Positions 1 through 64,000 of a DNA stretch of 64,000 bases are shown here, piece by piece. The DNA comes from Tannerellaceae bacterium (lineage in GTDB: Bacteria; Bacteroidota; Bacteroidia; Bacteroidales; CAMTPD01). The notes beneath the pieces are model-generated. The model was given only the letters and a program-made list of their open reading frames with translations. It was not told the origin of the DNA and searched no databases. Within the stretch, counting starts at the first letter, position 1, and every line of letters begins with the position of its first letter. The DNA is taken from positions 80,331 to 144,330 of the forward strand of contig JBOFPV010000052.1 of NCBI GenBank assembly GCA_051660585.1, in the 5' to 3' direction. The position numbers and the translations under genes were made by a program.

Positions 1-2
1 TG

Positions 3-254
3 AAGGTTGAAGAGGCTGATTTCTTAGCTCTAGGTAAAAAAGTTGCAAAAGCTCAATTTGCTCAATATGGTATGATCAGTATTCCTGAAGATGTTCTTGA
101 AAACTATGCTAAAGACATGATGAAGGATAAGAATACTGCTCGTAATATTGTTGATAGAGCTATTGAAGAGAAGATCGTTACAAGCATTAAAGAAAAAGTT
201 TCTCTTGACGAAAAAACTATTACAATTGAAGAATTTAAGAATCTTTTTGCGTAA
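3..254 (+). CDS. tig: Trigger factor, C-terminal fragment (5' end lies outside window)
   Basis: Frame is open from the window edge to TAA at 252-254. It sits directly upstream of clpP-clpX, the conserved tig-clpP-clpX order, and is followed by a hairpin terminator. The C-terminal peptide alone is only weakly diagnostic. Confidence 0.55.
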   Translation, partial: KVEEADFLALGKKVAKAQFAQYGMISIPEDVLENYAKDMMKDKNTARNIVDRAIEEKIVTSIKEKVSLDEKTITIEEFKNLFA

Positions 255-270
255 GTAGTCAATTTATAAA

Positions 271-310
271 ATAGGGGTGCATATCTATGGATTTGCACCC
301 CTATTTTTTT
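271..310 (+). terminator. Rho-independent terminator after tig
   Basis: 11-bp perfect stem ATAGGGGTGCA (271-281) / TGCACCCCTAT (294-304) followed by a T7 run. Confidence 0.8.
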
Positions 311-378
311 ATCTATATAATCTGTAAAAAATATATTTGACGCTTCTTATTCGTTTGTGGCATTCGGATTTTTATTTA

Positions 379-386
379 TAACTTTG
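379..386 (+). promoter_or_regulatory. Candidate Bacteroidetes -7 promoter box (TAACTTTG) for clpP
   Basis: Matches the TAnnTTTG consensus of Bacteroidetes sigma-A promoters, about 68 nt upstream of the clpP ATG. Confidence 0.5.
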
Positions 387-453
387 TTATCAACATGACG
401 GGTAGATAAATAGCCGGTCATCATAAATAGAAAAATAAAACTCAAACAGTACT

Positions 454-1119
454 ATGAGCGATTTTAGAAAATATGCGACCAAGCATCTAGGGATGAATGG
501 TAATGCGTTAGACAGCTATATGAATATCACTAGTAGTTATATTTCACCTACAATTATTGAAGAGCGTCAGCTAAATGTAGCTCAAATGGATGTCTTTTCA
601 CGTTTGATGATGGACCGAATTATCTTTTTAGGTACCGGTGTTGATGATTATACTGCGAACGTTATTCAAGCTCAACTTTTGTATTTAGACTCGAGTGATC
701 CAGGTAAGGATATTTCGATTTATATCAATTCACCTGGAGGATCTGTATATGCTGGTTATGGTATTTATGATACGATGCAATTTATTAATAGTGACGTGTC
801 AACTATATGTACAGGTATAGCAGCATCAATGGCTGCGGTTTTACTTGTTGCTGGAGCAAAGGGTAAACGGTTTGCATTGAAACATTCTCGTGTAATGATT
901 CACCAACCTCTAGGTGGTGTGCAAGGTCAAGCTTCAGATATTGAAATTACAGCACGTGAAATTGCTAAAGTAAAAAAAGAACTATATACCATTATTTCCG
1001 ATCATTCTGGTCAGTCAATTGATGTGATCGAAAAAGATGCAGATCGTGATTATTGGATGACTGCTGCTGAAGCAAAAGCTTATGGCATGATTGATGACGT
1101 TTTGATTAGAAATAAATAA
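454..1119 (+). CDS. clpP: ATP-dependent Clp protease proteolytic subunit ClpP
   Basis: 221 aa with ClpP signatures [16 protein letters not shown] (active-site Ser region) and [10 protein letters not shown] (His region). clpX lies immediately downstream. Confidence 0.95.
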
Positions 1120-1137
1120 TATAACTAGGATTTTAGG

Positions 1138-2370
1138 ATGGCTAAAAGTGGTGATCGTTGTACCTTCTGTGGTAAAACAGGCAAAGATGTCAATCTATTA
1201 ATTACCGGGGTGAATGGTGCAATCTGTGATGCATGTGCTACACAAGCCTATGATATTGTGCAAGAGGATTCGAAGCTAAAGAAAAAATCACAATCGGGGT
1301 TTGATCTAGCTGAACTTCCAAAACCAAAGGAAATCAAGGAGTTCTTAGATGGTTATGTAGTAGGTCAAGACGAGGCAAAAAGATATTTGTCTGTTGCGGT
1401 ATATAACCATTATAAGCGATTGGTGCAACCATTGTCTTCTGAGGATGTAGAGATTGAAAAATCTAATATTGTTATGGTTGGCTCCACAGGAACAGGTAAA
1501 ACTCTTCTAGCTCGTACGATTGCAAAATTATTGCATGTGCCTTTTACAATTGTAGATGCGACAGTATTAACGCAAGCTGGATATGTAGGTGAAGATATCG
1601 AATCTTTGTTGACTAGGTTGTTGCAGGTTGCAAACTACGATGTTAAAGCAGCGGAAAGAGGTATTGTTTTTATCGATGAAATTGATAAGATTGCTCGTAA
1701 AGGAGACAATCCTTCAATAACTAGAGATGTTAGTGGGGAAGGAGTACAGCAAGGTTTGTTAAAGTTGCTGGAAGGCTCTGTTGTTAACGTTCCACCACAA
1801 GGTGGGCGTAAGCATCCAGAAGCTCCAATGATTCAGGTCGATACAAAAAATATTTTATTTATTTGTGGAGGGGCCTTTGATGGTATAGAGAAGAAAATTG
1901 CTCAAAGATTAAATACTCGCTCAGTTGGATATTCTGCGAGTAGTAAGAATACGCAGGTTGATCATTCTAATTTGCTTAAATATATTCGTCCTGGTGATTT
2001 AAAATCATTTGGTTTGATTCCAGAAATTATTGGACGTTTGCCAATATTGACTTATTTGAATCCATTAGATCGAGACACATTGTGTCGAATATTGACGGAG
2101 CCAAAGAATTCAATAATAAAACAATATATAAAACTGTTTGAGATGGACGGGGTTAAATTGTCTTTCGATAATGATGTGTTTGACTATATTGTTGATAAAG
2201 CAATCGAATATAAATTAGGAGCTCGTGGATTGCGCTCGATTGTCGAAACAATCATGATGGATGATATGTTTTCGATGCCTTCGAAAGAAGAAAATGAATT
2301 GCATATTACAAAAGAGTATGCGCAAAAACAACTTGATAAAGCAGATTTAAATAGTTTGCAGGCAGAATAG
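1138..2370 (+). CDS. clpX: ATP-dependent Clp protease ATP-binding subunit ClpX
   Basis: N-terminal zinc finger CTFCGK..CDAC, Walker A GSTGTGKT, Walker [10 protein letters not shown]; 410 aa. Confidence 0.95.
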
Positions 2371-2386
2371 TGTTAAATTCTCAAGC

Positions 2387-4567
2387 ATGGCGAATAAAGA
2401 ATATCTAGTGAATGAGCTGAAGAAGAACTTTGGCTTTGGAACTTTTAAAGGGAATCAGGAGGCAGTTATTCAAAATCTGCTTGCCGAAAATGATACATTT
2501 GTATTAATGCCTACGGGTGGAGGTAAGTCGCTTTGTTATCAGCTTCCTTCTCTTATGATGGAAGGTACAGCTATAGTTATCTCTCCGTTAATTGCACTAA
2601 TGAAGAATCAAGTGGATGCCATGCGAAACTTCAGCGAAAAGGAGGGGATAGCTCATTTTATAAACTCATCATTAAACAAAACTGCTATTGATCAAGTAAA
2701 AGGAGATATATTAAGTGGTAAAACAAAACTGCTTTATGTTGCTCCAGAGTCTTTGACCAAAGAAGAAAATGTGGAATTTCTTCGACAAATAAAGATTTCT
2801 TTTTATGCAGTCGATGAGGCACATTGTATTTCAGAGTGGGGGCATGATTTTCGACCAGAGTATAGACGTATTCGTCCGATTATAAATGAGATCGGTAAGA
2901 GGCCATTAATAGCACTTACTGCAACAGCAACACCAAAAGTTCAACATGATATTCAAAAGAACTTAGGTATGATGGATGCAACGGTTTTTAAGTCTTCTTT
3001 TAATAGAGAAAATTTATATTACGAGATTAGACCTAAAACAATCAATGTTGACAGGGATATTATCAAGTTTATAAAGACTCAAGAAGGAAAATCTGGGATT
3101 ATCTACTGTCTGAGTAGAAAGAAAGTAGAAGAATTTACAGATATTCTTAAAGCTAATGGAATTGCTGCTTTGCCCTATCATGCGGGGATGGATTCCTCTA
3201 TACGCTCAGCTAATCAAGATGCCTTCTTACGTGAAAATGCACAAGTTGTTGTTGCAACAATAGCGTTTGGTATGGGTATTGATAAACCTGATGTTCGTTA
3301 TGTAATACACTATGATATCCCTAAAAGTCTTGAAGGTTATTATCAAGAAACAGGGCGAGCAGGAAGAGATGGTGGAGAAGGGCGATGTATTGCTTTTTAT
3401 ACATTAAAAGATCTTCAGAAGCTCGAAAAGTTTATGCAAGGGAAGCCTGTTGCTGAACAGGAGATTGGAAAGCAGCTGTTGCTTGAAACGGCAGCTTATG
3501 CCGAGAGTTCTGTTTGTCGACGGAAAGTTTTACTTCATTATTTCGGTGAAGAATATTCAGAGGAGAATTGTGGTAGTTGTGATAATTGTTTGAACCCGAA
3601 AAAAAAAGTGGAAGCACAGGAATTATTGGTTACAGTATTAGAGGCAGTCTCTGTACTAAAAGAAAAGTTTAAAGCAGAATATATAGTTAATATTCTGTTA
3701 GGAAAAGAAACGTCTGAAATTGAATCTTATGGACATCATGAGCTCGAGGTTTTTGGCTCGGGTGTAGATCAAGAAGAAAAAACTTGGAACGCTGTTATTC
3801 GCCAAGCTCTAATTAATGGATATCTGGATAAAGATATTGAGAATTATGGCTTGTTGAAGTTGACTGAAGCTGGAAAGAAGTTTATGAAGAAGCCTGTATC
3901 TTTCAAGATAGTTGAAGATAACGATTTTGAGGAAGAGGAAGAGGAAGTTCAAGTTCGCGGTGGTGCAACTTGTGCTGTAGACCCTGTTTTATATTCAATG
4001 ATGAAAGATTTAAGAAAAAAACTTTCAAAGAAGTTGGATGTACCTCCCTTCGTTATTTTCCAAGATCCTTCATTAGAGGCTATGGCTACAACATATCCTG
4101 TAACATTAGATGAATTGCAAAATATTCCTGGTGTTGGGGCTGGTAAGGCTAAGCGTTATGGTCAAGAATTTGTTCAGTTGATTAAACGACATGTAGAGGA
4201 GAACGAGATTGAAAGACCTGAGGATTTGCGTGTTCGCACAGTTGCAAATAAGTCTAAACTAAAAGTTTCGATAGTACAAGGTATTGATCGGAAAGTAGCT
4301 TTAGATGATCTTGCGATAACAAAAGGTTTGGAGTTTAGTGAGCTTCTAGATGAAATTGAAGCAATTGTTTATTCTGGTACAAAGATTAATATTGACTACT
4401 TCTTAAATGAAATTATGGATGAAGATCATATAAATGATATCTATGATTACTTTAAGGAGTCTGAGACAGACTCTCTAGACGAGGCAATTAATGAACTTGG
4501 GTCTGATTATACAGAAGAAGAAATTAGGCTAGCTCGTGTTAAATTTTTATCAGAGATGGCGAATTAA
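2387..4567 (+). CDS. recQ: ATP-dependent DNA helicase RecQ
   Basis: Helicase motifs PTGGGKSLCYQ, DEAHCISEWGHDFRPEY, TATAT and QETGRAGRDG. Zn-binding CRR..C..CDNC. C-terminal HRDC-like region. Confidence 0.95.
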   Translation: MANKEYLVNELKKNFGFGTFKGNQEAVIQNLLAENDTFVLMPTGGGKSLCYQLPSLMMEGTAIVISPLIALMKNQVDAMRNFSEKEGIAHFINSSLNKTAIDQVKGDILSGKTKLLYVAPESLTKEENVEFLRQIKISFYAVDEAHCISEWGHDFRPEYRRIRPIINEIGKRPLIALTATATPKVQHDIQKNLGMMDATVFKSSFNRENLYYEIRPKTINVDRDIIKFIKTQEGKSGIIYCLSRKKVEEFTDILKANGIAALPYHAGMDSSIRSANQDAFLRENAQVVVATIAFGMGIDKPDVRYVIHYDIPKSLEGYYQETGRAGRDGGEGRCIAFYTLKDLQKLEKFMQGKPVAEQEIGKQLLLETAAYAESSVCRRKVLLHYFGEEYSEENCGSCDNCLNPKKKVEAQELLVTVLEAVSVLKEKFKAEYIVNILLGKETSEIESYGHHELEVFGSGVDQEEKTWNAVIRQALINGYLDKDIENYGLLKLTEAGKKFMKKPVSFKIVEDNDFEEEEEEVQVRGGATCAVDPVLYSMMKDLRKKLSKKLDVPPFVIFQDPSLEAMATTYPVTLDELQNIPGVGAGKAKRYGQEFVQLIKRHVEENEIERPEDLRVRTVANKSKLKVSIVQGIDRKVALDDLAITKGLEFSELLDEIEAIVYSGTKINIDYFLNEIMDEDHINDIYDYFKESETDSLDEAINELGSDYTEEEIRLARVKFLSEMAN

Positions 4568-4580
4568 ATTTTAAAAAATA

Positions 4581-4620
4581 AAAAGCTCTTCGAGACCGAA
4601 GAGCTTTTTATTTTTTTATT
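4581..4620 (+). terminator. Rho-independent terminator after recQ
   Basis: 12-bp perfect stem AAAAGCTCTTCG / CGAAGAGCTTTT with loop AGAC, followed by a T-rich run. Confidence 0.85.
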
Positions 4621-4634
4621 GAATAAGAATGTGA

Positions 4635-6164
<1,530 letters not shown>

Positions 6165-6185
6165 TAATTCTTTTCATTAAGATAT

Positions 6186-6241
6186 ACGACATTAATCTAT
6201 CTAGCTAATAAGTGTAGCTAGTAGATTGATGTCGTTTTTTT
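6186..6241 (+). terminator. Rho-independent terminator after guaB
   Basis: Long imperfect stem ACGACATTAATCTATCTAGCTA / TAGCTAGTAGATTGATGTCGT followed by T7. Confidence 0.7.
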
Positions 6242-6341
6242 ATGTAATTTTTGCTGCCATATTTGATGTTGATTCAAATACATATCGTAGTTTTGTTAGA
6301 AACAAATCCATTAAGTCTCATACAATTACTTTTTCGTGATT

Positions 6342-7220
6342 ATGAAAAGAATATTACTATCGACAATTCTATTTTTGATTATATTTGCATGCAATGATTC
6401 AACTCAGATCTTAAAGACTGATGTTGTTGTCACTGTACAAGATCATTCATTGACAAAAGAAGAAATAGAATTATCTATGCCCAAAGGGCTTTCTCGAGTT
6501 GATAGTATAGTTGTTGCAGAGAATTTAATTAAGAATTGGATTGTTGAGCAGTTGTTATATGATGTTGCTAAGCGTAATACGGCAAGTCAGCAGAAAGAGG
6601 TTGAACAGCTTGTTGAGAAATATGAAAAATCCTTGGTATTAAATCTTTATCAGGAAATGCTAGTTAATGAGAGATTAACACCTGAAATAAAAGATCTTGA
6701 TATAAGGAGTTTTTATGAAGAAAATAAAGAGCGTTTTAAACTCGATAAGAATATAATTAAAGGTCTTTTTCTTAAGATTCCAATTGATGCTCCTAATTTG
6801 ACTCAGATTCGAGAGTGGTATAAATCTACAAATGAAAGGTCATTGGAGAATATTGAAAAGTATAGTATACAAAATGCATCTGTATATGATTATTTTTATG
6901 ATAAATGGGTCGATTTTGATGAAGTGGTAGATAAAATACCAATTCATATTTCTGATCCAATTAAATTTTTGAGAGAGAAAAAGAATATCGAAGTTTCAGA
7001 TAGTTTATATGTTTATTTATTGAACATTAGTGAAACTCTTTTGATCGGTAACTCTGCTCCATATGAATTTGCAGAACCTATGATCAGAGAGTTGCTGATT
7101 AATCAGAAACGCTTGAATTTTATTAAAAGTATAGAAGAGGATTTATATAATGATGCTCTGCGAAAAGGTGTAATTCAATATTCACCTGATATTGCAGTTG
7201 CTGAAAAAAAGCTTAATTGA
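6342..7220 (+). CDS. Lipoprotein, SurA-N/PpiC-associated chaperone-like (hypothetical)
   Basis: Lipobox-like signal MKRILLSTILFLIIFAC. Helical and Lys/Glu-rich. Sits directly upstream of, and overlaps, a SurA-like PPIase gene. Start moved to ATG 6342. Confidence 0.5.
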   Translation: MKRILLSTILFLIIFACNDSTQILKTDVVVTVQDHSLTKEEIELSMPKGLSRVDSIVVAENLIKNWIVEQLLYDVAKRNTASQQKEVEQLVEKYEKSLVLNLYQEMLVNERLTPEIKDLDIRSFYEENKERFKLDKNIIKGLFLKIPIDAPNLTQIREWYKSTNERSLENIEKYSIQNASVYDYFYDKWVDFDEVVDKIPIHISDPIKFLREKKNIEVSDSLYVYLLNISETLLIGNSAPYEFAEPMIRELLINQKRLNFIKSIEEDLYNDALRKGVIQYSPDIAVAEKKLN

Positions 7221-7222
7221 CA

Positions 7223-8590
7223 ATGAGAAGATTTTTTGGTCTATTTCTTTTTGCTGCAGTATCCTTTATTGCGAATGCACAAGATAGTAATGTTATTGAT
7301 GAAATAGTATGGGTTGTTGGTGATGATGCTATTTTGCGTTCAGATGTTGAAATGCAGCGATTACTAATGAGTGAAGAGGGTAAAAGGTTTAATGGTGATC
7401 CTTACTGTGTAATCCCAGAACAAATTGCTTTGCAAAAATTATTTCTTCACCAAGCTAAATTAGATAGTATTGAGGTTCCAGAGTCTCAGGTTGTGATGTA
7501 TGCTGATCAATCAATTGCTGAGAGGATTAAAAGAGCCGGCTCAAAGGAGCAGCTAGAAGAATATCTAAATAAGCCACTTCCTTTAATTAGAGAAGAGACT
7601 ATGGAAATGATTAGAGAACAGCAGACTGTTCAAAATATGAGAGCTAAAATTACAGGTGATATAAAACTAACACCTTCTGAGGTGCGTAAATATTATAATG
7701 AACTTCCTAAAGATAGTCTTCCATATATTCCAATGACTGTAGAAGTTCAAATAATCACGATGGAACCAAAAATATCTGTTCAAGAAATTGATGCTGTAAA
7801 AGCCAAACTTCGAGATTTTACTGAGCGTGTTAATTCTGGAGAGCAAGAGTTTTCTACGTTAGCACGTATGTATTCTCAAGATAGAAGTAGTGCAATATAT
7901 GGTGGTGAAATTGGATTTAGTGGTAAAGGAATGTTGGCACCCGAATATGCAAATGCAGCCTTTAATCTAAATGATAATAAGAAGGTTTCTAAAATAGTTG
8001 AAACAGAATTTGGATATCACATTATTCAACTTATTGAGAAAAGAGGAGATCGAATAAATACACGTCATATCTTGCTAAACCCTGAGCCTTCGGATAAAGA
8101 GATTGAAGACGCTGTAGTTAAGATGGATTCATTGTATAATGACATGTTAAGTGATAAGTTTTCTTTCGAAGATGCTGCTTTATTTGTTTCGTATGATAAA
8201 GATACCAAGAATAATAAGGGTATTATGGTGAACTCTAAAGCAGAAAACGAAAGAAACGGAACACCGAAGTTTGAAATGAGCGAACTGCCAATAGAAGTAG
8301 CAAGAGCTATTGATGAGCTAGATCAAGGGCAGTTTTCTAAGCCATTTAAAATGAAAAATGAGAAGAATAATAAAGATGTTATTGCAATCGCTAAACTTAA
8401 AACTAGAACAGCTGGTCACAGAGCGAATATGGCAGATGACTATCAGGTTTTGAAGCGAATTGTTGAGCAAAAAAAGCAAGAAGATATCTTGAGTAAATGG
8501 ATTGCAAATAAGCAGAAAGAAACATATATTCGTATCAATCCAAATTGGGTGAAGTGTGATTTTATGTATCCAGGTTGGATCAAAGAATAA
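7223..8590 (+). CDS. SurA-like periplasmic peptidyl-prolyl isomerase/chaperone
   Basis: Signal peptide MRRFFGLFLFAAVSFIANAQ, parvulin-type motif TEFGYHIIQLIEKRG, SurA-like N-terminal domain. Start moved to ATG 7223. Confidence 0.75.
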   Translation: MRRFFGLFLFAAVSFIANAQDSNVIDEIVWVVGDDAILRSDVEMQRLLMSEEGKRFNGDPYCVIPEQIALQKLFLHQAKLDSIEVPESQVVMYADQSIAERIKRAGSKEQLEEYLNKPLPLIREETMEMIREQQTVQNMRAKITGDIKLTPSEVRKYYNELPKDSLPYIPMTVEVQIITMEPKISVQEIDAVKAKLRDFTERVNSGEQEFSTLARMYSQDRSSAIYGGEIGFSGKGMLAPEYANAAFNLNDNKKVSKIVETEFGYHIIQLIEKRGDRINTRHILLNPEPSDKEIEDAVVKMDSLYNDMLSDKFSFEDAALFVSYDKDTKNNKGIMVNSKAENERNGTPKFEMSELPIEVARAIDELDQGQFSKPFKMKNEKNNKDVIAIAKLKTRTAGHRANMADDYQVLKRIVEQKKQEDILSKWIANKQKETYIRINPNWVKCDFMYPGWIKE

Positions 8591-8605
8591 TGATTCTAAT
8601 TTATC

Positions 8606-10270
8606 ATGTTAAGATTTAGATTTAAATATATTTTTAGCGGGCACAATATCCTTTTATTTGGGATGTTGTGCCTGTTTGGCATAAGTCATGCCCAAATTAC
8701 GGACGTAGTGATTTCAGGATCTGACACAACTGCTGTTTCTGCAGATACAATTCGTTCTGTTGATGATTTATCTGAACGAAAAACAACTAAGGTCTTTTTA
8801 GAACATGCAGATATTCTTGAATTTAACAAGCAACTACGAAATGAGGCAAAATTTTTGAAAGGGAACGTTGTTTTTAGGCACAATGAGTCTTATATGTATT
8901 GCGATAGTGCTTATTTTTTCGAACAAACAAATTCATTAGAAGCTTTTTCAAATGTACGAATGGAGCAAGGTGATACGTTGTTTATATACGGAGATTATCT
9001 GTTTTATGATGGTGATACAGAAGTTGCAAAGTTGAGAAATAATGTGCGAATGATAAATAAAGATGTAACCTTATATACAGATAGCTTAAACTATGACAGG
9101 TATATCAATATAGGTTACTATTTTGATCATGGAAGAATCGTAGATCCAGAGAATATACTTCGTTCAATATATGGACAATATTCGCCAGATACTAAAATTG
9201 CAGAGTTTAAGGATAGTGTTGTTCTCGAGAATCCTCAATTTACACTATACTCAGACACCTTGAAGTATAATACAGACTCGAAGATTGCAACAATACTCGG
9301 ACCCTCAGAGATCGTGTCAGATAGTGCAACTATTATATCTTCATTAGGATGGTATAATACCATAACAAATGAATCAATGCTCTTAGATCAATCGGTTGTT
9401 GTTTCGGGAACGAAGCTTTTATCTGGTGATTCTATATTCTACAATAGAGAATTAGGTTTTGGGGAGGTTTTTGGTAATATGTCCATCAAAGATACAGCCC
9501 AACAAGTCATGCTGACCGGTAATTATGGTTATTACAATGAGAAGACACAGTTTGCTTTTGCAACTGACTCAGCCTTATTATATGAATATTCTCAGCAGGA
9601 TACATTATTTTTACATGCTGATACTATGACTATGGTCACTATTGATGAAAAGTTTAAAGAGATAAAAGCTTATCATGGTGTGAGGTTTTTTCGTCCAGAT
9701 TTACAGGGCGTTTGTGATTCGATGCAGTTTAATTCAAAAGACTCTGTACTGTATATGTTTCAAGATCCTATTTTGTGGAATGAGACATATCAGCTATCAG
9801 GAGATACAATCGAGGTATTTTTAAACGATAGTACGATTGATTGGGCGCATGTAATAGCATCAGCTTTTGCTATACAAGAGATTGATTCTGTTAGTTACAA
9901 TCAATTAGGAGGTTCAGACCTCAAAGCCTTTTTTCAAAATCAAACGGTCGAACGACTTGAAGTAAGTGGCAACGCTGAATCAGTATATTATCCGATAGAT
10001 GATAAAAATGGCTCTTTCATAGGAATGAACAAAACTAAAAGTGGATATCTGACGATGTGGATGCGTGATAGTAAACTGGATAAATTGAAGATATGGCCTA
10101 GTCCACAGGGAACATTGACGCCAATTCCTGATTTAACTAGAGAGGCCAGGTTTTTAAAGAACTTTCAATGGTTTGACTATATACGTCCGATAAATAAAGA
10201 AGATCTTTTTCGAGTTGTCAAAAGAAAAGTAGAAGAGGCTCCGAAGAGAAAAAGAAAATCACTAAATTAG
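8606..10270 (+). CDS. OstA/LptD-N-terminal-like domain protein (envelope biogenesis, hypothetical)
   Basis: 554 aa with an N-terminal signal/TM segment and repetitive beta-rich segments (e.g. GNVVFRHNESYMYCDSAYF) typical of OstA-like proteins. The position after SurA-like genes is conserved in Bacteroidetes. Confidence 0.5.
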   Translation: MLRFRFKYIFSGHNILLFGMLCLFGISHAQITDVVISGSDTTAVSADTIRSVDDLSERKTTKVFLEHADILEFNKQLRNEAKFLKGNVVFRHNESYMYCDSAYFFEQTNSLEAFSNVRMEQGDTLFIYGDYLFYDGDTEVAKLRNNVRMINKDVTLYTDSLNYDRYINIGYYFDHGRIVDPENILRSIYGQYSPDTKIAEFKDSVVLENPQFTLYSDTLKYNTDSKIATILGPSEIVSDSATIISSLGWYNTITNESMLLDQSVVVSGTKLLSGDSIFYNRELGFGEVFGNMSIKDTAQQVMLTGNYGYYNEKTQFAFATDSALLYEYSQQDTLFLHADTMTMVTIDEKFKEIKAYHGVRFFRPDLQGVCDSMQFNSKDSVLYMFQDPILWNETYQLSGDTIEVFLNDSTIDWAHVIASAFAIQEIDSVSYNQLGGSDLKAFFQNQTVERLEVSGNAESVYYPIDDKNGSFIGMNKTKSGYLTMWMRDSKLDKLKIWPSPQGTLTPIPDLTREARFLKNFQWFDYIRPINKEDLFRVVKRKVEEAPKRKRKSLN

Positions 10271-10291
10271 CAATACCAAAAACAATCAGCT

Positions 10292-10591
10292 ATGGGTTTA
10301 TTTTTCTTTTATCAAAATAGAAAACCTAGGAAATTTGGGCATAAGCCAATTTTTTACGATGAACGCAAAGAGGCTCTCGAAGAGCGTGTCGTTAAAATCA
10401 AGAAAGAACTTGGTGAAATGCCAGAGGAGGAATTTCAGCCTACAGTGAAAGGTTCTTTTGTTGAAGGAACTTCTCATATAAAGAAAAAGCAAATGCGAGG
10501 TCAAACCATCGATTCTCGTGTTTCAACAAATATACGTTTAGCTGTAATATTAATTCTGCTATTGATATTAGCGGGTTACTTATTCTTCTAA
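10292..10591 (+). CDS. Small hypothetical protein with C-terminal membrane anchor
   Basis: 99 aa with a charged N-terminal part and a hydrophobic C-terminal helix [19 protein letters not shown]. Tightly spaced between flanking genes. Confidence 0.4.
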
Positions 10592-10602
10592 AATTAATTT
10601 TA

Positions 10603-12678
10603 ATGAGTGACATTATACATTTACTTCCTGAAAGTATCGCTAATCAAATAGCGGCAGGTGAGGTTATTCAACGTCCAGCCTCAGTGGTGAAAGAATTGGT
10701 TGAGAATGCAGTCGATGCTGGAGCTTCTGAGGTTCAAGTTGTAATAAAAGATGCAGGGAAAACGTTAATTCAAGTCATTGATAACGGCAAAGGAATGTCT
10801 GAGACAGATGCACGAATGGCATTTGAGCGTCATGCAACGTCAAAGATATCTAAGGCTGATGATTTGTTTGCTTTGACAACAATGGGTTTTCGAGGTGAGG
10901 CTCTTGCTTCGATAGCAGCCGTTGCACACGTTGAATTGAAAAGTCGTCAAGAAGCATCTGAGCTTGGAACACATTTGATAATTTCAGGTTCTGCTGTAGA
11001 ATCGCAAGAGCCGATAGCATGTGCAGTAGGAAGTAATTTTTCTATCAAGAATTTATTTTTTAATGTTCCAGCTCGCCGAAAGTTTTTGAAATCGAATGAG
11101 ACAGAGTTTCGTAATATTATTACGGAATTTGAGCGTATAGCACTAGTTTATCCGGAAGTCTCTTTTTTATTGATTCATAACGATGGTGAAATCTATAATT
11201 TACCATCTTCTGGTCTTAAGCAACGTATTCTTAATATATTTGGGAAGAATGTCAATCAACAGTTATTGCCAGTTGAAGTAAAAACGTCTTTAATTAATAT
11301 AAGTGGCTTTGTAGGAAAGCCTGATTTTGTTAAGAAGAGAGGAGCTCATCAATTCTTTTTTGTAAATAATCGCTTTATGAAACATCCGTATTTTCATAAA
11401 GCAGTGATGAATGCATACGAGCACATCATCTCAACAGGTGAGATGCCAAATTATTTTATATATTTCGACTTAGACCCTTCATCAATAGATGTAAATATTC
11501 ATCCTACAAAGACAGAAATAAAGTTTGAAAACGAACAGCCGATTTGGCAGATACTATCTAGCGCAGTAAAAGAATCGTTAGGTAAATCAAATGCAGTTCC
11601 TTCAATTAATTTTGATGTGGATGACTCGATTGATATTCCTGTTTTTCACTCCGACCAGCAGAACCCATTTACGACTCCTAATGTAGAAATAGATAAAGGA
11701 TATAACCCCTTTAATGCTTCATCTAATTTCTCACGACCAGAGTTTGATTGGGAAAAATTGTATGAAGGTTTCGAAAAAGGCCGATCTACAGAAGAAATTG
11801 GTTTGCCGCATGAGGAAAACTTCGAAATGGAAGAAACTTCTTTTGAGTCAAAGGTTTCTAATGTATTGGAAAGTCAGGATTTGCTAGAATTACCATCTAA
11901 GGCAAACGATCTTCCGTCAAAGATGAGTGCCGGTACAAGTTCTAGCTTTCGACCTACTACAGGCTTTGATACATTCAGTCCTACTTCTCAGTTCAATCAG
12001 TGGGATAGTCAAGAAACATTCCAATCTTCAATAACTGTATCAGCCCCGAAGTCTGAGGGTGTTGTGGAGGTTGTGTCAAAGGGAACACCGGAACAGCAAT
12101 TGTTTCCAAGCATTCCAACTGTATTTTATATCCAATATAAGCATAAGTATATTATAACATCGGTCAAATCAGGACTGATGATTGTAGATCAGCATAGAGC
12201 GCATGTTCGAATATTATTTGATCAATATTTGACTAGTCTAAAATCAAAAAAGGCAGCTTCACAAAAGCTCCTTTTTCCCGAAATGATAAGCTTTACAGCA
12301 GGAGAGTCGGCGGTGCTGCCGACAATCCTCGACGATTTGTATTTTATGGGGTTTGACCTTGGTCATTTAGGAAATAATACGTATTCTATAAATGGAGTGC
12401 CGGTTGGTTTGGATAAAGCAAATCCGATAGAATTGCTAAAGTCCGCGTTGTATGATGTACTTGAAACAGGTTTGTCTGCGCATGATAAGATAACAGAGAC
12501 ATTGGCTTTGTCGTTTGCTCGTTCAGCAGCAATACAATCAGGTAAATCTCTCTCTACCGAAGAAATGGATAATCTTATAGCAAATCTATTTTCATCAAGT
12601 TCTCCAAATATCGGCCCTGATGGTTCAATAATTGTTTCTATGATTGAAGATGATGAATTTGCAAAGCGTTTTAAATAA
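10603..12678 (+). CDS. mutL: DNA mismatch repair protein MutL
   Basis: GHKL ATPase N-terminus [33 protein letters not shown] and [10 protein letters not shown], a long low-complexity linker, and a C-terminal dimerisation domain. Confidence 0.95.
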
Positions 12679-12679
12679 A

Positions 12680-13474
12680 ATGAATACAACATCAAATAAA
12701 TATGGAGTAGTTTTGCAGCCGCTTGTCGCAGCAAGACTCTCGGCTTCTGAAAGAAGTGAAATGGTAACTCAATATCTTTTCGGAGATATTCTTTTAGTAG
12801 AAAAAGAGGATTCTGAATTTTATTTTGTAACCTCTTCATATGATAATTATTCAGGATGGGTTTGTAAAGGTTCAATTCATTTAGTTGGTGATACATCACT
12901 TTTAGAATTGAAAACAACATATATGTCAACTGCTCAATTTGCTGATGTTTTTAATTTATCAGATCGTTCAATTATCCGATTACCACTGGGAAGCCGATTA
13001 ATTGGATACAATGAACTAAACGGGCGATTTGGATTCAATGGTAGCGAGTATCAAATTCATCCTACTTTTGTTGTGAATACTCATCCTGCTTCTTTGGAGG
13101 GGATTCTAGAAACTGCTTTTAGTTTTAAGAATGCGCCTTATTTGTGGGGTGGAAAAACAACGTTGGGTATTGACTGCTCAGGGTTTGTTCAACAAGTGTA
13201 TGCGATTCATGGTTTTGAGTTGCCGCGTGATGCAAGACAGCAAGTTGAAGTTGGGTCGGCGGTAGATACTTTGGCTGATGCAAAACAAGGCGATTTGTTG
13301 TTTTTTAGTTCTACTTCATCCTCTGATATATCACACGTAGGGATATTTTTAGACTCAAACCGAGTGATTCATGCATCCATAAATGTACATGTTGACTCGT
13401 TAGACGATGTTGGCATAATTCATAAAACGACTGGTACTCATTCTCATCTGTTGAGGGCGATCAAGCGTTTATAA
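12680..13474 (+). CDS. NlpC/P60 (C40) family peptidoglycan peptidase with SH3-like N-terminal domain
   Basis: Catalytic motif GIDCSGFVQQVY, later HVGIFL..VIHAS (Cys-His-His triad). Start moved to ATG 12680, just after the mutL stop. Confidence 0.8.
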   Translation: MNTTSNKYGVVLQPLVAARLSASERSEMVTQYLFGDILLVEKEDSEFYFVTSSYDNYSGWVCKGSIHLVGDTSLLELKTTYMSTAQFADVFNLSDRSIIRLPLGSRLIGYNELNGRFGFNGSEYQIHPTFVVNTHPASLEGILETAFSFKNAPYLWGGKTTLGIDCSGFVQQVYAIHGFELPRDARQQVEVGSAVDTLADAKQGDLLFFSSTSSSDISHVGIFLDSNRVIHASINVHVDSLDDVGIIHKTTGTHSHLLRAIKRL

Positions 13475-13504
13475 ATTTAGAATATAGCATACTGAAATAT
13501 TTAT

Positions 13505-13571
13505 CCCCGTAGCTTATCAGACCTTTCTTTCTTGAAGAATATAGGTCGATAAGTTGCGGGGAGTTCTTTTT
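13505..13571. terminator. Long hairpin between convergent NlpC/P60 and AraC genes
   Basis: About 19-bp stem (CCCCGTAGCTTATC..GACCT / AGGTC..GATAAGTTGCGGGG, with wobble pairs and one bulge) followed by T8 on the + strand. Confidence 0.7.
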
Positions 13572-14462
13572 TTAGTCAGATATAATTAAAGAATATTTCT
13601 TTTTAAATTTTGAGGGGGTTATGCCCATATAACGTTTAAATACCTTTGAAAAATAGAATTCATCGTAGAATTGCAGTCGATTCGCAATTTCTTTGATCTG
13701 AATATTTGTTCGTTGTAAATACGTTGCCGCTTGTTGTATTTTCAACTGATTGTAGTAATTAATCGGGGTCTCACCGGTTTTCTTTGTAAATAATGTAGAT
13801 AGATGAGAAGGGGAGTAGTCTAACTCTGACGCTAGATCCTCGAGTGTAAGTCTTTTCTCAATATGATCTTTCATTATCGTAATCGCTTTTGTAATAATAT
13901 CCGTATCAGGATAGATGATATCGGATGCTGCAAGCTCTGTGTATTTTGTAGAGATAAGCAGTGTCCATAATTGTCCCGAAATATATTCAATGTTTTCTTT
14001 TCTATATCCCATTTCTAGAGAGTGGACAATCTCTTGTATTTTGTGCAGATATACCGATGTGATATCATCTGCAAGCCCAAATGAGAAAGTTGTATTCTCT
14101 TCTTTTATCAGGCAGTGAGCTTTCTTTCCATTGAATTGGATGATATATACAAGATTATCTCTTCTCTTAATGTGTGAAATATCTTTGATGTATGCTGTTC
14201 TACAGATGAGATATTCTTTCTCTCTGATCTGAATTTCATCATCAGATGTATGTACTCTTATTTTTCCGGCAAAGCAAAAGATTAAAGAATAACTTTCTTC
14301 ATCTTCAGATTTGTTGTTGATAAGATTTGACTCCGTATAGTTTTTGATAGAAATCAAATACAAGTCTTCAGTTAATGGGTTTTGTGACAATTCGCAAATT
14401 AAATTCTGGGGTATAATTATTGCAATGTCTTTGTTTTTGATTTGTGCTGTGTTGGTATTCAT
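13572..14462 (-). CDS. AraC family transcriptional regulator
   Basis: C-terminal double HTH (LTLEDLASELDYSPSHLSTLFTKKTGETP...FYDEFYFSKVFKRYMGITPSKF) with a cupin-like N-terminal domain. Confidence 0.85.
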   Translation of the reverse strand: MNTNTAQIKNKDIAIIIPQNLICELSQNPLTEDLYLISIKNYTESNLINNKSEDEESYSLIFCFAGKIRVHTSDDEIQIREKEYLICRTAYIKDISHIKRRDNLVYIIQFNGKKAHCLIKEENTTFSFGLADDITSVYLHKIQEIVHSLEMGYRKENIEYISGQLWTLLISTKYTELAASDIIYPDTDIITKAITIMKDHIEKRLTLEDLASELDYSPSHLSTLFTKKTGETPINYYNQLKIQQAATYLQRTNIQIKEIANRLQFYDEFYFSKVFKRYMGITPSKFKKKYSLIISD

Positions 14463-15528
14463 AACTGTTCTTCATTTAGTTTTGAAATTACATGTCAATT
14501 TGTGGGTTGTCGCTTTTCTCATAATGTATTGCTGCGTTGTAAGGTTATTGCTTGCAATATAAATATTTATTTGAATTAGTTGAATAGAAAGTGACTATAA
14601 TTATTTGAGTAAATATAAGAAATGCGTGATTATATAAGAAAGTTACTCATTTGAGCTAAATTATTTTATAGGTCACATTCGGTTGTAAGGCTCTTTGTTT
14701 GGGTTTTATGTTGTTTATTGTAATCGGTAACTTCGTTTCGTCGTTTTTCTCATGGTTTAGGGTTTCTGTGGATTGTTCTGAATAGTATCCTTTATATACA
14801 CTAAGTCTACATTATTGAATGATGTCTTCATTCTCAAGATTTAATTTTGAGGCTATTTTCGAGGGCTGTTGTATTTCAAAAAAAAGAGTTTGTGGTTTTT
14901 GTTCCTCTAAATAATTGATTCTTCTTTTATGTTTAGTGGTGTTCAGATAAAAACCTAATGTGTTTTAGATTAAAACCTTATTTGGTTTATTGAAGAACTA
15001 CATTAGGTTTTGTTATAAACCTCAAGAGCTTTTTGGAGGGATGCTGCTTGTTTACGAAATGTAGACAAGCGTATGTCTGCTTTTAGTGGTATTAAAAAGG
15101 ATTTTTGCTTTTCTGTTTTCTTTTCTGCTCATATTTCTTTTCTTTCTGTTGGGGAGGAGGGGTATTATATAAGTGGTTCTTTAAGTTTGTTAGGATTGAT
15201 TCTTTTGAGACCTTTATTAAGGCCGAATCGATTTTAATAAGCTTGAGGAGTTAAGCTTTGTCATATTGATATGAAATATTACGATGGTATTTCAGATTGA
15301 ATTCTTCATGCAACTTTTCAAGAAAGCTTTTCTTTACGAGGTTTTGAAGTGTGTCTGTTTTGTGTCTATGTGTTACTTTTTATTTGTTTATAATGTGATG
15401 TAAACTAGGATTCGAAGTGTATATGTCGCTAAAAAATGCTGATTTCAATGTTTTGTTCTTACTCTTTTGATTTTTAGGAGAAGAGTACAATAAGATGTTC
15501 GGATGTGTCGAAAAATAACTCATGGGTC

Positions 15529-15536
15529 TATATTTG
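15529..15536 (+). promoter_or_regulatory. Candidate -7 box (TATATTTG) inside the ORF-free region
   Basis: TAnnTTTG match with no ORF downstream before rpsL. Could be a distal rpsL promoter or an ncRNA promoter. Confidence 0.25.
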
Positions 15537-15742
15537 TTTTAGATGTTTACAGAAGCTTGAATTTGTCTCAGTTGAAACTTATAATGTGATAAATTTATGG
15601 TTTATATGTCGTTTTGTTCTAATGTATGGTTAATTTCTATTTTGAGTCTATTGTGTTGGTTTTGAGTCTTATGAACAAATGCTAAATAATTGGAAAAGAG
15701 TAATAATATTCCATTGTTGATTGTGTTTTGGAAATAATTGTG

Positions 15743-15750
15743 TAACTTTG
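15743..15750 (+). promoter_or_regulatory. Candidate -7 box (TAACTTTG) of the rpsL super-operon
   Basis: TAnnTTTG match about 128 nt upstream of the rpsL ATG (15879). A TTTG at 15727-15730 lies upstream. Confidence 0.5.
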
Positions 15751-15878
15751 CAGCGTCTTTCGGATGTGATGTATTCTGGTTGTTGGTTAAGTTTTTGATT
15801 AACAGTTGGTAAGTTGCATAGAAAGCAGTGAATGTGAAATATATTATTTACACAACAAAGTTTTTAAATAGAATTAAA

Positions 15879-16292
15879 ATGCCTACAATTCAACAATTAG
15901 TTAGAAAAGGAAGGGAAACTTTGGTAGTAAAAGGAAAAGCTCCTGCGCTAGATGCATGTCCTCAAAGACGTGGTGTGTGTGTGAGAGTTTACACTACAAC
16001 TCCAAAGAAACCTAACTCAGCGATGCGTAAAGTTGCGAGAGTACGTTTGACAAATGGTAAAGAGGTTAACTCTTATATTCCGGGAGAAGGACACAACTTG
16101 CAAGAGCACTCTATCGTATTGGTTCGTGGTGGTCGTGTGAAAGACCTTCCAGGGGTACGTTACCACATTGTTCGCGGTACACTTGATACAGCTGGTGTGA
16201 ATGGTCGTACTCAAAGACGTTCAAAATACGGAGCTAAGCGTCCTAAACCAGGTCAAGCTGCTGCAGCTGCAACAAAAGGCAAGAAGAAATAA
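15879..16292 (+). CDS. rpsL: 30S ribosomal protein S12
   Basis: [35 protein letters not shown]. Start moved to ATG 15879. Confidence 0.97.
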
Positions 16293-16443
16293 TATCAAGC
16301 CCTTTCAAACTGAGATTAATAAATTAAGTATTAAAACTAGTTTGAGTTTATTGGATAGGCTATAGGTTGAGTAAATAACACAGCGGTGTTGTTGAAGCAA
16401 TATTTTTTAAGCAACCAAAAACAAGAACGAAATTTTATCAGAA

Positions 16444-16920
16444 ATGAGAAAAGCAAAACCAAAAAAGAGACAGGTTCTCCCAGATCCTGTTTTCGGTGAT
16501 GTTAAGGTGACAAAATTTGTAAATCACCTGATGTACGATGGCAAAAAATCTGTTGCCTTCGAAATTTTCTACACAGCGTTGGAAAACGTTAAGACCAAGT
16601 TGGCTAATGAAGAAAGATCAGCTCTAGAAATCTGGAAAGCTGCTTTAGATAACATTACTCCTCAAGTGGAAGTTAAGTCTCGCCGTGTTGGTGGTGCTAC
16701 ATTCCAAGTTCCTACTGAAATCCGTCATGACCGTAAGGAGTCAATCTCAATGAAGAATCTTATTCTTTTCTCACGCAAAAGAGGTGGCCGTACTATGGCT
16801 GATAAATTGGCTGCGGAGATTGTTGATGCATTTAACAACCAAGGTGGTGCATTCAAGAAGAAAGAAGATATGCATAGAATGGCAGACGCTAACCGTGCAT
16901 TTGCTCACTTTAGATTTTAA
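16444..16920 (+). CDS. rpsG: 30S ribosomal protein S7
   Basis: 158 aa with conserved S7 sequence ([14 protein letters not shown]); canonical str-operon order. Confidence 0.97.
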
Positions 16921-16941
16921 TTAAGCTAATACTAGAATAAG

Positions 16942-19071
16942 ATGGCTAAAGGTTCAGATCAACAATTAAATTTAACCAGAAATATTGGTATCATGGCTCA
17001 CATCGATGCTGGTAAGACTACGACTTCAGAGCGTATTCTTTTTTATACCGGCTTGACTCACAAAATTGGTGAGGTTCACGATGGTGGTGCTACAATGGAC
17101 TGGATGGAACAAGAGCAAGAGCGTGGTATTACTATTACCTCTGCTGCTACAACCACATTCTGGAACTACGATAATAAAAAATTCAAAATCAATCTTATTG
17201 ATACTCCGGGGCACGTTGACTTTACTGTAGAGGTAGAGCGTTCACTACGTATCCTTGATGGTGCTGTTGCAACTTTCTGTGCAGTAGGTGGTGTTGAGCC
17301 GCAATCAGAAACTGTATGGCGCCAAGCTGACAAATATAATGTTCCTCGTATTGGTTACGTTAACAAAATGGACCGTTCAGGAGCTAACTTCTTCGAAGTT
17401 GTTCGTCAGTTAAGAGATGTTCTTGGAGCAAACCCATGTCCTATTCAAATTCCAATCGGAGCTGAAGAAACATTCAAAGGTGTAATTGACCTTATCAGAA
17501 TGAAAGCTCTTTACTGGCATGATGAAACTATGGGTGCTGAATACTCAGTAGAAGAAATTCCTGCTGAACTTCTAGCTGAAGCTGAAGAATGGAGAGAAAA
17601 AATGCTTGAATCTATCGCTGAATGTGATGATGCAATCATGGAAAAATTCTTCGACGATCCTTCTGCTATCACTGAAGATGAAATTATGAATGCAATTCGT
17701 AAGGGTACTTTAGCTATGGCTATCAACCCAATGATTTGTGGTTCTTCTTTCAAAAACAAAGGTGTTCAGTGTCTTCTAGACGCAGTTTGTTCATTCTTGC
17801 CAAGTCCAATCGATAACCCAATTATCGAAGGATTCAATCCAGAAGATCCAGAAACGATGATTACTCGTCCGGTTTCTTCAGATGAACCTCTTGTTGCTTT
17901 GGCATTTAAGATCGCAACTGACCCTTATGTAGGCCGTTTGTGTTTCTTCCGTGTTTATACAGGAGAACTTGAGGCAGGATCATACGTTTACAATACTCGT
18001 TCAAACAAGAAAGAACGTATTTCTCGTTTGTTCCAAATGCACTCTAACAAACAAAACGCTAAGGAATTTATTGGTTGTGGTGATATTGGTGCAGGTGTTG
18101 GTTTTAAAGATATTCGTACAGGTGATACACTTTGTCAAGAAGGTCACCCTATGGTACTTGAATCAATGGACTTCCCAGAGCCAGTTATCGGTATCGCAGT
18201 AGAGCCTAAAACTCAAAAAGATCTTGATAAACTTGGTGTAGGTTTGGCTAAACTTGCCGAAGAGGATCCAACATTCCGCGTGTCTTCAAACGAAGAAACA
18301 GGTCAAACTGTAATTAGCGGTATGGGTGAGCTTCACCTTGAAATCATTATCGACCGTTTGCGTCGTGAGTTCAAAGTTGAATGTAACCAAGGTCGTCCTC
18401 AGGTTTCTTATAAAGAAGCTATCTCAAATCCAGTTGAATTGCGTGAAACTTACAAAAAACAAACTGGTGGTCGTGGTAAGTTTGCAGATATGATTGTACG
18501 TGTTGAGCCTGCAGATGCAACATTTGAAGGTGAACTACAATTCGTTGACGAGGTTAAAGGTGGTAACATACCTCGCGAATTTATCCCATCTATTCAAAAA
18601 GGTTTCCTTCGCGCTATGAAAAATGGTGTTTTGGCTGGTTACCCTCTTGATAAACTTAAAGTAACTGTAATCGACGGTTCTTATCACCCAGTTGACTCGG
18701 ATCAGTTGTCATATGAGATTTGTGCTATTCAAGCGTTCAAGAGCGCATCTGAAAAAGCAGCTCCAACTCTTCTAGAGCCAATGATGAAAATCGAAGTTGT
18801 TACTCCAGAAGAAAACATGGGTGATGTGATTTCTGACTTGAACAAACGTCGTGGACAAGTTGAAGGTATGGAATCAAGCCGCTCTGGTGCACGTGTAGTA
18901 AAAGCGAAAGCTCCTCTAGCTGAGATGTTCGGTTATGTAACTGCACTACGTACAATCACTTCAGGTCGTGCTACTTCAACAATGACATTCTCTCACTACG
19001 AGCCAGTATCTGCTTCTATCGCTAAGCAAGTATTGACAGAGGTGAAAGGTCGTGTAGATTTGATCAAATAA
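16942..19071 (+). CDS. fusA: Elongation factor G
   Basis: GTPase motifs [17 protein letters not shown] and NKMD; 709 aa. Confidence 0.97.
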
Positions 19072-19096
19072 TTATAGATAGATATTACATTCAATT

Positions 19097-19402
19097 ATGA
19101 GCCAAAAGATCAGAATTAAACTTAAGTCTTATGACTACAACTTGGTAGACAAGTCTGCTGAGAAGATCGTTAAGACTGTTAAGGCTACCGGTGCTGTAGT
19201 AAGCGGTCCGATACCTCTTCCAACACATAAGCGTATCTTTACTGTAAATCGTTCAACTTTCGTAAACAAGAAATCTCGCGAGCAATTCGAGCTTTCTTCA
19301 TACAAGAGATTGATCGACATTTACAGCTCTACAGCTAAGACTGTTGACGCTTTGATGAAATTGGAATTACCAAGTGGTGTAGAAGTAGAAATTAAAGTTT
19401 GA
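19097..19402 (+). CDS. rpsJ: 30S ribosomal protein S10
   Basis: Conserved S10 sequence ([12 protein letters not shown]); follows fusA with no tuf in between. Confidence 0.97.
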
Positions 19403-19423
19403 GTATTTTAAAAAATTAAAGAA

Positions 19424-20041
19424 ATGCCAGGATTAATAGGAAAGAAAATCGGAATGACATCCGTTTTCAGTGCCGATGGAAAAAATCTTCCATGCACTGT
19501 TATCGAAGTAGGTCCTTGTGTGGTTACTCAGATCAAATCGATCGAGAAAGATGGCTATGAGGCAATTCAGTTGGGTTACTCTGAAAAGAAAGAGAAACAT
19601 ACAACTAAGCCAGAAATGGGTCACTTTAAAAAAGCTGGAGTAGCTCCTCAAAGACACTTGGCCGAGTTCAAAGGTTTTGAAGGTGAATTTAACTTAGGAG
19701 ATGTAATCAAAGCTGATTTCTTCGAAGAAGATTCATTTGTTGATGTTATTGGGACATCTAAAGGTAAAGGTTTCCAAGGTGTTGTTAAACGTCACGGTTT
19801 CGGTGGTGTTGGTCAAGCAACACACGGTCAGCACAATCGTCTACGTGCACCAGGTTCTGTTGGTGCTTGTTCTTACCCTGCGAAAGTATTCAAAGGTACA
19901 AGAATGGCAGGCCGTCTAGGTGGCGATAGAGTAACTGTACAAAACCTACAAATTATTAAGGTGATTCCAGAACACAATCTTTTGTTGATCAAAGGATCTG
20001 TTCCAGGAGCTAAAGGTTCAATCGTTTTAATTGAAAAGTAA
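19424..20041 (+). CDS. rplC: 50S ribosomal protein L3
   Basis: [15 protein letters not shown].. and [15 protein letters not shown]; S10-operon order. Confidence 0.97.
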
Positions 20042-20664
20042 TGGAACTGAGCGTATATAACATTAAAGGTGAAGATACCGGAAGAAAGGTAACTTTGAGT
20101 GATGCTATCTTTGGCATTGAGCCAAACGATCATGCGATTTACTTGGATGTAAAGCAGTACCTTGCAAACCAACGTCAGGGAACTCATAAGTCTAAGGAAA
20201 GAAGCGAAATGTCTGGTTCAACTCGCAAGCTTATTAAGCAAAAAGGTGGTGGTGGAGCCCGTCGTGGTGATATCAACTCTCCAGTTTTGGTTGGTGGTGC
20301 TCGTGTATTTGGTCCAAGACCTAGAAACTATGAATTCAAATTGAACAAGAAAGTTAAAGCTTTGGCTCGTAAGTCAGCTTTCTCTTACAAAGCTATGAAT
20401 AACGAGATCATCATCGTTGAAGATTTCGCATTCGAAGCTCCAAAAACTAAAGAGTTCATATCATTTACTAAAAACCTGCAAGTGGCTGATAAAAAGTTAC
20501 TTTTGGTTTTAGCTGAGAAGAATAATTTCGTATATTTGTCGGCTCGTAACTTGCAGAAGGCGAATGTAATAACAGTTTCAGAACTTAATACCTTCACTCT
20601 TCTTAATAACAAGAGCTTGATCTTGACAGAAGGTTCTGTAGCTGCAATTGAGAAACTTTATTAA
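20041..20664 (+). CDS. rplD: 50S ribosomal protein L4
   Basis: Conserved L4 core ([11 protein letters not shown]); ATGA-type overlap with the rplC stop. Confidence 0.95.
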
Positions 20665-20685
20665 TAGCATAGGAGGCTTAGTATA

Positions 20686-20979
20686 ATGGGAATTTTAATT
20701 AAACCTATCGTTACAGAGAAACAAACTGCGATCACTGAGAAATTCTCAAATCGTTTCGGGTTTCGTGTTTCTCCTGATGCCAACAAGTTGCAGATCAAGA
20801 AGGCGATTGAAGAGTTGTATAATGTAACTGTTGTTGGTGTTAATACTTGCAACTACTCTGGAAAGAGAAAATCTCGTTACACTCGTGCGGGTGTAATTTC
20901 AGGTAAAACTGCAGCATTCAAGAAAGCTATCGTAACTTTGAAAGATGGCGAAACAATTGATTTCTTTAGTAATATCTAA
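20686..20979 (+). CDS. rplW: 50S ribosomal protein L23
   Basis: 97 aa; L23-like sequence and operon position. Confidence 0.95.
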   Translation: MGILIKPIVTEKQTAITEKFSNRFGFRVSPDANKLQIKKAIEELYNVTVVGVNTCNYSGKRKSRYTRAGVISGKTAAFKKAIVTLKDGETIDFFSNI

Positions 20980-20986
20980 ATAAAAA

Positions 20987-21811
20987 ATGGGAATACGTAA
21001 ATTGAAGCCCACAACACCGGGGCAGAGACACAAAGTTATTGGTGCATTTGATACAATCACTGCGAGTGCACCAGAGAAGTCTCTTGTAGTAGGAAAAAGA
21101 AATACTGGTGGTCGTAATAACCAAGGTAAGATGACAATGCGCTACATTGGTGGCGGTCACAAACAAAAGTATAGAATTATCGACTTCAAGAGAAATAAAG
21201 ACGGAATTCCAGCAACAGTTAAATCAATCGAGTACGATCCAAATCGTACATCTCGTATCGCGCTGTTGTACTACGCAGATGGAGCAAAAGCTTATATCGT
21301 TGCTCCAAATGGATTGGAAGTTGGTCAGACAGTGATGTCAGGTGCTGAAGCAACTCCAGAAGTAGGTAACTGTTTACCTCTTGCAAATATTCCAATCGGT
21401 ACTGTTATTCACAATATCGAACTGCGTCCTGGTCAAGGTGCTAAACTTGTTCGTTCTGCTGGTGCTTTCGCTCAGTTGACTTCAAGAGAAGGTACTTATG
21501 CTATCATTAAGATGCCTTCTGGAGAAACAAGAAAAATTCTTTGCACTTGTAAAGCTACTATTGGTAGTGTTGGTAATTCAGACCATGGTCTTGAAAAATC
21601 AGGTAAAGCAGGTCGTTCTAGATGGCTTGGCCGTCGTCCTCGCAACCGAGGCGTTGTTATGAACCCAGTTGATCACCCAATGGGTGGTGGTGAAGGACGT
21701 TCGTCTGGAGGTCACCCAAGATCACGCAAAGGTTTATATGCTAAAGGCTTGAAGACTAGAGCTCCTAAGAAGCATTCTTCAAAGTACATCATTGAAAGAA
21801 GAAAGAAGTAA
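20987..21811 (+). CDS. rplB: 50S ribosomal protein L2
   Basis: Conserved L2 motifs ([19 protein letters not shown]). Confidence 0.97.
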
Positions 21812-21831
21812 TCTGATTAATTAAGAAAACT

Positions 21832-22101
21832 ATGAGTCGTTCGCTTAAAAAAGGCCCATATATCAATATCAAGCTTGAAAAGAAAGTGCTTGCTATGAAT
21901 GAGTCTGGCAAGAAAGCTGTTGTTAAAACATGGGCAAGAGCTTCTATGATTTCGCCTGATTTCGTAGGGCATACTATTGCAGTTCACAATGGTAATAAAT
22001 TTATTCCTGTTTACGTAACAGAAAACATGGTAGGTCACAAATTTGGTGAATTCTCACCAACTCGTAACTTCCGTGGTCACGGTGGTAATAAGAAACGATA
22101 A
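21832..22101 (+). CDS. rpsS: 30S ribosomal protein S19
   Basis: [34 protein letters not shown]. Confidence 0.97.
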
Positions 22102-22147
22102 TTATTACTCATTTCAGGAATTAAAACTTTAAAAAAGAATTAGTAAA

Positions 22148-22555
22148 ATGGGTGCTAGAAAAAGAATATCAGCCGAACAAAGAAAAGAAGCCCAAAAGAC
22201 CATGTATTTCGCTAAATTGCGAAATGTTCCAACTTCTCCACGTAAGATGCGTCTAGTAGTAGACATGATCCGTGGTATGGAAGTTTTCAGAGCACTTGGT
22301 GTCTTGAAATTTTCGAATAAAGAGGCTGCTGCAAGAATTGAAAAATTGCTTCGTTCTGCTATTGCAAACTGGGAGCAAAAGAATGATCGTAAAGCAGAGA
22401 GTGGAGAATTGTTTGTTTCTTCAATCAGTGTAGATTCAGCTACAATGTTGAAAAGACTTCGTCCAGCTCCACAAGGTAGAGGTTACAGAGTGCGTAAGCG
22501 TTCTAATCACGTAACTCTATTTGTTGATACACTAAGTTCAACCAATCAAAAATAA
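22148..22555 (+). CDS. rplV: 50S ribosomal protein L22
   Basis: 135 aa; L22-like sequence ([14 protein letters not shown]) and operon position. Confidence 0.95.
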
Positions 22556-22562
22556 TTGTTAG

Positions 22563-23294
22563 ATGGGACAAAAAGTTAATCCAGTAAGTAATCGTTTAGG
22601 AATTATTCGTGGATGGGATTCGAACTGGTATGGTGGAAAAAACTATGGTGACACATTGTTGGAAGATAGCAAAATCCGTAAATACCTAAGCGCCCGTCTA
22701 GCAAAAGCTAGTGTATCACGCATCGTAATCGAACGTACGCTTAAGTTAGTAACAATCACTGTTTGCACTGCTCGTCCAGGTATTATTATCGGTAAAGGCG
22801 GTCAGGAAGTTGATAAGTTGAAAGAAGAGTTGAAGAAAATTACTGATAAAGATGTTCAAATCAACATTTTTGAAGTAAAAAGACCAGAACTTGATGCAAC
22901 TATCGTAGCAAACAACATCGCTCGCCAACTTGAAGGTAAGATTGCTTACCGCCGTGCAATCAAGCAAGCTATCTCATCAACAATGAGAATGGGTGCTGAA
23001 GGTATCAAAATTCAAGTTTCAGGTCGTTTGAATGGAGCTGAAATGGCACGTTCAGAAATGTATAAAGAAGGAAGAACTCCACTTCATACATTAAGAGCTG
23101 ATATCGACTATGCTCTTGCTGAAGCGTTGACTAAAGTTGGTTTGTTGGGTATCAAAGTTTGGATTTGTAAAGGTGAAGTTTATGGTAAGAGAGATCTTGC
23201 TCCAAACTTTACAACTACAAGAGAATCTGGACGTCGCGACAACAACGGAGGCAACAGAGATAAAAACTTCAAGAGAAAAAAAGCTAATCGTTAA
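22563..23294 (+). CDS. rpsC: 30S ribosomal protein S3
   Basis: MGQKVNP...GIIIGKGG (KH domain), with a basic C-terminal tail. Confidence 0.97.
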
Positions 23295-23313
23295 ACGTTA
23301 GAATTAATTAGAA

Positions 23314-23748
23314 ATGTTACAACCGAAGAAAACGAAATTTAGAAGACAACAAAAGGGTCGCATGAAGGGTAATGCCCAACGCGGACACCAGTTGGCCTTC
23401 GGTTCATTTGGTATCAAGTCTTTGCAAACAAAATGGATTACAGGACGTCAGATTGAAGCTGCTCGTATTGCTGTAACACGTTATATGCAACGTCAAGGTC
23501 AAGTTTGGGTTAGAATCTTCCCAGATAAACCAATTACTAAAAAGCCTGCCGAAGTACGTATGGGTAAAGGTAAAGGTTCTCCAGAAGGATTCGTAGCACC
23601 AATTACTCCAGGTAGAATCATCTTCGAAATCGAAGGTGTACCGTTTGAAGTAGCAAAAGAGGCCCTACGCCTTGCAGCACAAAAGCTTCCGGTTACTACT
23701 AAGTTTGTGGTGAGACGTGATTATGATTTAGAAAATCAAAATGCGTAA
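23314..23748 (+). CDS. rplP: 50S ribosomal protein L16
   Basis: [23 protein letters not shown]. Confidence 0.97.
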
Positions 23749-23752
23749 TTGT

Positions 23753-23950
23753 ATGAAAATTGCAGAAATTAAAGAATTAGGAACAAAGGAGTTGATCGAA
23801 CGTGTTGAAGCAGAAACAATTGCTTTAAACCAAAAAGAAATCAACCATAGTATCTCTCCTTTGGAAAATCCTGCACAAATTAAACAATCACGCAGGATGA
23901 TCGCACGCATGAAAACAGTATTGCGTCAGAGAGAACTTAACAATCAATAA
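23753..23950 (+). CDS. rpmC: 50S ribosomal protein L29
   Basis: [14 protein letters not shown].. Start moved to ATG 23753, after the rplP stop at 23746-23748. Confidence 0.9.
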
Positions 23951-23963
23951 TCAATTGAGCCTG

Positions 23964-24221
23964 ATGGAAACTAGAAATTTAAGAAAAGAAAGAGTTGGGG
24001 TAGTTTTCAGCAATAAGATGGATAAAACAATCACTGTTGCTGTAAAATGGAAAGAAAAACACCCGATTTATGGTAAATTCGTTAATAAAACGAAGAAATA
24101 TCACGCTCACGACGAAAAGAACGAGTGCAACATCGGCGACACCGTTAAAATTATGGAAACTCGTCCTTTGAGCAAAACAAAGAGATGGAGATTAGTTCAA
24201 ATAATCGAAAGAGCTAAGTAA
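23964..24221 (+). CDS. rpsQ: 30S ribosomal protein S17
   Basis: [26 protein letters not shown]. The ATG at 23964 is preferred over the TTG at 23955. Confidence 0.93.
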
Positions 24222-24222
24222 G

Positions 24223-24588
24223 ATGATACAACAAGAGTCAAGATTATTAGTAGCTGATAACAGTGGAGCAAAGGAAGCTTTGTGTATCCGTGTTCTTGGT
24301 GGTACAAAAAAGCGTTACGCTACTGTAGGTGATGTTATCGTAGTAGCAATCAAAAGTGTAATCCCTTCAAGCGACGTAAAAAAAGGTGCAGTTTCGAAAG
24401 CAATTGTAGTACGTACGAAAAAGGAAATCCGTCGTCAAGATGGCTCATATATTCGCTTTGATGATAACGCATGTGTTTTGTTGAATAATGCAGGTGAAAT
24501 CAGAGGTAGCCGTATCTTTGGCCCAGTTGCTAGAGAGCTTCGTGCAACAAACATGAAAATTGTATCACTTGCACCTGAAGTACTTTAA
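24223..24588 (+). CDS. rplN: 50S ribosomal protein L14
   Basis: [25 protein letters not shown]. Confidence 0.97.
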
Positions 24589-24607
24589 TTTTGTAAAACA
24601 CTGAGTA

Positions 24608-24928
24608 ATGAGCAAATTACATATTAAAAAAGGCGACATGGTATTTGTTAATACTGGCGTTGATAAAGGCAAAACTGGACGTGTACTTGAAGTGCTAGTT
24701 GGAGCAAATCGCGCTGTTGTTGAAGGTATTAACATGGTGTCTAAGCACACGAAGCCTAATGCGAAGAATCCTCAAGGAGGCATCGAGAAGAAAGAGGCTC
24801 CTATTCATATTTCAAACCTTAACGTAGTAGATCCTAAAACTGGAAAACCTACACGTGTTGGTCGTAAGTCAAATGAGAATGGCGATCTAGTTCGCTTTTC
24901 TAAAAAATCAGGGGAGGAGATTAAGTAA
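24608..24928 (+). CDS. rplX: 50S ribosomal protein L24
   Basis: KOW motif [21 protein letters not shown]; operon position. Confidence 0.95.
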
Positions 24929-25485
24929 TGAGCAATACTGCCAGCCTTAAGAAAGATTATCAAGAGAGGATCGTTCCTGCCTTGATGAAGGAGTTTGGTT
25001 ATAAATCAGTAATGCAAGTACCTGTACTAAAAAAGATTGTTATCAATCAAGGTTTGGGTATGGCTGTAGCTGATAAAAAAATCATTGAAGTCGCTATCAA
25101 CGAGTTGACAGCAATTACTGGTCAGAAAGCTGTTGCAACACTATCTCGTAAAGATATTTCGAACTTCAAGTTGCGTAAAAAAATGCCTATCGGTGTTATG
25201 GTAACATTGCGTCGTGAGCAAATGTACGAGTTCCTAGAAAGACTTGTTCGCGTTGCTCTTCCACGTATCCGTGACTTCAAAGGTATCAATAGCAAGCTTG
25301 ATGGTAGAGGTAACTATACATTAGGTGTTGACGAGCAAATTATTTTCCCAGAAATTAATATCGATTCGATTACTAAAATATTGGGAATGAATATTACCTT
25401 TGTAACTTCTGCTCAAACAGATGAAGAAGGTTATGCTCTATTGAGAGAATTTGGTTTGCCTTTTAAAAATGCTAAAAAAGACTAA
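24928..25485 (+). CDS. rplE: 50S ribosomal protein L5
   Basis: 185 aa; conserved L5 sequence ([17 protein letters not shown]). Confidence 0.97.
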
Positions 25486-25490
25486 GTAAG

Positions 25491-25760
25491 ATGGCAAAAG
25501 AATCAATGAAGGCTCGCGAGGTAAAAAGAGCTAAACTTGTTGCTAAATATGCTGATAAAAGAGCTCAGCTTATCGCTGAAGGTAACTATGAGGCATTGCA
25601 ACTTTTACCTAAAAATGCATCACCAGTTCGTTTGCATAACCGTTGTAAGATGACTGGCCGTCCAAAAGGATATATCCGTCAATTTGGAGTTTCACGTATT
25701 CAATTCCGTGAAATGGCTTCAGCAGGTCTTATTCCTGGTGTAAAGAAAGCAAGTTGGTAA
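25491..25760 (+). CDS. rpsN: 30S ribosomal protein S14 (long, Cys-poor form)
   Basis: 89 aa, [13 protein letters not shown]...PGVKKASW. Only one Cys, so this is the non-zinc form. Confidence 0.95.
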
Positions 25761-25811
25761 TTTAGTATTAAATATTGTCCGGATAACCGGATCAATTTAA
25801 GATTTAATTTT

Positions 25812-26207
25812 ATGACAGATCCTATTGCAGATTATTTGACCCGTTTGAGGAACGCAATTAAAGCTAAACACAGAGTTGTTGAAGTTCCTGCGTCAAATTT
25901 AAAGAAAGAGATCACTAAGATCCTTTTCGAAAAAGGCTACATTCTTAACTATAAGTTTGTAGAAGAAGGTCCTCAAGGAACTATTAAGATTGCCTTGAAG
26001 TACGATCCAGTACACAAAGTAAACGCGATCAAGAAACTTGCAAGAGTTTCTACTCCAGGTTTGCGTAAGTATACTGGTTACAAAGATATGCCTAGAGTAT
26101 TAAATGGATTGGGTATCGCAGTTCTTTCTACTTCTAAAGGTGTTATGACCGATAAGGAAGCTAGCCAATTGAAAATTGGTGGTGAAGTATTGTGTTATGT
26201 ATATTAA
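25812..26207 (+). CDS. rpsH: 30S ribosomal protein S8
   Basis: MTDPIADYLTRLRNA... Confidence 0.97.
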   Translation: MTDPIADYLTRLRNAIKAKHRVVEVPASNLKKEITKILFEKGYILNYKFVEEGPQGTIKIALKYDPVHKVNAIKKLARVSTPGLRKYTGYKDMPRVLNGLGIAVLSTSKGVMTDKEASQLKIGGEVLCYVY

Positions 26208-26225
26208 TATTAGGAGGAAAGAATT

Positions 26226-26777
26226 ATGTCAAGAATAGGTAAATTGCCAATCCAAATTCCAGCTGGTGTTACTGTAACATTGAATGAAAATGTTGTAACA
26301 GTAAAAGGTCCTAAAGGCGAACTTTCTCAAGAGATCAATCCTGATATTACAGTTTCGATCGAAGACGGAGTTGTTACGTTGACAAGACCTTCTGATGAGA
26401 AAACTCATCGTGCATTGCATGGTTTGTATCGTGCGCTTATCAATAACATGGTAGTTGGTGTTTCTCAAGGTTACCGCAAAGAACTAGAACTTGTTGGTGT
26501 AGGTTATCGTGCATCTAACAATGGTCAGATTTTGGAACTTTCACTAGGTTTCTCACACAATATCTATGTTCAGTTGCCTTCTGAGATCAAACTTGAAACT
26601 AAATCTGAAAGAAATAAGAATCCTCTTATCATTCTTGAATCAGCTGACAAGCAGTTGATCGGTCAGGTTTGTGCGAAAATCCGTTCGTTCCGTAAACCAG
26701 AGCCATATAAAGGTAAAGGTATTCGCTTCGTAGGTGAAGAAGTTCGCAGAAAGTCAGGTAAGTCAGCAGGTAAGTAA
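26226..26777 (+). CDS. rplF: 50S ribosomal protein L6
   Basis: MSRIGKLPI.IP.GV.V; 183 aa. Confidence 0.97.
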   Translation: MSRIGKLPIQIPAGVTVTLNENVVTVKGPKGELSQEINPDITVSIEDGVVTLTRPSDEKTHRALHGLYRALINNMVVGVSQGYRKELELVGVGYRASNNGQILELSLGFSHNIYVQLPSEIKLETKSERNKNPLIILESADKQLIGQVCAKIRSFRKPEPYKGKGIRFVGEEVRRKSGKSAGK

Positions 26778-26798
26778 TCTAAGTAAACAGAAATTATC

Positions 26799-27143
26799 AT
26801 GACAACTAAGGAACTAAGAAGACTTAAGATAAAATATCGTGTACGTAATAAAATTTCAGGTACAACTGAGCGTCCACGTTTGAGTGTGTTTAGAAGCAAT
26901 AAGCAAATCTATGCACAAGTGATTGATGATCTTACAGGTAAAACTCTAGCTTCTGCATCTTCTTTGAAAATTGAAGGTAAAGCTACTAAAACAGAGGTTG
27001 CCGCTATGGTAGGTGAGATGATCGCTAAGAATGCTCTTGAAGCAGGAATCCAAACTGTTGTTTTCGACAGAAATGGATATCTTTACCATGGTAGAGTAAA
27101 ACAATTGGCTGAAGCCGCACGTAATGGTGGACTTAAATTTTAA
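26799..27143 (+). CDS. rplR: 50S ribosomal protein L18
   Basis: 114 aa; [33 protein letters not shown]. Confidence 0.97.
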
Positions 27144-27667
27144 TGAAGATGGCAGGAATTAATAATAGAGTTAAATCGACTAACGACCTAGAGTTGAAAG
27201 ACAGATTGGTAGCGATCAACCGTGTTACTAAAGTAACAAAAGGTGGACGTACTTTCAGCTTTGCTGCTATTGTAGTAGTAGGTAACGAAGACGGTATTGT
27301 AGGTTGGGGTCTTGGTAAAGCAAGCGAGGTAACTACAGCTATTGCTAAAGGTGTAGAAGCTGCTAAAAAGAACCTAATTAAAGTTCCAGTTCACAAAGGA
27401 ACTATTCCTCACGAACAACTTGCAAAGTTTGGTGGTGCTAACGTATTCATCAAACCTGCATCACACGGTACTGGGGTTAAAGCTGGTGGTGCGATGCGTG
27501 CAGTACTTGAGAGTGTTGGTGTTACAGACGTTTTGGCTAAGTCAAAAGGTTCATCAAACCCACACAACTTGGTAAAAGCAACAATTGCAGCTCTTGGTGA
27601 ACTACGTGATCCATTCACAGTAGCACAAAATAGAGGTGTATCTGTAGAACGAGTGTTTAAAGGTTAA
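27143..27667 (+). CDS. rpsE: 30S ribosomal protein S5
   Basis: [26 protein letters not shown]. The start could instead be ATG 27149. Confidence 0.95.
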
Positions 27668-27683
27668 TTTAGGAGGAATAACT

Positions 27684-27860
27684 ATGGCAACTATTAAAGT
27701 TAAGCAAGTTAAAAGTAGAATTAAATGTCCAGTTGACCAAAAAAGAACACTTGACGCACTTGGCCTAAGAAAAATGAACCGTGTTGTAGAACACGAAGCT
27801 ACTCCAGCTATCTTAGGTATGATTGCTAAAGTGAAACACTTGGTTTCTGTAGAGAAGTAA
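27684..27860 (+). CDS. rpmD: 50S ribosomal protein L30 (58 aa; below ORF-track cutoff)
   Basis: Hand translation gives MATIKVKQVKSRIKCPVDQKRTLDALGLRKMNRVVEHEATPAILGMIAKVKHLVSVEK. AGGAGG lies upstream, and the gene fills the rpsE-rplO gap exactly where rpmD belongs. Confidence 0.9.
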   Translation: MATIKVKQVKSRIKCPVDQKRTLDALGLRKMNRVVEHEATPAILGMIAKVKHLVSVEK

Positions 27861-27889
27861 TTAATTGTTGAAAAAATAAAGCATACGAT

Positions 27890-28336
27890 ATGAATTTATC
27901 TAATTTAAAGCCTGCTGCAGGTTCTACTAAAACTAGAAAAAGAATTGGACGTGGTACTGGTTCTGGTTTAGGTGGTACTTCAACTAGAGGTCATAAGGGT
28001 GCTAAATCTAGATCAGGTTATTCAAAGAAGATCGGATTCGAAGGTGGACAGATGCCTATTCAAAGACGTTTGCCTAAATTCGGTTTCAAGAATATCAACC
28101 GAGTTGAGTATAAAGCAATCAATCTTGATACTCTTCAAGCCTTGGTAGAAGCTAAAAATCTTGCTGCTGTAGGTCGTGAAGAACTAATCAATGCAGGTTT
28201 TATCTCATCTAACCAATTGGTTAAAATTCTAGGTAACGGAACACTTACTGCAAAAGTTGATGTTTCTGCAAATGCATTCTCAAAATCTGCAGAAGCAGCT
28301 ATTGTAGCAGCAGGAGGCTCGGTAGTAAAACTCTAA
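27890..28336 (+). CDS. rplO: 50S ribosomal protein L15
   Basis: MNLSNLKPA.GS...RKR.GRG.GSG.G.T..RGHKG. Confidence 0.97.
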   Translation: MNLSNLKPAAGSTKTRKRIGRGTGSGLGGTSTRGHKGAKSRSGYSKKIGFEGGQMPIQRRLPKFGFKNINRVEYKAINLDTLQALVEAKNLAAVGREELINAGFISSNQLVKILGNGTLTAKVDVSANAFSKSAEAAIVAAGGSVVKL

Positions 28337-28340
28337 ATCC

Positions 28341-29681
28341 ATGAGAGCAATTGAAACTATTAAAAATATTTGGAAGATTGAGGATCTGAGAAGTCGGATC
28401 CTCACTACTCTATTTCTCGTTGCACTTTATCGCTTCGGGACTTATGTAGTTCTTCCCGGTATTGATCCAAAAGCTTTAACAGCTTTACAAGCGCAAACGC
28501 AAGGAGGCCTATTGGCTTTGTTTGATATGTTTTCGGGAGGTGCATTTTCGAATGCATCTATCTTCGCATTAGGTATCATGCCATACATCTCGGCTTCCAT
28601 CGTTATGCAGTTGCTAGCCATTGCGGTTCCATCTTTCCAGAAACTACAACGAGAAGGAGAGAGCGGTCGCAGAAAAATCAATCAGTGGACTCGCTACTTA
28701 ACTGTTGCGATTCTATTTGTTCAAGGACCTACCTATCTACTTAATTTGGCTGGCCAAATGAGAGCAGTCGGAGCTACTATTCCTCAAGGAATTTGGTACT
28801 CTGTATTTGCAACTATTGTAATGGCAGCCGGAAGTATGTTTGTATTGTGGCTTGGAGAAAGAATCACAGATAAAGGTATCGGCAACGGTATCTCATTCAT
28901 AATCCTTGTTGGTATTATCGCTAGACTTCCACATTCATTAATTCAAGAGTTTGTTTCTCGTGTTAGTGAAAATGCTGGTGGTTTGGTAATGCTTATCTTT
29001 GAAATGGTATTCTTATTGTTCGTTGTTGCAGGAGCAATTCTGCTAGTACAAGGAACACGCAAAGTGCCGGTTCAATATGCAAAACAAATTGTTGGCAGTA
29101 AGCAATATGGTGGTGCCAGACAATACATTCCTCTTAAAGTTAATGCAGCCAATGTAATGCCTATCATCTTTGCACAGGCAATCATGTTTATTCCTTTAAC
29201 AATTTCTAGCTTTGGGAATTCACAAGGAACCAGTGCTTTTTGGTCTGCATTTATGGATAATACAGGATTTTGGTATAACTTTGTATTCGCATTATTGATT
29301 ATACTTTTTACGTACTTCTATACAGCGATTACTATCAATCCAGCCCAAATGGCTGATGATTTGAAGAGAAACAATGGTTTCATCCCTGGTATTAAACCAG
29401 GAAAACCAACGAAAGATTTCTTAGATGGAGTAATGGATCGCATTACACTTCCAGGAGCTTTCTTCCTAGCTTTAGTTGCAATTATGCCGGCATTTGCCCG
29501 TCTTGCAGGAGTAAGTATGGAATTCTCTCAATTCTTTGGTGGTACTTCTTTATTGATCTTAGTTGGTGTTGTGCTTGACACACTTCAACAGGTAGAAAGT
29601 CATCTTTTAATGCGCCACTATGATGGTCTATTAAAATCAGGTAGAATTAAAGGACGTACAGGCTCAGCAGCCTCATACTAA
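28341..29681 (+). CDS. secY: Preprotein translocase subunit SecY
   Basis: 446 aa with about 10 TM segments and conserved FALGIMPYISASI; spc-operon position. Confidence 0.97.
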   Translation: MRAIETIKNIWKIEDLRSRILTTLFLVALYRFGTYVVLPGIDPKALTALQAQTQGGLLALFDMFSGGAFSNASIFALGIMPYISASIVMQLLAIAVPSFQKLQREGESGRRKINQWTRYLTVAILFVQGPTYLLNLAGQMRAVGATIPQGIWYSVFATIVMAAGSMFVLWLGERITDKGIGNGISFIILVGIIARLPHSLIQEFVSRVSENAGGLVMLIFEMVFLLFVVAGAILLVQGTRKVPVQYAKQIVGSKQYGGARQYIPLKVNAANVMPIIFAQAIMFIPLTISSFGNSQGTSAFWSAFMDNTGFWYNFVFALLIILFTYFYTAITINPAQMADDLKRNNGFIPGIKPGKPTKDFLDGVMDRITLPGAFFLALVAIMPAFARLAGVSMEFSQFFGGTSLLILVGVVLDTLQQVESHLLMRHYDGLLKSGRIKGRTGSAASY

Positions 29682-29685
29682 TATA

Positions 29686-30471
29686 ATGATATATCTAAAG
29701 ACAGATGAAGAAATCGAGTTGATGCGTATGGCCAACCAATTGGTTGGACGCACATTGGCAGAAGTTGCAAAACACGTACAGCCAGGTGTTACTACGCTTC
29801 AACTTGATCATATTGCAGAACAGTTTATTCGTGATAATGGTGCGATCCCAGCTTTTTTGGGATATGGTGGTTTTCCAAACTCTATTTGTGCATCAGTCAA
29901 CGAACACGTTGTACATGGAATTCCAAGTGCAGCAACAGTGTTAAAAGATGGAGATGTAATCTCTGTTGATTGTGGAGTAATTTTAAATGGTTTCTGTGGA
30001 GATTCCGCTTATACTTTTTGTGTAGGAGAAGTTGATTCGGCGATCAGAAATTTGCTAAAAACTACGAAGGAGTCTTTGTACTTAGGTATTGAGGCCGCGG
30101 TTGAAGGGAAACGTGTTGGTGATATCGGTAATGCCATCCAAACATATTGTGAGAAGCATGGATATTCAGTAGTACGCGAACTTGTAGGTCACGGTATTGG
30201 TAGAAATCTTCATGAAGAGCCTGAAGTGCCAAATTATGGCAAGAAGGGCTACGGTCCGCTATTGCGAAATGGAATGTGTATTGCGATTGAGCCTATGATT
30301 AACATGGGAAGTAAGAATGTCGCATTTGAGAAAGATGGTTGGACCGTGCGAACGAAAGATCGTAAAGTATCTGCTCACTTTGAGCATACGATTGCGATTC
30401 GTCCCGGTAAAGCAGAAATTCTTTCTTCATTTGATTATTTAGAAGAAGTATTAGGAACAAACGCAATTTAA
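29686..30471 (+). CDS. map: Type I methionine aminopeptidase
   Basis: Metal-ligand context VDCG..GDSA.TF, GHGIG...HE.P and IEPM. Confidence 0.95.
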   Translation: MIYLKTDEEIELMRMANQLVGRTLAEVAKHVQPGVTTLQLDHIAEQFIRDNGAIPAFLGYGGFPNSICASVNEHVVHGIPSAATVLKDGDVISVDCGVILNGFCGDSAYTFCVGEVDSAIRNLLKTTKESLYLGIEAAVEGKRVGDIGNAIQTYCEKHGYSVVRELVGHGIGRNLHEEPEVPNYGKKGYGPLLRNGMCIAIEPMINMGSKNVAFEKDGWTVRTKDRKVSAHFEHTIAIRPGKAEILSSFDYLEEVLGTNAI

Positions 30472-30482
30472 TTTAGATAGAT

Positions 30483-30701
30483 ATGGCCAAACAGGCAGCA
30501 ATTGAACAAGATGGTGTTATCGTAGAGGCATTATCGAATGCTATGTTTAGAGTTGAGTTGGAAAACGGACACGAAATTACAGCTCACATCTCAGGAAAGA
30601 TGAGAATGCACTACATTAAGATTCTTCCAGGAGATAGAGTTAGAGTAGAAATGTCACCTTACGACTTGACGAAAGGTAGAATTGCTTTTAGATATAAATA
30701 A
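30483..30701 (+). CDS. infA: Translation initiation factor IF-1
   Basis: 72 aa; [46 protein letters not shown]. Confidence 0.97.
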
Positions 30702-30714
30702 AAAACAACTAGAT

Positions 30715-30831
30715 ATGAAAGTAAGAGCATCTTTGAAGAAGCGTACCGATGATTGCAAGATTGTTAGAAGAAAGGGTCGCTTGTATATAATTAACAAGAA
30801 AAATCCTAAGTATAAACAACGTCAGGGATAA
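30715..30831 (+). CDS. rpmJ: 50S ribosomal protein L36 (38 aa; below ORF-track cutoff; Cys-poor form)
   Basis: Hand translation gives [38 protein letters not shown]. Canonical position between infA and rpsM. Confidence 0.9.
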
Positions 30832-30865
30832 ATTATTATTTTTGCAAAACATTTGAGTTAGTAAT

Positions 30866-31246
30866 ATGGCTATAAGAATAGTTGGTGTAGACTTGCCACA
30901 AAATAAGAGAGGCGAAATAGCTTTGACTTATATCTACGGTATTGGCCGTAGTAGAGCAAATACTATTTTGGAGAAAGCTGGTATCAACCGCGATATTAAG
31001 GTTAAAGATTGGACAGATGATCAAGCTGCTGCAGTTCGTGATATCATCGGTGCAGAATTTAAAGTAGAAGGTGATCTTCGTTCAGAGATCCAGCTTAACA
31101 TTAAGCGCTTGATGGACATCGGTTGTTACCGTGGTATCCGTCACCGTATTGGTTTGCCTTTGAGAGGTCAGAGCACGAAAAACAATGCTCGTACTCGTAA
31201 GGGTAAAAAGAAAACAGTTGCTAATAAGAAAAAAGCTACTAAATAA
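30866..31246 (+). CDS. rpsM: 30S ribosomal protein S13
   Basis: [12 protein letters not shown]....LTYIYGIG. Confidence 0.97.
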
Positions 31247-31257
31247 TAAGAGTTGAT

Positions 31258-31647
31258 ATGGCAAAAAAAACAGTCGCAACAAAGAAGAGAAATGTAAAAG
31301 TTGATGCTATTGGTCAAGCTCACATCCATTCTTCTTTCAATAACATCATTATCTCTCTTGCAAACAGTGAAGGTCAAGTAATTAGCTGGTCTTCTGCTGG
31401 TAAGATGGGATTCAGAAGTTCTAAAAAGAACACTCCTTATGCTGCACAAATGGCAGCTCAAGATTGTGCAAAGGTTGCTTTTGACCTTGGCTTGAGAAAA
31501 GTAAAGGTGTATGTAAAAGGACCAGGAAACGGTCGTGAATCTGCAATCAGAACTATCCACGGTGCTGGCATCGAGGTAATGGAAATTGTAGACGTAACTC
31601 CACTTCCACACAACGGTTGTCGTCCTCCTAAGAAAAGACGAGTATAA
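31258..31647 (+). CDS. rpsK: 30S ribosomal protein S11
   Basis: G.AHI..SFNN.II...D..G.V..W.SAG..GF.GS.K.TP.AA. Confidence 0.97.
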
Positions 31648-31768
31648 TAATTACAACAATTACTTGATTATTGAAACTAGGGTTGTGAATTGATTGCACA
31701 TATAATCCTCTCTGTAATCGCGGCTGCACGAATCCTGGTTCAGATAGACAAATTAAACTGATAGAAAA

Positions 31769-32374
31769 ATGGCAAGATATACTGGACCAAAAACAAGAAT
31801 TGCTCGTAAATTTGGTGAGCCTATTTTCGGTGCTGATAAAGTTCTTTCTAAGAAGAACTATCCTCCGGGACAACACGGGAACGCTAGAAAGAGAAAAACT
31901 TCTGAGTATGGTATTCAACTTCGTGAGAAGCAAAAAGCGAAATACACATACGGTGTTTTGGAAAAACAATTTAGAAACCTTTTCGAAAAGGCTTCTCGTA
32001 CTAAAGGTATTACTGGTGAGGTACTTCTTCAATTCCTTGAAGCTCGTTTGGACAACGTAGTTTACCGTTTAGGTATTGCTCCTACAAGAGCAGCTGCGCG
32101 CCAATTGGTGTCTCACAAACACATTACTGTTGACGGTAAAGTGGTAAACATTCCTTCTTTCTCTGTAAAACCAGGACAAATTGTTGCTGTTAGAGAAAGA
32201 TCTAAGTCTTTGGAAGTAATTGCTGACGCTTTGTCTGGATTTAATCACAGCAAGTATCCTTGGATTGAATGGGATCAAGCAATTTCAGGTGGTAAATTCC
32301 TTCACTTGCCAGAAAGAGCAGATATTCCAGAAAACATTAAAGAACAGTTGATCGTAGAATTGTATTCTAAATAA
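31769..32374 (+). CDS. rpsD: 30S ribosomal protein S4
   Basis: [15 protein letters not shown]; S4 RNA-binding domain [21 protein letters not shown]. Confidence 0.97.
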
Positions 32375-32385
32375 TAATTGATTCC

Positions 32386-33381
32386 ATGGCGATATTAGCA
32401 TTTCAAAAACCCGATAAGGTATTAATGTTGGAGGCGGACAACTTCTTCGGTAAGTTCGAGTTTCGTCCGTTGGAGCCCGGCTATGGTATTACCATTGGTA
32501 ATGCATTACGCCGTATACTCCTTTCATCACTAGAAGGTTTCGCGATTACATCAATCAAGATTGATGGAGTTGAGCATGAGTTTGCAACAATTCCTGGTGT
32601 TATCGAAGACGTAACTAACATTATCCTGAGCTTAAAACAGGTAAGATTCATCAGAACCGTTGATGATGTAGAAAGTGAGAAAGTAAGTATTACCGTTTCG
32701 GGTGCGGAAGTGTTCAAAGCCGGAGATATCAGCAAGCAACTAACCGGATTTGAAGTATTGAATCCTGAGTTGGTAATCTGTCATCTTGATCCAAACGCAA
32801 GTTTTCAAATCGAACTAACAATTAAGAAAGGACGTGGATACGTTCCTGCAGATGAAAACAGAGAATCTACTGAAGAGGATCTACACGCTGTAGCGATCGA
32901 CTCTATCTTTACTCCAATCCGTAACGTTAAATACACGATTGAAAACTATCGCGTAGAGCAAAAGACAGACTACGAAAAACTAGTTCTTGAGATTGCTACC
33001 GATGGATCAATTCATCCTAAGGAAGCTCTAAAAGAGGCTGCAAAAATTCTTATTCACCACTTCATGCTATTTTCTGACGAGAAAATTGCGATCGAGAATA
33101 CCGACGCTGATAGCAACGAAGAGTTTGACGAAGAAGTATTGCATATGCGTCAATTGCTTAAAACAAAACTTGCAGATATGGACTTGTCTGTACGTGCATT
33201 GAACTGTTTGAAAGCTGCTGACGTTGAAACTTTGGGCGAGCTAGTGAAATTCAATAAAAATGATCTATTGAAGTTCAGAAACTTCGGTAAGAAATCATTG
33301 ACTGAATTGGATGAGTTGCTTGAGAGCTTGAACCTTTCATTCGGTATGGATATCACGAAATATAAATTAGATAAAGAGTAA
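32386..33381 (+). CDS. rpoA: DNA-directed RNA polymerase subunit alpha
   Basis: 331 aa; GYG.T.GNALRR.LLSS; C-terminal domain [11 protein letters not shown]...T.GELV. Confidence 0.97.
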
Positions 33382-33385
33382 AGCG

Positions 33386-33853
33386 ATGAGACATAATAAG
33401 AAATTCAACCATTTGGGTCGTACTAATACTCACCGTGCAGCTATGCTTTCTAACATGGCCTCTTCTTTGATCAAGCACAAGAGGATTTTCACTACGACTG
33501 CAAAAGCTAAAGCACTACGCGTATTTGTAGAGCCAATCATTACTAAAGCAAAAGAAGACACGACTCACTCAAGACGTCTTGTTTTCAGATCTTTGCAAGA
33601 TAAATATGCTGTTAACGAATTGTTCGCAACAGTTGCTGTTAAAGTTGCTGACCGTCCAGGTGGATACACACGTATCATCAAAACTGGTAACCGTCTAGGT
33701 GACAACGCTGCAATGTGTTTCATCGAACTAGTTGACTTCAACGAAAACATGTTGAAAACTTCTGCACCTAAAAAAGCAACTAGAACACGTCGTTCTAAGA
33801 AAAAAGAAGCGGCTCCAGCTGCTGAAGTTGCTGCAGAAGCTTCTGCTGAATAA
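33386..33853 (+). CDS. rplQ: 50S ribosomal protein L17
   Basis: [32 protein letters not shown]; Ala/Glu-rich tail. Confidence 0.97.
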
Positions 33854-33879
33854 GATTTATCCCATATCTTATAAAGTCA

Positions 33880-33915
33880 AAAGGCCGTCTCTTAGAGATG
33901 GCCTTTTCTTTTTTA
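33880..33915 (+). terminator. Rho-independent terminator ending the ribosomal super-operon
   Basis: 10-bp stem AAGGCCGTCT / AGATGGCCTT (one G.U pair), loop CTTAG, then TTCTTTTTT. Confidence 0.85.
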
Positions 33916-34144
33916 CTTTGGCCTTCATCACGATCATCGATCAAGATATCTGTAACCGATCCCATTATATTTCGTACAGTTCATTCGCGCATCTTTCGAT
34001 GTCTACACTTCCTGTCTATCCCTTGTGTTCATTGCATAAATGTTTGAGCTAGCTTTCGCACCTCCGATGTCGATATACCGTTTCTCATTTTAGTTTTATT
34101 CGATGTTATCTTTTCTATAGGTCCTTTCAATGGTGCGATAGTAA

Positions 34145-35542
<1,398 letters not shown>

Positions 35543-35575
35543 TAACTTGTTAATAGTATAATTTACATTCATACA

Positions 35576-35610
35576 AAAGGCTGGGACGATTATCGTTTCG
35601 GCCTTTTCAA
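35576..35610 (+). terminator. Probable terminator after eno
   Basis: Hairpin GGCTGGGACGA / TCGTTTCGGCC (includes G.U pairs) flanked by A-run and T-run. Confidence 0.6.
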
Positions 35611-35718
35611 TTCTTATCCGCAACCAAAACCAACCTCGATTGTTTCAATTGTACATGAATCTTTCATTTATTCGTTATGATATAAACATTAACAACAAGA
35701 AACAAACACAATTGTAAG

Positions 35719-36849
35719 ATGGATGCACTTGGTCTATCCTCGATATTCGAGGGCGCGTTTTCGATAACCTTCGGTCAGGTCGGAATGATAATTATTGGAT
35801 GTGTATTGATCTATCTGGCCATTCGTAAGCAATACGAACCCACACTTCTTTTGCCCATTGGCTTTGGAACCATCCTTGCCAACATTCCGTTCTCATCTGC
35901 CATCGGTGTAGATGGCGCATTGACTACATTATTCAACTTCGGTATCATGACCGAACTGTTTCCGTTGCTCATCTTCATTGCAGTTGGAGCCATGATCGAC
36001 TTCTCGCCGTTGTTTAAAAATCCATTCTTATTGTTGTTTGGAGCCGCCGCCCAATTTGGGATCTTCTTTACCATGTCGGCCGCCACCCTTATGGGCTTCG
36101 ACCTCAAAGAAGCAGCCTCGATCGGAATTATCGGTGCCGCTGACGGACCAACCTCCATATACGTAGCCTCCCGATTTGCAGAGAATCTACTCGGTCCCAT
36201 TTCGGTGGCCGCCTATTCCTACATGGCCTTGGTACCCATCATTCAGCCACCGGTAATCAAAGCACTCACCACAAAAGCCGAACGACAAATCCGTATGGAA
36301 GGAAGTCCGAAAGTAATATCCAAAACCAGTCTGATCTTGTTTCCAATCCTGGTAACCATCGTTGCCGGTATCATGGCACCATCGTCAGTAGCATTGATCG
36401 GATTCTTGATGTTCGGAAACCTGGTACGCGAATGCGGCGTGTTGAACAAACTATCCTTGGCCGCGCAAAATGAGCTATCCTCCATTGTGAGTTTGCTACT
36501 TGGTATCACCATTGCAAGCACAATGACCGCCGATAAATTCCTATCCGTATCTACGTTGATGATTATATCGTTGGGGCTTGTCGCTTTTATCTTCGACACA
36601 GCCGGAGGCGTATTGTTTGCCAAATTGCTAAACATCTTCTTGCCATCCCATCTCAAAGTGAATCCGATGGTCGGAGCAGCCGGTATTTCGGCCTTCCCGA
36701 TGTCGGCTCGCGTTATCCACAAGATGGGTCAGGAAGCCGATCCTACCAACTATCTGCTCATGCACGCCGTGAGTGCGAACGTTGCCGGTCAGATTGGTTC
36801 GGTTATTGCCGGAGGATTTATCCTTTCGCTCATTCCGTTGTTTTCATAA
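35719..36849 (+). CDS. Sodium ion-translocating decarboxylase beta subunit (OadB/MmdB/GcdB family)
   Basis: 376 aa polytopic membrane protein. N-terminus ..GMIIIGCVLIYLAIRKQYEPTLLLPIGFGTILANIP and GIIGAADGPTSIY are typical of the family. Confidence 0.85.
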   Translation: MDALGLSSIFEGAFSITFGQVGMIIIGCVLIYLAIRKQYEPTLLLPIGFGTILANIPFSSAIGVDGALTTLFNFGIMTELFPLLIFIAVGAMIDFSPLFKNPFLLLFGAAAQFGIFFTMSAATLMGFDLKEAASIGIIGAADGPTSIYVASRFAENLLGPISVAAYSYMALVPIIQPPVIKALTTKAERQIRMEGSPKVISKTSLILFPILVTIVAGIMAPSSVALIGFLMFGNLVRECGVLNKLSLAAQNELSSIVSLLLGITIASTMTADKFLSVSTLMIISLGLVAFIFDTAGGVLFAKLLNIFLPSHLKVNPMVGAAGISAFPMSARVIHKMGQEADPTNYLLMHAVSANVAGQIGSVIAGGFILSLIPLFS

Positions 36850-36881
36850 TAACTATCCTTTCAAATTAAATACATGGTGAA

Positions 36882-36998
36882 ATGAATGCCAATTTAATCA
36901 GCGCTATTGAAGTTACGGTAATCTCGATGCTTGGGATCTTCGTGTTTATGTTACTATTCTACTGTATCATCAAACTACTAGACAAGTATTGCAAGTAA
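36882..36998 (+). CDS. Possible 38-aa single-TM micro-protein (OadG-like?)
   Basis: Hand translation gives MNANLISAIEVTVISMLGIFVFMLLFYCIIKLLDKYCK. It lies 32 nt after oadB. The hydrophobic core resembles the N-terminal helix of OadG-family subunits, but it is very short and has no clear RBS. Confidence 0.3.
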   Translation: MNANLISAIEVTVISMLGIFVFMLLFYCIIKLLDKYCK

Positions 36999-37037
36999 CC
37001 GCAAAGCAACGAATAAAAATAAACCTTACTTACTTCA

Positions 37038-37210
37038 AATCGTCAGGTCGCCATCTGACGATTCGAAACAAACGAAGACTGAATCGTCAGGTGCCGACCT
37101 GACGATTCTCTTTTCATTATAACAGAATCGTTTGATCGGCATCAAACGATTTAAACCTAGTGAAGACTGAATTGTTCGATGCCCATCAAACGATTCAGTC
37201 TTCACTATAT
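37038..37210. repeat. Tandem 2 x 88-nt repeat, each unit carrying two hairpins
   Basis: Hairpins at 37038-37063, 37081-37108, 37126-37151 and 37160-37205. The units align with conserved AATCGT/ACGATT frames and a GAAGACTGAAT linker. See findings. Confidence 0.8.
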
Positions 37211-37299
37211 TTGAAAATAAAGGACGCTATAAGCGAAAAGAGATAGTACAAAAACGAGATTGTGATGCTATGAAGATTATTCCGGCGTTGGGTTGATGG

Positions 37300-37340
37300 C
37301 AAAAGAAAAGGCCGGCAGGAAAAATCCTGTCGGCCTTGTA
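37300..37340 (-). terminator. Rho-independent terminator of rplS
   Basis: Minus-strand hairpin AAGGCCGACAGGA-TTTT-TCCTGCCGGCCTT followed by TTCTTTT. Confidence 0.8.
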
Positions 37341-37362
37341 TCTTTTAGCTTTGAAGCAAAGA

Positions 37363-37716
37363 TTAGCGAACAACGCGTCTTTCTTTGATTCTCGCTTTCT
37401 TACCTGTAAGTGCACGAAGGTAATAAAGCTTAGCTCTACGAACTTTACCGTATTTGTTAACAGTGATGCTGTCGATGAATGGAGAATCCATAGGGAAGAT
37501 TCTTTCTACACCAACGTTGTCTGACATCTTACGTACAGTGAAACGTTTTTTGTTACCGTGTCCTGAGATACGGATAACTACGCCTCTATACTGTTGGATA
37601 CGTTCTTTGTTACCCTCAGTAATACGATAAGCTACAGTGATAGTATCACCGCTTCTGAACTTAGGAAGTTCTTTGCCGCTAGCAAGTGCTTGCTCTGCAA
37701 TTTTAATTAAATCCAT
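37363..37716 (-). CDS. rplS: 50S ribosomal protein L19
   Basis: 117 aa; [23 protein letters not shown].....G....[17 protein letters not shown]. Confidence 0.97.
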
Positions 37717-38048
37717 CTTTGTATAGCTTTTTTAATTGATTATTATTCCCAACGCAATGTAACGGGCTACTTATTCAACCGACAGAGATTGCGCAAAGCG
37801 GTGCAAAGAAACGAATTATTTGCAAGATAAGCAAGTAGAAAGCTTTAATTTACAGCAAGTCGGGTCTTAAAAAAGAATATCGTAAAGGTAGGTTGTGCAA
37901 ATAATAATAGAAGTAAAGTAATTAAAAAGTAATGAGGTTGTTTCGTCTTTATCTTGCGTCGATGCCACACTATAGATTGTAGCTTATTGTAACATTTATT
38001 GCCACAAAAATCAGGGGTCTTCCTCATTGCAATCACGCAAATATTCTG

Positions 38049-38056
38049 TATGTTTG
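38049..38056 (+). promoter_or_regulatory. Candidate -7 box (TATGTTTG) for the GH3/beta-lactamase gene
   Basis: TAnnTTTG match 22 nt upstream of ATG 38078. Confidence 0.4.
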
Positions 38057-38077
38057 GGGGAAGATAGATACGAATAG

Positions 38078-41059
38078 ATGAGAAAAGTAGCATTGATAGG
38101 TGTTGTTTGTTGTTTGATCCAGACCCTGTGGGCACAACGACAACCGGCCATGTACAGTAAGACTGACCAGCAAAAGATGAATCATTGGGTCGATTCTGTT
38201 TACAACCGCCTTTCGCCAACCGAGCGCGTGGGACAGTTGTTTATGGTAATCGCAAATCCCAAATCAGATGCCCGTAACCTGCAATTGGTAAACCGATATG
38301 TCAACGAACTAAAGATCGGAGGCGTATTGTTTCACAAAGGAAGTCCGCAAGAGCAAGCACTGGTAACCAATAAGATGCAAGACGCATCGCGTGTGCCGTT
38401 GCTCGTGTCGCTCGATGGCGAATGGGGGCTTTCGATGCGCCTGTCCAATACCACTCGTTTTCCAAAAAACATGATGCTCGGAGCCATTCAAAACGACAGT
38501 TTGATCTACGCTTACGGACAAGAAGTGGCACGTCAGTGTCGCGAGTTGGGCATTCATATCAACTTCGCGCCCGATATCGATGTAAACAGTAACCCCGAGA
38601 ATCCGGTAATCGGATTACGCGCCTTTGGTGAAGATCCCAAGCTCGTTACCCGCAAAGGATTGGCCTATGCACGCGGCATGGAAGATGCCGGAGTGATGTC
38701 GGTAGCCAAGCATTTTCCCGGTCACGGTGATACATCCGAAGATTCGCACGTAACACTTCCGGTGGTAAACAAGTCTATTTCCTCTATCGAAAACATCGAC
38801 CTTTATCCATTTAGAAGATACATCGACGAAGGCTTTGGCGGCGTAATGACCGGACACCTTGTTGTACCTGCGCTCGAAAAGTCGCGCACGCGTCCTACTT
38901 CCCTGTCCAAAGCTATCGTAACCGATTTATTGCAAAATAAGATGGGCTTCGAGGGACTTTGTTTTACCGATGCATTGGCCATGAAAGGGGCAAGTGCCGG
39001 TAAAACCGAAAACCAAGCCGTACAGGCATTGCTTGCCGGAAATGATGTTTTGCTGGGTTCGGCAGCTCCATTTACCGACCAAAAAGCACTACTTGCAGCC
39101 ATCGAAAACAAGCAAATCCCGGCCAAATTGATCGAAGAAAAGTGCAAGAAAGTATTGGCCTACAAATATGTATTGGGCTTGAACAACTACAAACCGATTG
39201 TGATCAAAGGTTTGCAGGAACGCCTCAATACGCCGCATGCCAACTGGCTTGCCGGCAAACTCAATGCCGAGGGGCTTACCTTGGTAAAGAATACCGAACG
39301 TGAGGTGCCGATCAAAGGATTGGCCAATAAAAAGATAGCCGTGTTGTCGCTGGGCGATGATACGAACAATGAGTTTACCCAATCGGTGCGCAACTATACG
39401 CAAGCCGACGCATTTGCCATCGGTCGCAAGTTTACTCCGGCACAGTCGGAAGCGGTATTGAAGAAGCTCGAAAACTACGATGTGATCATCTGCGGGGTGC
39501 ATACCAACCGCATCAAAGAGTCGGTCGCACTCAAGAAACTCCTTGTGCAGAAAGACTTTCATATTGTATTTTTTGTAAGTCCATACGCACTGAGCGACTA
39601 TAAGTTTTCGGTAGACAAAGCACGCTCCGTAACCGTTGCTTACGAGAATACGCCACTGGCAAAAGAGTATGCGGGGCAATTGCTTTTCGGAGGTATTCCG
39701 GCCAAAGGAAAACTTCCCGTATCGGTAGAAGAGCTATTTGTAGCCGATACCGGTATCAACACACAGAAAGTTCGCCTGAGCTATCAAGACGCGGAAGAGG
39801 TAGGGCTTGATGCCGCAAAGCTTGAGCAAATAGATGAAATTGTACAAGAAGGTATCAAGGCGGGCGCTTATCCCGGATGTCAGGTACTGGTAGCCAAAGA
39901 CGGAGTCGTGGTTTACGACAAAGCATTTGGATACTACGACAATACCCGAAAAAAAAAAGTAACGACGCAATCGGTTTATGACTTGGCTTCGGTTTCGAAA
40001 GCAGCCGGAACACTTCCTGCCGTGATGAAGCTCTACGACGAAAACAAGCTCAAGCTGCAAGGAACACTGGCCGACTATCTGTCCGAAATGAAGAAAACCA
40101 ACAAAGCATCGGTGCAGGTAACCGATCTGCTTTACCACCAATCGGGCATTACGCCGGCAATCAACTTTTACACCTCGGCCATCGACAAGTCGAGCTATTC
40201 GGGTTCGCTTTATGCTTCGGCACGCAACGCCAGCCACCCGGTGCGTATCGATGCCAAAACCTACGGTCGCACCAACTTTAAATACAATCCCGAATTGGTA
40301 AGCTCAACCAAGAGTGCCAGTTATCCGATCGAAGTTGCGAAAGGCATTTACCTGAATACCAGTTTCAGGGATACGATCATGCAAAAGATTGCCGACTCGC
40401 GTGTAAAGCCACGAGGCGGATATGCCTACAGTTGCATCAACTTTATCTTGTTGCAAAAGATAGTAGAGCGTCAAACCGGCAAGTCGCTCGACCGCTATGT
40501 CGACGATGCCATCTTTGCACCGCTCGGTGCTTATACCACCATGTATAATCCCTGCACTAAACTAGATACGTCCTTAATTGTTCCATCTTCAGAGGATGGT
40601 TTTTTGCGCAAACAGGTGTTGCGCGGATATGTGCACGACGAAGCGGCTGCCTTTCAGGGAGGTGTTTCGGGTAATGCAGGACTATTCTCGTCGGCCGGAG
40701 ACTTGGCAAAGCTGTTGCAACTTTATCTCAACGACGGTACCTATGGAGGTGAGACCTTGCTAAGCAAGCAAACCACGCACATGTTTACCCATTCGAAAAG
40801 TAAAACATGCCGTCGCGGATTGGGATTTGACAAGCCGGATATGAACAATAAGCGGAGTTCCCCAACGGGCGAAAAGGCTCCTGCTTCGGTGTATGGACAT
40901 ACCGGATTCACAGGAACCTGTTTTTGGGTAGATCCCGACAACGATCTGATTTATATCTTTCTAAGCAATCGCTTGATGCCTGATCGGGTCAACAATAAAC
41001 TCTCATCGATGGATATTCGCACCCGCATACAAGATGCGATATACGACGCGATGCGATAA
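38078..41059 (+). CDS. Fusion protein: GH3 beta-N-acetylhexosaminidase (NagZ-like) N-terminal domain plus class-C/AmpH-like serine hydrolase (beta-lactamase family) C-terminal domain
   Basis: Signal peptide. GH3 motif KHFPGHGDTSEDSH and FEGLCFTDAL. C-terminal S-x-x-K (ASVSKA), YSCINF (Y-x-N-like) and HTGFTG (KTG-like); 993 aa. Confidence 0.85.
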   Translation: MRKVALIGVVCCLIQTLWAQRQPAMYSKTDQQKMNHWVDSVYNRLSPTERVGQLFMVIANPKSDARNLQLVNRYVNELKIGGVLFHKGSPQEQALVTNKMQDASRVPLLVSLDGEWGLSMRLSNTTRFPKNMMLGAIQNDSLIYAYGQEVARQCRELGIHINFAPDIDVNSNPENPVIGLRAFGEDPKLVTRKGLAYARGMEDAGVMSVAKHFPGHGDTSEDSHVTLPVVNKSISSIENIDLYPFRRYIDEGFGGVMTGHLVVPALEKSRTRPTSLSKAIVTDLLQNKMGFEGLCFTDALAMKGASAGKTENQAVQALLAGNDVLLGSAAPFTDQKALLAAIENKQIPAKLIEEKCKKVLAYKYVLGLNNYKPIVIKGLQERLNTPHANWLAGKLNAEGLTLVKNTEREVPIKGLANKKIAVLSLGDDTNNEFTQSVRNYTQADAFAIGRKFTPAQSEAVLKKLENYDVIICGVHTNRIKESVALKKLLVQKDFHIVFFVSPYALSDYKFSVDKARSVTVAYENTPLAKEYAGQLLFGGIPAKGKLPVSVEELFVADTGINTQKVRLSYQDAEEVGLDAAKLEQIDEIVQEGIKAGAYPGCQVLVAKDGVVVYDKAFGYYDNTRKKKVTTQSVYDLASVSKAAGTLPAVMKLYDENKLKLQGTLADYLSEMKKTNKASVQVTDLLYHQSGITPAINFYTSAIDKSSYSGSLYASARNASHPVRIDAKTYGRTNFKYNPELVSSTKSASYPIEVAKGIYLNTSFRDTIMQKIADSRVKPRGGYAYSCINFILLQKIVERQTGKSLDRYVDDAIFAPLGAYTTMYNPCTKLDTSLIVPSSEDGFLRKQVLRGYVHDEAAAFQGGVSGNAGLFSSAGDLAKLLQLYLNDGTYGGETLLSKQTTHMFTHSKSKTCRRGLGFDKPDMNNKRSSPTGEKAPASVYGHTGFTGTCFWVDPDNDLIYIFLSNRLMPDRVNNKLSSMDIRTRIQDAIYDAMR

Positions 41060-41124
41060 AAGAGCAGATTATCATATTAGAGAAAACAACAATAAGAGAG
41101 TACAAACTTAAATCACTTACGAAT

Positions 41125-42156
41125 ATGCTATTTGGACATGGAGACGACTTCTACAATGCTCCCGTTGAAATCACGAGCAACTACAGCTCTAACGTATGGA
41201 GAGGAGTCAATCTGGAGAAACTAAAACAACATCTCGAGCTACAACTCGACAAGATTTCATTGTATCCCGAGCCCGATGCTTCGTCGCTGCGCAAACTGCT
41301 AGCCCGACGCAACGAAATATCGGAGGATAATGTAATTTTCTGCAACGGCTCTGTCGATGCGATTTACCTCATTGCCATGGCTTGGCGCGGGGCTCGCTCG
41401 TTGGTAGCCATCCCTACCTTTACCGAATATGAAGATGCTTGTAAGCTACACGACCACGAAGTAGACTTCTGTTTCTACGACGACTTGGGCGAACTCCCAT
41501 TTGAGCATATCGATATTTGCTGGCTTTCTAATCCGAATGCGGCAAACGGTAAAATGCTTAAACGTAATGAATTACTTAAGCTAATTGCGGCTCATCCTGA
41601 AGTAAAGTTTGTAGTAGACCAGTCTAACCTTTCTTTTACGATCGAAGACGGATTGAAGCATTCCGACATTAAGAACCATCCGAATCTGATCTTGATCTAT
41701 TCACTTTCAAAACCATACGGAATACCGGGCTTGCGTGCCGGATACCTTGTGGCACGTGAAGAGTTCGTTTCACATATCAACCGTTATAAAATTCCTTGGT
41801 CTGTCAACACTTTGGCTATCGAAGCCAGCAAATATGTGTTGATACACCCGGCGCAGTTTACCCTGCCAATTCGCAAATGGCTTCGCGAAACCTCCGAGTT
41901 TATCTATCAACTTAGCAAACTCGACAACGTAGAAGTGGAGCACTCGGTTACGACCTATTTCCTTATTTACCTCAAAAAAGGAACAGCCGGTGCTTTGAAA
42001 CAGTTTATGTTGGAACAAGGAGTATTGATTCGTGATGCATCCAATATTCGCGGTCTCGACGAAACGGCCGTGCGTCTTTGCACACAATCTACCGAACAAA
42101 ACTTGAAGTTTGTCGAGCTATTGTCGCAATGGCTTAGCGAGCAAGGTGTTGAATAA
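41125..42156 (+). CDS. Class I/II PLP-dependent aminotransferase-fold enzyme (CobD threonine-phosphate decarboxylase / HisC-like)
   Basis: N-terminal HGDD, SNPNAANG, and the PLP-lysine context YSLSKPYGIPGLRAGY; 343 aa. Confidence 0.7.
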   Translation: MLFGHGDDFYNAPVEITSNYSSNVWRGVNLEKLKQHLELQLDKISLYPEPDASSLRKLLARRNEISEDNVIFCNGSVDAIYLIAMAWRGARSLVAIPTFTEYEDACKLHDHEVDFCFYDDLGELPFEHIDICWLSNPNAANGKMLKRNELLKLIAAHPEVKFVVDQSNLSFTIEDGLKHSDIKNHPNLILIYSLSKPYGIPGLRAGYLVAREEFVSHINRYKIPWSVNTLAIEASKYVLIHPAQFTLPIRKWLRETSEFIYQLSKLDNVEVEHSVTTYFLIYLKKGTAGALKQFMLEQGVLIRDASNIRGLDETAVRLCTQSTEQNLKFVELLSQWLSEQGVE

Positions 42157-42184
42157 TAGCTTTATAATGCATCTGAAATAGCAT

Positions 42185-42221
42185 GAAAGGCGAGACAGAG
42201 TCACAACTCTTCTCGCCTTTC
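42185..42221 (+). terminator. Possible terminator hairpin after the aminotransferase gene
   Basis: 11-bp perfect stem GAAAGGCGAGA / TCTCGCCTTTC with a 15-nt loop. The T-run is weak. Confidence 0.4.
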
Positions 42222-42320
42222 ATTGTATATAAACGATTTGTAATTGTATATTTTTGTTTTATCTTGCAGTATATTTTACAGATCATCAAATATTGGTAGT
42301 TTTGTCTCAAAGCAAACCCT

Positions 42321-44078
42321 ATGTATCGACTTTGCCTAATTCTCATTAATATAATAATATGTGTGTCGTGTAGCCGAAGCACAACGATTACTCCCCAACT
42401 ACAACAAGCTGAAGCCCTTATGCAATCAGCTCCGGATAGTGCACTTGCTATATTGCAAGGTATTTCAGAGCCGGAAAAGATGTCTTCGCTCAATTACAAT
42501 ACGTGGAACTTACTGATTACTCAAGCCGAAAATAAGAACCGAGTCAAAGCTACGACAGATGAGCGCATTAAAATGGCACGGGCATACTTTGATCGTACGG
42601 ATAATAAATTGCGTAAAGCACAATGCAATTTCTATGCCGGTCAGGTAGCTTTAGATCTCAACAAACCCGATAGTGCGGCCGTAGGTTATCTTCGTGCAAT
42701 TGATCTTCTCGAAGGAACAGATGAATACGAACTTCGAGGTTTGGCTTATCATTATTGGGGAGTACTCAATATAAGTTTTAAAGATGCCAATAAAGCAAAG
42801 TGTGCGTTCCAGCAAGCATTGATACAGTTTGATACGAATGAAAATAAAAAGTATAAAGTCTATGCTTTACGAGATCTTGCTCGGGCATATTACAATTTAG
42901 AATTGCCGGATAGTGCTTATGTGTATTATAACTTGGCAGTAGAAGAATCGAAGCAAATTAACGACTCCTTGCTGATCTCCAGTATTTATAATTCTCTGGC
43001 AAGCTATCATAAGGCAATCGGTAGCTACGATTCGAGTATGCACTATGTGCGTACATCCATTCGATATAATACGAATCCGGTCTTTATTGATGCGAATTAC
43101 CTGATAATAGGGCGGCTCTTTATGCAAATGAATCAACTCGATTCGGCCCGAATTTATTTGGAACAAGCACAGGCTTCTCCCAATTTAGATACGAATACGG
43201 GAGCTATAGGGGAGTTGGCCAACTATTATCAGCTCTTAAACGATCCTAAGAATGAGTCGATTCATCTTCGCAAATACATCAGCTCTCGAGTGAAGCAAAT
43301 GGATTTGTATCAGCAGTCGAAGATTAAAGAGATTGAAGCTTTATATGACAACGAACGTCTGCAACGAGCCAAGTTGCAGGTCGAAAAAGATCACATGCGA
43401 TTATTTACGATTGCATGTTTATTGATATTGCTGTTTCTCTGTGTGTTTGTTTTGCTGGCGGTTGTACTTCACAAAAGAAAAGAGAAACTCCAACAATTAG
43501 AAGTACAGTTAAAAGAGCGAGATGAGCGAATCACACAAAATGAAGTCAAAATCAAAGAGATTGTAGAGCACTTGTCATCTATCAAAACAAGTCAAGAAAA
43601 CCAGCTCAGCGAAACAGAGCATTCTTCGATAAAATTGCTTCAAGCAGAGCGTGATCGACTTTACGCCGAGAATCATGTACTATTGCAGAAAAGTGAAGAA
43701 GATTTGAAGCGCTACAAAGCGTTGCGTAAAAGTAACAAGAAGTTGTCTGAACGTTTGATTGAAACGACCGATTTGCATACAATGATTTCAGACTTCAAAG
43801 GTGATAGTCGAACGTTGGATCTTATTCGTGTGGAATTGGCGAAAGAGCTTAAACAACTCTATCCCGATTTTGCAAAGAAGCTAAATAAGCTGGCACCGAA
43901 ATTAGATGAAAAAGATCGATTGATTTGCTACATGCTTAAGCTGAATTTTAGCAATGCCGACATTGCAAAACTTCTATTTATACAGCCACAAACTGTATCC
44001 CAATATAAATCTACAATCGTAAAAGAGCGATTCAAGCAAGAAGGAACAACGCTCGAGGATTTGCTTTACTCTGTATGA
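42321..44078 (+). CDS. TPR-repeat / single-TM / C-terminal LuxR-type HTH regulator (DUF6377-like one-component transmembrane regulator)
   Basis: Lipobox-like N-terminus (LILINIIICVSC). TPR-like repeats with AYYNLG-type motifs. TM helix LFTIACLLILLFLCVFVLLAVVL. Coiled coil. C-terminal HTH ..DRLICYMLKLNFSNADIAKLLFIQPQTVSQYKSTI. Confidence 0.65.
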   Translation: MYRLCLILINIIICVSCSRSTTITPQLQQAEALMQSAPDSALAILQGISEPEKMSSLNYNTWNLLITQAENKNRVKATTDERIKMARAYFDRTDNKLRKAQCNFYAGQVALDLNKPDSAAVGYLRAIDLLEGTDEYELRGLAYHYWGVLNISFKDANKAKCAFQQALIQFDTNENKKYKVYALRDLARAYYNLELPDSAYVYYNLAVEESKQINDSLLISSIYNSLASYHKAIGSYDSSMHYVRTSIRYNTNPVFIDANYLIIGRLFMQMNQLDSARIYLEQAQASPNLDTNTGAIGELANYYQLLNDPKNESIHLRKYISSRVKQMDLYQQSKIKEIEALYDNERLQRAKLQVEKDHMRLFTIACLLILLFLCVFVLLAVVLHKRKEKLQQLEVQLKERDERITQNEVKIKEIVEHLSSIKTSQENQLSETEHSSIKLLQAERDRLYAENHVLLQKSEEDLKRYKALRKSNKKLSERLIETTDLHTMISDFKGDSRTLDLIRVELAKELKQLYPDFAKKLNKLAPKLDEKDRLICYMLKLNFSNADIAKLLFIQPQTVSQYKSTIVKERFKQEGTTLEDLLYSV

Positions 44079-44228
44079 TTTCACAGCTCAAAAGAGACGA
44101 CTTTGAGGCTGTAAAATCTATATATGAAATAAAATATAGAAATTGATAGGTGTAAGTTGTTGCTGTTTAGCGTGTTGCGTTTTGTTTGTTTTCTATATCC
44201 GAGAAGCCAGAGTAATGGTAAAAGTATC

Positions 44229-44236
44229 TAGCTTTG
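44229..44236 (+). promoter_or_regulatory. Candidate -7 box (TAGCTTTG) for the 116-aa secreted protein gene
   Basis: TAnnTTTG match 45 nt upstream of ATG 44281. Confidence 0.45.
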
Positions 44237-44280
44237 CAGTATAGGTAAATAATTGCAGACTTTTTTATATTAAATAACCT

Positions 44281-44631
44281 ATGGAATTGAAAAAAAGTTT
44301 TCCGTTGATATTAGCATTGTGTATTGCACTTTGTCAATCACTATTTGCGAGCGCAGAAGGAAACGACATATTACCACCGGATGAAGACATGGGTTTAAAC
44401 CCTGTTAGTTTATCTATCGGAGATGTGCGACTTCAAAACAATTGCGTAGAAGTAGTGCTAGATGAAGAAGCAAAAGAAGTATTTGTTTCAATCAATCACG
44501 TAGATGGAGTTGTAACAAATGAAGTCATTAACAACGGACGATTGGCTATTATTCCTTTAGCTAGTGACTATAAATTTACAGTAATATTAGAAAAAGAAGG
44601 GCAAGACTATGTTTATGTTCTGCCACAGTAA
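44281..44631 (+). CDS. Small secreted hypothetical protein
   Basis: 116 aa with signal peptide MELKKSFPLILALCIALCQSLFASA and a beta-rich mature part. No family recognised. Confidence 0.5.
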   Translation: MELKKSFPLILALCIALCQSLFASAEGNDILPPDEDMGLNPVSLSIGDVRLQNNCVEVVLDEEAKEVFVSINHVDGVVTNEVINNGRLAIIPLASDYKFTVILEKEGQDYVYVLPQ

Positions 44632-45334
44632 TATTAGATTTTGACGTTAGCCTGTATGTATTAATTTCGGTTGCTTTGAAAGATAAAGCAACAATCTATT
44701 AGACTTATCGAATTATGGAATACAAGGATCTTAGAGATCCTTCTTGAATGGATTTTATCAGTTCTTCGGAGCAAGTATGCGATTAAGATTTTTCTACTGC
44801 TAGGTGTAGGTTTGTTAGATATAGATTTTATAGATGTATATTGAGCAAGCTTAAGCCCGGCAGTAGAAAAACTGAATCTCCACCCTTAACAAACACTTAG
44901 TATCATATCTTTAAATGATACTCTAATCAATCTGGATCTATTTTATGAAAAAAGCATTGCAATAATATTACACAGAAGCCTTATATAAGCTATCTTGGCA
45001 AATACTTGTAAGATCCAACTGAATCAAACTAAAACAATGTATGGCTTTAATATTGATTGGCGCAGTAAGTGAGCATTATGTGTAAAATCAATAAGATATT
45101 AGACTTTACTGCATCTGTAATTTTATGGGGTGCGGGAGCAATTCTGGTATTTTAAACTGGCTCAACGGTTGGTCTATTTCGACTACAATGAACTCCACAG
45201 CTATAAGGTACAGCAAAACTACTATTTTATGGGAAGGGATAATGTATTAAACTCTCAAGACTCACGGTAATGGGGACTATTACCCGAGTTGTTTATTGTA
45301 GATACAAAAGCTTAGAAAATAAGGATAGGAAAAG

Positions 45335-45376
45335 AAAAAGGCGGATTAAAATAATTCTATTTTAATCCGCCTTTTA
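45335..45376 (-). terminator. Rho-independent terminator of the small membrane-protein gene
   Basis: 13-bp perfect stem GGCGGATTAAAAT (45340-45352) / ATTTTAATCCGCC (45359-45371), flanked by A/T runs on both sides, so potentially bidirectional. Confidence 0.8.
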
Positions 45377-45411
45377 TGCAGTGTGTCCGAACGAGCCGGA
45401 CAAAGACTTTG

Positions 45412-45582
45412 TTATTGAACTCTTTTGTTGATAAAGATGTGTCCAATAAAACCAGCAATTACACAAGCCATACCTGCTACAAGTACTCCGTTTGAAGAAG
45501 TACCCATAAATGAAGGCACAGCCAAAATTGCAACACCTACCAACAGGATAATAACTCCTAAGTATTTGACAAGATTGTTCAT
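45412..45582 (-). CDS. Small two-TM membrane protein (hypothetical)
   Basis: MNNLVKYLGVIILLVGVAILAVPSFMGTSSNGVLVAGMACVIAGFIGHIFINKRVQ (56 aa from the internal ATG 45582). Has its own terminator. Confidence 0.55.
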   Translation of the reverse strand: MNNLVKYLGVIILLVGVAILAVPSFMGTSSNGVLVAGMACVIAGFIGHIFINKRVQ

Positions 45583-45851
45583 GGTTATCGTTGTTTTTTG
45601 TATTCTTAATTCTAATCGCAAATAAAGGAATAATAAACTGATTAAGAAAATATTTTCGTATAAAATTGAGAATGAGCTATACTTTTATTTACATCGCTTA
45701 TCGTTTCTTAGCCAAGTGCATTGCATAATTCAAGATTACAGCTATTTTTGTTACTAACTTTTTAGGGGTATATAGGGTTTTCCTAGTTAGTGTAGTTGCG
45801 GCTATACGCATCAGAAAAGAAGAAATATTTAAAATGTTCTATCTATAGTTT

Positions 45852-46643
45852 ATGAAGAAATTATATTTTCTGTATCAGTGGCTCATCTTTATGCCTCTGT
45901 TTCTGGTAATAACCATTATTACTGCTATTGTGACCACAGTAGGATGTATGGGCGGATACAATCGGACTTTCGGCTACTATCCGGGAAAGATTTGGTCGTG
46001 TGTTACGTGTTACTTGGCGCTTTGTCCGGTCAAGGTAAAAGGGCGTGAACACATCAAGAAGGGTGAATCGTATGTGTTTGTAGCCAATCATCAGGGCGCA
46101 TTTGATGTGTTCCTGATCTACGGCTTCTTGGGAGTTCCTGTAAAATGGATGATGAAGAAGAGCCTGCGCAACATTCCCTTTGTAGGAAAAGCATGCGAGT
46201 CGGCCGGTTTTATTTTCGTCGACAACACTTCGCCACTTACAGCAGCCAGATCCATTCGTCAGGCCGAAGCTTCGTTTCAAAACGGCCTTTCCCTAGCTAT
46301 TTTTCCCGAAGGCTCACGTACCTACGACGGCAAAATGATCAAGTTCAAGAAAGGCGCTTTTCAGATCGCGACAGACCTTCATTTACCCATTGTGCCGGTT
46401 ACGCTCAACGGGCCTTACGACGTGTTGCCTATTCACGGCAAGAAGCTTTCGCCTTCACGTCTCGAAATGATCATACACGAGCCAATCCCTACGCAAGACC
46501 TGCGTACCAACCAAGCTACCCTTACGGCATTGGCCGATGAGTCGGAGCAGATTGTAGCTTCCGGACTTTGGGAAAAGTATCGGGATTATTCGGCAGAGGA
46601 GTCCGAACTTTCACTTACGCTACAGGAGGCCGTTGCCGAGTAG
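45852..46643 (+). CDS. plsC: 1-acyl-sn-glycerol-3-phosphate acyltransferase
   Basis: Acyltransferase motifs NHQGAFD (HX4D) and FPEGSRT; N-terminal TM helix. Confidence 0.85.
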   Translation: MKKLYFLYQWLIFMPLFLVITIITAIVTTVGCMGGYNRTFGYYPGKIWSCVTCYLALCPVKVKGREHIKKGESYVFVANHQGAFDVFLIYGFLGVPVKWMMKKSLRNIPFVGKACESAGFIFVDNTSPLTAARSIRQAEASFQNGLSLAIFPEGSRTYDGKMIKFKKGAFQIATDLHLPIVPVTLNGPYDVLPIHGKKLSPSRLEMIIHEPIPTQDLRTNQATLTALADESEQIVASGLWEKYRDYSAEESELSLTLQEAVAE

Positions 46644-46667
46644 ATTATTTACTCAGCAACTGTTCTA

Positions 46668-47572
46668 TCACTTCGGCCGTACGGGGCGAAGCAGGAGAGA
46701 GGTGTGCGCCATCGTAAACGATACAAAACGTACCGGCTTATTGTGAAAGCGGGCGGTAAACTGATTCCATTGCGCCAATCCTTCTATGCAGGGCGGACAA
46801 AAGTTTCCCCAGAAATCGATAAAGAGTACCTCTCCCGAAGCATTATCAATCGTTTTGTTCAGCAAATCGAGTCCGGGCCCGTTGATCGCTGTCCCTGTAT
46901 GCATGCCGTCGATTGTATTTTTCCCACGCAGACGATCCGAAAGTTCCTCCGGATGCGCTTCATATCCGCGCTTAAAACCGATCAGTTGTTTGAGTGGCTC
47001 CTGAAGGAACGGCAACGTGATTGCCTGTGCTATCAATGAATCTAAGCTGCCCTAGAATCGAGAAATGCACTTTGTCTCCCAACGTATGCGGAAGTAGTTC
47101 GGCAATGCGCTTATCATTGGCTGCAAGTGCCTCTTCAAGCTGTGCTGCGGTATATTTATCAAATTGGGCTTTTTGTATTGTAAACGAGTTACGACTATAG
47201 CACTTATCCAATTCGATACGGTCTCGAATCCAGCGATCTGTGAGCGCATCGGGTTTGTATCGCCGGAGCAATCGGCAGATGCGATACAAACGTCTCGATC
47301 GAAACCATGCGCAGCATGTAAGGATTAAACGTAAAACTAAACGTATTGTCTTTGTCAATCAGCGATTCGCATTGCGTCTCGGTATCGGTGAAGAACGGAA
47401 CCAGTAGCTTTACCGTTTTCTGATTCGGATACAGATCGCGGTTCAGTATCGTACCGGTAATCACCGCTAGTTGTTCTGTATCAGAGGTCTCTGTTTGCGA
47501 AGTTTGCTTTGTGCAACCCACTGCAAGCATTAACGAAAGTATGAGCAGCAGGTGTTTGTAATTGGTCTTCAT
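46668..47572 (-). pseudogene. Frameshifted and truncated TlpA-like thioredoxin-family lipoprotein
   Basis: Three consecutive overlapping minus-strand ORFs in three different frames (47572-47204, 47358-46972, 47036-46668). The first carries the lipoprotein signal MKTNYKHLLLILSLMLAVGC. The last carries the thioredoxin motif FIDFWGNFCPPC. The fold is cut short about 45 aa after the CxxC. Confidence 0.65.
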
Positions 47573-47850
47573 GGTATTTATCGTGTTTTTCTATTGAGAG
47601 CGCCAATGTAAGAAAAGTTTCTGAGATCTGACTAATTCGTTATTTGTGTTAATAGTGTTAATGAATATGTATAAATCCGATCGTTTTTTTTAAATACCAC
47701 CCCTATTTTGCTTGCTTTTATTCCGATTACTTGTGTTATATCCATGAATAATAGAGGTTTATTTTATTTGTATTAAAATCTTAAATTTTTGCTTGGGTTT
47801 GTGTTATATAGTTGGTTTACAGTTGTTTGCTGTGAGTGTTGGGGTGGGGT

Positions 47851-47868
47851 TGCTTTTAGCTAAAAGCA
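47851..47868. repeat. 18-bp perfect palindrome TGCTTTTAGCTAAAAGCA
   Basis: Read directly from the sequence. An additional 7-bp outer pairing is TGTGAGT (47831-47837) / ACTCACA (47873-47879). Confidence 0.8.
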
Positions 47869-48062
47869 GAGTACTCACACAACAGTTTGTCGGACTCCTT
47901 TTCAAGTATATTATCCGAATTGGGGCTTTGTTGTTGTAATGATCTCAATTGGGTAATATTCTTGAATCGTCTATTTTTTAACAATAAAAATAGCGTAAAG
48001 TGTAAGGTGTTGAAGAAGTGAGCATTACTGTGTTTGGCTGAGTGATATGGGGCACGAATTGT

Positions 48063-48257
48063 CGAGTACGGGTCAGTTAGGGTCAAACGGGTCACATTTT
48101 CTCTAGATGGGGTAAAAAAAGTAATATTGCAATTTTTATATTGATTATATTATATTACCCATTCCTTAAGAGTGTTATTTTGGTGTATAAAAAAAAACGT
48201 ACCTAGAGGTATTTGACCCTAACTGACCCTAACTCGGAGTTTTTGACCCGTACTCGG
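48063..48257. repeat. Inverted arrays of GGGTCA / TGACCC iterons flanking an AT-rich core
   Basis: GGGTCA at 48070, 48080 and 48089; TGACCC at 48214, 48224 and 48244. Exact 13-bp inverted repeat CGAGTACGGGTCA (48063-48075) / TGACCCGTACTCG (48244-48256). Confidence 0.85.
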
Positions 48258-48351
48258 CCGTTTTTGGACTTTTGAGGGTAAAATAGCCTTTTTTGTGTTG
48301 GGATTGCTCAATTATCAATATAGCTCACTTATGTGTGATGCGCCGATTGTA

Positions 48352-48582
48352 TCACGGCGCTCCCAGATGGTCTACGAAGCACTCCACTACTTTGGGTGGG
48401 AGTATTTTCATGTACGGACGCCATCCCGCGGCAAGAAGCGCGTCGCGGAGTCCAAGTGTGCTGTGTACCCAGCATCCCAACGCTTTGGTAGCCATCAATG
48501 ACGTACTGCCGATAAAATAAAGTTGAGCCAACTCGGTAAAAGCATACGCACGAATGCGAAAAGGTTGTTCGAAATTTTCCAT
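48352..48582 (-). CDS. DUF4248 domain-containing protein
   Basis: 76 aa; the pattern F.IRAY..TELAQLYF......A.K.L..WV.....L...L...GW......L.P..V...V.HLG.P matches my recollection of Bacteroides DUF4248 proteins. Confidence 0.7.
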   Translation of the reverse strand: MENFEQPFRIRAYAFTELAQLYFIGSTSLMATKALGCWVHSTLGLRDALLAAGWRPYMKILPPKVVECFVDHLGAP

Positions 48583-48714
48583 GTGATTAGATCATTAATT
48601 CTTTTTAATATGCGAAATAATACGTTAATAACCAAAGGTGTAAACCGTTTTCTTTCGCAAAAACAATGCATGGTTTTTCTAAAAAGCTAGTAAGGTTTCT
48701 TCAAAAAGTAAGTA

Positions 48715-48732
48715 AGGTTCTTGCAAGAACCT
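48715..48732. promoter_or_regulatory. 18-bp perfect palindrome AGGTTCTTGCAAGAACCT (candidate operator) upstream of the methyltransferase gene
   Basis: Perfect dyad, nested inside the inverted pair AAAAAGCTAG (48681-48690) / CTAGCTTTTT (48735-48744). It lies about 75-90 bp upstream of the MTase -7 box. Confidence 0.5.
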
Positions 48733-48804
48733 CTCTAGCTTTTTTTGCTTTGCGATCGCCTATGTAATGTTTTAATTTCAGTAAATAAATTGCTTGTCAT
48801 TTTG

Positions 48805-48812
48805 TATCTTTG
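48805..48812 (+). promoter_or_regulatory. Candidate -7 box (TATCTTTG) for the R-M operon
   Basis: TAnnTTTG match 46 nt upstream of ATG 48858. Confidence 0.5.
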
Positions 48813-48857
48813 TAGGCTTGATACATGAAAATGCTCGAGCTTAAGAGGTGAAAAGAT

Positions 48858-50108
48858 ATGGCTAAGAAAACAGAAATTCGCAATTATATACCGTCGTTGT
48901 CTGCTTTTTCGTTGAAGAAAAAAGAGGAAGTGGATCAGTTGGCTGTGGTATCGCATTATCTTCAGAATAAGGATGGTGTGACCAGTGAAGCTATCGTACA
49001 GGATGCTTGTGAGATTTTAGAAAATAAATTCGGAATTACACAGGAACAAGATATACGGGTAAATGATGGTTCGTTGATGGATAATTTGTTTAATGAAGCA
49101 CATGATGTTCCTTTTCCTCCGGTAGCGAATCCGGCTTTTACGTTTGTCGATCTTTTTGCCGGAATGGGTGGCTTTCGTATTGCTATGCAAAATTATGGCG
49201 GGAAATGTGTGTTTTCGTCGGAGTGGAATGCTTTTGCACAGAAAACGTATTTCGCAAACTTCGGAGAAATGCCTTTCGGGGATATCACATTAGAGACTAC
49301 GAAGCGATACATTCCGGATAATTTTGATGTGCTTTGTGCCGGTTTTCCTTGTCAGCCGTTTTCGATAGCGGGTATCTCAAAGAAGATCAGTTTGGGACGT
49401 GCACACGGTTTTATGGATGAGGCTCAGGGTACGCTCTTTTTTGATGTAGCGGAAATTATAGAGAAGAAAAGGCCAAGGGCTTTCTTTTTGGAAAATGTGA
49501 AGAACCTGGTTTCTCACGATAAAGGGAATACATTCAGGGTGATCTCAAATACATTGAGGGAACTTGGATACAGCATTCATTTTAAGGTAATGAACGGAAA
49601 GCATTTTGTTCCGCAGAACAGAGAGCGTATTTTTATTGTTGGTTTCCGTTCTGATATATATGGGGATGCGGAAAACTTTTCATTTCCGGATCTTCCCGAA
49701 CCAACGGCTAAGTTGAAAGATATTCTGGAGCCGGAAGTTGATGCGAAATATACGTTGACCGATAAGTTGTGGCAGTATTTGCAGAATTATGCGGCGAAGC
49801 ACAAGGCCGCAGGTAACGGTTTCGGATATGGTCTTACAGACTTGAACGGTACTGCCCGTACGTTGAGTGCCAGATACTACAAAGACGGGTCGGAAATTCT
49901 GATTCCTCAGTCTGGTTTTGACGGCGAGACGATTAATCCGCGAAGACTGACTCCGAAAGAATGTACCCGTTTGATGGGTTATCCAGAGAATTACATTATA
50001 ACAGCCGTTTCGGATGTGCAGGGATACCGTCAATGTGGAAACTCGGTTGTGGTACCGTTGATTCAGGCGGTTGCCGGCAAACTGGTGGAAACGATGCTGG
50101 CACGATAG
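48858..50108 (+). CDS. dcm: DNA (cytosine-5)-methyltransferase, Dcm / M.EcoRII family (predicted CCWGG)
   Basis: m5C motifs FVDLFAGMGGFR (I), GFPCQPFS (IV), ENVKNL (VI) and QCGNSV (X). Long collinear similarity to E. coli Dcm as I recall it (SLGRAHGF..QGTLFFDV, NGFGYG, RTLSARYYKDG.EIL, RRLTP.EC.RLMG). N-terminal extension of about 95 aa. Confidence 0.93.
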   Translation: MAKKTEIRNYIPSLSAFSLKKKEEVDQLAVVSHYLQNKDGVTSEAIVQDACEILENKFGITQEQDIRVNDGSLMDNLFNEAHDVPFPPVANPAFTFVDLFAGMGGFRIAMQNYGGKCVFSSEWNAFAQKTYFANFGEMPFGDITLETTKRYIPDNFDVLCAGFPCQPFSIAGISKKISLGRAHGFMDEAQGTLFFDVAEIIEKKRPRAFFLENVKNLVSHDKGNTFRVISNTLRELGYSIHFKVMNGKHFVPQNRERIFIVGFRSDIYGDAENFSFPDLPEPTAKLKDILEPEVDAKYTLTDKLWQYLQNYAAKHKAAGNGFGYGLTDLNGTARTLSARYYKDGSEILIPQSGFDGETINPRRLTPKECTRLMGYPENYIITAVSDVQGYRQCGNSVVVPLIQAVAGKLVETMLAR

Positions 50109-50139
50109 AACTAATTGATAACTGAAAAAACTATATACC

Positions 50140-51315
50140 ATGGATGCTTCGATAGCAGGACTGGCCATAGAGGCTGTCAAAAGATCAAGAAATGCTTTTT
50201 GTAAGTTTATATCGGCCAATGACGCAGGTGAAACCGGAGCGCATCAGGCCGGTTTCTATATGCCGAAAGATACGGTGCCTCTTATGTTTGATACTCCGGG
50301 AGTGAAAGGTGCCAATAAGGATCGGTATGTAAAAATCAAATGGCAGAATGATTTTGAAACTGAAAGCCGTTTCATTTATTATGGTACCGGAACACGGAAT
50401 GAATACAGGCTTACCCGTTTCGGGAAAGGTTTTCCTTTTCTAAAAGAGGATAACGTCGGGGACTTGATGATTTTGTGCCAGATCAATGATGACTATTATG
50501 AAGGGTATGTACTGAATACTGAGGCCGACTTTGAAGCTTTCTTCTCTGAGTTTAACATGACTTCCCAGCAAACGAACCGTCTGATTATAAAAGATAACTT
50601 TGTGTCGACCGAAGAGGTTCTGAAACAAAAGTTTGAAACTTTTATAGCCGGATGTACTACTGAATTCCCAATTACCACCGAAATGGCTGCGGCTGCACGC
50701 TCGATATTCAATACAGCAAATAAAATAACAGAAGCAAAGGTTGTAAAGGAGTCGGATAAAGTACTTCTGAATTGGATTGAAACGGAATACAATCTCTTTA
50801 AGTCATTTGAAAACAGCCGTTATGCTGAGCGCATTGCTACTCCGTTTCCGAATGTGGAAGATTTGGTTTGTTTTGCCAATACGGTTCTGAACCGAAGAAA
50901 AAGTCGTGCCGGCAAATCATTGGAACATCACCTGTGTGAGATTTTTACCTTGGGGCAGCTTCAGTTCGAAACACAGGCGGTTACAGAAATGAATAAGAAG
51001 CCTGACTTTTTATTCCCGGGATCCGAGGCTTATCATGATACACTGTTTTCGGCAGATAAGCTGATTTGCCTGGGTGCCAAAACGACGTGTAAAGACCGGT
51101 GGAGGCAGGTGCTTACCGAAGCCGAAAGGGTGGAAACCAAACACTTGTTTACACTTCAGCAGGGAATATCAAAGAACCAACTTGATGAGATGTATGCCAG
51201 CAAGATACAACTGATTGTACCTGCTCCGTATTTGTCTGCTTATGATAAATCATATCATGACAGGATTATGACGCTGGGTACTTTTGTCAGTTATGTAAAA
51301 GAGTTGCAAAAATAG
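50140..51315 (+). CDS. Type IIE restriction endonuclease, EcoRII family
   Basis: N-terminal effector-domain motif ISANDAGETGAHQAGFYMP (EcoRII has LSANDTGATGGHQVGLYIP). C-terminal catalytic region NRRKSRAGKSLEHHL..NKKPDFLFP..AKTTCKDRWRQVL.EA....HLFTLQ.G.S matches EcoRII almost motif for motif. Confidence 0.88.
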   Translation: MDASIAGLAIEAVKRSRNAFCKFISANDAGETGAHQAGFYMPKDTVPLMFDTPGVKGANKDRYVKIKWQNDFETESRFIYYGTGTRNEYRLTRFGKGFPFLKEDNVGDLMILCQINDDYYEGYVLNTEADFEAFFSEFNMTSQQTNRLIIKDNFVSTEEVLKQKFETFIAGCTTEFPITTEMAAAARSIFNTANKITEAKVVKESDKVLLNWIETEYNLFKSFENSRYAERIATPFPNVEDLVCFANTVLNRRKSRAGKSLEHHLCEIFTLGQLQFETQAVTEMNKKPDFLFPGSEAYHDTLFSADKLICLGAKTTCKDRWRQVLTEAERVETKHLFTLQQGISKNQLDEMYASKIQLIVPAPYLSAYDKSYHDRIMTLGTFVSYVKELQK

Positions 51316-51392
51316 AAATTACTAAACCAGTACAATTATCCCTCTTCCTGCATGTTTCATCTCATTGATATATGATAATTTGGTAATATGTT

Positions 51393-51400
51393 TAACTTTG
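51393..51400 (+). promoter_or_regulatory. Candidate -7 box (TAACTTTG) for ddh
   Basis: TAnnTTTG match 48 nt upstream of ATG 51448. Confidence 0.5.
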
Positions 51401-51447
51401 CATCGAATAAAATACTTGTAATACGTTAACGAATAGATTATATTCAT

Positions 51448-52344
51448 ATGAAAAAGATTAGAGCTGCCATCGTTGGTTATGGCAACATTGGAAGATATGT
51501 ATTGGAAGCGCTTCAGGCTGCTCCTGATTTTGAAGTTGCAGGTGTAGTGCGCCGTAATGCCAGTGATGTACCGGCAGAATTGAGCGAGTATCCTGTGGTA
51601 GATTCGATTACGAAGCTGGAGAATGTAGATGTGGCTGTGCTTGCTACGCCTACTCGTAGCGTAGAAACGTTTGCGAAAGAGATCTTGGCGATGGGTATCA
51701 ACACGGTAGACAGTTATGACATTCACGGTGGTATCGTAAACTTGCGCAGCGAACTGAGCAAGGTGGCGAAAGAACACAACGCGGTGGCTGTGATTGCTGC
51801 GGGTTGGGATCCGGGTAGCGACTCTGTAGTAAGAGCTCTTCTTGAAGCAATGGTTCCGAAAGGGATTACATATACTAACTTCGGTCCGGGTATGAGTATG
51901 GGTCACACGGTTGCGGTAAAAGCGATCGACGGTGTGAAGGCTGCTTTGTCGATGACAATTCCTACCGGTACAGGTGTACACCGCCGTATGGTGTATATTG
52001 AGGTAGAAGAAGGTCACGACTTCGATACAGTTGCTAACAACATCAAAAACGACGACTATTTTGTACACGACGAAACGCACGTGATCAAGGTAGATTGTGT
52101 TGAAAACTTGTTGGATATGGGTCACGGTGTAAACCTTACTCGTAAGGGTGTATCGGGCAAAACTCAAAACCAACTTGTAGAGTTCAACATGCGTATCAAC
52201 AACCCTGCGCTTACGGCTCAGATTCTTGTGTCGGTAGCTCGTGCCAGCTTTAAACAACAACCGGGTGCGTATACAATGATCGAACTTCCGATGATTGATA
52301 TGCTTTACGGCGACAGAGAAGAACTTATCCGTCGCTTGGTGTAA
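51448..52344 (+). CDS. ddh: meso-Diaminopimelate D-dehydrogenase
   Basis: 298 aa with Rossmann N-terminus [13 protein letters not shown]. Length and sequence resemble Bacteroides/Corynebacterium Ddh (GWDPGS, HRR.VY). Confidence 0.8.
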
Positions 52345-52388
52345 CAACGCCACCGAATCTGGTACTCATCACTAAAAACTAAACGAAC

Positions 52389-53222
52389 ATGTTGTCATAT
52401 ATTACCTGGACAGCCGATCCGGCTATCTTTACGATTGGTAGCAGGGAAATACGCTGGTATGGCCTGGCTTTTGCAATTGGTTTTGCAATTGGCTACTGGA
52501 TCATGGAAAAGATGTGGAAGAAAGAGCAACTCAACCCGATGTGGCTCGATAAGCTCTTTATTTATACGGTGCTGGGCACAGTGCTGGGCTCCCGATTGGG
52601 GCACTGCCTGTTTTATGCTCCCGATTACTACTTGGCCAATCCGGTCGAGATCTTGAAAATCTGGGAAGGCGGCCTGGCTAGTCATGGCGGAACGCTGGGT
52701 ATTATTATCGCGATTTACTTCTACTCGAAGCGAATTACGCATAAAAGTATGTTGTGGACTTTTGACCGACTGGTGGTGCCGGTGGGTCTTGTTGCCGCTA
52801 TGATTCGTCTGGGTAATTTGATGAATCATGAAATATACGGTCATGCTACCGACTTGCCTTGGGGCATTCGGTTTATTACCAATATACCGTACTGGAAACA
52901 TGGAGCGGAGCCGATCTTCTCGGCTCCTTCTCATCCAACTCAATTGTATGAGGCGTTGTGCTATATCATAACTTTTGCGGTGTGTATGTGGTTATATTGG
53001 ATAAAGAATGCTCAAAAAAGAGAGGGTCTTATCTTTGGTATTTTCCTTGAGGGGATCTTCTTGTCGCGCTTCTTTGTGGAGTTTGTGAAAAACAACCAAG
53101 AGGCGTTTGAAGATGGCATGACGCTAAATATGGGGCAGTGGCTGAGCGTTCCGTTCATCATTGCCGGATTTTGGTTAATAGTAAGAGCTCTAAAAAACAA
53201 GAATAATGTACAAGTTGACTGA
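52389..53222 (+). CDS. lgt: Prolipoprotein diacylglyceryl transferase
   Basis: Polytopic; motifs IRWYGL, GGLASHGG, RLGN and HPTQLYEAL. Confidence 0.92.
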   Translation: MLSYITWTADPAIFTIGSREIRWYGLAFAIGFAIGYWIMEKMWKKEQLNPMWLDKLFIYTVLGTVLGSRLGHCLFYAPDYYLANPVEILKIWEGGLASHGGTLGIIIAIYFYSKRITHKSMLWTFDRLVVPVGLVAAMIRLGNLMNHEIYGHATDLPWGIRFITNIPYWKHGAEPIFSAPSHPTQLYEALCYIITFAVCMWLYWIKNAQKREGLIFGIFLEGIFLSRFFVEFVKNNQEAFEDGMTLNMGQWLSVPFIIAGFWLIVRALKNKNNVQVD

Positions 53223-54435
53223 GATTTCGGATAAGGTTTTTTACGTGGGTGTGAACGACCGTCAAAAACATCTTTTTGAAAATTTGTGGCCTTTGCCACA
53301 CGGAGTATCGTACAACTCCTATTTGATCGCTGATGATAAAACTGCACTTTTCGACACGGTAGATATTGCTTTTGCCGATGTGTTTCTAAAGAAAGTGCAA
53401 ACTGCTTTGAATGGTCGTAATCTCGACTATCTGATTGTAAATCACATGGAGCCTGATCATGCGGGTTCGATTGGTTTTTTGCGTGCCGCATATCCTGATT
53501 TGAAGATTGTGGGTAACGCAAAAACGTTTGGCATGCTCGAAGGTTACTTCGGTATTACCGACGGATTGTATGAAGTGAAAGAGGGTGACGTGCTCGACCT
53601 GGGGCATCACAAACTTTCGTTCTACATGGCACCGATGGTGCACTGGCCAGAGGTAATGGTAACTTACGATGCTACGGATAAGATTTTGTTCTCGGCTGAT
53701 GCTTTCGGTACTTTCGGTACACTCGATGGCGCGGTGCTTGATAAGGATATGAATACGGATGTGCATTTCTCGGAAATGTATCGTTACTATTCAAACATTG
53801 TAGGTAAGTATGGTGCGCCGGTACAAAAGGCGTTGCAAAAACTTGCCGCTCTTGATATCGCGATGATTTGTCCACTTCACGGTCCGGTATGGACGGAGCA
53901 GATTCCGCGTGCATTGTGTATCTACGACCAGTTGAGCCGCTACGAGGGCGAAGACGGTGTCGTGATTTTGTATGGCAGTATGTATGGCAATACAGAGCAA
54001 ATGGCAGAAGCGGTTGCTACCGAATTGGCCCAACAAGGTGTCAAAAACGTGATTATTCACAACGTGTCGAAGTCGCACGCTTCGTATATGATTGCCGATG
54101 TATTCAGATACAACGGATTGATTGTGGGTAGTCCTACCTATAGCAACAAACTTTTCCCTGAAGTGGAGTCGATTTTGTCTAAACTCGAAATCCGCGATGT
54201 GAAGAACCGTTACTTCGGTTACTTCGGTTCGTTTACATGGGCTGGTGCTGCGGTGAAAAACCTAGCTGCTTTTGCCGAACGTATGAAATGGGAAGTTGTG
54301 GGTGAACCTGTAGAAATGAAACAGGGTATGAAGGAAGCTGCTTATGATGCTTGTTTGTTGCTTGGTAAAGCAATGGCAGATAAAATCAAGGGAGGTGAAA
54401 TGAATATTCCTGAAAAAAAGTGTAAAGAGGCTTGA
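53206..54435 (+). CDS. FprA-family A-type flavoprotein (flavodiiron protein)
   Basis: Metallo-beta-lactamase-like domain with di-iron motif NHMEPDHAG, plus a C-terminal flavodoxin-like domain (ILYGSMYGNTE). Confidence 0.85.
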   Translation: MYKLTEISDKVFYVGVNDRQKHLFENLWPLPHGVSYNSYLIADDKTALFDTVDIAFADVFLKKVQTALNGRNLDYLIVNHMEPDHAGSIGFLRAAYPDLKIVGNAKTFGMLEGYFGITDGLYEVKEGDVLDLGHHKLSFYMAPMVHWPEVMVTYDATDKILFSADAFGTFGTLDGAVLDKDMNTDVHFSEMYRYYSNIVGKYGAPVQKALQKLAALDIAMICPLHGPVWTEQIPRALCIYDQLSRYEGEDGVVILYGSMYGNTEQMAEAVATELAQQGVKNVIIHNVSKSHASYMIADVFRYNGLIVGSPTYSNKLFPEVESILSKLEIRDVKNRYFGYFGSFTWAGAAVKNLAAFAERMKWEVVGEPVEMKQGMKEAAYDACLLLGKAMADKIKGGEMNIPEKKCKEA

Positions 54436-54508
54436 TGATACCGAGCCTCGGCACCAATAAGGCTTTGATGCGTCTAATATCAAATAATCTATTTTAAGCT
54501 ATATAACA

Positions 54509-55318
54509 ATGAGATTAATTATTCAACCAAATTACGACATGTTGTCGCAATGGGCAGCGCACTATGTGGCTGCTAAGATCAGAAATGCTAACCCTACTGC
54601 TGAAAAGCCTTTTGTACTTGGCTTGCCTACAGGTTCGTCTCCTCTTGGCATGTACAGAGCGCTTATCGAGCTTCACAAGAAGGGTATCGTGTCGTTCCAA
54701 AACGTAATCACGTTTAATATGGATGAGTATGTAGGTTTGCCACAGGATCACCCTGAAAGCTACTATTCATTTATGTGGAACAACTTCTTTAACCACGTAG
54801 ATGTGAAACGTGAAAACGTAAACATCTTGAATGGTAACGCGGCTGATCTTGAAGCTGAATGTGCTGCTTATGAGGCTAAAATGAAGGCTGTAGGTGGTGT
54901 TGATTTGTTCCTTGGTGGTATTGGTCCTGATGGTCACATCGCGTTCAACGAACCGGGTTCTTCTCTTGCTTCTCGTACACGTGTGAAAACACTTACTCAA
55001 GATACAATTATCGCAAACTCTCGTTTCTTCGACAACGATGTAAACAAGGTTCCTAAGACTTCGGTAACTGTAGGTGTGGGTACTGTGCTTGACGCAAAAG
55101 AGGTATTGATCATGGTAAATGGTCACAACAAAGCGCGTGCACTTGCTCAGGCTGTACAAGGTTCGGTAAACCAAATGTGGACAATCACTGCGCTTCAATT
55201 GCATCCTAAAGGTATCATCGTATGTGATGAGGCTGCTTGCGAAGAGCTTACAGTGGGTATCTACAAATACTTCAAAGATATTGAAGGTGCACACCTTGAC
55301 CCAGCGTCAATGTTGTAA
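54509..55318 (+). CDS. nagB: Glucosamine-6-phosphate deaminase
   Basis: [17 protein letters not shown] and [16 protein letters not shown]; 269 aa. Confidence 0.95.
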
Positions 55319-55339
55319 TCTTACATTATATTGAAATAC

Positions 55340-55378
55340 AAAAGGCGTCGTGTACATTGGGTTACACGACGCCTTTTT
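55340..55378. terminator. Bidirectional terminator between nagB and the TonB-dependent receptor gene
   Basis: 15-bp perfect stem AAAAGGCGTCGTGTA / TACACGACGCCTTTT with an 8-nt loop. Confidence 0.85.
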
Positions 55379-55402
55379 GCGTATAGGAGGCTTAGTCTTT
55401 GT

Positions 55403-57484
55403 TTAGAATCGGAGGGATACCTCGCCGTATAGGTAGCGTCCCATGCTGAGATTGCCTTTGTCGACTACTTGTCTGTCGAAGAGGTTGCGGGCATTGAAGC
55501 TTACGGTGAGTTTGCTCGCAAAGGTGTGCCATAGTTTGAGATCTACGGTACCCATGGCCGATAGTTGCTCTTCGTTGAGATCGTCTATGTATTGCTTGCT
55601 GTATTGTACGTAAGCGGTGTTGATATTGACATAGCGATTCCACCAAGTGAAGCCGGCCGATACCTTCGTTTTTGGAACATAAGTCATGTAATGACCGGCA
55701 AGGTCGGTCTCTTTTCCGAAGATGCTGGCGGTTCCTTCCTTGATTTTAGCGTGGGTGTAGCTAAATCCGGTGAAGAGGTTGAAGTGATCGCTTAGGTTGA
55801 AGTAAAGATCGGCTTCTGCTCCGAAGATGTCAGCTTTGGCCAGGTTGGTCTTGCGGAAGAGAGGTCGCTCTTTGTTGCCCATCTGAATGGTTTCACCGGT
55901 ATTGACATTGTAGATAAAGTCGGTACCACGGGTGTAGTAAATCGATGGCGAAAAGGTGATGAATCGGCAAGGGGTAAGGTCGGCTCCCAGTTCGTACGAC
56001 CATACATGCTCGGGCTTGAGATCGGGATTGGCGATCACTACGCCGCCATTGATAGCTCCGGTGCGGGTCATGTCTTCGAGGGTGCCGGGACGGAAACCTC
56101 GGGCTACGTTGGCAAAGATGCGGTAGTCGTTGTTGAAGGTGTATTGTACAGACAACTTCGGACTGAAGGCATGCCAGGTTGCATTGGGTAGTTTGCCGGT
56201 AAACTGCTCGAATACTTCCGTTACTTTAGTGGCGTCTTCGATAAAGTAGCCGCCATTGTACACACGTGCTACGTCGTAACGAAGCGATGGTACGAGTTTG
56301 AGTTTGCTGTCGAGTAGTGTAAATTCATCTTGTACCCAAATACCAAATTGCATGCTGGTACCTTTGTTGATCACTTTGTCGGTAGCGGTACGATACAGGT
56401 CTCGTCCGTTTACATAGCCGCCTTTGTATTCAGCTCCGGCGCTAAGGATATTTTGCGAACCAATGGCTGTGTGCATATTTCCCCAAAGTCCCCAGTCGCG
56501 ACGCTTGGCATCTACATCAAAGAGGTCTTTGCCTTTGCTTTTATTTTCGGAATAGTCTTCTTGTGCATAAAATGCGGCAACGTTCCAGCCGGTATTTCCG
56601 TTGGTGCCTTTGTAGTGCAAACGGTAGTTTTGGTCTTTGTAGGTACTTGCCATATCGAGTTGCCCTTTTTGCGGAGCATTGAAATAGTATCGTTCGCCAT
56701 TACCTCGTGTTCCTTTGTAGAATACACCGGTGGCTTCTATGGATTGATGTTCGGTGATGTTGAAACCAACAAGTTTGTTAATTCCGAACTCGTTGAGGAA
56801 GGATGCGATGGAGCCTTCGTTGCGGTCGGCTTTAGGTGTGGTATTGTATCCGTCGCTTTTGCGGTACATTCCTGAGAGTGTTCCGTATATTCGCCCCAGA
56901 TTGGTTCCAATCATGCCACGGGTGCCGAAGGTGCCCATTTCTCCCCATGAAAAGCGGGCCGAACCGTCGAGTTTGCTTACGGGACGTTTGGTGACAATGT
57001 TGATGGTGCCTCCCATGGAGTTTCCTCCGTAAAGGGAAGAAAGTGGTCCTTTTACAACTTCGATGCGCTCGATGTTGTCGGAATTGATCTGGTTGAGATC
57101 TACACTGCCGGTAGAGGCTTTATTGGCCGGAACTCCGTCGATAAGAATGAGGGTGCGACCTTGCTCATAGCCCATGCCGCGAAGTGATACGAGCGACTTT
57201 TTGGAAAGGAAGCCAAACTCGCGGTTGTAGTTGATACCTGAGATTTGATTCAGCGCATCTCCTGCCGAGGGTTGCGGATTGGCCGTGAGGCGAAAAGAGG
57301 GTAGTACCTGAATGCGTTGTGGGATGGTCTTGATCTCTTGCGGGATGCGGGTAGCTGTAACTACGACCTCGTTTACATTGTATAGTTTTAACGTGTCTGC
57401 CTCATTGTTTTGTGCAACTGCCGATATGGAGTAGAGTGTAGTTGCAGTGGCCATAATAAGTTTGGGGGTGATCGCGATCTTCAT
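55403..57484 (-). CDS. TonB-dependent outer-membrane receptor
   Basis: Signal peptide, plug domain (EVVVTATR, LRGMG), repetitive beta-barrel, C-terminal ...YGEVSLRF ending in an aromatic residue. Confidence 0.88.
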   Translation of the reverse strand: MKIAITPKLIMATATTLYSISAVAQNNEADTLKLYNVNEVVVTATRIPQEIKTIPQRIQVLPSFRLTANPQPSAGDALNQISGINYNREFGFLSKKSLVSLRGMGYEQGRTLILIDGVPANKASTGSVDLNQINSDNIERIEVVKGPLSSLYGGNSMGGTINIVTKRPVSKLDGSARFSWGEMGTFGTRGMIGTNLGRIYGTLSGMYRKSDGYNTTPKADRNEGSIASFLNEFGINKLVGFNITEHQSIEATGVFYKGTRGNGERYYFNAPQKGQLDMASTYKDQNYRLHYKGTNGNTGWNVAAFYAQEDYSENKSKGKDLFDVDAKRRDWGLWGNMHTAIGSQNILSAGAEYKGGYVNGRDLYRTATDKVINKGTSMQFGIWVQDEFTLLDSKLKLVPSLRYDVARVYNGGYFIEDATKVTEVFEQFTGKLPNATWHAFSPKLSVQYTFNNDYRIFANVARGFRPGTLEDMTRTGAINGGVVIANPDLKPEHVWSYELGADLTPCRFITFSPSIYYTRGTDFIYNVNTGETIQMGNKERPLFRKTNLAKADIFGAEADLYFNLSDHFNLFTGFSYTHAKIKEGTASIFGKETDLAGHYMTYVPKTKVSAGFTWWNRYVNINTAYVQYSKQYIDDLNEEQLSAMGTVDLKLWHTFASKLTVSFNARNLFDRQVVDKGNLSMGRYLYGEVSLRF

Positions 57485-57619
57485 TATTTTTTATTTCTCT
57501 TTTGACTTTATCTTAAGAACACTTTTGTTTTAAAATAGTTTGTATAAATTTACAGCAATGAGGGTGTGACCTTAAACCTCTGAATAGTGTGATTGAAGAA
57601 TTAACCTAATCTGAAAAAC

Positions 57620-58492
57620 ATGAAAATTAAATTTTGGCAAATAGGAGTATTGGCACTTATAGCATTCACAGCCACGAAGGTGCGAAAGGCTTCGGCTGAT
57701 TGTGTGCCCGACCATACGTTTACGGCAGGTATTGAAGGCCCTGCTACGGATAGCTTCGGAAATGTGTATGCGGTAAATTATGGCGAAGAGGGGACTGTCG
57801 GGATATTGAGACCGGATGGTTCGCATGGTATTTATCTAAAGCTTCCTGAAGGATCTATCGGCAATGGGATTCGGTTTGGAAAAGACGGTGCGATGTATGT
57901 GGCTGATTATACGCAGCACAATATACTGAAAGTGGATACTGCATCGAAAGAGGTGTCGGTGTTTGTGAACGAACCGCGCATGAACCAACCCAATGATATT
58001 GCAATGGCTCCTAATGGGACAATTTATGCGAGTGATCCGGACTGGAAGAATGGGAAAGGACAGTTGTGGATGATTACGCCCAATGGTGGTGTTGAATTGC
58101 TCGAAACGGATATGGGCACCACAAACGGAGTAGAGGTGAGTCCCGATGGTAAGACCTTATATGTAGGGGAGTCGAACCAGCGTAAAATATGGGAGTATCA
58201 AATCAATGACAAGGGAATACCTGAGAAAAAACGATTGCTGATCTCTTTTCCCGATTGCGGACTTGATGGGATGCGTTGTGACGTAGAGGGTAATTTGTAT
58301 GTAACGCGCTATGATAAAGGTTCTGTTGTTATTTTATCGCCTGATGGTTTGATCCTCGACGAGATAAAACTAAAGGGTTTGAAACCCTCTAATATCACAT
58401 TTGCCGGAACAGATCGTATGGTTTGTTTCGTAACAATGGCAGACAGGGGTTGTTTCGAAACCTTTGCCGCACTTAATCCCGGGCGCGAATAA
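57620..58492 (+). CDS. SMP-30/gluconolactonase/LRE-like beta-propeller protein (secreted)
   Basis: Signal peptide. Repeated propeller blades with NG......G..YV.D patterns and PNDIA..PNG.IY.SD. Confidence 0.7.
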   Translation: MKIKFWQIGVLALIAFTATKVRKASADCVPDHTFTAGIEGPATDSFGNVYAVNYGEEGTVGILRPDGSHGIYLKLPEGSIGNGIRFGKDGAMYVADYTQHNILKVDTASKEVSVFVNEPRMNQPNDIAMAPNGTIYASDPDWKNGKGQLWMITPNGGVELLETDMGTTNGVEVSPDGKTLYVGESNQRKIWEYQINDKGIPEKKRLLISFPDCGLDGMRCDVEGNLYVTRYDKGSVVILSPDGLILDEIKLKGLKPSNITFAGTDRMVCFVTMADRGCFETFAALNPGRE

Positions 58493-58606
58493 TCACTACT
58501 TTATTTTAAGGCATCTCTAAGATATACTCTGAAAAAAGTGGTAAGATGTAATAACAGATTTCTCCTTCCTCCTGATGTATCGTCGTTGTCGCATCAGAAG
58601 GTATAA

Positions 58607-59215
58607 CTACAGGTGGAGATGTCCTTTGCCTTGTCTGATGATTTCAAAGGAGTCGTCGAGGCAGTTTACAACAGTGGAAGGGATAATAGCTCCATAGCCT
58701 CCGTCGATGACCATATCGACAATGTTCTCATATTTTTCATCAATGAGTTCCGGGTCTGTCGTGTATTCAATCATGTCTCTGTCGTCACGAACGGTCATAC
58801 TCAATACAGGGTTGCCTAGTTCGTTTACGATCTGACGAATGATGTTGTTGTCGGGTACACGAATACCTACTTCTTTCCGTTGCTTGAAGATCTTAGGAAG
58901 TTCGTTGGTAGCGGGAAGAATAAAGGTGAAAGGACCGGGAAGGTTCTTCTTCATTACTTTGAATGCCGTGTTCGATACTTTTGCATAATGACTAATATTG
59001 GATAAGTCATAGCAAATGATGGATAGATTGCTTTTGCGTGGATCTACTCCTTTTAGTTTGCATATCTTTTCCACTGCTCTCTGATTGAGGGCATCACAGC
59101 CGATCGCGTAAATGGTATCCGTAGGATAAATGATCAATCCTCCATCTCGAAGTATTTCTACGGCTCGAAGTATTTCGCGTTCGTTCGGATTGTCTGGATA
59201 TATTTTAGTTAGCAT
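58607..59215 (-). CDS. tsaC: L-threonylcarbamoyladenylate synthase (TsaC/YrdC/Sua5 family)
   Basis: YPTDTIYAIGCDA, LKGVDPRKSNLSIIC and PGPFTFIL. Start moved to internal ATG 59215. Confidence 0.85.
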   Translation of the reverse strand: MLTKIYPDNPNEREILRAVEILRDGGLIIYPTDTIYAIGCDALNQRAVEKICKLKGVDPRKSNLSIICYDLSNISHYAKVSNTAFKVMKKNLPGPFTFILPATNELPKIFKQRKEVGIRVPDNNIIRQIVNELGNPVLSMTVRDDRDMIEYTTDPELIDEKYENIVDMVIDGGYGAIIPSTVVNCLDDSFEIIRQGKGHLHL

Positions 59216-59296
59216 ACAACTGAGTTTTTTCAGAGTAAAAAAATACCTCTTTCTGAACAAGCCAGAAAGAGGTTAAGTTTATTTCTTTGACAAGAA

Positions 59297-60154
59297 TTAG
59301 CCGTAAATAACGTTTCCTTCCTCGTCTGTGTATTCTTCCATGCCCTTGCTGTATTGGTTCATGGCACGAAGACTCATACCCATGCTTGAGAAACCACCAT
59401 CGTTGAATAGGTTCTGCATTGTTACCTTTTTAGTAAGGTCTGAGAACATCGCGATACAGTAGTTTGCACAATCCAATGCATCAGCATTGCCTAGTGGAGA
59501 CATCTTGTCTGAGAAGTCAAGAAGGTCGTTCATTCCTTTTACTCCGCTACCTGCAGTTGTCACTGTTGGTGATTGAGAAATGGTATTGATACGTACTCCT
59601 TTTTCGCGACCGTAGATGTAACCAAAGCTACGAGTGATAGACTCAAGTAGTGATTTAGCGTCTGCCATATCGTTGTATCCGAAGAATGTGCGTTGTGCAG
59701 CAACGTATGATAGTGCTACTACTGATCCGCCTTCAGAAATTGCATCCATTTTCTTAGCAACTTGTAGCATTTTGTGGAATGATACAGCTGAGATGTCAAG
59801 TGTTTTTGACAACATATCGTAATCTAGATCATCGTAAGTACGTTTCTTACGTACGTTTGGCGACATTCCGATTGAGTGAAGTACAAAGTCAATTTTGCCA
59901 CCCAGTACTTCCATTGATTTTGTGAAAACCATTTCCAGGTCCTCTACATTTGTTGCATCAGCAGGAATAACTTCGGCGTTAAGTTTTTCTCCAAGCTCTG
60001 AAACTTGACCCATACGTACAGCTACAGGTGTATTTGTAAGGGTAATCATTGCTCCTTCTTCTACAGCTCTTTCAGCAACTTGCCAGGCGATAGACATATC
60101 ATTCAAGGCTCCGAAAATAATACCTCTTTTGCCTTTCAATAAATTAAAACTCAT
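59297..60154 (-). CDS. fabI: Enoyl-[acyl-carrier-protein] reductase (NADH), FabI
   Basis: LKGKRGIIFG..N..SIAW, with an SDR-type Y/K catalytic region (LSYVAAQR...MADAKS). Start moved to ATG 60154. Confidence 0.9.
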   Translation of the reverse strand: MSFNLLKGKRGIIFGALNDMSIAWQVAERAVEEGAMITLTNTPVAVRMGQVSELGEKLNAEVIPADATNVEDLEMVFTKSMEVLGGKIDFVLHSIGMSPNVRKKRTYDDLDYDMLSKTLDISAVSFHKMLQVAKKMDAISEGGSVVALSYVAAQRTFFGYNDMADAKSLLESITRSFGYIYGREKGVRINTISQSPTVTTAGSGVKGMNDLLDFSDKMSPLGNADALDCANYCIAMFSDLTKKVTMQNLFNDGGFSSMGMSLRAMNQYSKGMEEYTDEEGNVIYG

Positions 60155-60211
60155 ATCAATTGATTTATATATGTGCGCACAAAAATACAAATAATGTGCA
60201 AATCACAAAGG

Positions 60212-62680
60212 CTATTCTCTAAAATATACTCGTTTAACACGCGGAGATACAGAGGTGAATATTTCGTAGGGGATGGTTTGAAGCTTGTTGGCAATCTTTT
60301 CTACCGGGTATTCCTTGCCAAATATTTCAACAGAGTCTCCTTCTGTGGTGTCTACATCGGTTACGTCAATCATGCAAGTGTCCATGCAGATGTTTCCGAT
60401 AATCGGACATACTTTTCCATTAATATATACTTCTCCTACACCATTGCTCAAGTGACGATCCATACCATCGGCATATCCGATTGGAATGATGGCGATGCGG
60501 GAAGGACGAGTGGCAATGCTCTTACGTCCGTATCCGATGCTTTCTCCTTCTTTAACATCGCGTATCTGAAGGATTGTCGTTTTGAGTGTGCTTACAGTGC
60601 GGAGCGTGTTTTCTCCTTGCGCGTTGATGCCGTACAAACCGATACCCAATCGTGCCATATCGAATTGATACTCCGCAAAGCGTTCTATGCCGGCAGAGTT
60701 AAGGATGTGCTTGATCACTTTACGACCGAGTCCTTCCTCTAGTTCTTGAGCTGCTTTGCTGAATGTTTCGATCTGTTGCATTGTGAATGAGTCTAGCTCG
60801 GGCGTATCGCTTCCTGCCAGGTGTGAGAATACGGAACGTACAATCACTCCGTTTTGATTCTTGATACGTTCGATAACTTCCGGTATTTGCTCCGAATCAA
60901 AGCCAAGACGTTTCATTCCCGTATCGATCTTTAAGTGGATCGGGTAGGAGGTGATTCCTCTGCGTTCGGTTTCTTTGATGATGGCATCGAGCAGACGAAG
61001 GCTATATACCTCCGGCTCTAGTTGGTTGTTGAAGATGATATTAAAGCAGCCAAACTCCGGATTCATTACGACAATAGGAATGGAGATTCCTTCTTTACGT
61101 AACTCGGCACCTTCATCGGCTACGGCTACCGCAAGGTAATCGCAGCGATGGTCTTGGAGCGTTTTGGCTAGTTCGTATGCACCGGCTCCATAACCGGAAG
61201 CTTTCACCATACACATGAGTTTGGTTTCGGGCTTCAGCTTCGATTTATAATGATTGAAATTATAGACAATAGCGTCAAGATCTACTTCCAGAATGGTTTC
61301 GTGCATGCGTTGCTCAAGACGCTCGGCAATGCGCTCGAAATGGAATGCTCTGGATCCTTTGATCAAAACGAGTTCATTCTTCAGGTTTTTGATACTTTCC
61401 GAATGTAAGAACTCTTCTGTAGTTTGATAAAACTCGGCTTCAAGATGATCAAATAAATCGGCATTGCTTTTGATGTTGCGACCGATTCCGATCATTTTGT
61501 CAACCTTTTTACGACGTACCAGCTCTGCTACTTTCTTGTAGAGGTTCTTAGGTAACATCCCCGTTTGAAGGATGTCGGAAAGAATCAGGGTGCGTTTTCC
61601 TCCCAATGGAAGCAAGCGGCGCATCTGAAAGTCGAGGGCAATATCGAGTGAGTTGATATCGGAGTTGTAGGTGTCGTTGATCAATGTGCAGTTGTTGACT
61701 CCTTGTTTCACCTCCAGACGCATGGCTACCGGTTCGAGATTGTGTTGCTCGATGTTGAGACTCTTTGAGCTTGGCTTTAAATATAAAATAAGAGCCAGGC
61801 AATGCAGGATGTTCTCGATCGATGCATCGTCTGAGAATGGGAAGGTAAATACCTTGTCGTATCCGACTAATGTGCAGTGGATCGTAGTGGAATTTACACC
61901 TTTCTCAATGGATGATATATAAAGGGGAGCGTCTGTGTCTTTTTTTGACCAGCCGATTATTTTATGGGATAAGAATGCGGCATCCAGACAATCGGTTATA
62001 AACATGTTGTCAAGATCGCAGATGATTGCGTCACAGTTTTTGAACAGCTCGAGTTTTTCAAGACACTTCTCTTTGTAGGATGTGAAGTTTTCTTGGTGAG
62101 CTTCTCCGATGTTGGTGATGATTCCGATTTTGGGCGCAATTATAGATTCAAGCTTGCTCATCTCATCCGCTTGAGAGATTCCGGCCTCAAATATACCTAA
62201 GGTATGCTTCTCATTGAGTTGCCATACCGATAATGGAACACCAATTTGTGAGTTGTAGCTGCGTGGGGAGCGTACGATGTTGAAGTCTTGATTCAGCATT
62301 TGATACAAGAACTCCTTTACCATGGTTTTTCCGTTACTTCCGGTTATAGCAACCACGGGAATGTCAAAGCGGTTACGGTGGTAACGTGCCAGTTGTTGTA
62401 GGGCTGCAAGGGTGTCTTTGACAACCAGAAAGTTTGCATCTTTCATTTCTTCAAATTCGGGATGCATCTCGCTTACAACAAAATTGCGTACACGTAATTG
62501 GTACAGCTCCGGTATGTATTTATGGCCATCGTTGTTGTTGCTTTTTAAAGCGAAGAACAGCGATTCCTCTGGAAATGATAGGGATCTGCTATCAGTTAAA
62601 AGTATTTTTATTTTCGCATCTTTGAGCTCATTGGTCGAAGCTCGAAGTATTTTGGAAACTTCGTGTATTGAATAGTCCAT
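60212..62680 (-). CDS. Bifunctional UDP-MurNAc-tripeptide--D-Ala-D-Ala ligase (MurF) / alanine racemase (Alr)
   Basis: N-terminal Mur ligase P-loop ITGSNGKT. C-terminal racemase domain with PLP-lysine context MVKASGYGAG and ..GYADG..R; 822 aa. Confidence 0.9.
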   Translation of the reverse strand: MDYSIHEVSKILRASTNELKDAKIKILLTDSRSLSFPEESLFFALKSNNNDGHKYIPELYQLRVRNFVVSEMHPEFEEMKDANFLVVKDTLAALQQLARYHRNRFDIPVVAITGSNGKTMVKEFLYQMLNQDFNIVRSPRSYNSQIGVPLSVWQLNEKHTLGIFEAGISQADEMSKLESIIAPKIGIITNIGEAHQENFTSYKEKCLEKLELFKNCDAIICDLDNMFITDCLDAAFLSHKIIGWSKKDTDAPLYISSIEKGVNSTTIHCTLVGYDKVFTFPFSDDASIENILHCLALILYLKPSSKSLNIEQHNLEPVAMRLEVKQGVNNCTLINDTYNSDINSLDIALDFQMRRLLPLGGKRTLILSDILQTGMLPKNLYKKVAELVRRKKVDKMIGIGRNIKSNADLFDHLEAEFYQTTEEFLHSESIKNLKNELVLIKGSRAFHFERIAERLEQRMHETILEVDLDAIVYNFNHYKSKLKPETKLMCMVKASGYGAGAYELAKTLQDHRCDYLAVAVADEGAELRKEGISIPIVVMNPEFGCFNIIFNNQLEPEVYSLRLLDAIIKETERRGITSYPIHLKIDTGMKRLGFDSEQIPEVIERIKNQNGVIVRSVFSHLAGSDTPELDSFTMQQIETFSKAAQELEEGLGRKVIKHILNSAGIERFAEYQFDMARLGIGLYGINAQGENTLRTVSTLKTTILQIRDVKEGESIGYGRKSIATRPSRIAIIPIGYADGMDRHLSNGVGEVYINGKVCPIIGNICMDTCMIDVTDVDTTEGDSVEIFGKEYPVEKIANKLQTIPYEIFTSVSPRVKRVYFRE

Positions 62681-62682
62681 AG

Positions 62683-63672
62683 TTATAATGATTCTAGCTT
62701 CTTTTCTAATGTGTCAACTTCATTTTGAATATCAAAGAAATGAAATTTATTCTGAATCTGTTTCACCTTTAACAAAGTTTGCAGTATGAATTGTTTGTAG
62801 CTGGCACTATCGGGGCGAAGTGGGCGATGTGATAGTGCTTTTTTAATTTGTTGCCATTGTGCCATAATTTCCAGGGTTTCTTTTGAGAAGTAGCATGCAG
62901 AGAACTTTTCCCAAATATAATCCACTGCAATAGTTGCCGGATGGGTCATATCGTCGGCAAAGAAACGGTAGTCGCGTAGTTCGTCAAGTACAATTTCGTA
63001 GGCCGGGAAATAGAATACGTTGTTATATTCTTTTTGCAGTTGATCTATAGATAATTGTAAAGTTGCTTTGCTTAACTGATTCTCATGAGCACCGTCTTTG
63101 AGGTGCCTGATGGGGCTAACGGTGAAGATGATTTTGAGTTGGGGATTTGCTTGCTGCAGGTCTTTGATTAAAGCTGACCAGGAAGCAACAATTTCTTCTA
63201 CAGAAACTCGGCTTCTGTCAAAAGCTTTGGCGGGTAGTTTATGGCAATTGGATACAATCTTTCCGTCTTGCTTGTTGGTATATACGAACGCGGTACCAAA
63301 TGTGATCAGTAAGATTGTGGCTTCTTTAAGAAACTGAGCCGAGGATTGAAGGCGGCTATTGATTTGATGAAGCGTTTGCTCCGGTTCTAATCCTGAAAAT
63401 GAACCGTGATGATCAAAGCTATGATAAATGTCGTTGTGGTAGATCAAGTCTGATGATTTATATTGGGTGCCCGATAGCATGCGACGAAGGCTTTTTTCGA
63501 TCGAAAGCGGGTTGTATAGGATGCCGAAGGGGTTCATGTCTGTATTGAATTTACAGTCCAACAATCTGTTGCCTATATTTTCGCTAAAACAGGATCCGAG
63601 TAGCAGTAATTTGTCTGTGTATGAGATTGTAATCTCTTTTAAAGAGGGCTCAACAATGGTGCGAAAGTTCAT
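62683..63672 (-). CDS. GSCFA domain-containing protein
   Basis: Eponymous motif LLLGSCFSENIG near the N-terminus; 329 aa. Confidence 0.75.
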   Translation of the reverse strand: MNFRTIVEPSLKEITISYTDKLLLLGSCFSENIGNRLLDCKFNTDMNPFGILYNPLSIEKSLRRMLSGTQYKSSDLIYHNDIYHSFDHHGSFSGLEPEQTLHQINSRLQSSAQFLKEATILLITFGTAFVYTNKQDGKIVSNCHKLPAKAFDRSRVSVEEIVASWSALIKDLQQANPQLKIIFTVSPIRHLKDGAHENQLSKATLQLSIDQLQKEYNNVFYFPAYEIVLDELRDYRFFADDMTHPATIAVDYIWEKFSACYFSKETLEIMAQWQQIKKALSHRPLRPDSASYKQFILQTLLKVKQIQNKFHFFDIQNEVDTLEKKLESL

Positions 63673-63764
63673 AGTTATTGATATGTTACAATGTAAATTT
63701 GAATAACAAAGTTAGACTATCTACAGTTTATTCTTTACATTTGCCAAAAATATTATTCCTGATA

Positions 63765-64000
63765 ATGAGCTTTCTCGAAGACAAGAGTATTTTAAAACAT
63801 ATAGATTCGCCATCAGACTTACGAAACTTAAAAGTGGAGCAATTGGAACAAGTATGTTCTGAGCTAAGACAATATATTCTGGATGTTCTGGCCGAAAATC
63901 CCGGGCATTTAGGATCAAGTCTGGGTACCGTTGAACTTACGGTTGCTTTACATTACGTATTTAATACTCCTGATGATCGAATTGTGTGGGACGTGGGGCA
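63765..64000 (+). CDS. dxs: 1-deoxy-D-xylulose-5-phosphate synthase, N-terminal fragment (runs off window)
   Basis: Hand translation gives [79 protein letters not shown]. The [14 protein letters not shown] signature is present. It is absent from the ORF track because there is no stop in the window. Confidence 0.9.

Follow-up and report, generated by a model that had tools for sequence, protein, structure and literature searches.

A probable REP/BIME-like mosaic repeat at the oadB-rplS locus of a Tannerellaceae bacterium and in related Bacteroidales genomes

BOX of Streptococcus pneumoniae is reportedly a modular intergenic repeat of the form boxA-boxB(n)-boxC. Its terminal modules are mutually inverted, its internal subunits of about 45 nt vary in number, and its predicted secondary structure is strong; it is not known to have a transposase. 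The REP/BIME elements of E. coli and the REPINs of Pseudomonas are short extragenic palindromes found near gene 3' ends (Bertels & Rainey 2011, PMC3116915; Di Nocera 2013, PMC3733652). REP/BIME palindromes fall into at least two subtypes, set apart by compensatory changes in the stem; a BIME is a mosaic of subtypes with short conserved linkers, the smallest REPIN is a pair able to form a long mutual hairpin, and both REPs and REPINs are inherited vertically at orthologous sites. A REP is an imperfect palindrome of about 20-40 nt, and its cognate RAYT, a single-copy Y1 HUH transposase, is flanked by the repeats. By definition the foot of a REP hairpin has a conserved tetranucleotide, GT[AG]G or CGTC, that stays unpaired (PMC3733652). 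For Bacteroidota, mention goes no further than "atypical secondary structures" beside RAYTs of subclass 2.6 (Quentin et al. 2018, PMC6006769). The BrickBuilt MITE of Porphyromonas gingivalis, present in about 19 intergenic copies per genome, carries a tandem minisatellite of 23-nt units without spacers between leader and tail modules, with small inverted-repeat ends, and has promoter activity (PMC4596501).

Much of this architecture recurs in a family of repeats represented by an array of 26-nt palindromes at positions 37020-37213 of the window, the 64-kb stretch of Tannerellaceae bacterium DNA analysed here. The array is very probably a copy of a mosaic repeat that is dispersed, non-coding and confined to its lineage, and that is of the REP/BIME/REPIN or BOX kind. 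This kind is well known, whilst the family itself is previously undescribed. The likeness to BIMEs is one of architecture only, the sequences being unrelated to the E. coli Y/Z REPs. We label the family REP/BIME-like, and not a member of the RAYT-REP family, because the unpaired GTAG/CGTC foot is missing: there is no GTAG, and CGTC occurs only inside the paired stem of one palindrome subtype (type A), with CGTT in the other (type B). Compared with REPs, its palindromes are almost perfectly two-fold symmetric and held in strict 44-nt register, its linkers lie in either orientation, and its copy number appears modest, with at least 19 arrays and at least 66 units in the best-sampled genome against the hundreds typical of REPs. 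A six-frame search for [ND]HUH...Y..NP ORFs found no RAYT in the roughly 0.5 Mb made up by all fetched loci and the window, which covers a small percentage of each genome. With BOX the family shares the modular plan of inverted end modules and a variable number of subunits of about 45 nt; it has no sequence relationship to BOX, whose subunits are not known to be individually perfect palindromes or to form A/B subtype blocks. BrickBuilt comes from the same order, Bacteroidales, and is likewise intergenic, but its unit measures 23 nt rather than 44 nt and no sequence similarity was seen.

The window array holds four 26-nt palindromes with the frame AATCGT-N14-ACGATT, beginning at 37038, 37082, 37126 and 37170 in an exact 44-nt register. 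Allowing up to one mismatch, this frame occurs four times in the 64-kb window, every time inside the array; shuffled sequences contained it 0.19 times on average, and none of 100 shuffles contained it four times. The first-pass annotation had described four hairpins (H1 to H4) on a tandem 88-nt unit. The hairpins are present at the coordinates it gave, and 37038-37121 does match 37126-37209 as an 84-nt direct repeat, 71% identical and spaced by 88 nt, but the basic repeat measures 44 nt, 26 nt of palindrome and 18 nt of linker, so that 88 nt corresponds to a pair of units.

Reading along the + strand, the array opens with an outer left linker-like module (37020-37037, TAAACCTTACTTACTTCA), which corresponds in degenerate form to the 18-nt L module found at the ends of most arrays. 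Unit 1 (37038-37063, AATCGTCAGGTCGCCATCTGACGATT; H1) is a type A palindrome scoring 42 bits on both strands with the covariance model described below, and is followed by linker 1 (37064-37081, CGAAACAAACGAAGACTG), which comparison of units and linkers identifies as an L module in forward orientation. Unit 2 (37082-37107, AATCGTCAGGTGCCGACCTGACGATT), the core of H2, is again type A, and linker 2 (37108-37125, CTCTTTTCATTATAACAG) is an L module in reverse, T-rich on the + strand. Unit 3 (37126-37151, AATCGTTTGATCGGCATCAAACGATT; H3) is a type B palindrome, assigned like unit 2 from the frame, the unit table and the covariance model. Linker 3 (37152-37169, TAAACCTAGTGAAGACTG), a forward L module, supplies the left arm of the H4 outer stem, and unit 4 (37170-37195, AATTGTTCGATGCCCATCAAACGATT), type B with an AATTGT frame variant, forms the inner part of H4. 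The outer right L module (37196-37213, CAGTCTTCACTATATTTG) is reversed; linker 3 and the outer left module both run the opposite way, and this inversion accounts for both the H4 outer stem and the terminal-inverted-repeat-like end of the array. H4 is a 20-bp hairpin in all, and its outer stem has the 13 bp first annotated. Units 1 and 2 have the interior CAGGT/ACCTG (type A), and units 3 and 4 have TTGAT or TCGAT / ATCAA (type B), so that the window has the complete arrangement L A L A L B L B L.

When folded, the + strand of 37020-37225 reached -88.2 kcal/mol (z = -13.2) and the - strand -89.5 kcal/mol (z = -10.5), far more stable in both cases than shuffled sequence. The minimum-energy fold joins H1 and H2, which are mutually complementary at 93%, into a single long hairpin rather than two local ones. 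Self-complementarity of the units makes each palindrome of the window complementary to its neighbour as well. We built a covariance model from 57 distinct units; applied to the window with filters off, it returned only these four units, with equal scores on both strands.

We took a single genome for each prokaryotic species and searched it for pairs of frames separated by 14-24 nt; all array and unit counts given here are minima. At least 50 stretches matched, and of the 50 listed, 49 had the exact 44-nt spacing and lay in four related Bacteroidales MAGs: Tannerellaceae bacterium WFFMC_MAG_403 (at least 19 arrays, at least 66 units), Porphyromonadaceae bacterium UBA12018 (at least 16 and at least 39), uncultured Porphyromonadaceae SRR7610121_bin.6 (at least 13 and at least 35) and Bacteroides sp. 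UBA7333 (at least one array). WFFMC_MAG_403 represents the species of the window, and the same assembly holds the window locus at 98-99% identity. A REP/MITE-like element belonging to a dispersed family had been among the possibilities first raised, and the search bears this out, the unit recurring in at least 49 arrays across the four related genomes. A match in an Acidobacteriaceae MAG (L011, 4813-4880) was rejected as an unrelated, chance fit to the pattern: it is a non-palindromic 42-nt tandem repeat, GAATCGTGAGTAGTGCGG(C/T)GAACGATTCATTCGGC...

The 146 units collected fall into two recurrent subtypes joined by conserved linkers. Type A reads AATCGTCAGGT....ACCTGACGATT and type B AATCGTTTGAT....ATCAAACGATT, whilst the linker L has the consensus TAAACATAGTGAAGAATG, or its reverse complement, in two main variants. 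The commonest 26-mer is AATCGTCAGGTCGGCACCTGACGATT (21 copies), followed by its reverse complement (14 copies), which is unit 2 of the window; the exact 26-mer of unit 1 has 9 copies. Units have two-fold symmetry, with invariant positions A1 A2 T3 T6 G9 / C22 A24 T25 T26, nearly invariant G5, T11, C18 and A21, and a variable centre. The two-unit pattern had no match in the phage collection, and blastn against plasmids gave no match either. Across the array, Rfam returned no family at gathering thresholds; a permissive search of the spacer gave only sub-threshold hairpin look-alikes, the best being STnc400 at 36 bits against a threshold of 80. A CRISPR array was ruled out, as the 18-nt "spacers" are themselves conserved between unrelated loci. 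String searches of a literature library with the unit sequences retrieved primer coincidences and no relevant context.

Arrays contain 2-4 units and measure 106-194 nt. Type A units form a block beside a block of type B units (AA, AAB, AABB and their reverses) and never alternate, while inner linkers occur in either orientation and in no fixed order. The ends are usually inverted L modules, resembling terminal inverted repeats, and in 90 array ends conservation extends about 18 nt outward from the outermost palindrome, with a weak continuation to about 26 nt. A profile search (nhmmer) of the fetched loci and the window, about 0.5 Mb, found no solitary units, and the sole apparent single units are those at which a contig ends within the array. 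Unusual units were seen at three loci. At L025 (4447-4478) and L037 (3522-3553), both from WFFMC_MAG_403, the arrays end in the same variant unit, AATTGTCAGRTGSCGAC-GAGGGCACTGAAAAA, and continue into unrelated flanks. An insertion sequence within a unit was considered for these two loci and ruled out, because the shared part stops after 15 nt and looks like a variant terminal unit; this variant may represent a third, terminal unit type. The unit at L049 (6427-6452), AATCGTCCGATGGCGATCAAACGATT, is a hybrid whose loop resembles type A and whose arms resemble type B, and the step after it is 45 nt instead of 44 nt; at the orthologous site other species have two A units only.

Arrays are intergenic throughout (49/49 among those listed) and lie mostly at gene 3' ends, in many cases starting 15-100 nt past a stop codon, a distribution that is classic for REP-like repeats. 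In the window, eno, oadB and a 38-aa ORF lie on the + strand, converging on rplS on the - strand, which has its own hairpin terminator. This GC-rich bidirectional intrinsic terminator, which the first-pass annotation had recognised as separate, maps to 37308-37337, about 95 nt beyond the array and outside the repeat; it is an ordinary one, is kept in all strain variants, and is common to rplS (-) and potentially to the eno-oadB operon (+). Between the end of the micro-ORF after oadB (36882-36998, +) and unit 1 there are 39 nt. This ORF matches nothing in Pfam and is absent from the NCBI annotation of the same locus (L001); it is kept as a 44-aa ORF after oadB in outgroups with 80% OadB identity, with the shared core IF.FMLLFY.II.LL.K, and its product is probably a real small membrane subunit. 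This conservation places the array in the 3' untranslated region of a real operon. No OadB with between 81% and 99% identity was present among 5.8 billion proteins, which marks the lineage as isolated. The nearest relatives, at 80%, are not syntenic: their gene order is rtcB-oadB-44-aa ORF followed by a convergent TPM gene. Outgroup oadB operons end with one ordinary bidirectional terminator and zero repeat units. On sequence comparison the array therefore reads as a lineage-specific addition to the 3' untranslated region of the oadB operon. The remark that there is more structure here than termination needs was a fair one, given the single ordinary terminator of the outgroups.

Elsewhere in the window, the sole match at Rfam gathering thresholds was the S4-Bacteroidia ribosomal-protein leader RF03139 (31692-31726, +; 44.9 bits), which assigns the window to Bacteroidia, and a tRNA/tmRNA search of the window returned none. 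A scan of the locus for sigma-70-type promoters gave five matches against 4.3 expected, which is background.

For 41 arrays the genes on either side could both be scored: 16 have convergent neighbours, 20 tandem and 5 divergent, figures that count orthologous sites more than once; arrays between convergent or tandem genes (36 of 41) are enriched and divergent ones depleted. Unit 2 with linker 2 resembles an intrinsic terminator on both strands and unit 1 does so on the - strand, the reverse L module is T-rich directly after the palindrome, and many arrays begin within the distance past a stop codon given above. It could be that the family exists for termination, as host-selected stacked bidirectional intrinsic terminators or insulators, a reading compatible with a dispersed repeat but stronger; we regard it as possible, though on balance unlikely. 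Against it stand the canonical bidirectional terminator already present at 37308-37337, several other arrays that by eye sit beside ordinary GC-rich terminators, outgroups that manage with one plain terminator, the five arrays between divergent genes, and a linker orientation, and hence T-tract position, that looks unordered. At the window locus, the array would be transcribed as the 3' end of the eno-oadB-micro-ORF message, and with unit 2 followed by CTCTTTTCATT scoring as terminator-like and H4 reaching 20 bp, some termination or 3'-end protection is plausible; we conjecture that unit 2 with its T-rich linker, and H4, would add both. Such a contribution would presumably be accessory and not needed, given the canonical terminator.

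About 13 orthologous sites were comparable between species and all were occupied, in a sampling biased toward occupied sites; on this basis the arrays look vertically inherited and old. Overlaps between the fetched loci revealed no empty site, and the route through OadB homologues failed for the lack of sequences in the 81-99% range and of synteny in the 80% relatives. We infer mobility of the family from its dispersal, no empty site or insertion polymorphism having been seen. Between orthologous sites, palindromes are 87-98% identical, linkers 50-93%, and 150-nt flanks mostly 83-95%, with two right flanks at 0.51 and 0.75. Spans differ by 43-45 nt, that is by one unit (for example 174 vs 218, 145 vs 189 and 130 vs 175), and sites also differ by flipped loops. 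Changed positions amount to about 5% in stems and 16% in loops, and there are 7 compensatory pair changes (3 or 4 of them independent) against 18 one-sided changes.

Strains with an identical OadB protein were compared at the window locus itself. Among these strains, unit 2 changes from CAGG..CCTG to CAGA..TCTG, and the H4 outer stem from GAAGAC/GTCTTC to GACGAC/GTCGTC. In L003, L004 and L009 the whole of unit 3 is the exact reverse complement (loop CGGC to GCCG), which is one inversion and not four substitutions. Strain L002 carries, at about 4880-4950 (the site of window position 37213), a 66-nt insertion past unit 4 that consists of a duplicated ATTCAGTCTTCACTATATTGGGAAATAAAG and a half-unit remnant, and which shows that the array is changing at the strain level.

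Pairing is kept across the family as a whole. For 11 potential pairs in the 57 distinct units, 94.9% of cells are standard pairs, and covariation is detected at 7:20, 8:19 and 10:17, with none of 500 shuffles reaching the observed score. The original argument that pairing had been preserved by double substitutions therefore holds at the family level and in the orthologous double changes, two of which are in the window array. It does not hold between the two halves of the window array, where compensatory divergence after a local duplication had been proposed: CAGGT/ACCTG versus TTGAT/ATCAA is the difference between subtypes A and B, each of them conserved in sequence genome-wide. Nor is a one-strand RNA structure under selection indicated by these data. 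In arrays where one strand is expected to be transcribed into the array, sense-strand G.U pairs number 24 against 20 A.C, and since G.U is not commoner than A.C the pairing is symmetric between strands, in line with the equal scores of the covariance model. Strand symmetry fits a DNA-level palindrome or a both-strand function better than a one-strand RNA.

The inverted ends raise the possibility of a MITE, an IS deletion derivative moved in trans by a DDE transposase that would bind the terminal inverted L modules. Terminal inverted repeats are present, since the L modules at the two ends are inverted and their conservation extends over about 18-26 nt; the elements are intergenic, dispersed and 106-194 nt long, and BrickBuilt of P. 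gingivalis, from the same order, likewise has an internal minisatellite (PMC4596501). Inspection of 45 arrays, however, revealed no consistent target-site duplication at their ends, the fetched flanks (about 0.5 Mb) contained no parental IS or transposase, and comparable orthologous sites were all occupied, with no insertion polymorphism between species. Transposition also leaves the variation of internal unit number in 44-nt steps unexplained, and we consider this origin improbable.

About equally improbable is that the array consists of sites at which a dimeric DNA-binding protein binds or recombines the DNA. Either the 9-bp inverted arms and variable 8-bp centre would resemble the core site of a tyrosine recombinase, or nucleoid-protein sites would be set about four helical turns apart. 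The perfect two-fold symmetry with invariant outer positions and a variable centre, the rigid 44-bp phasing, the equivalence of both strands, and the loops and linkers found in both orientations, as if inverted, all suit such a protein. Yet its binding would not need positions 7-11 to stay complementary to 16-20, and these covary; no cognate gene is linked to arrays in the fetched flanks; and, from what is established for recombinases, segments of 18 bp are too short for ordinary synapsis.

Least probable by far is a locus-specific structured RNA, a small RNA or a 3'-UTR regulatory element of oadB or rplS that arose by local 88-nt duplication under RNA-level selection, for which the very stable folding and the compensatory differences between the two halves and between strains would speak, but which is largely refuted by dispersal, the same units and linkers occurring at 48 or more other unrelated intergenic sites, and which is further contradicted by the family-wide nature of the A/B split, by G.U pairs that are not favoured on the transcribed strand (24 vs 20) with both strands scoring equally, by the lack of any Rfam family at gathering score over the array, and by sigma-70-type matches at background.

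Returning to the mosaic repeat of the REP/BIME kind, its behaviour could be accounted for by its architecture. Each palindrome forms an inverted repeat by itself and a direct repeat with its neighbours, and recombination, or template switching during replication, between units would lengthen or shorten an array in 44-nt steps and invert the sequence between units or inside them. The capacity to form hairpins might be kept by templated correction within the palindrome, by selection, or by a mix of both. Selection could come from a structure-specific enzyme by which the element was once spread, or from some advantage for the host. Original spread would have been catalysed in trans, with an HUH/RAYT-type tyrosine transposase as the textbook candidate. 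In the fetched flanks, a small percentage of each genome, no gene was recurrently linked to arrays: all-against-all blastp of flank ORFs within each genome returned unrelated paralogues and ORFs that span arrays. A bolder version, which we think rather unlikely, is that Bacteroidota have an undescribed counterpart of the REPIN-RAYT partnership, still active, for which the arrays serve as substrate. Its enzyme would be a dimeric recombinase or a RAYT of subclass 2.6. The hairpin or duplex that it recognises would be 26 nt long, perfectly symmetric and without a foot, and the enzyme would insert, delete and flip modules of 44 nt while keeping strictly to the register; if true, this would be a phased, modular replicator distinct from proteobacterial REPs.

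The REP/BIME-like family adds a clean, strictly phased Bacteroidota example to the REP/BIME/BOX class and provides a concrete sequence family in which to seek a cognate enzyme. It neither opens a long-standing question nor upsets expectations, but it has practical consequences. Because compensatory changes are present, the repeat could pass for a conserved RNA motif. Close strains differ in how many units an array has and in which way its loops point, so that arrays could serve as typing markers. The family also breaks short-read assemblies, contigs ending inside arrays at L007, L008, L010, L038, L044 and L052. Finally, arrays spawn spurious ORFs that are likely sources of "hypothetical proteins". 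ORFs of 56-214 aa running through arrays (window 37035-37205, - strand; L012 1066-1467; L035 997-1641; L023 6417-6989) cross-match in blastp, and the 56-aa ORF that runs through the window array is itself likely spurious.

A separate observation concerns the rplQ-eno spacer upstream (window 33915-34105; L001 2087-2372; also L003, L048 and L055), which contains unrelated sequence of a different length in each strain or species. The replacement starts just after the L17 terminator, with flanks that are otherwise 95-99% identical, and in L001 the spacer has an internal direct repeat of about 60 nt in which CCTTACACTGCATCCTTATCAACAA occurs twice.
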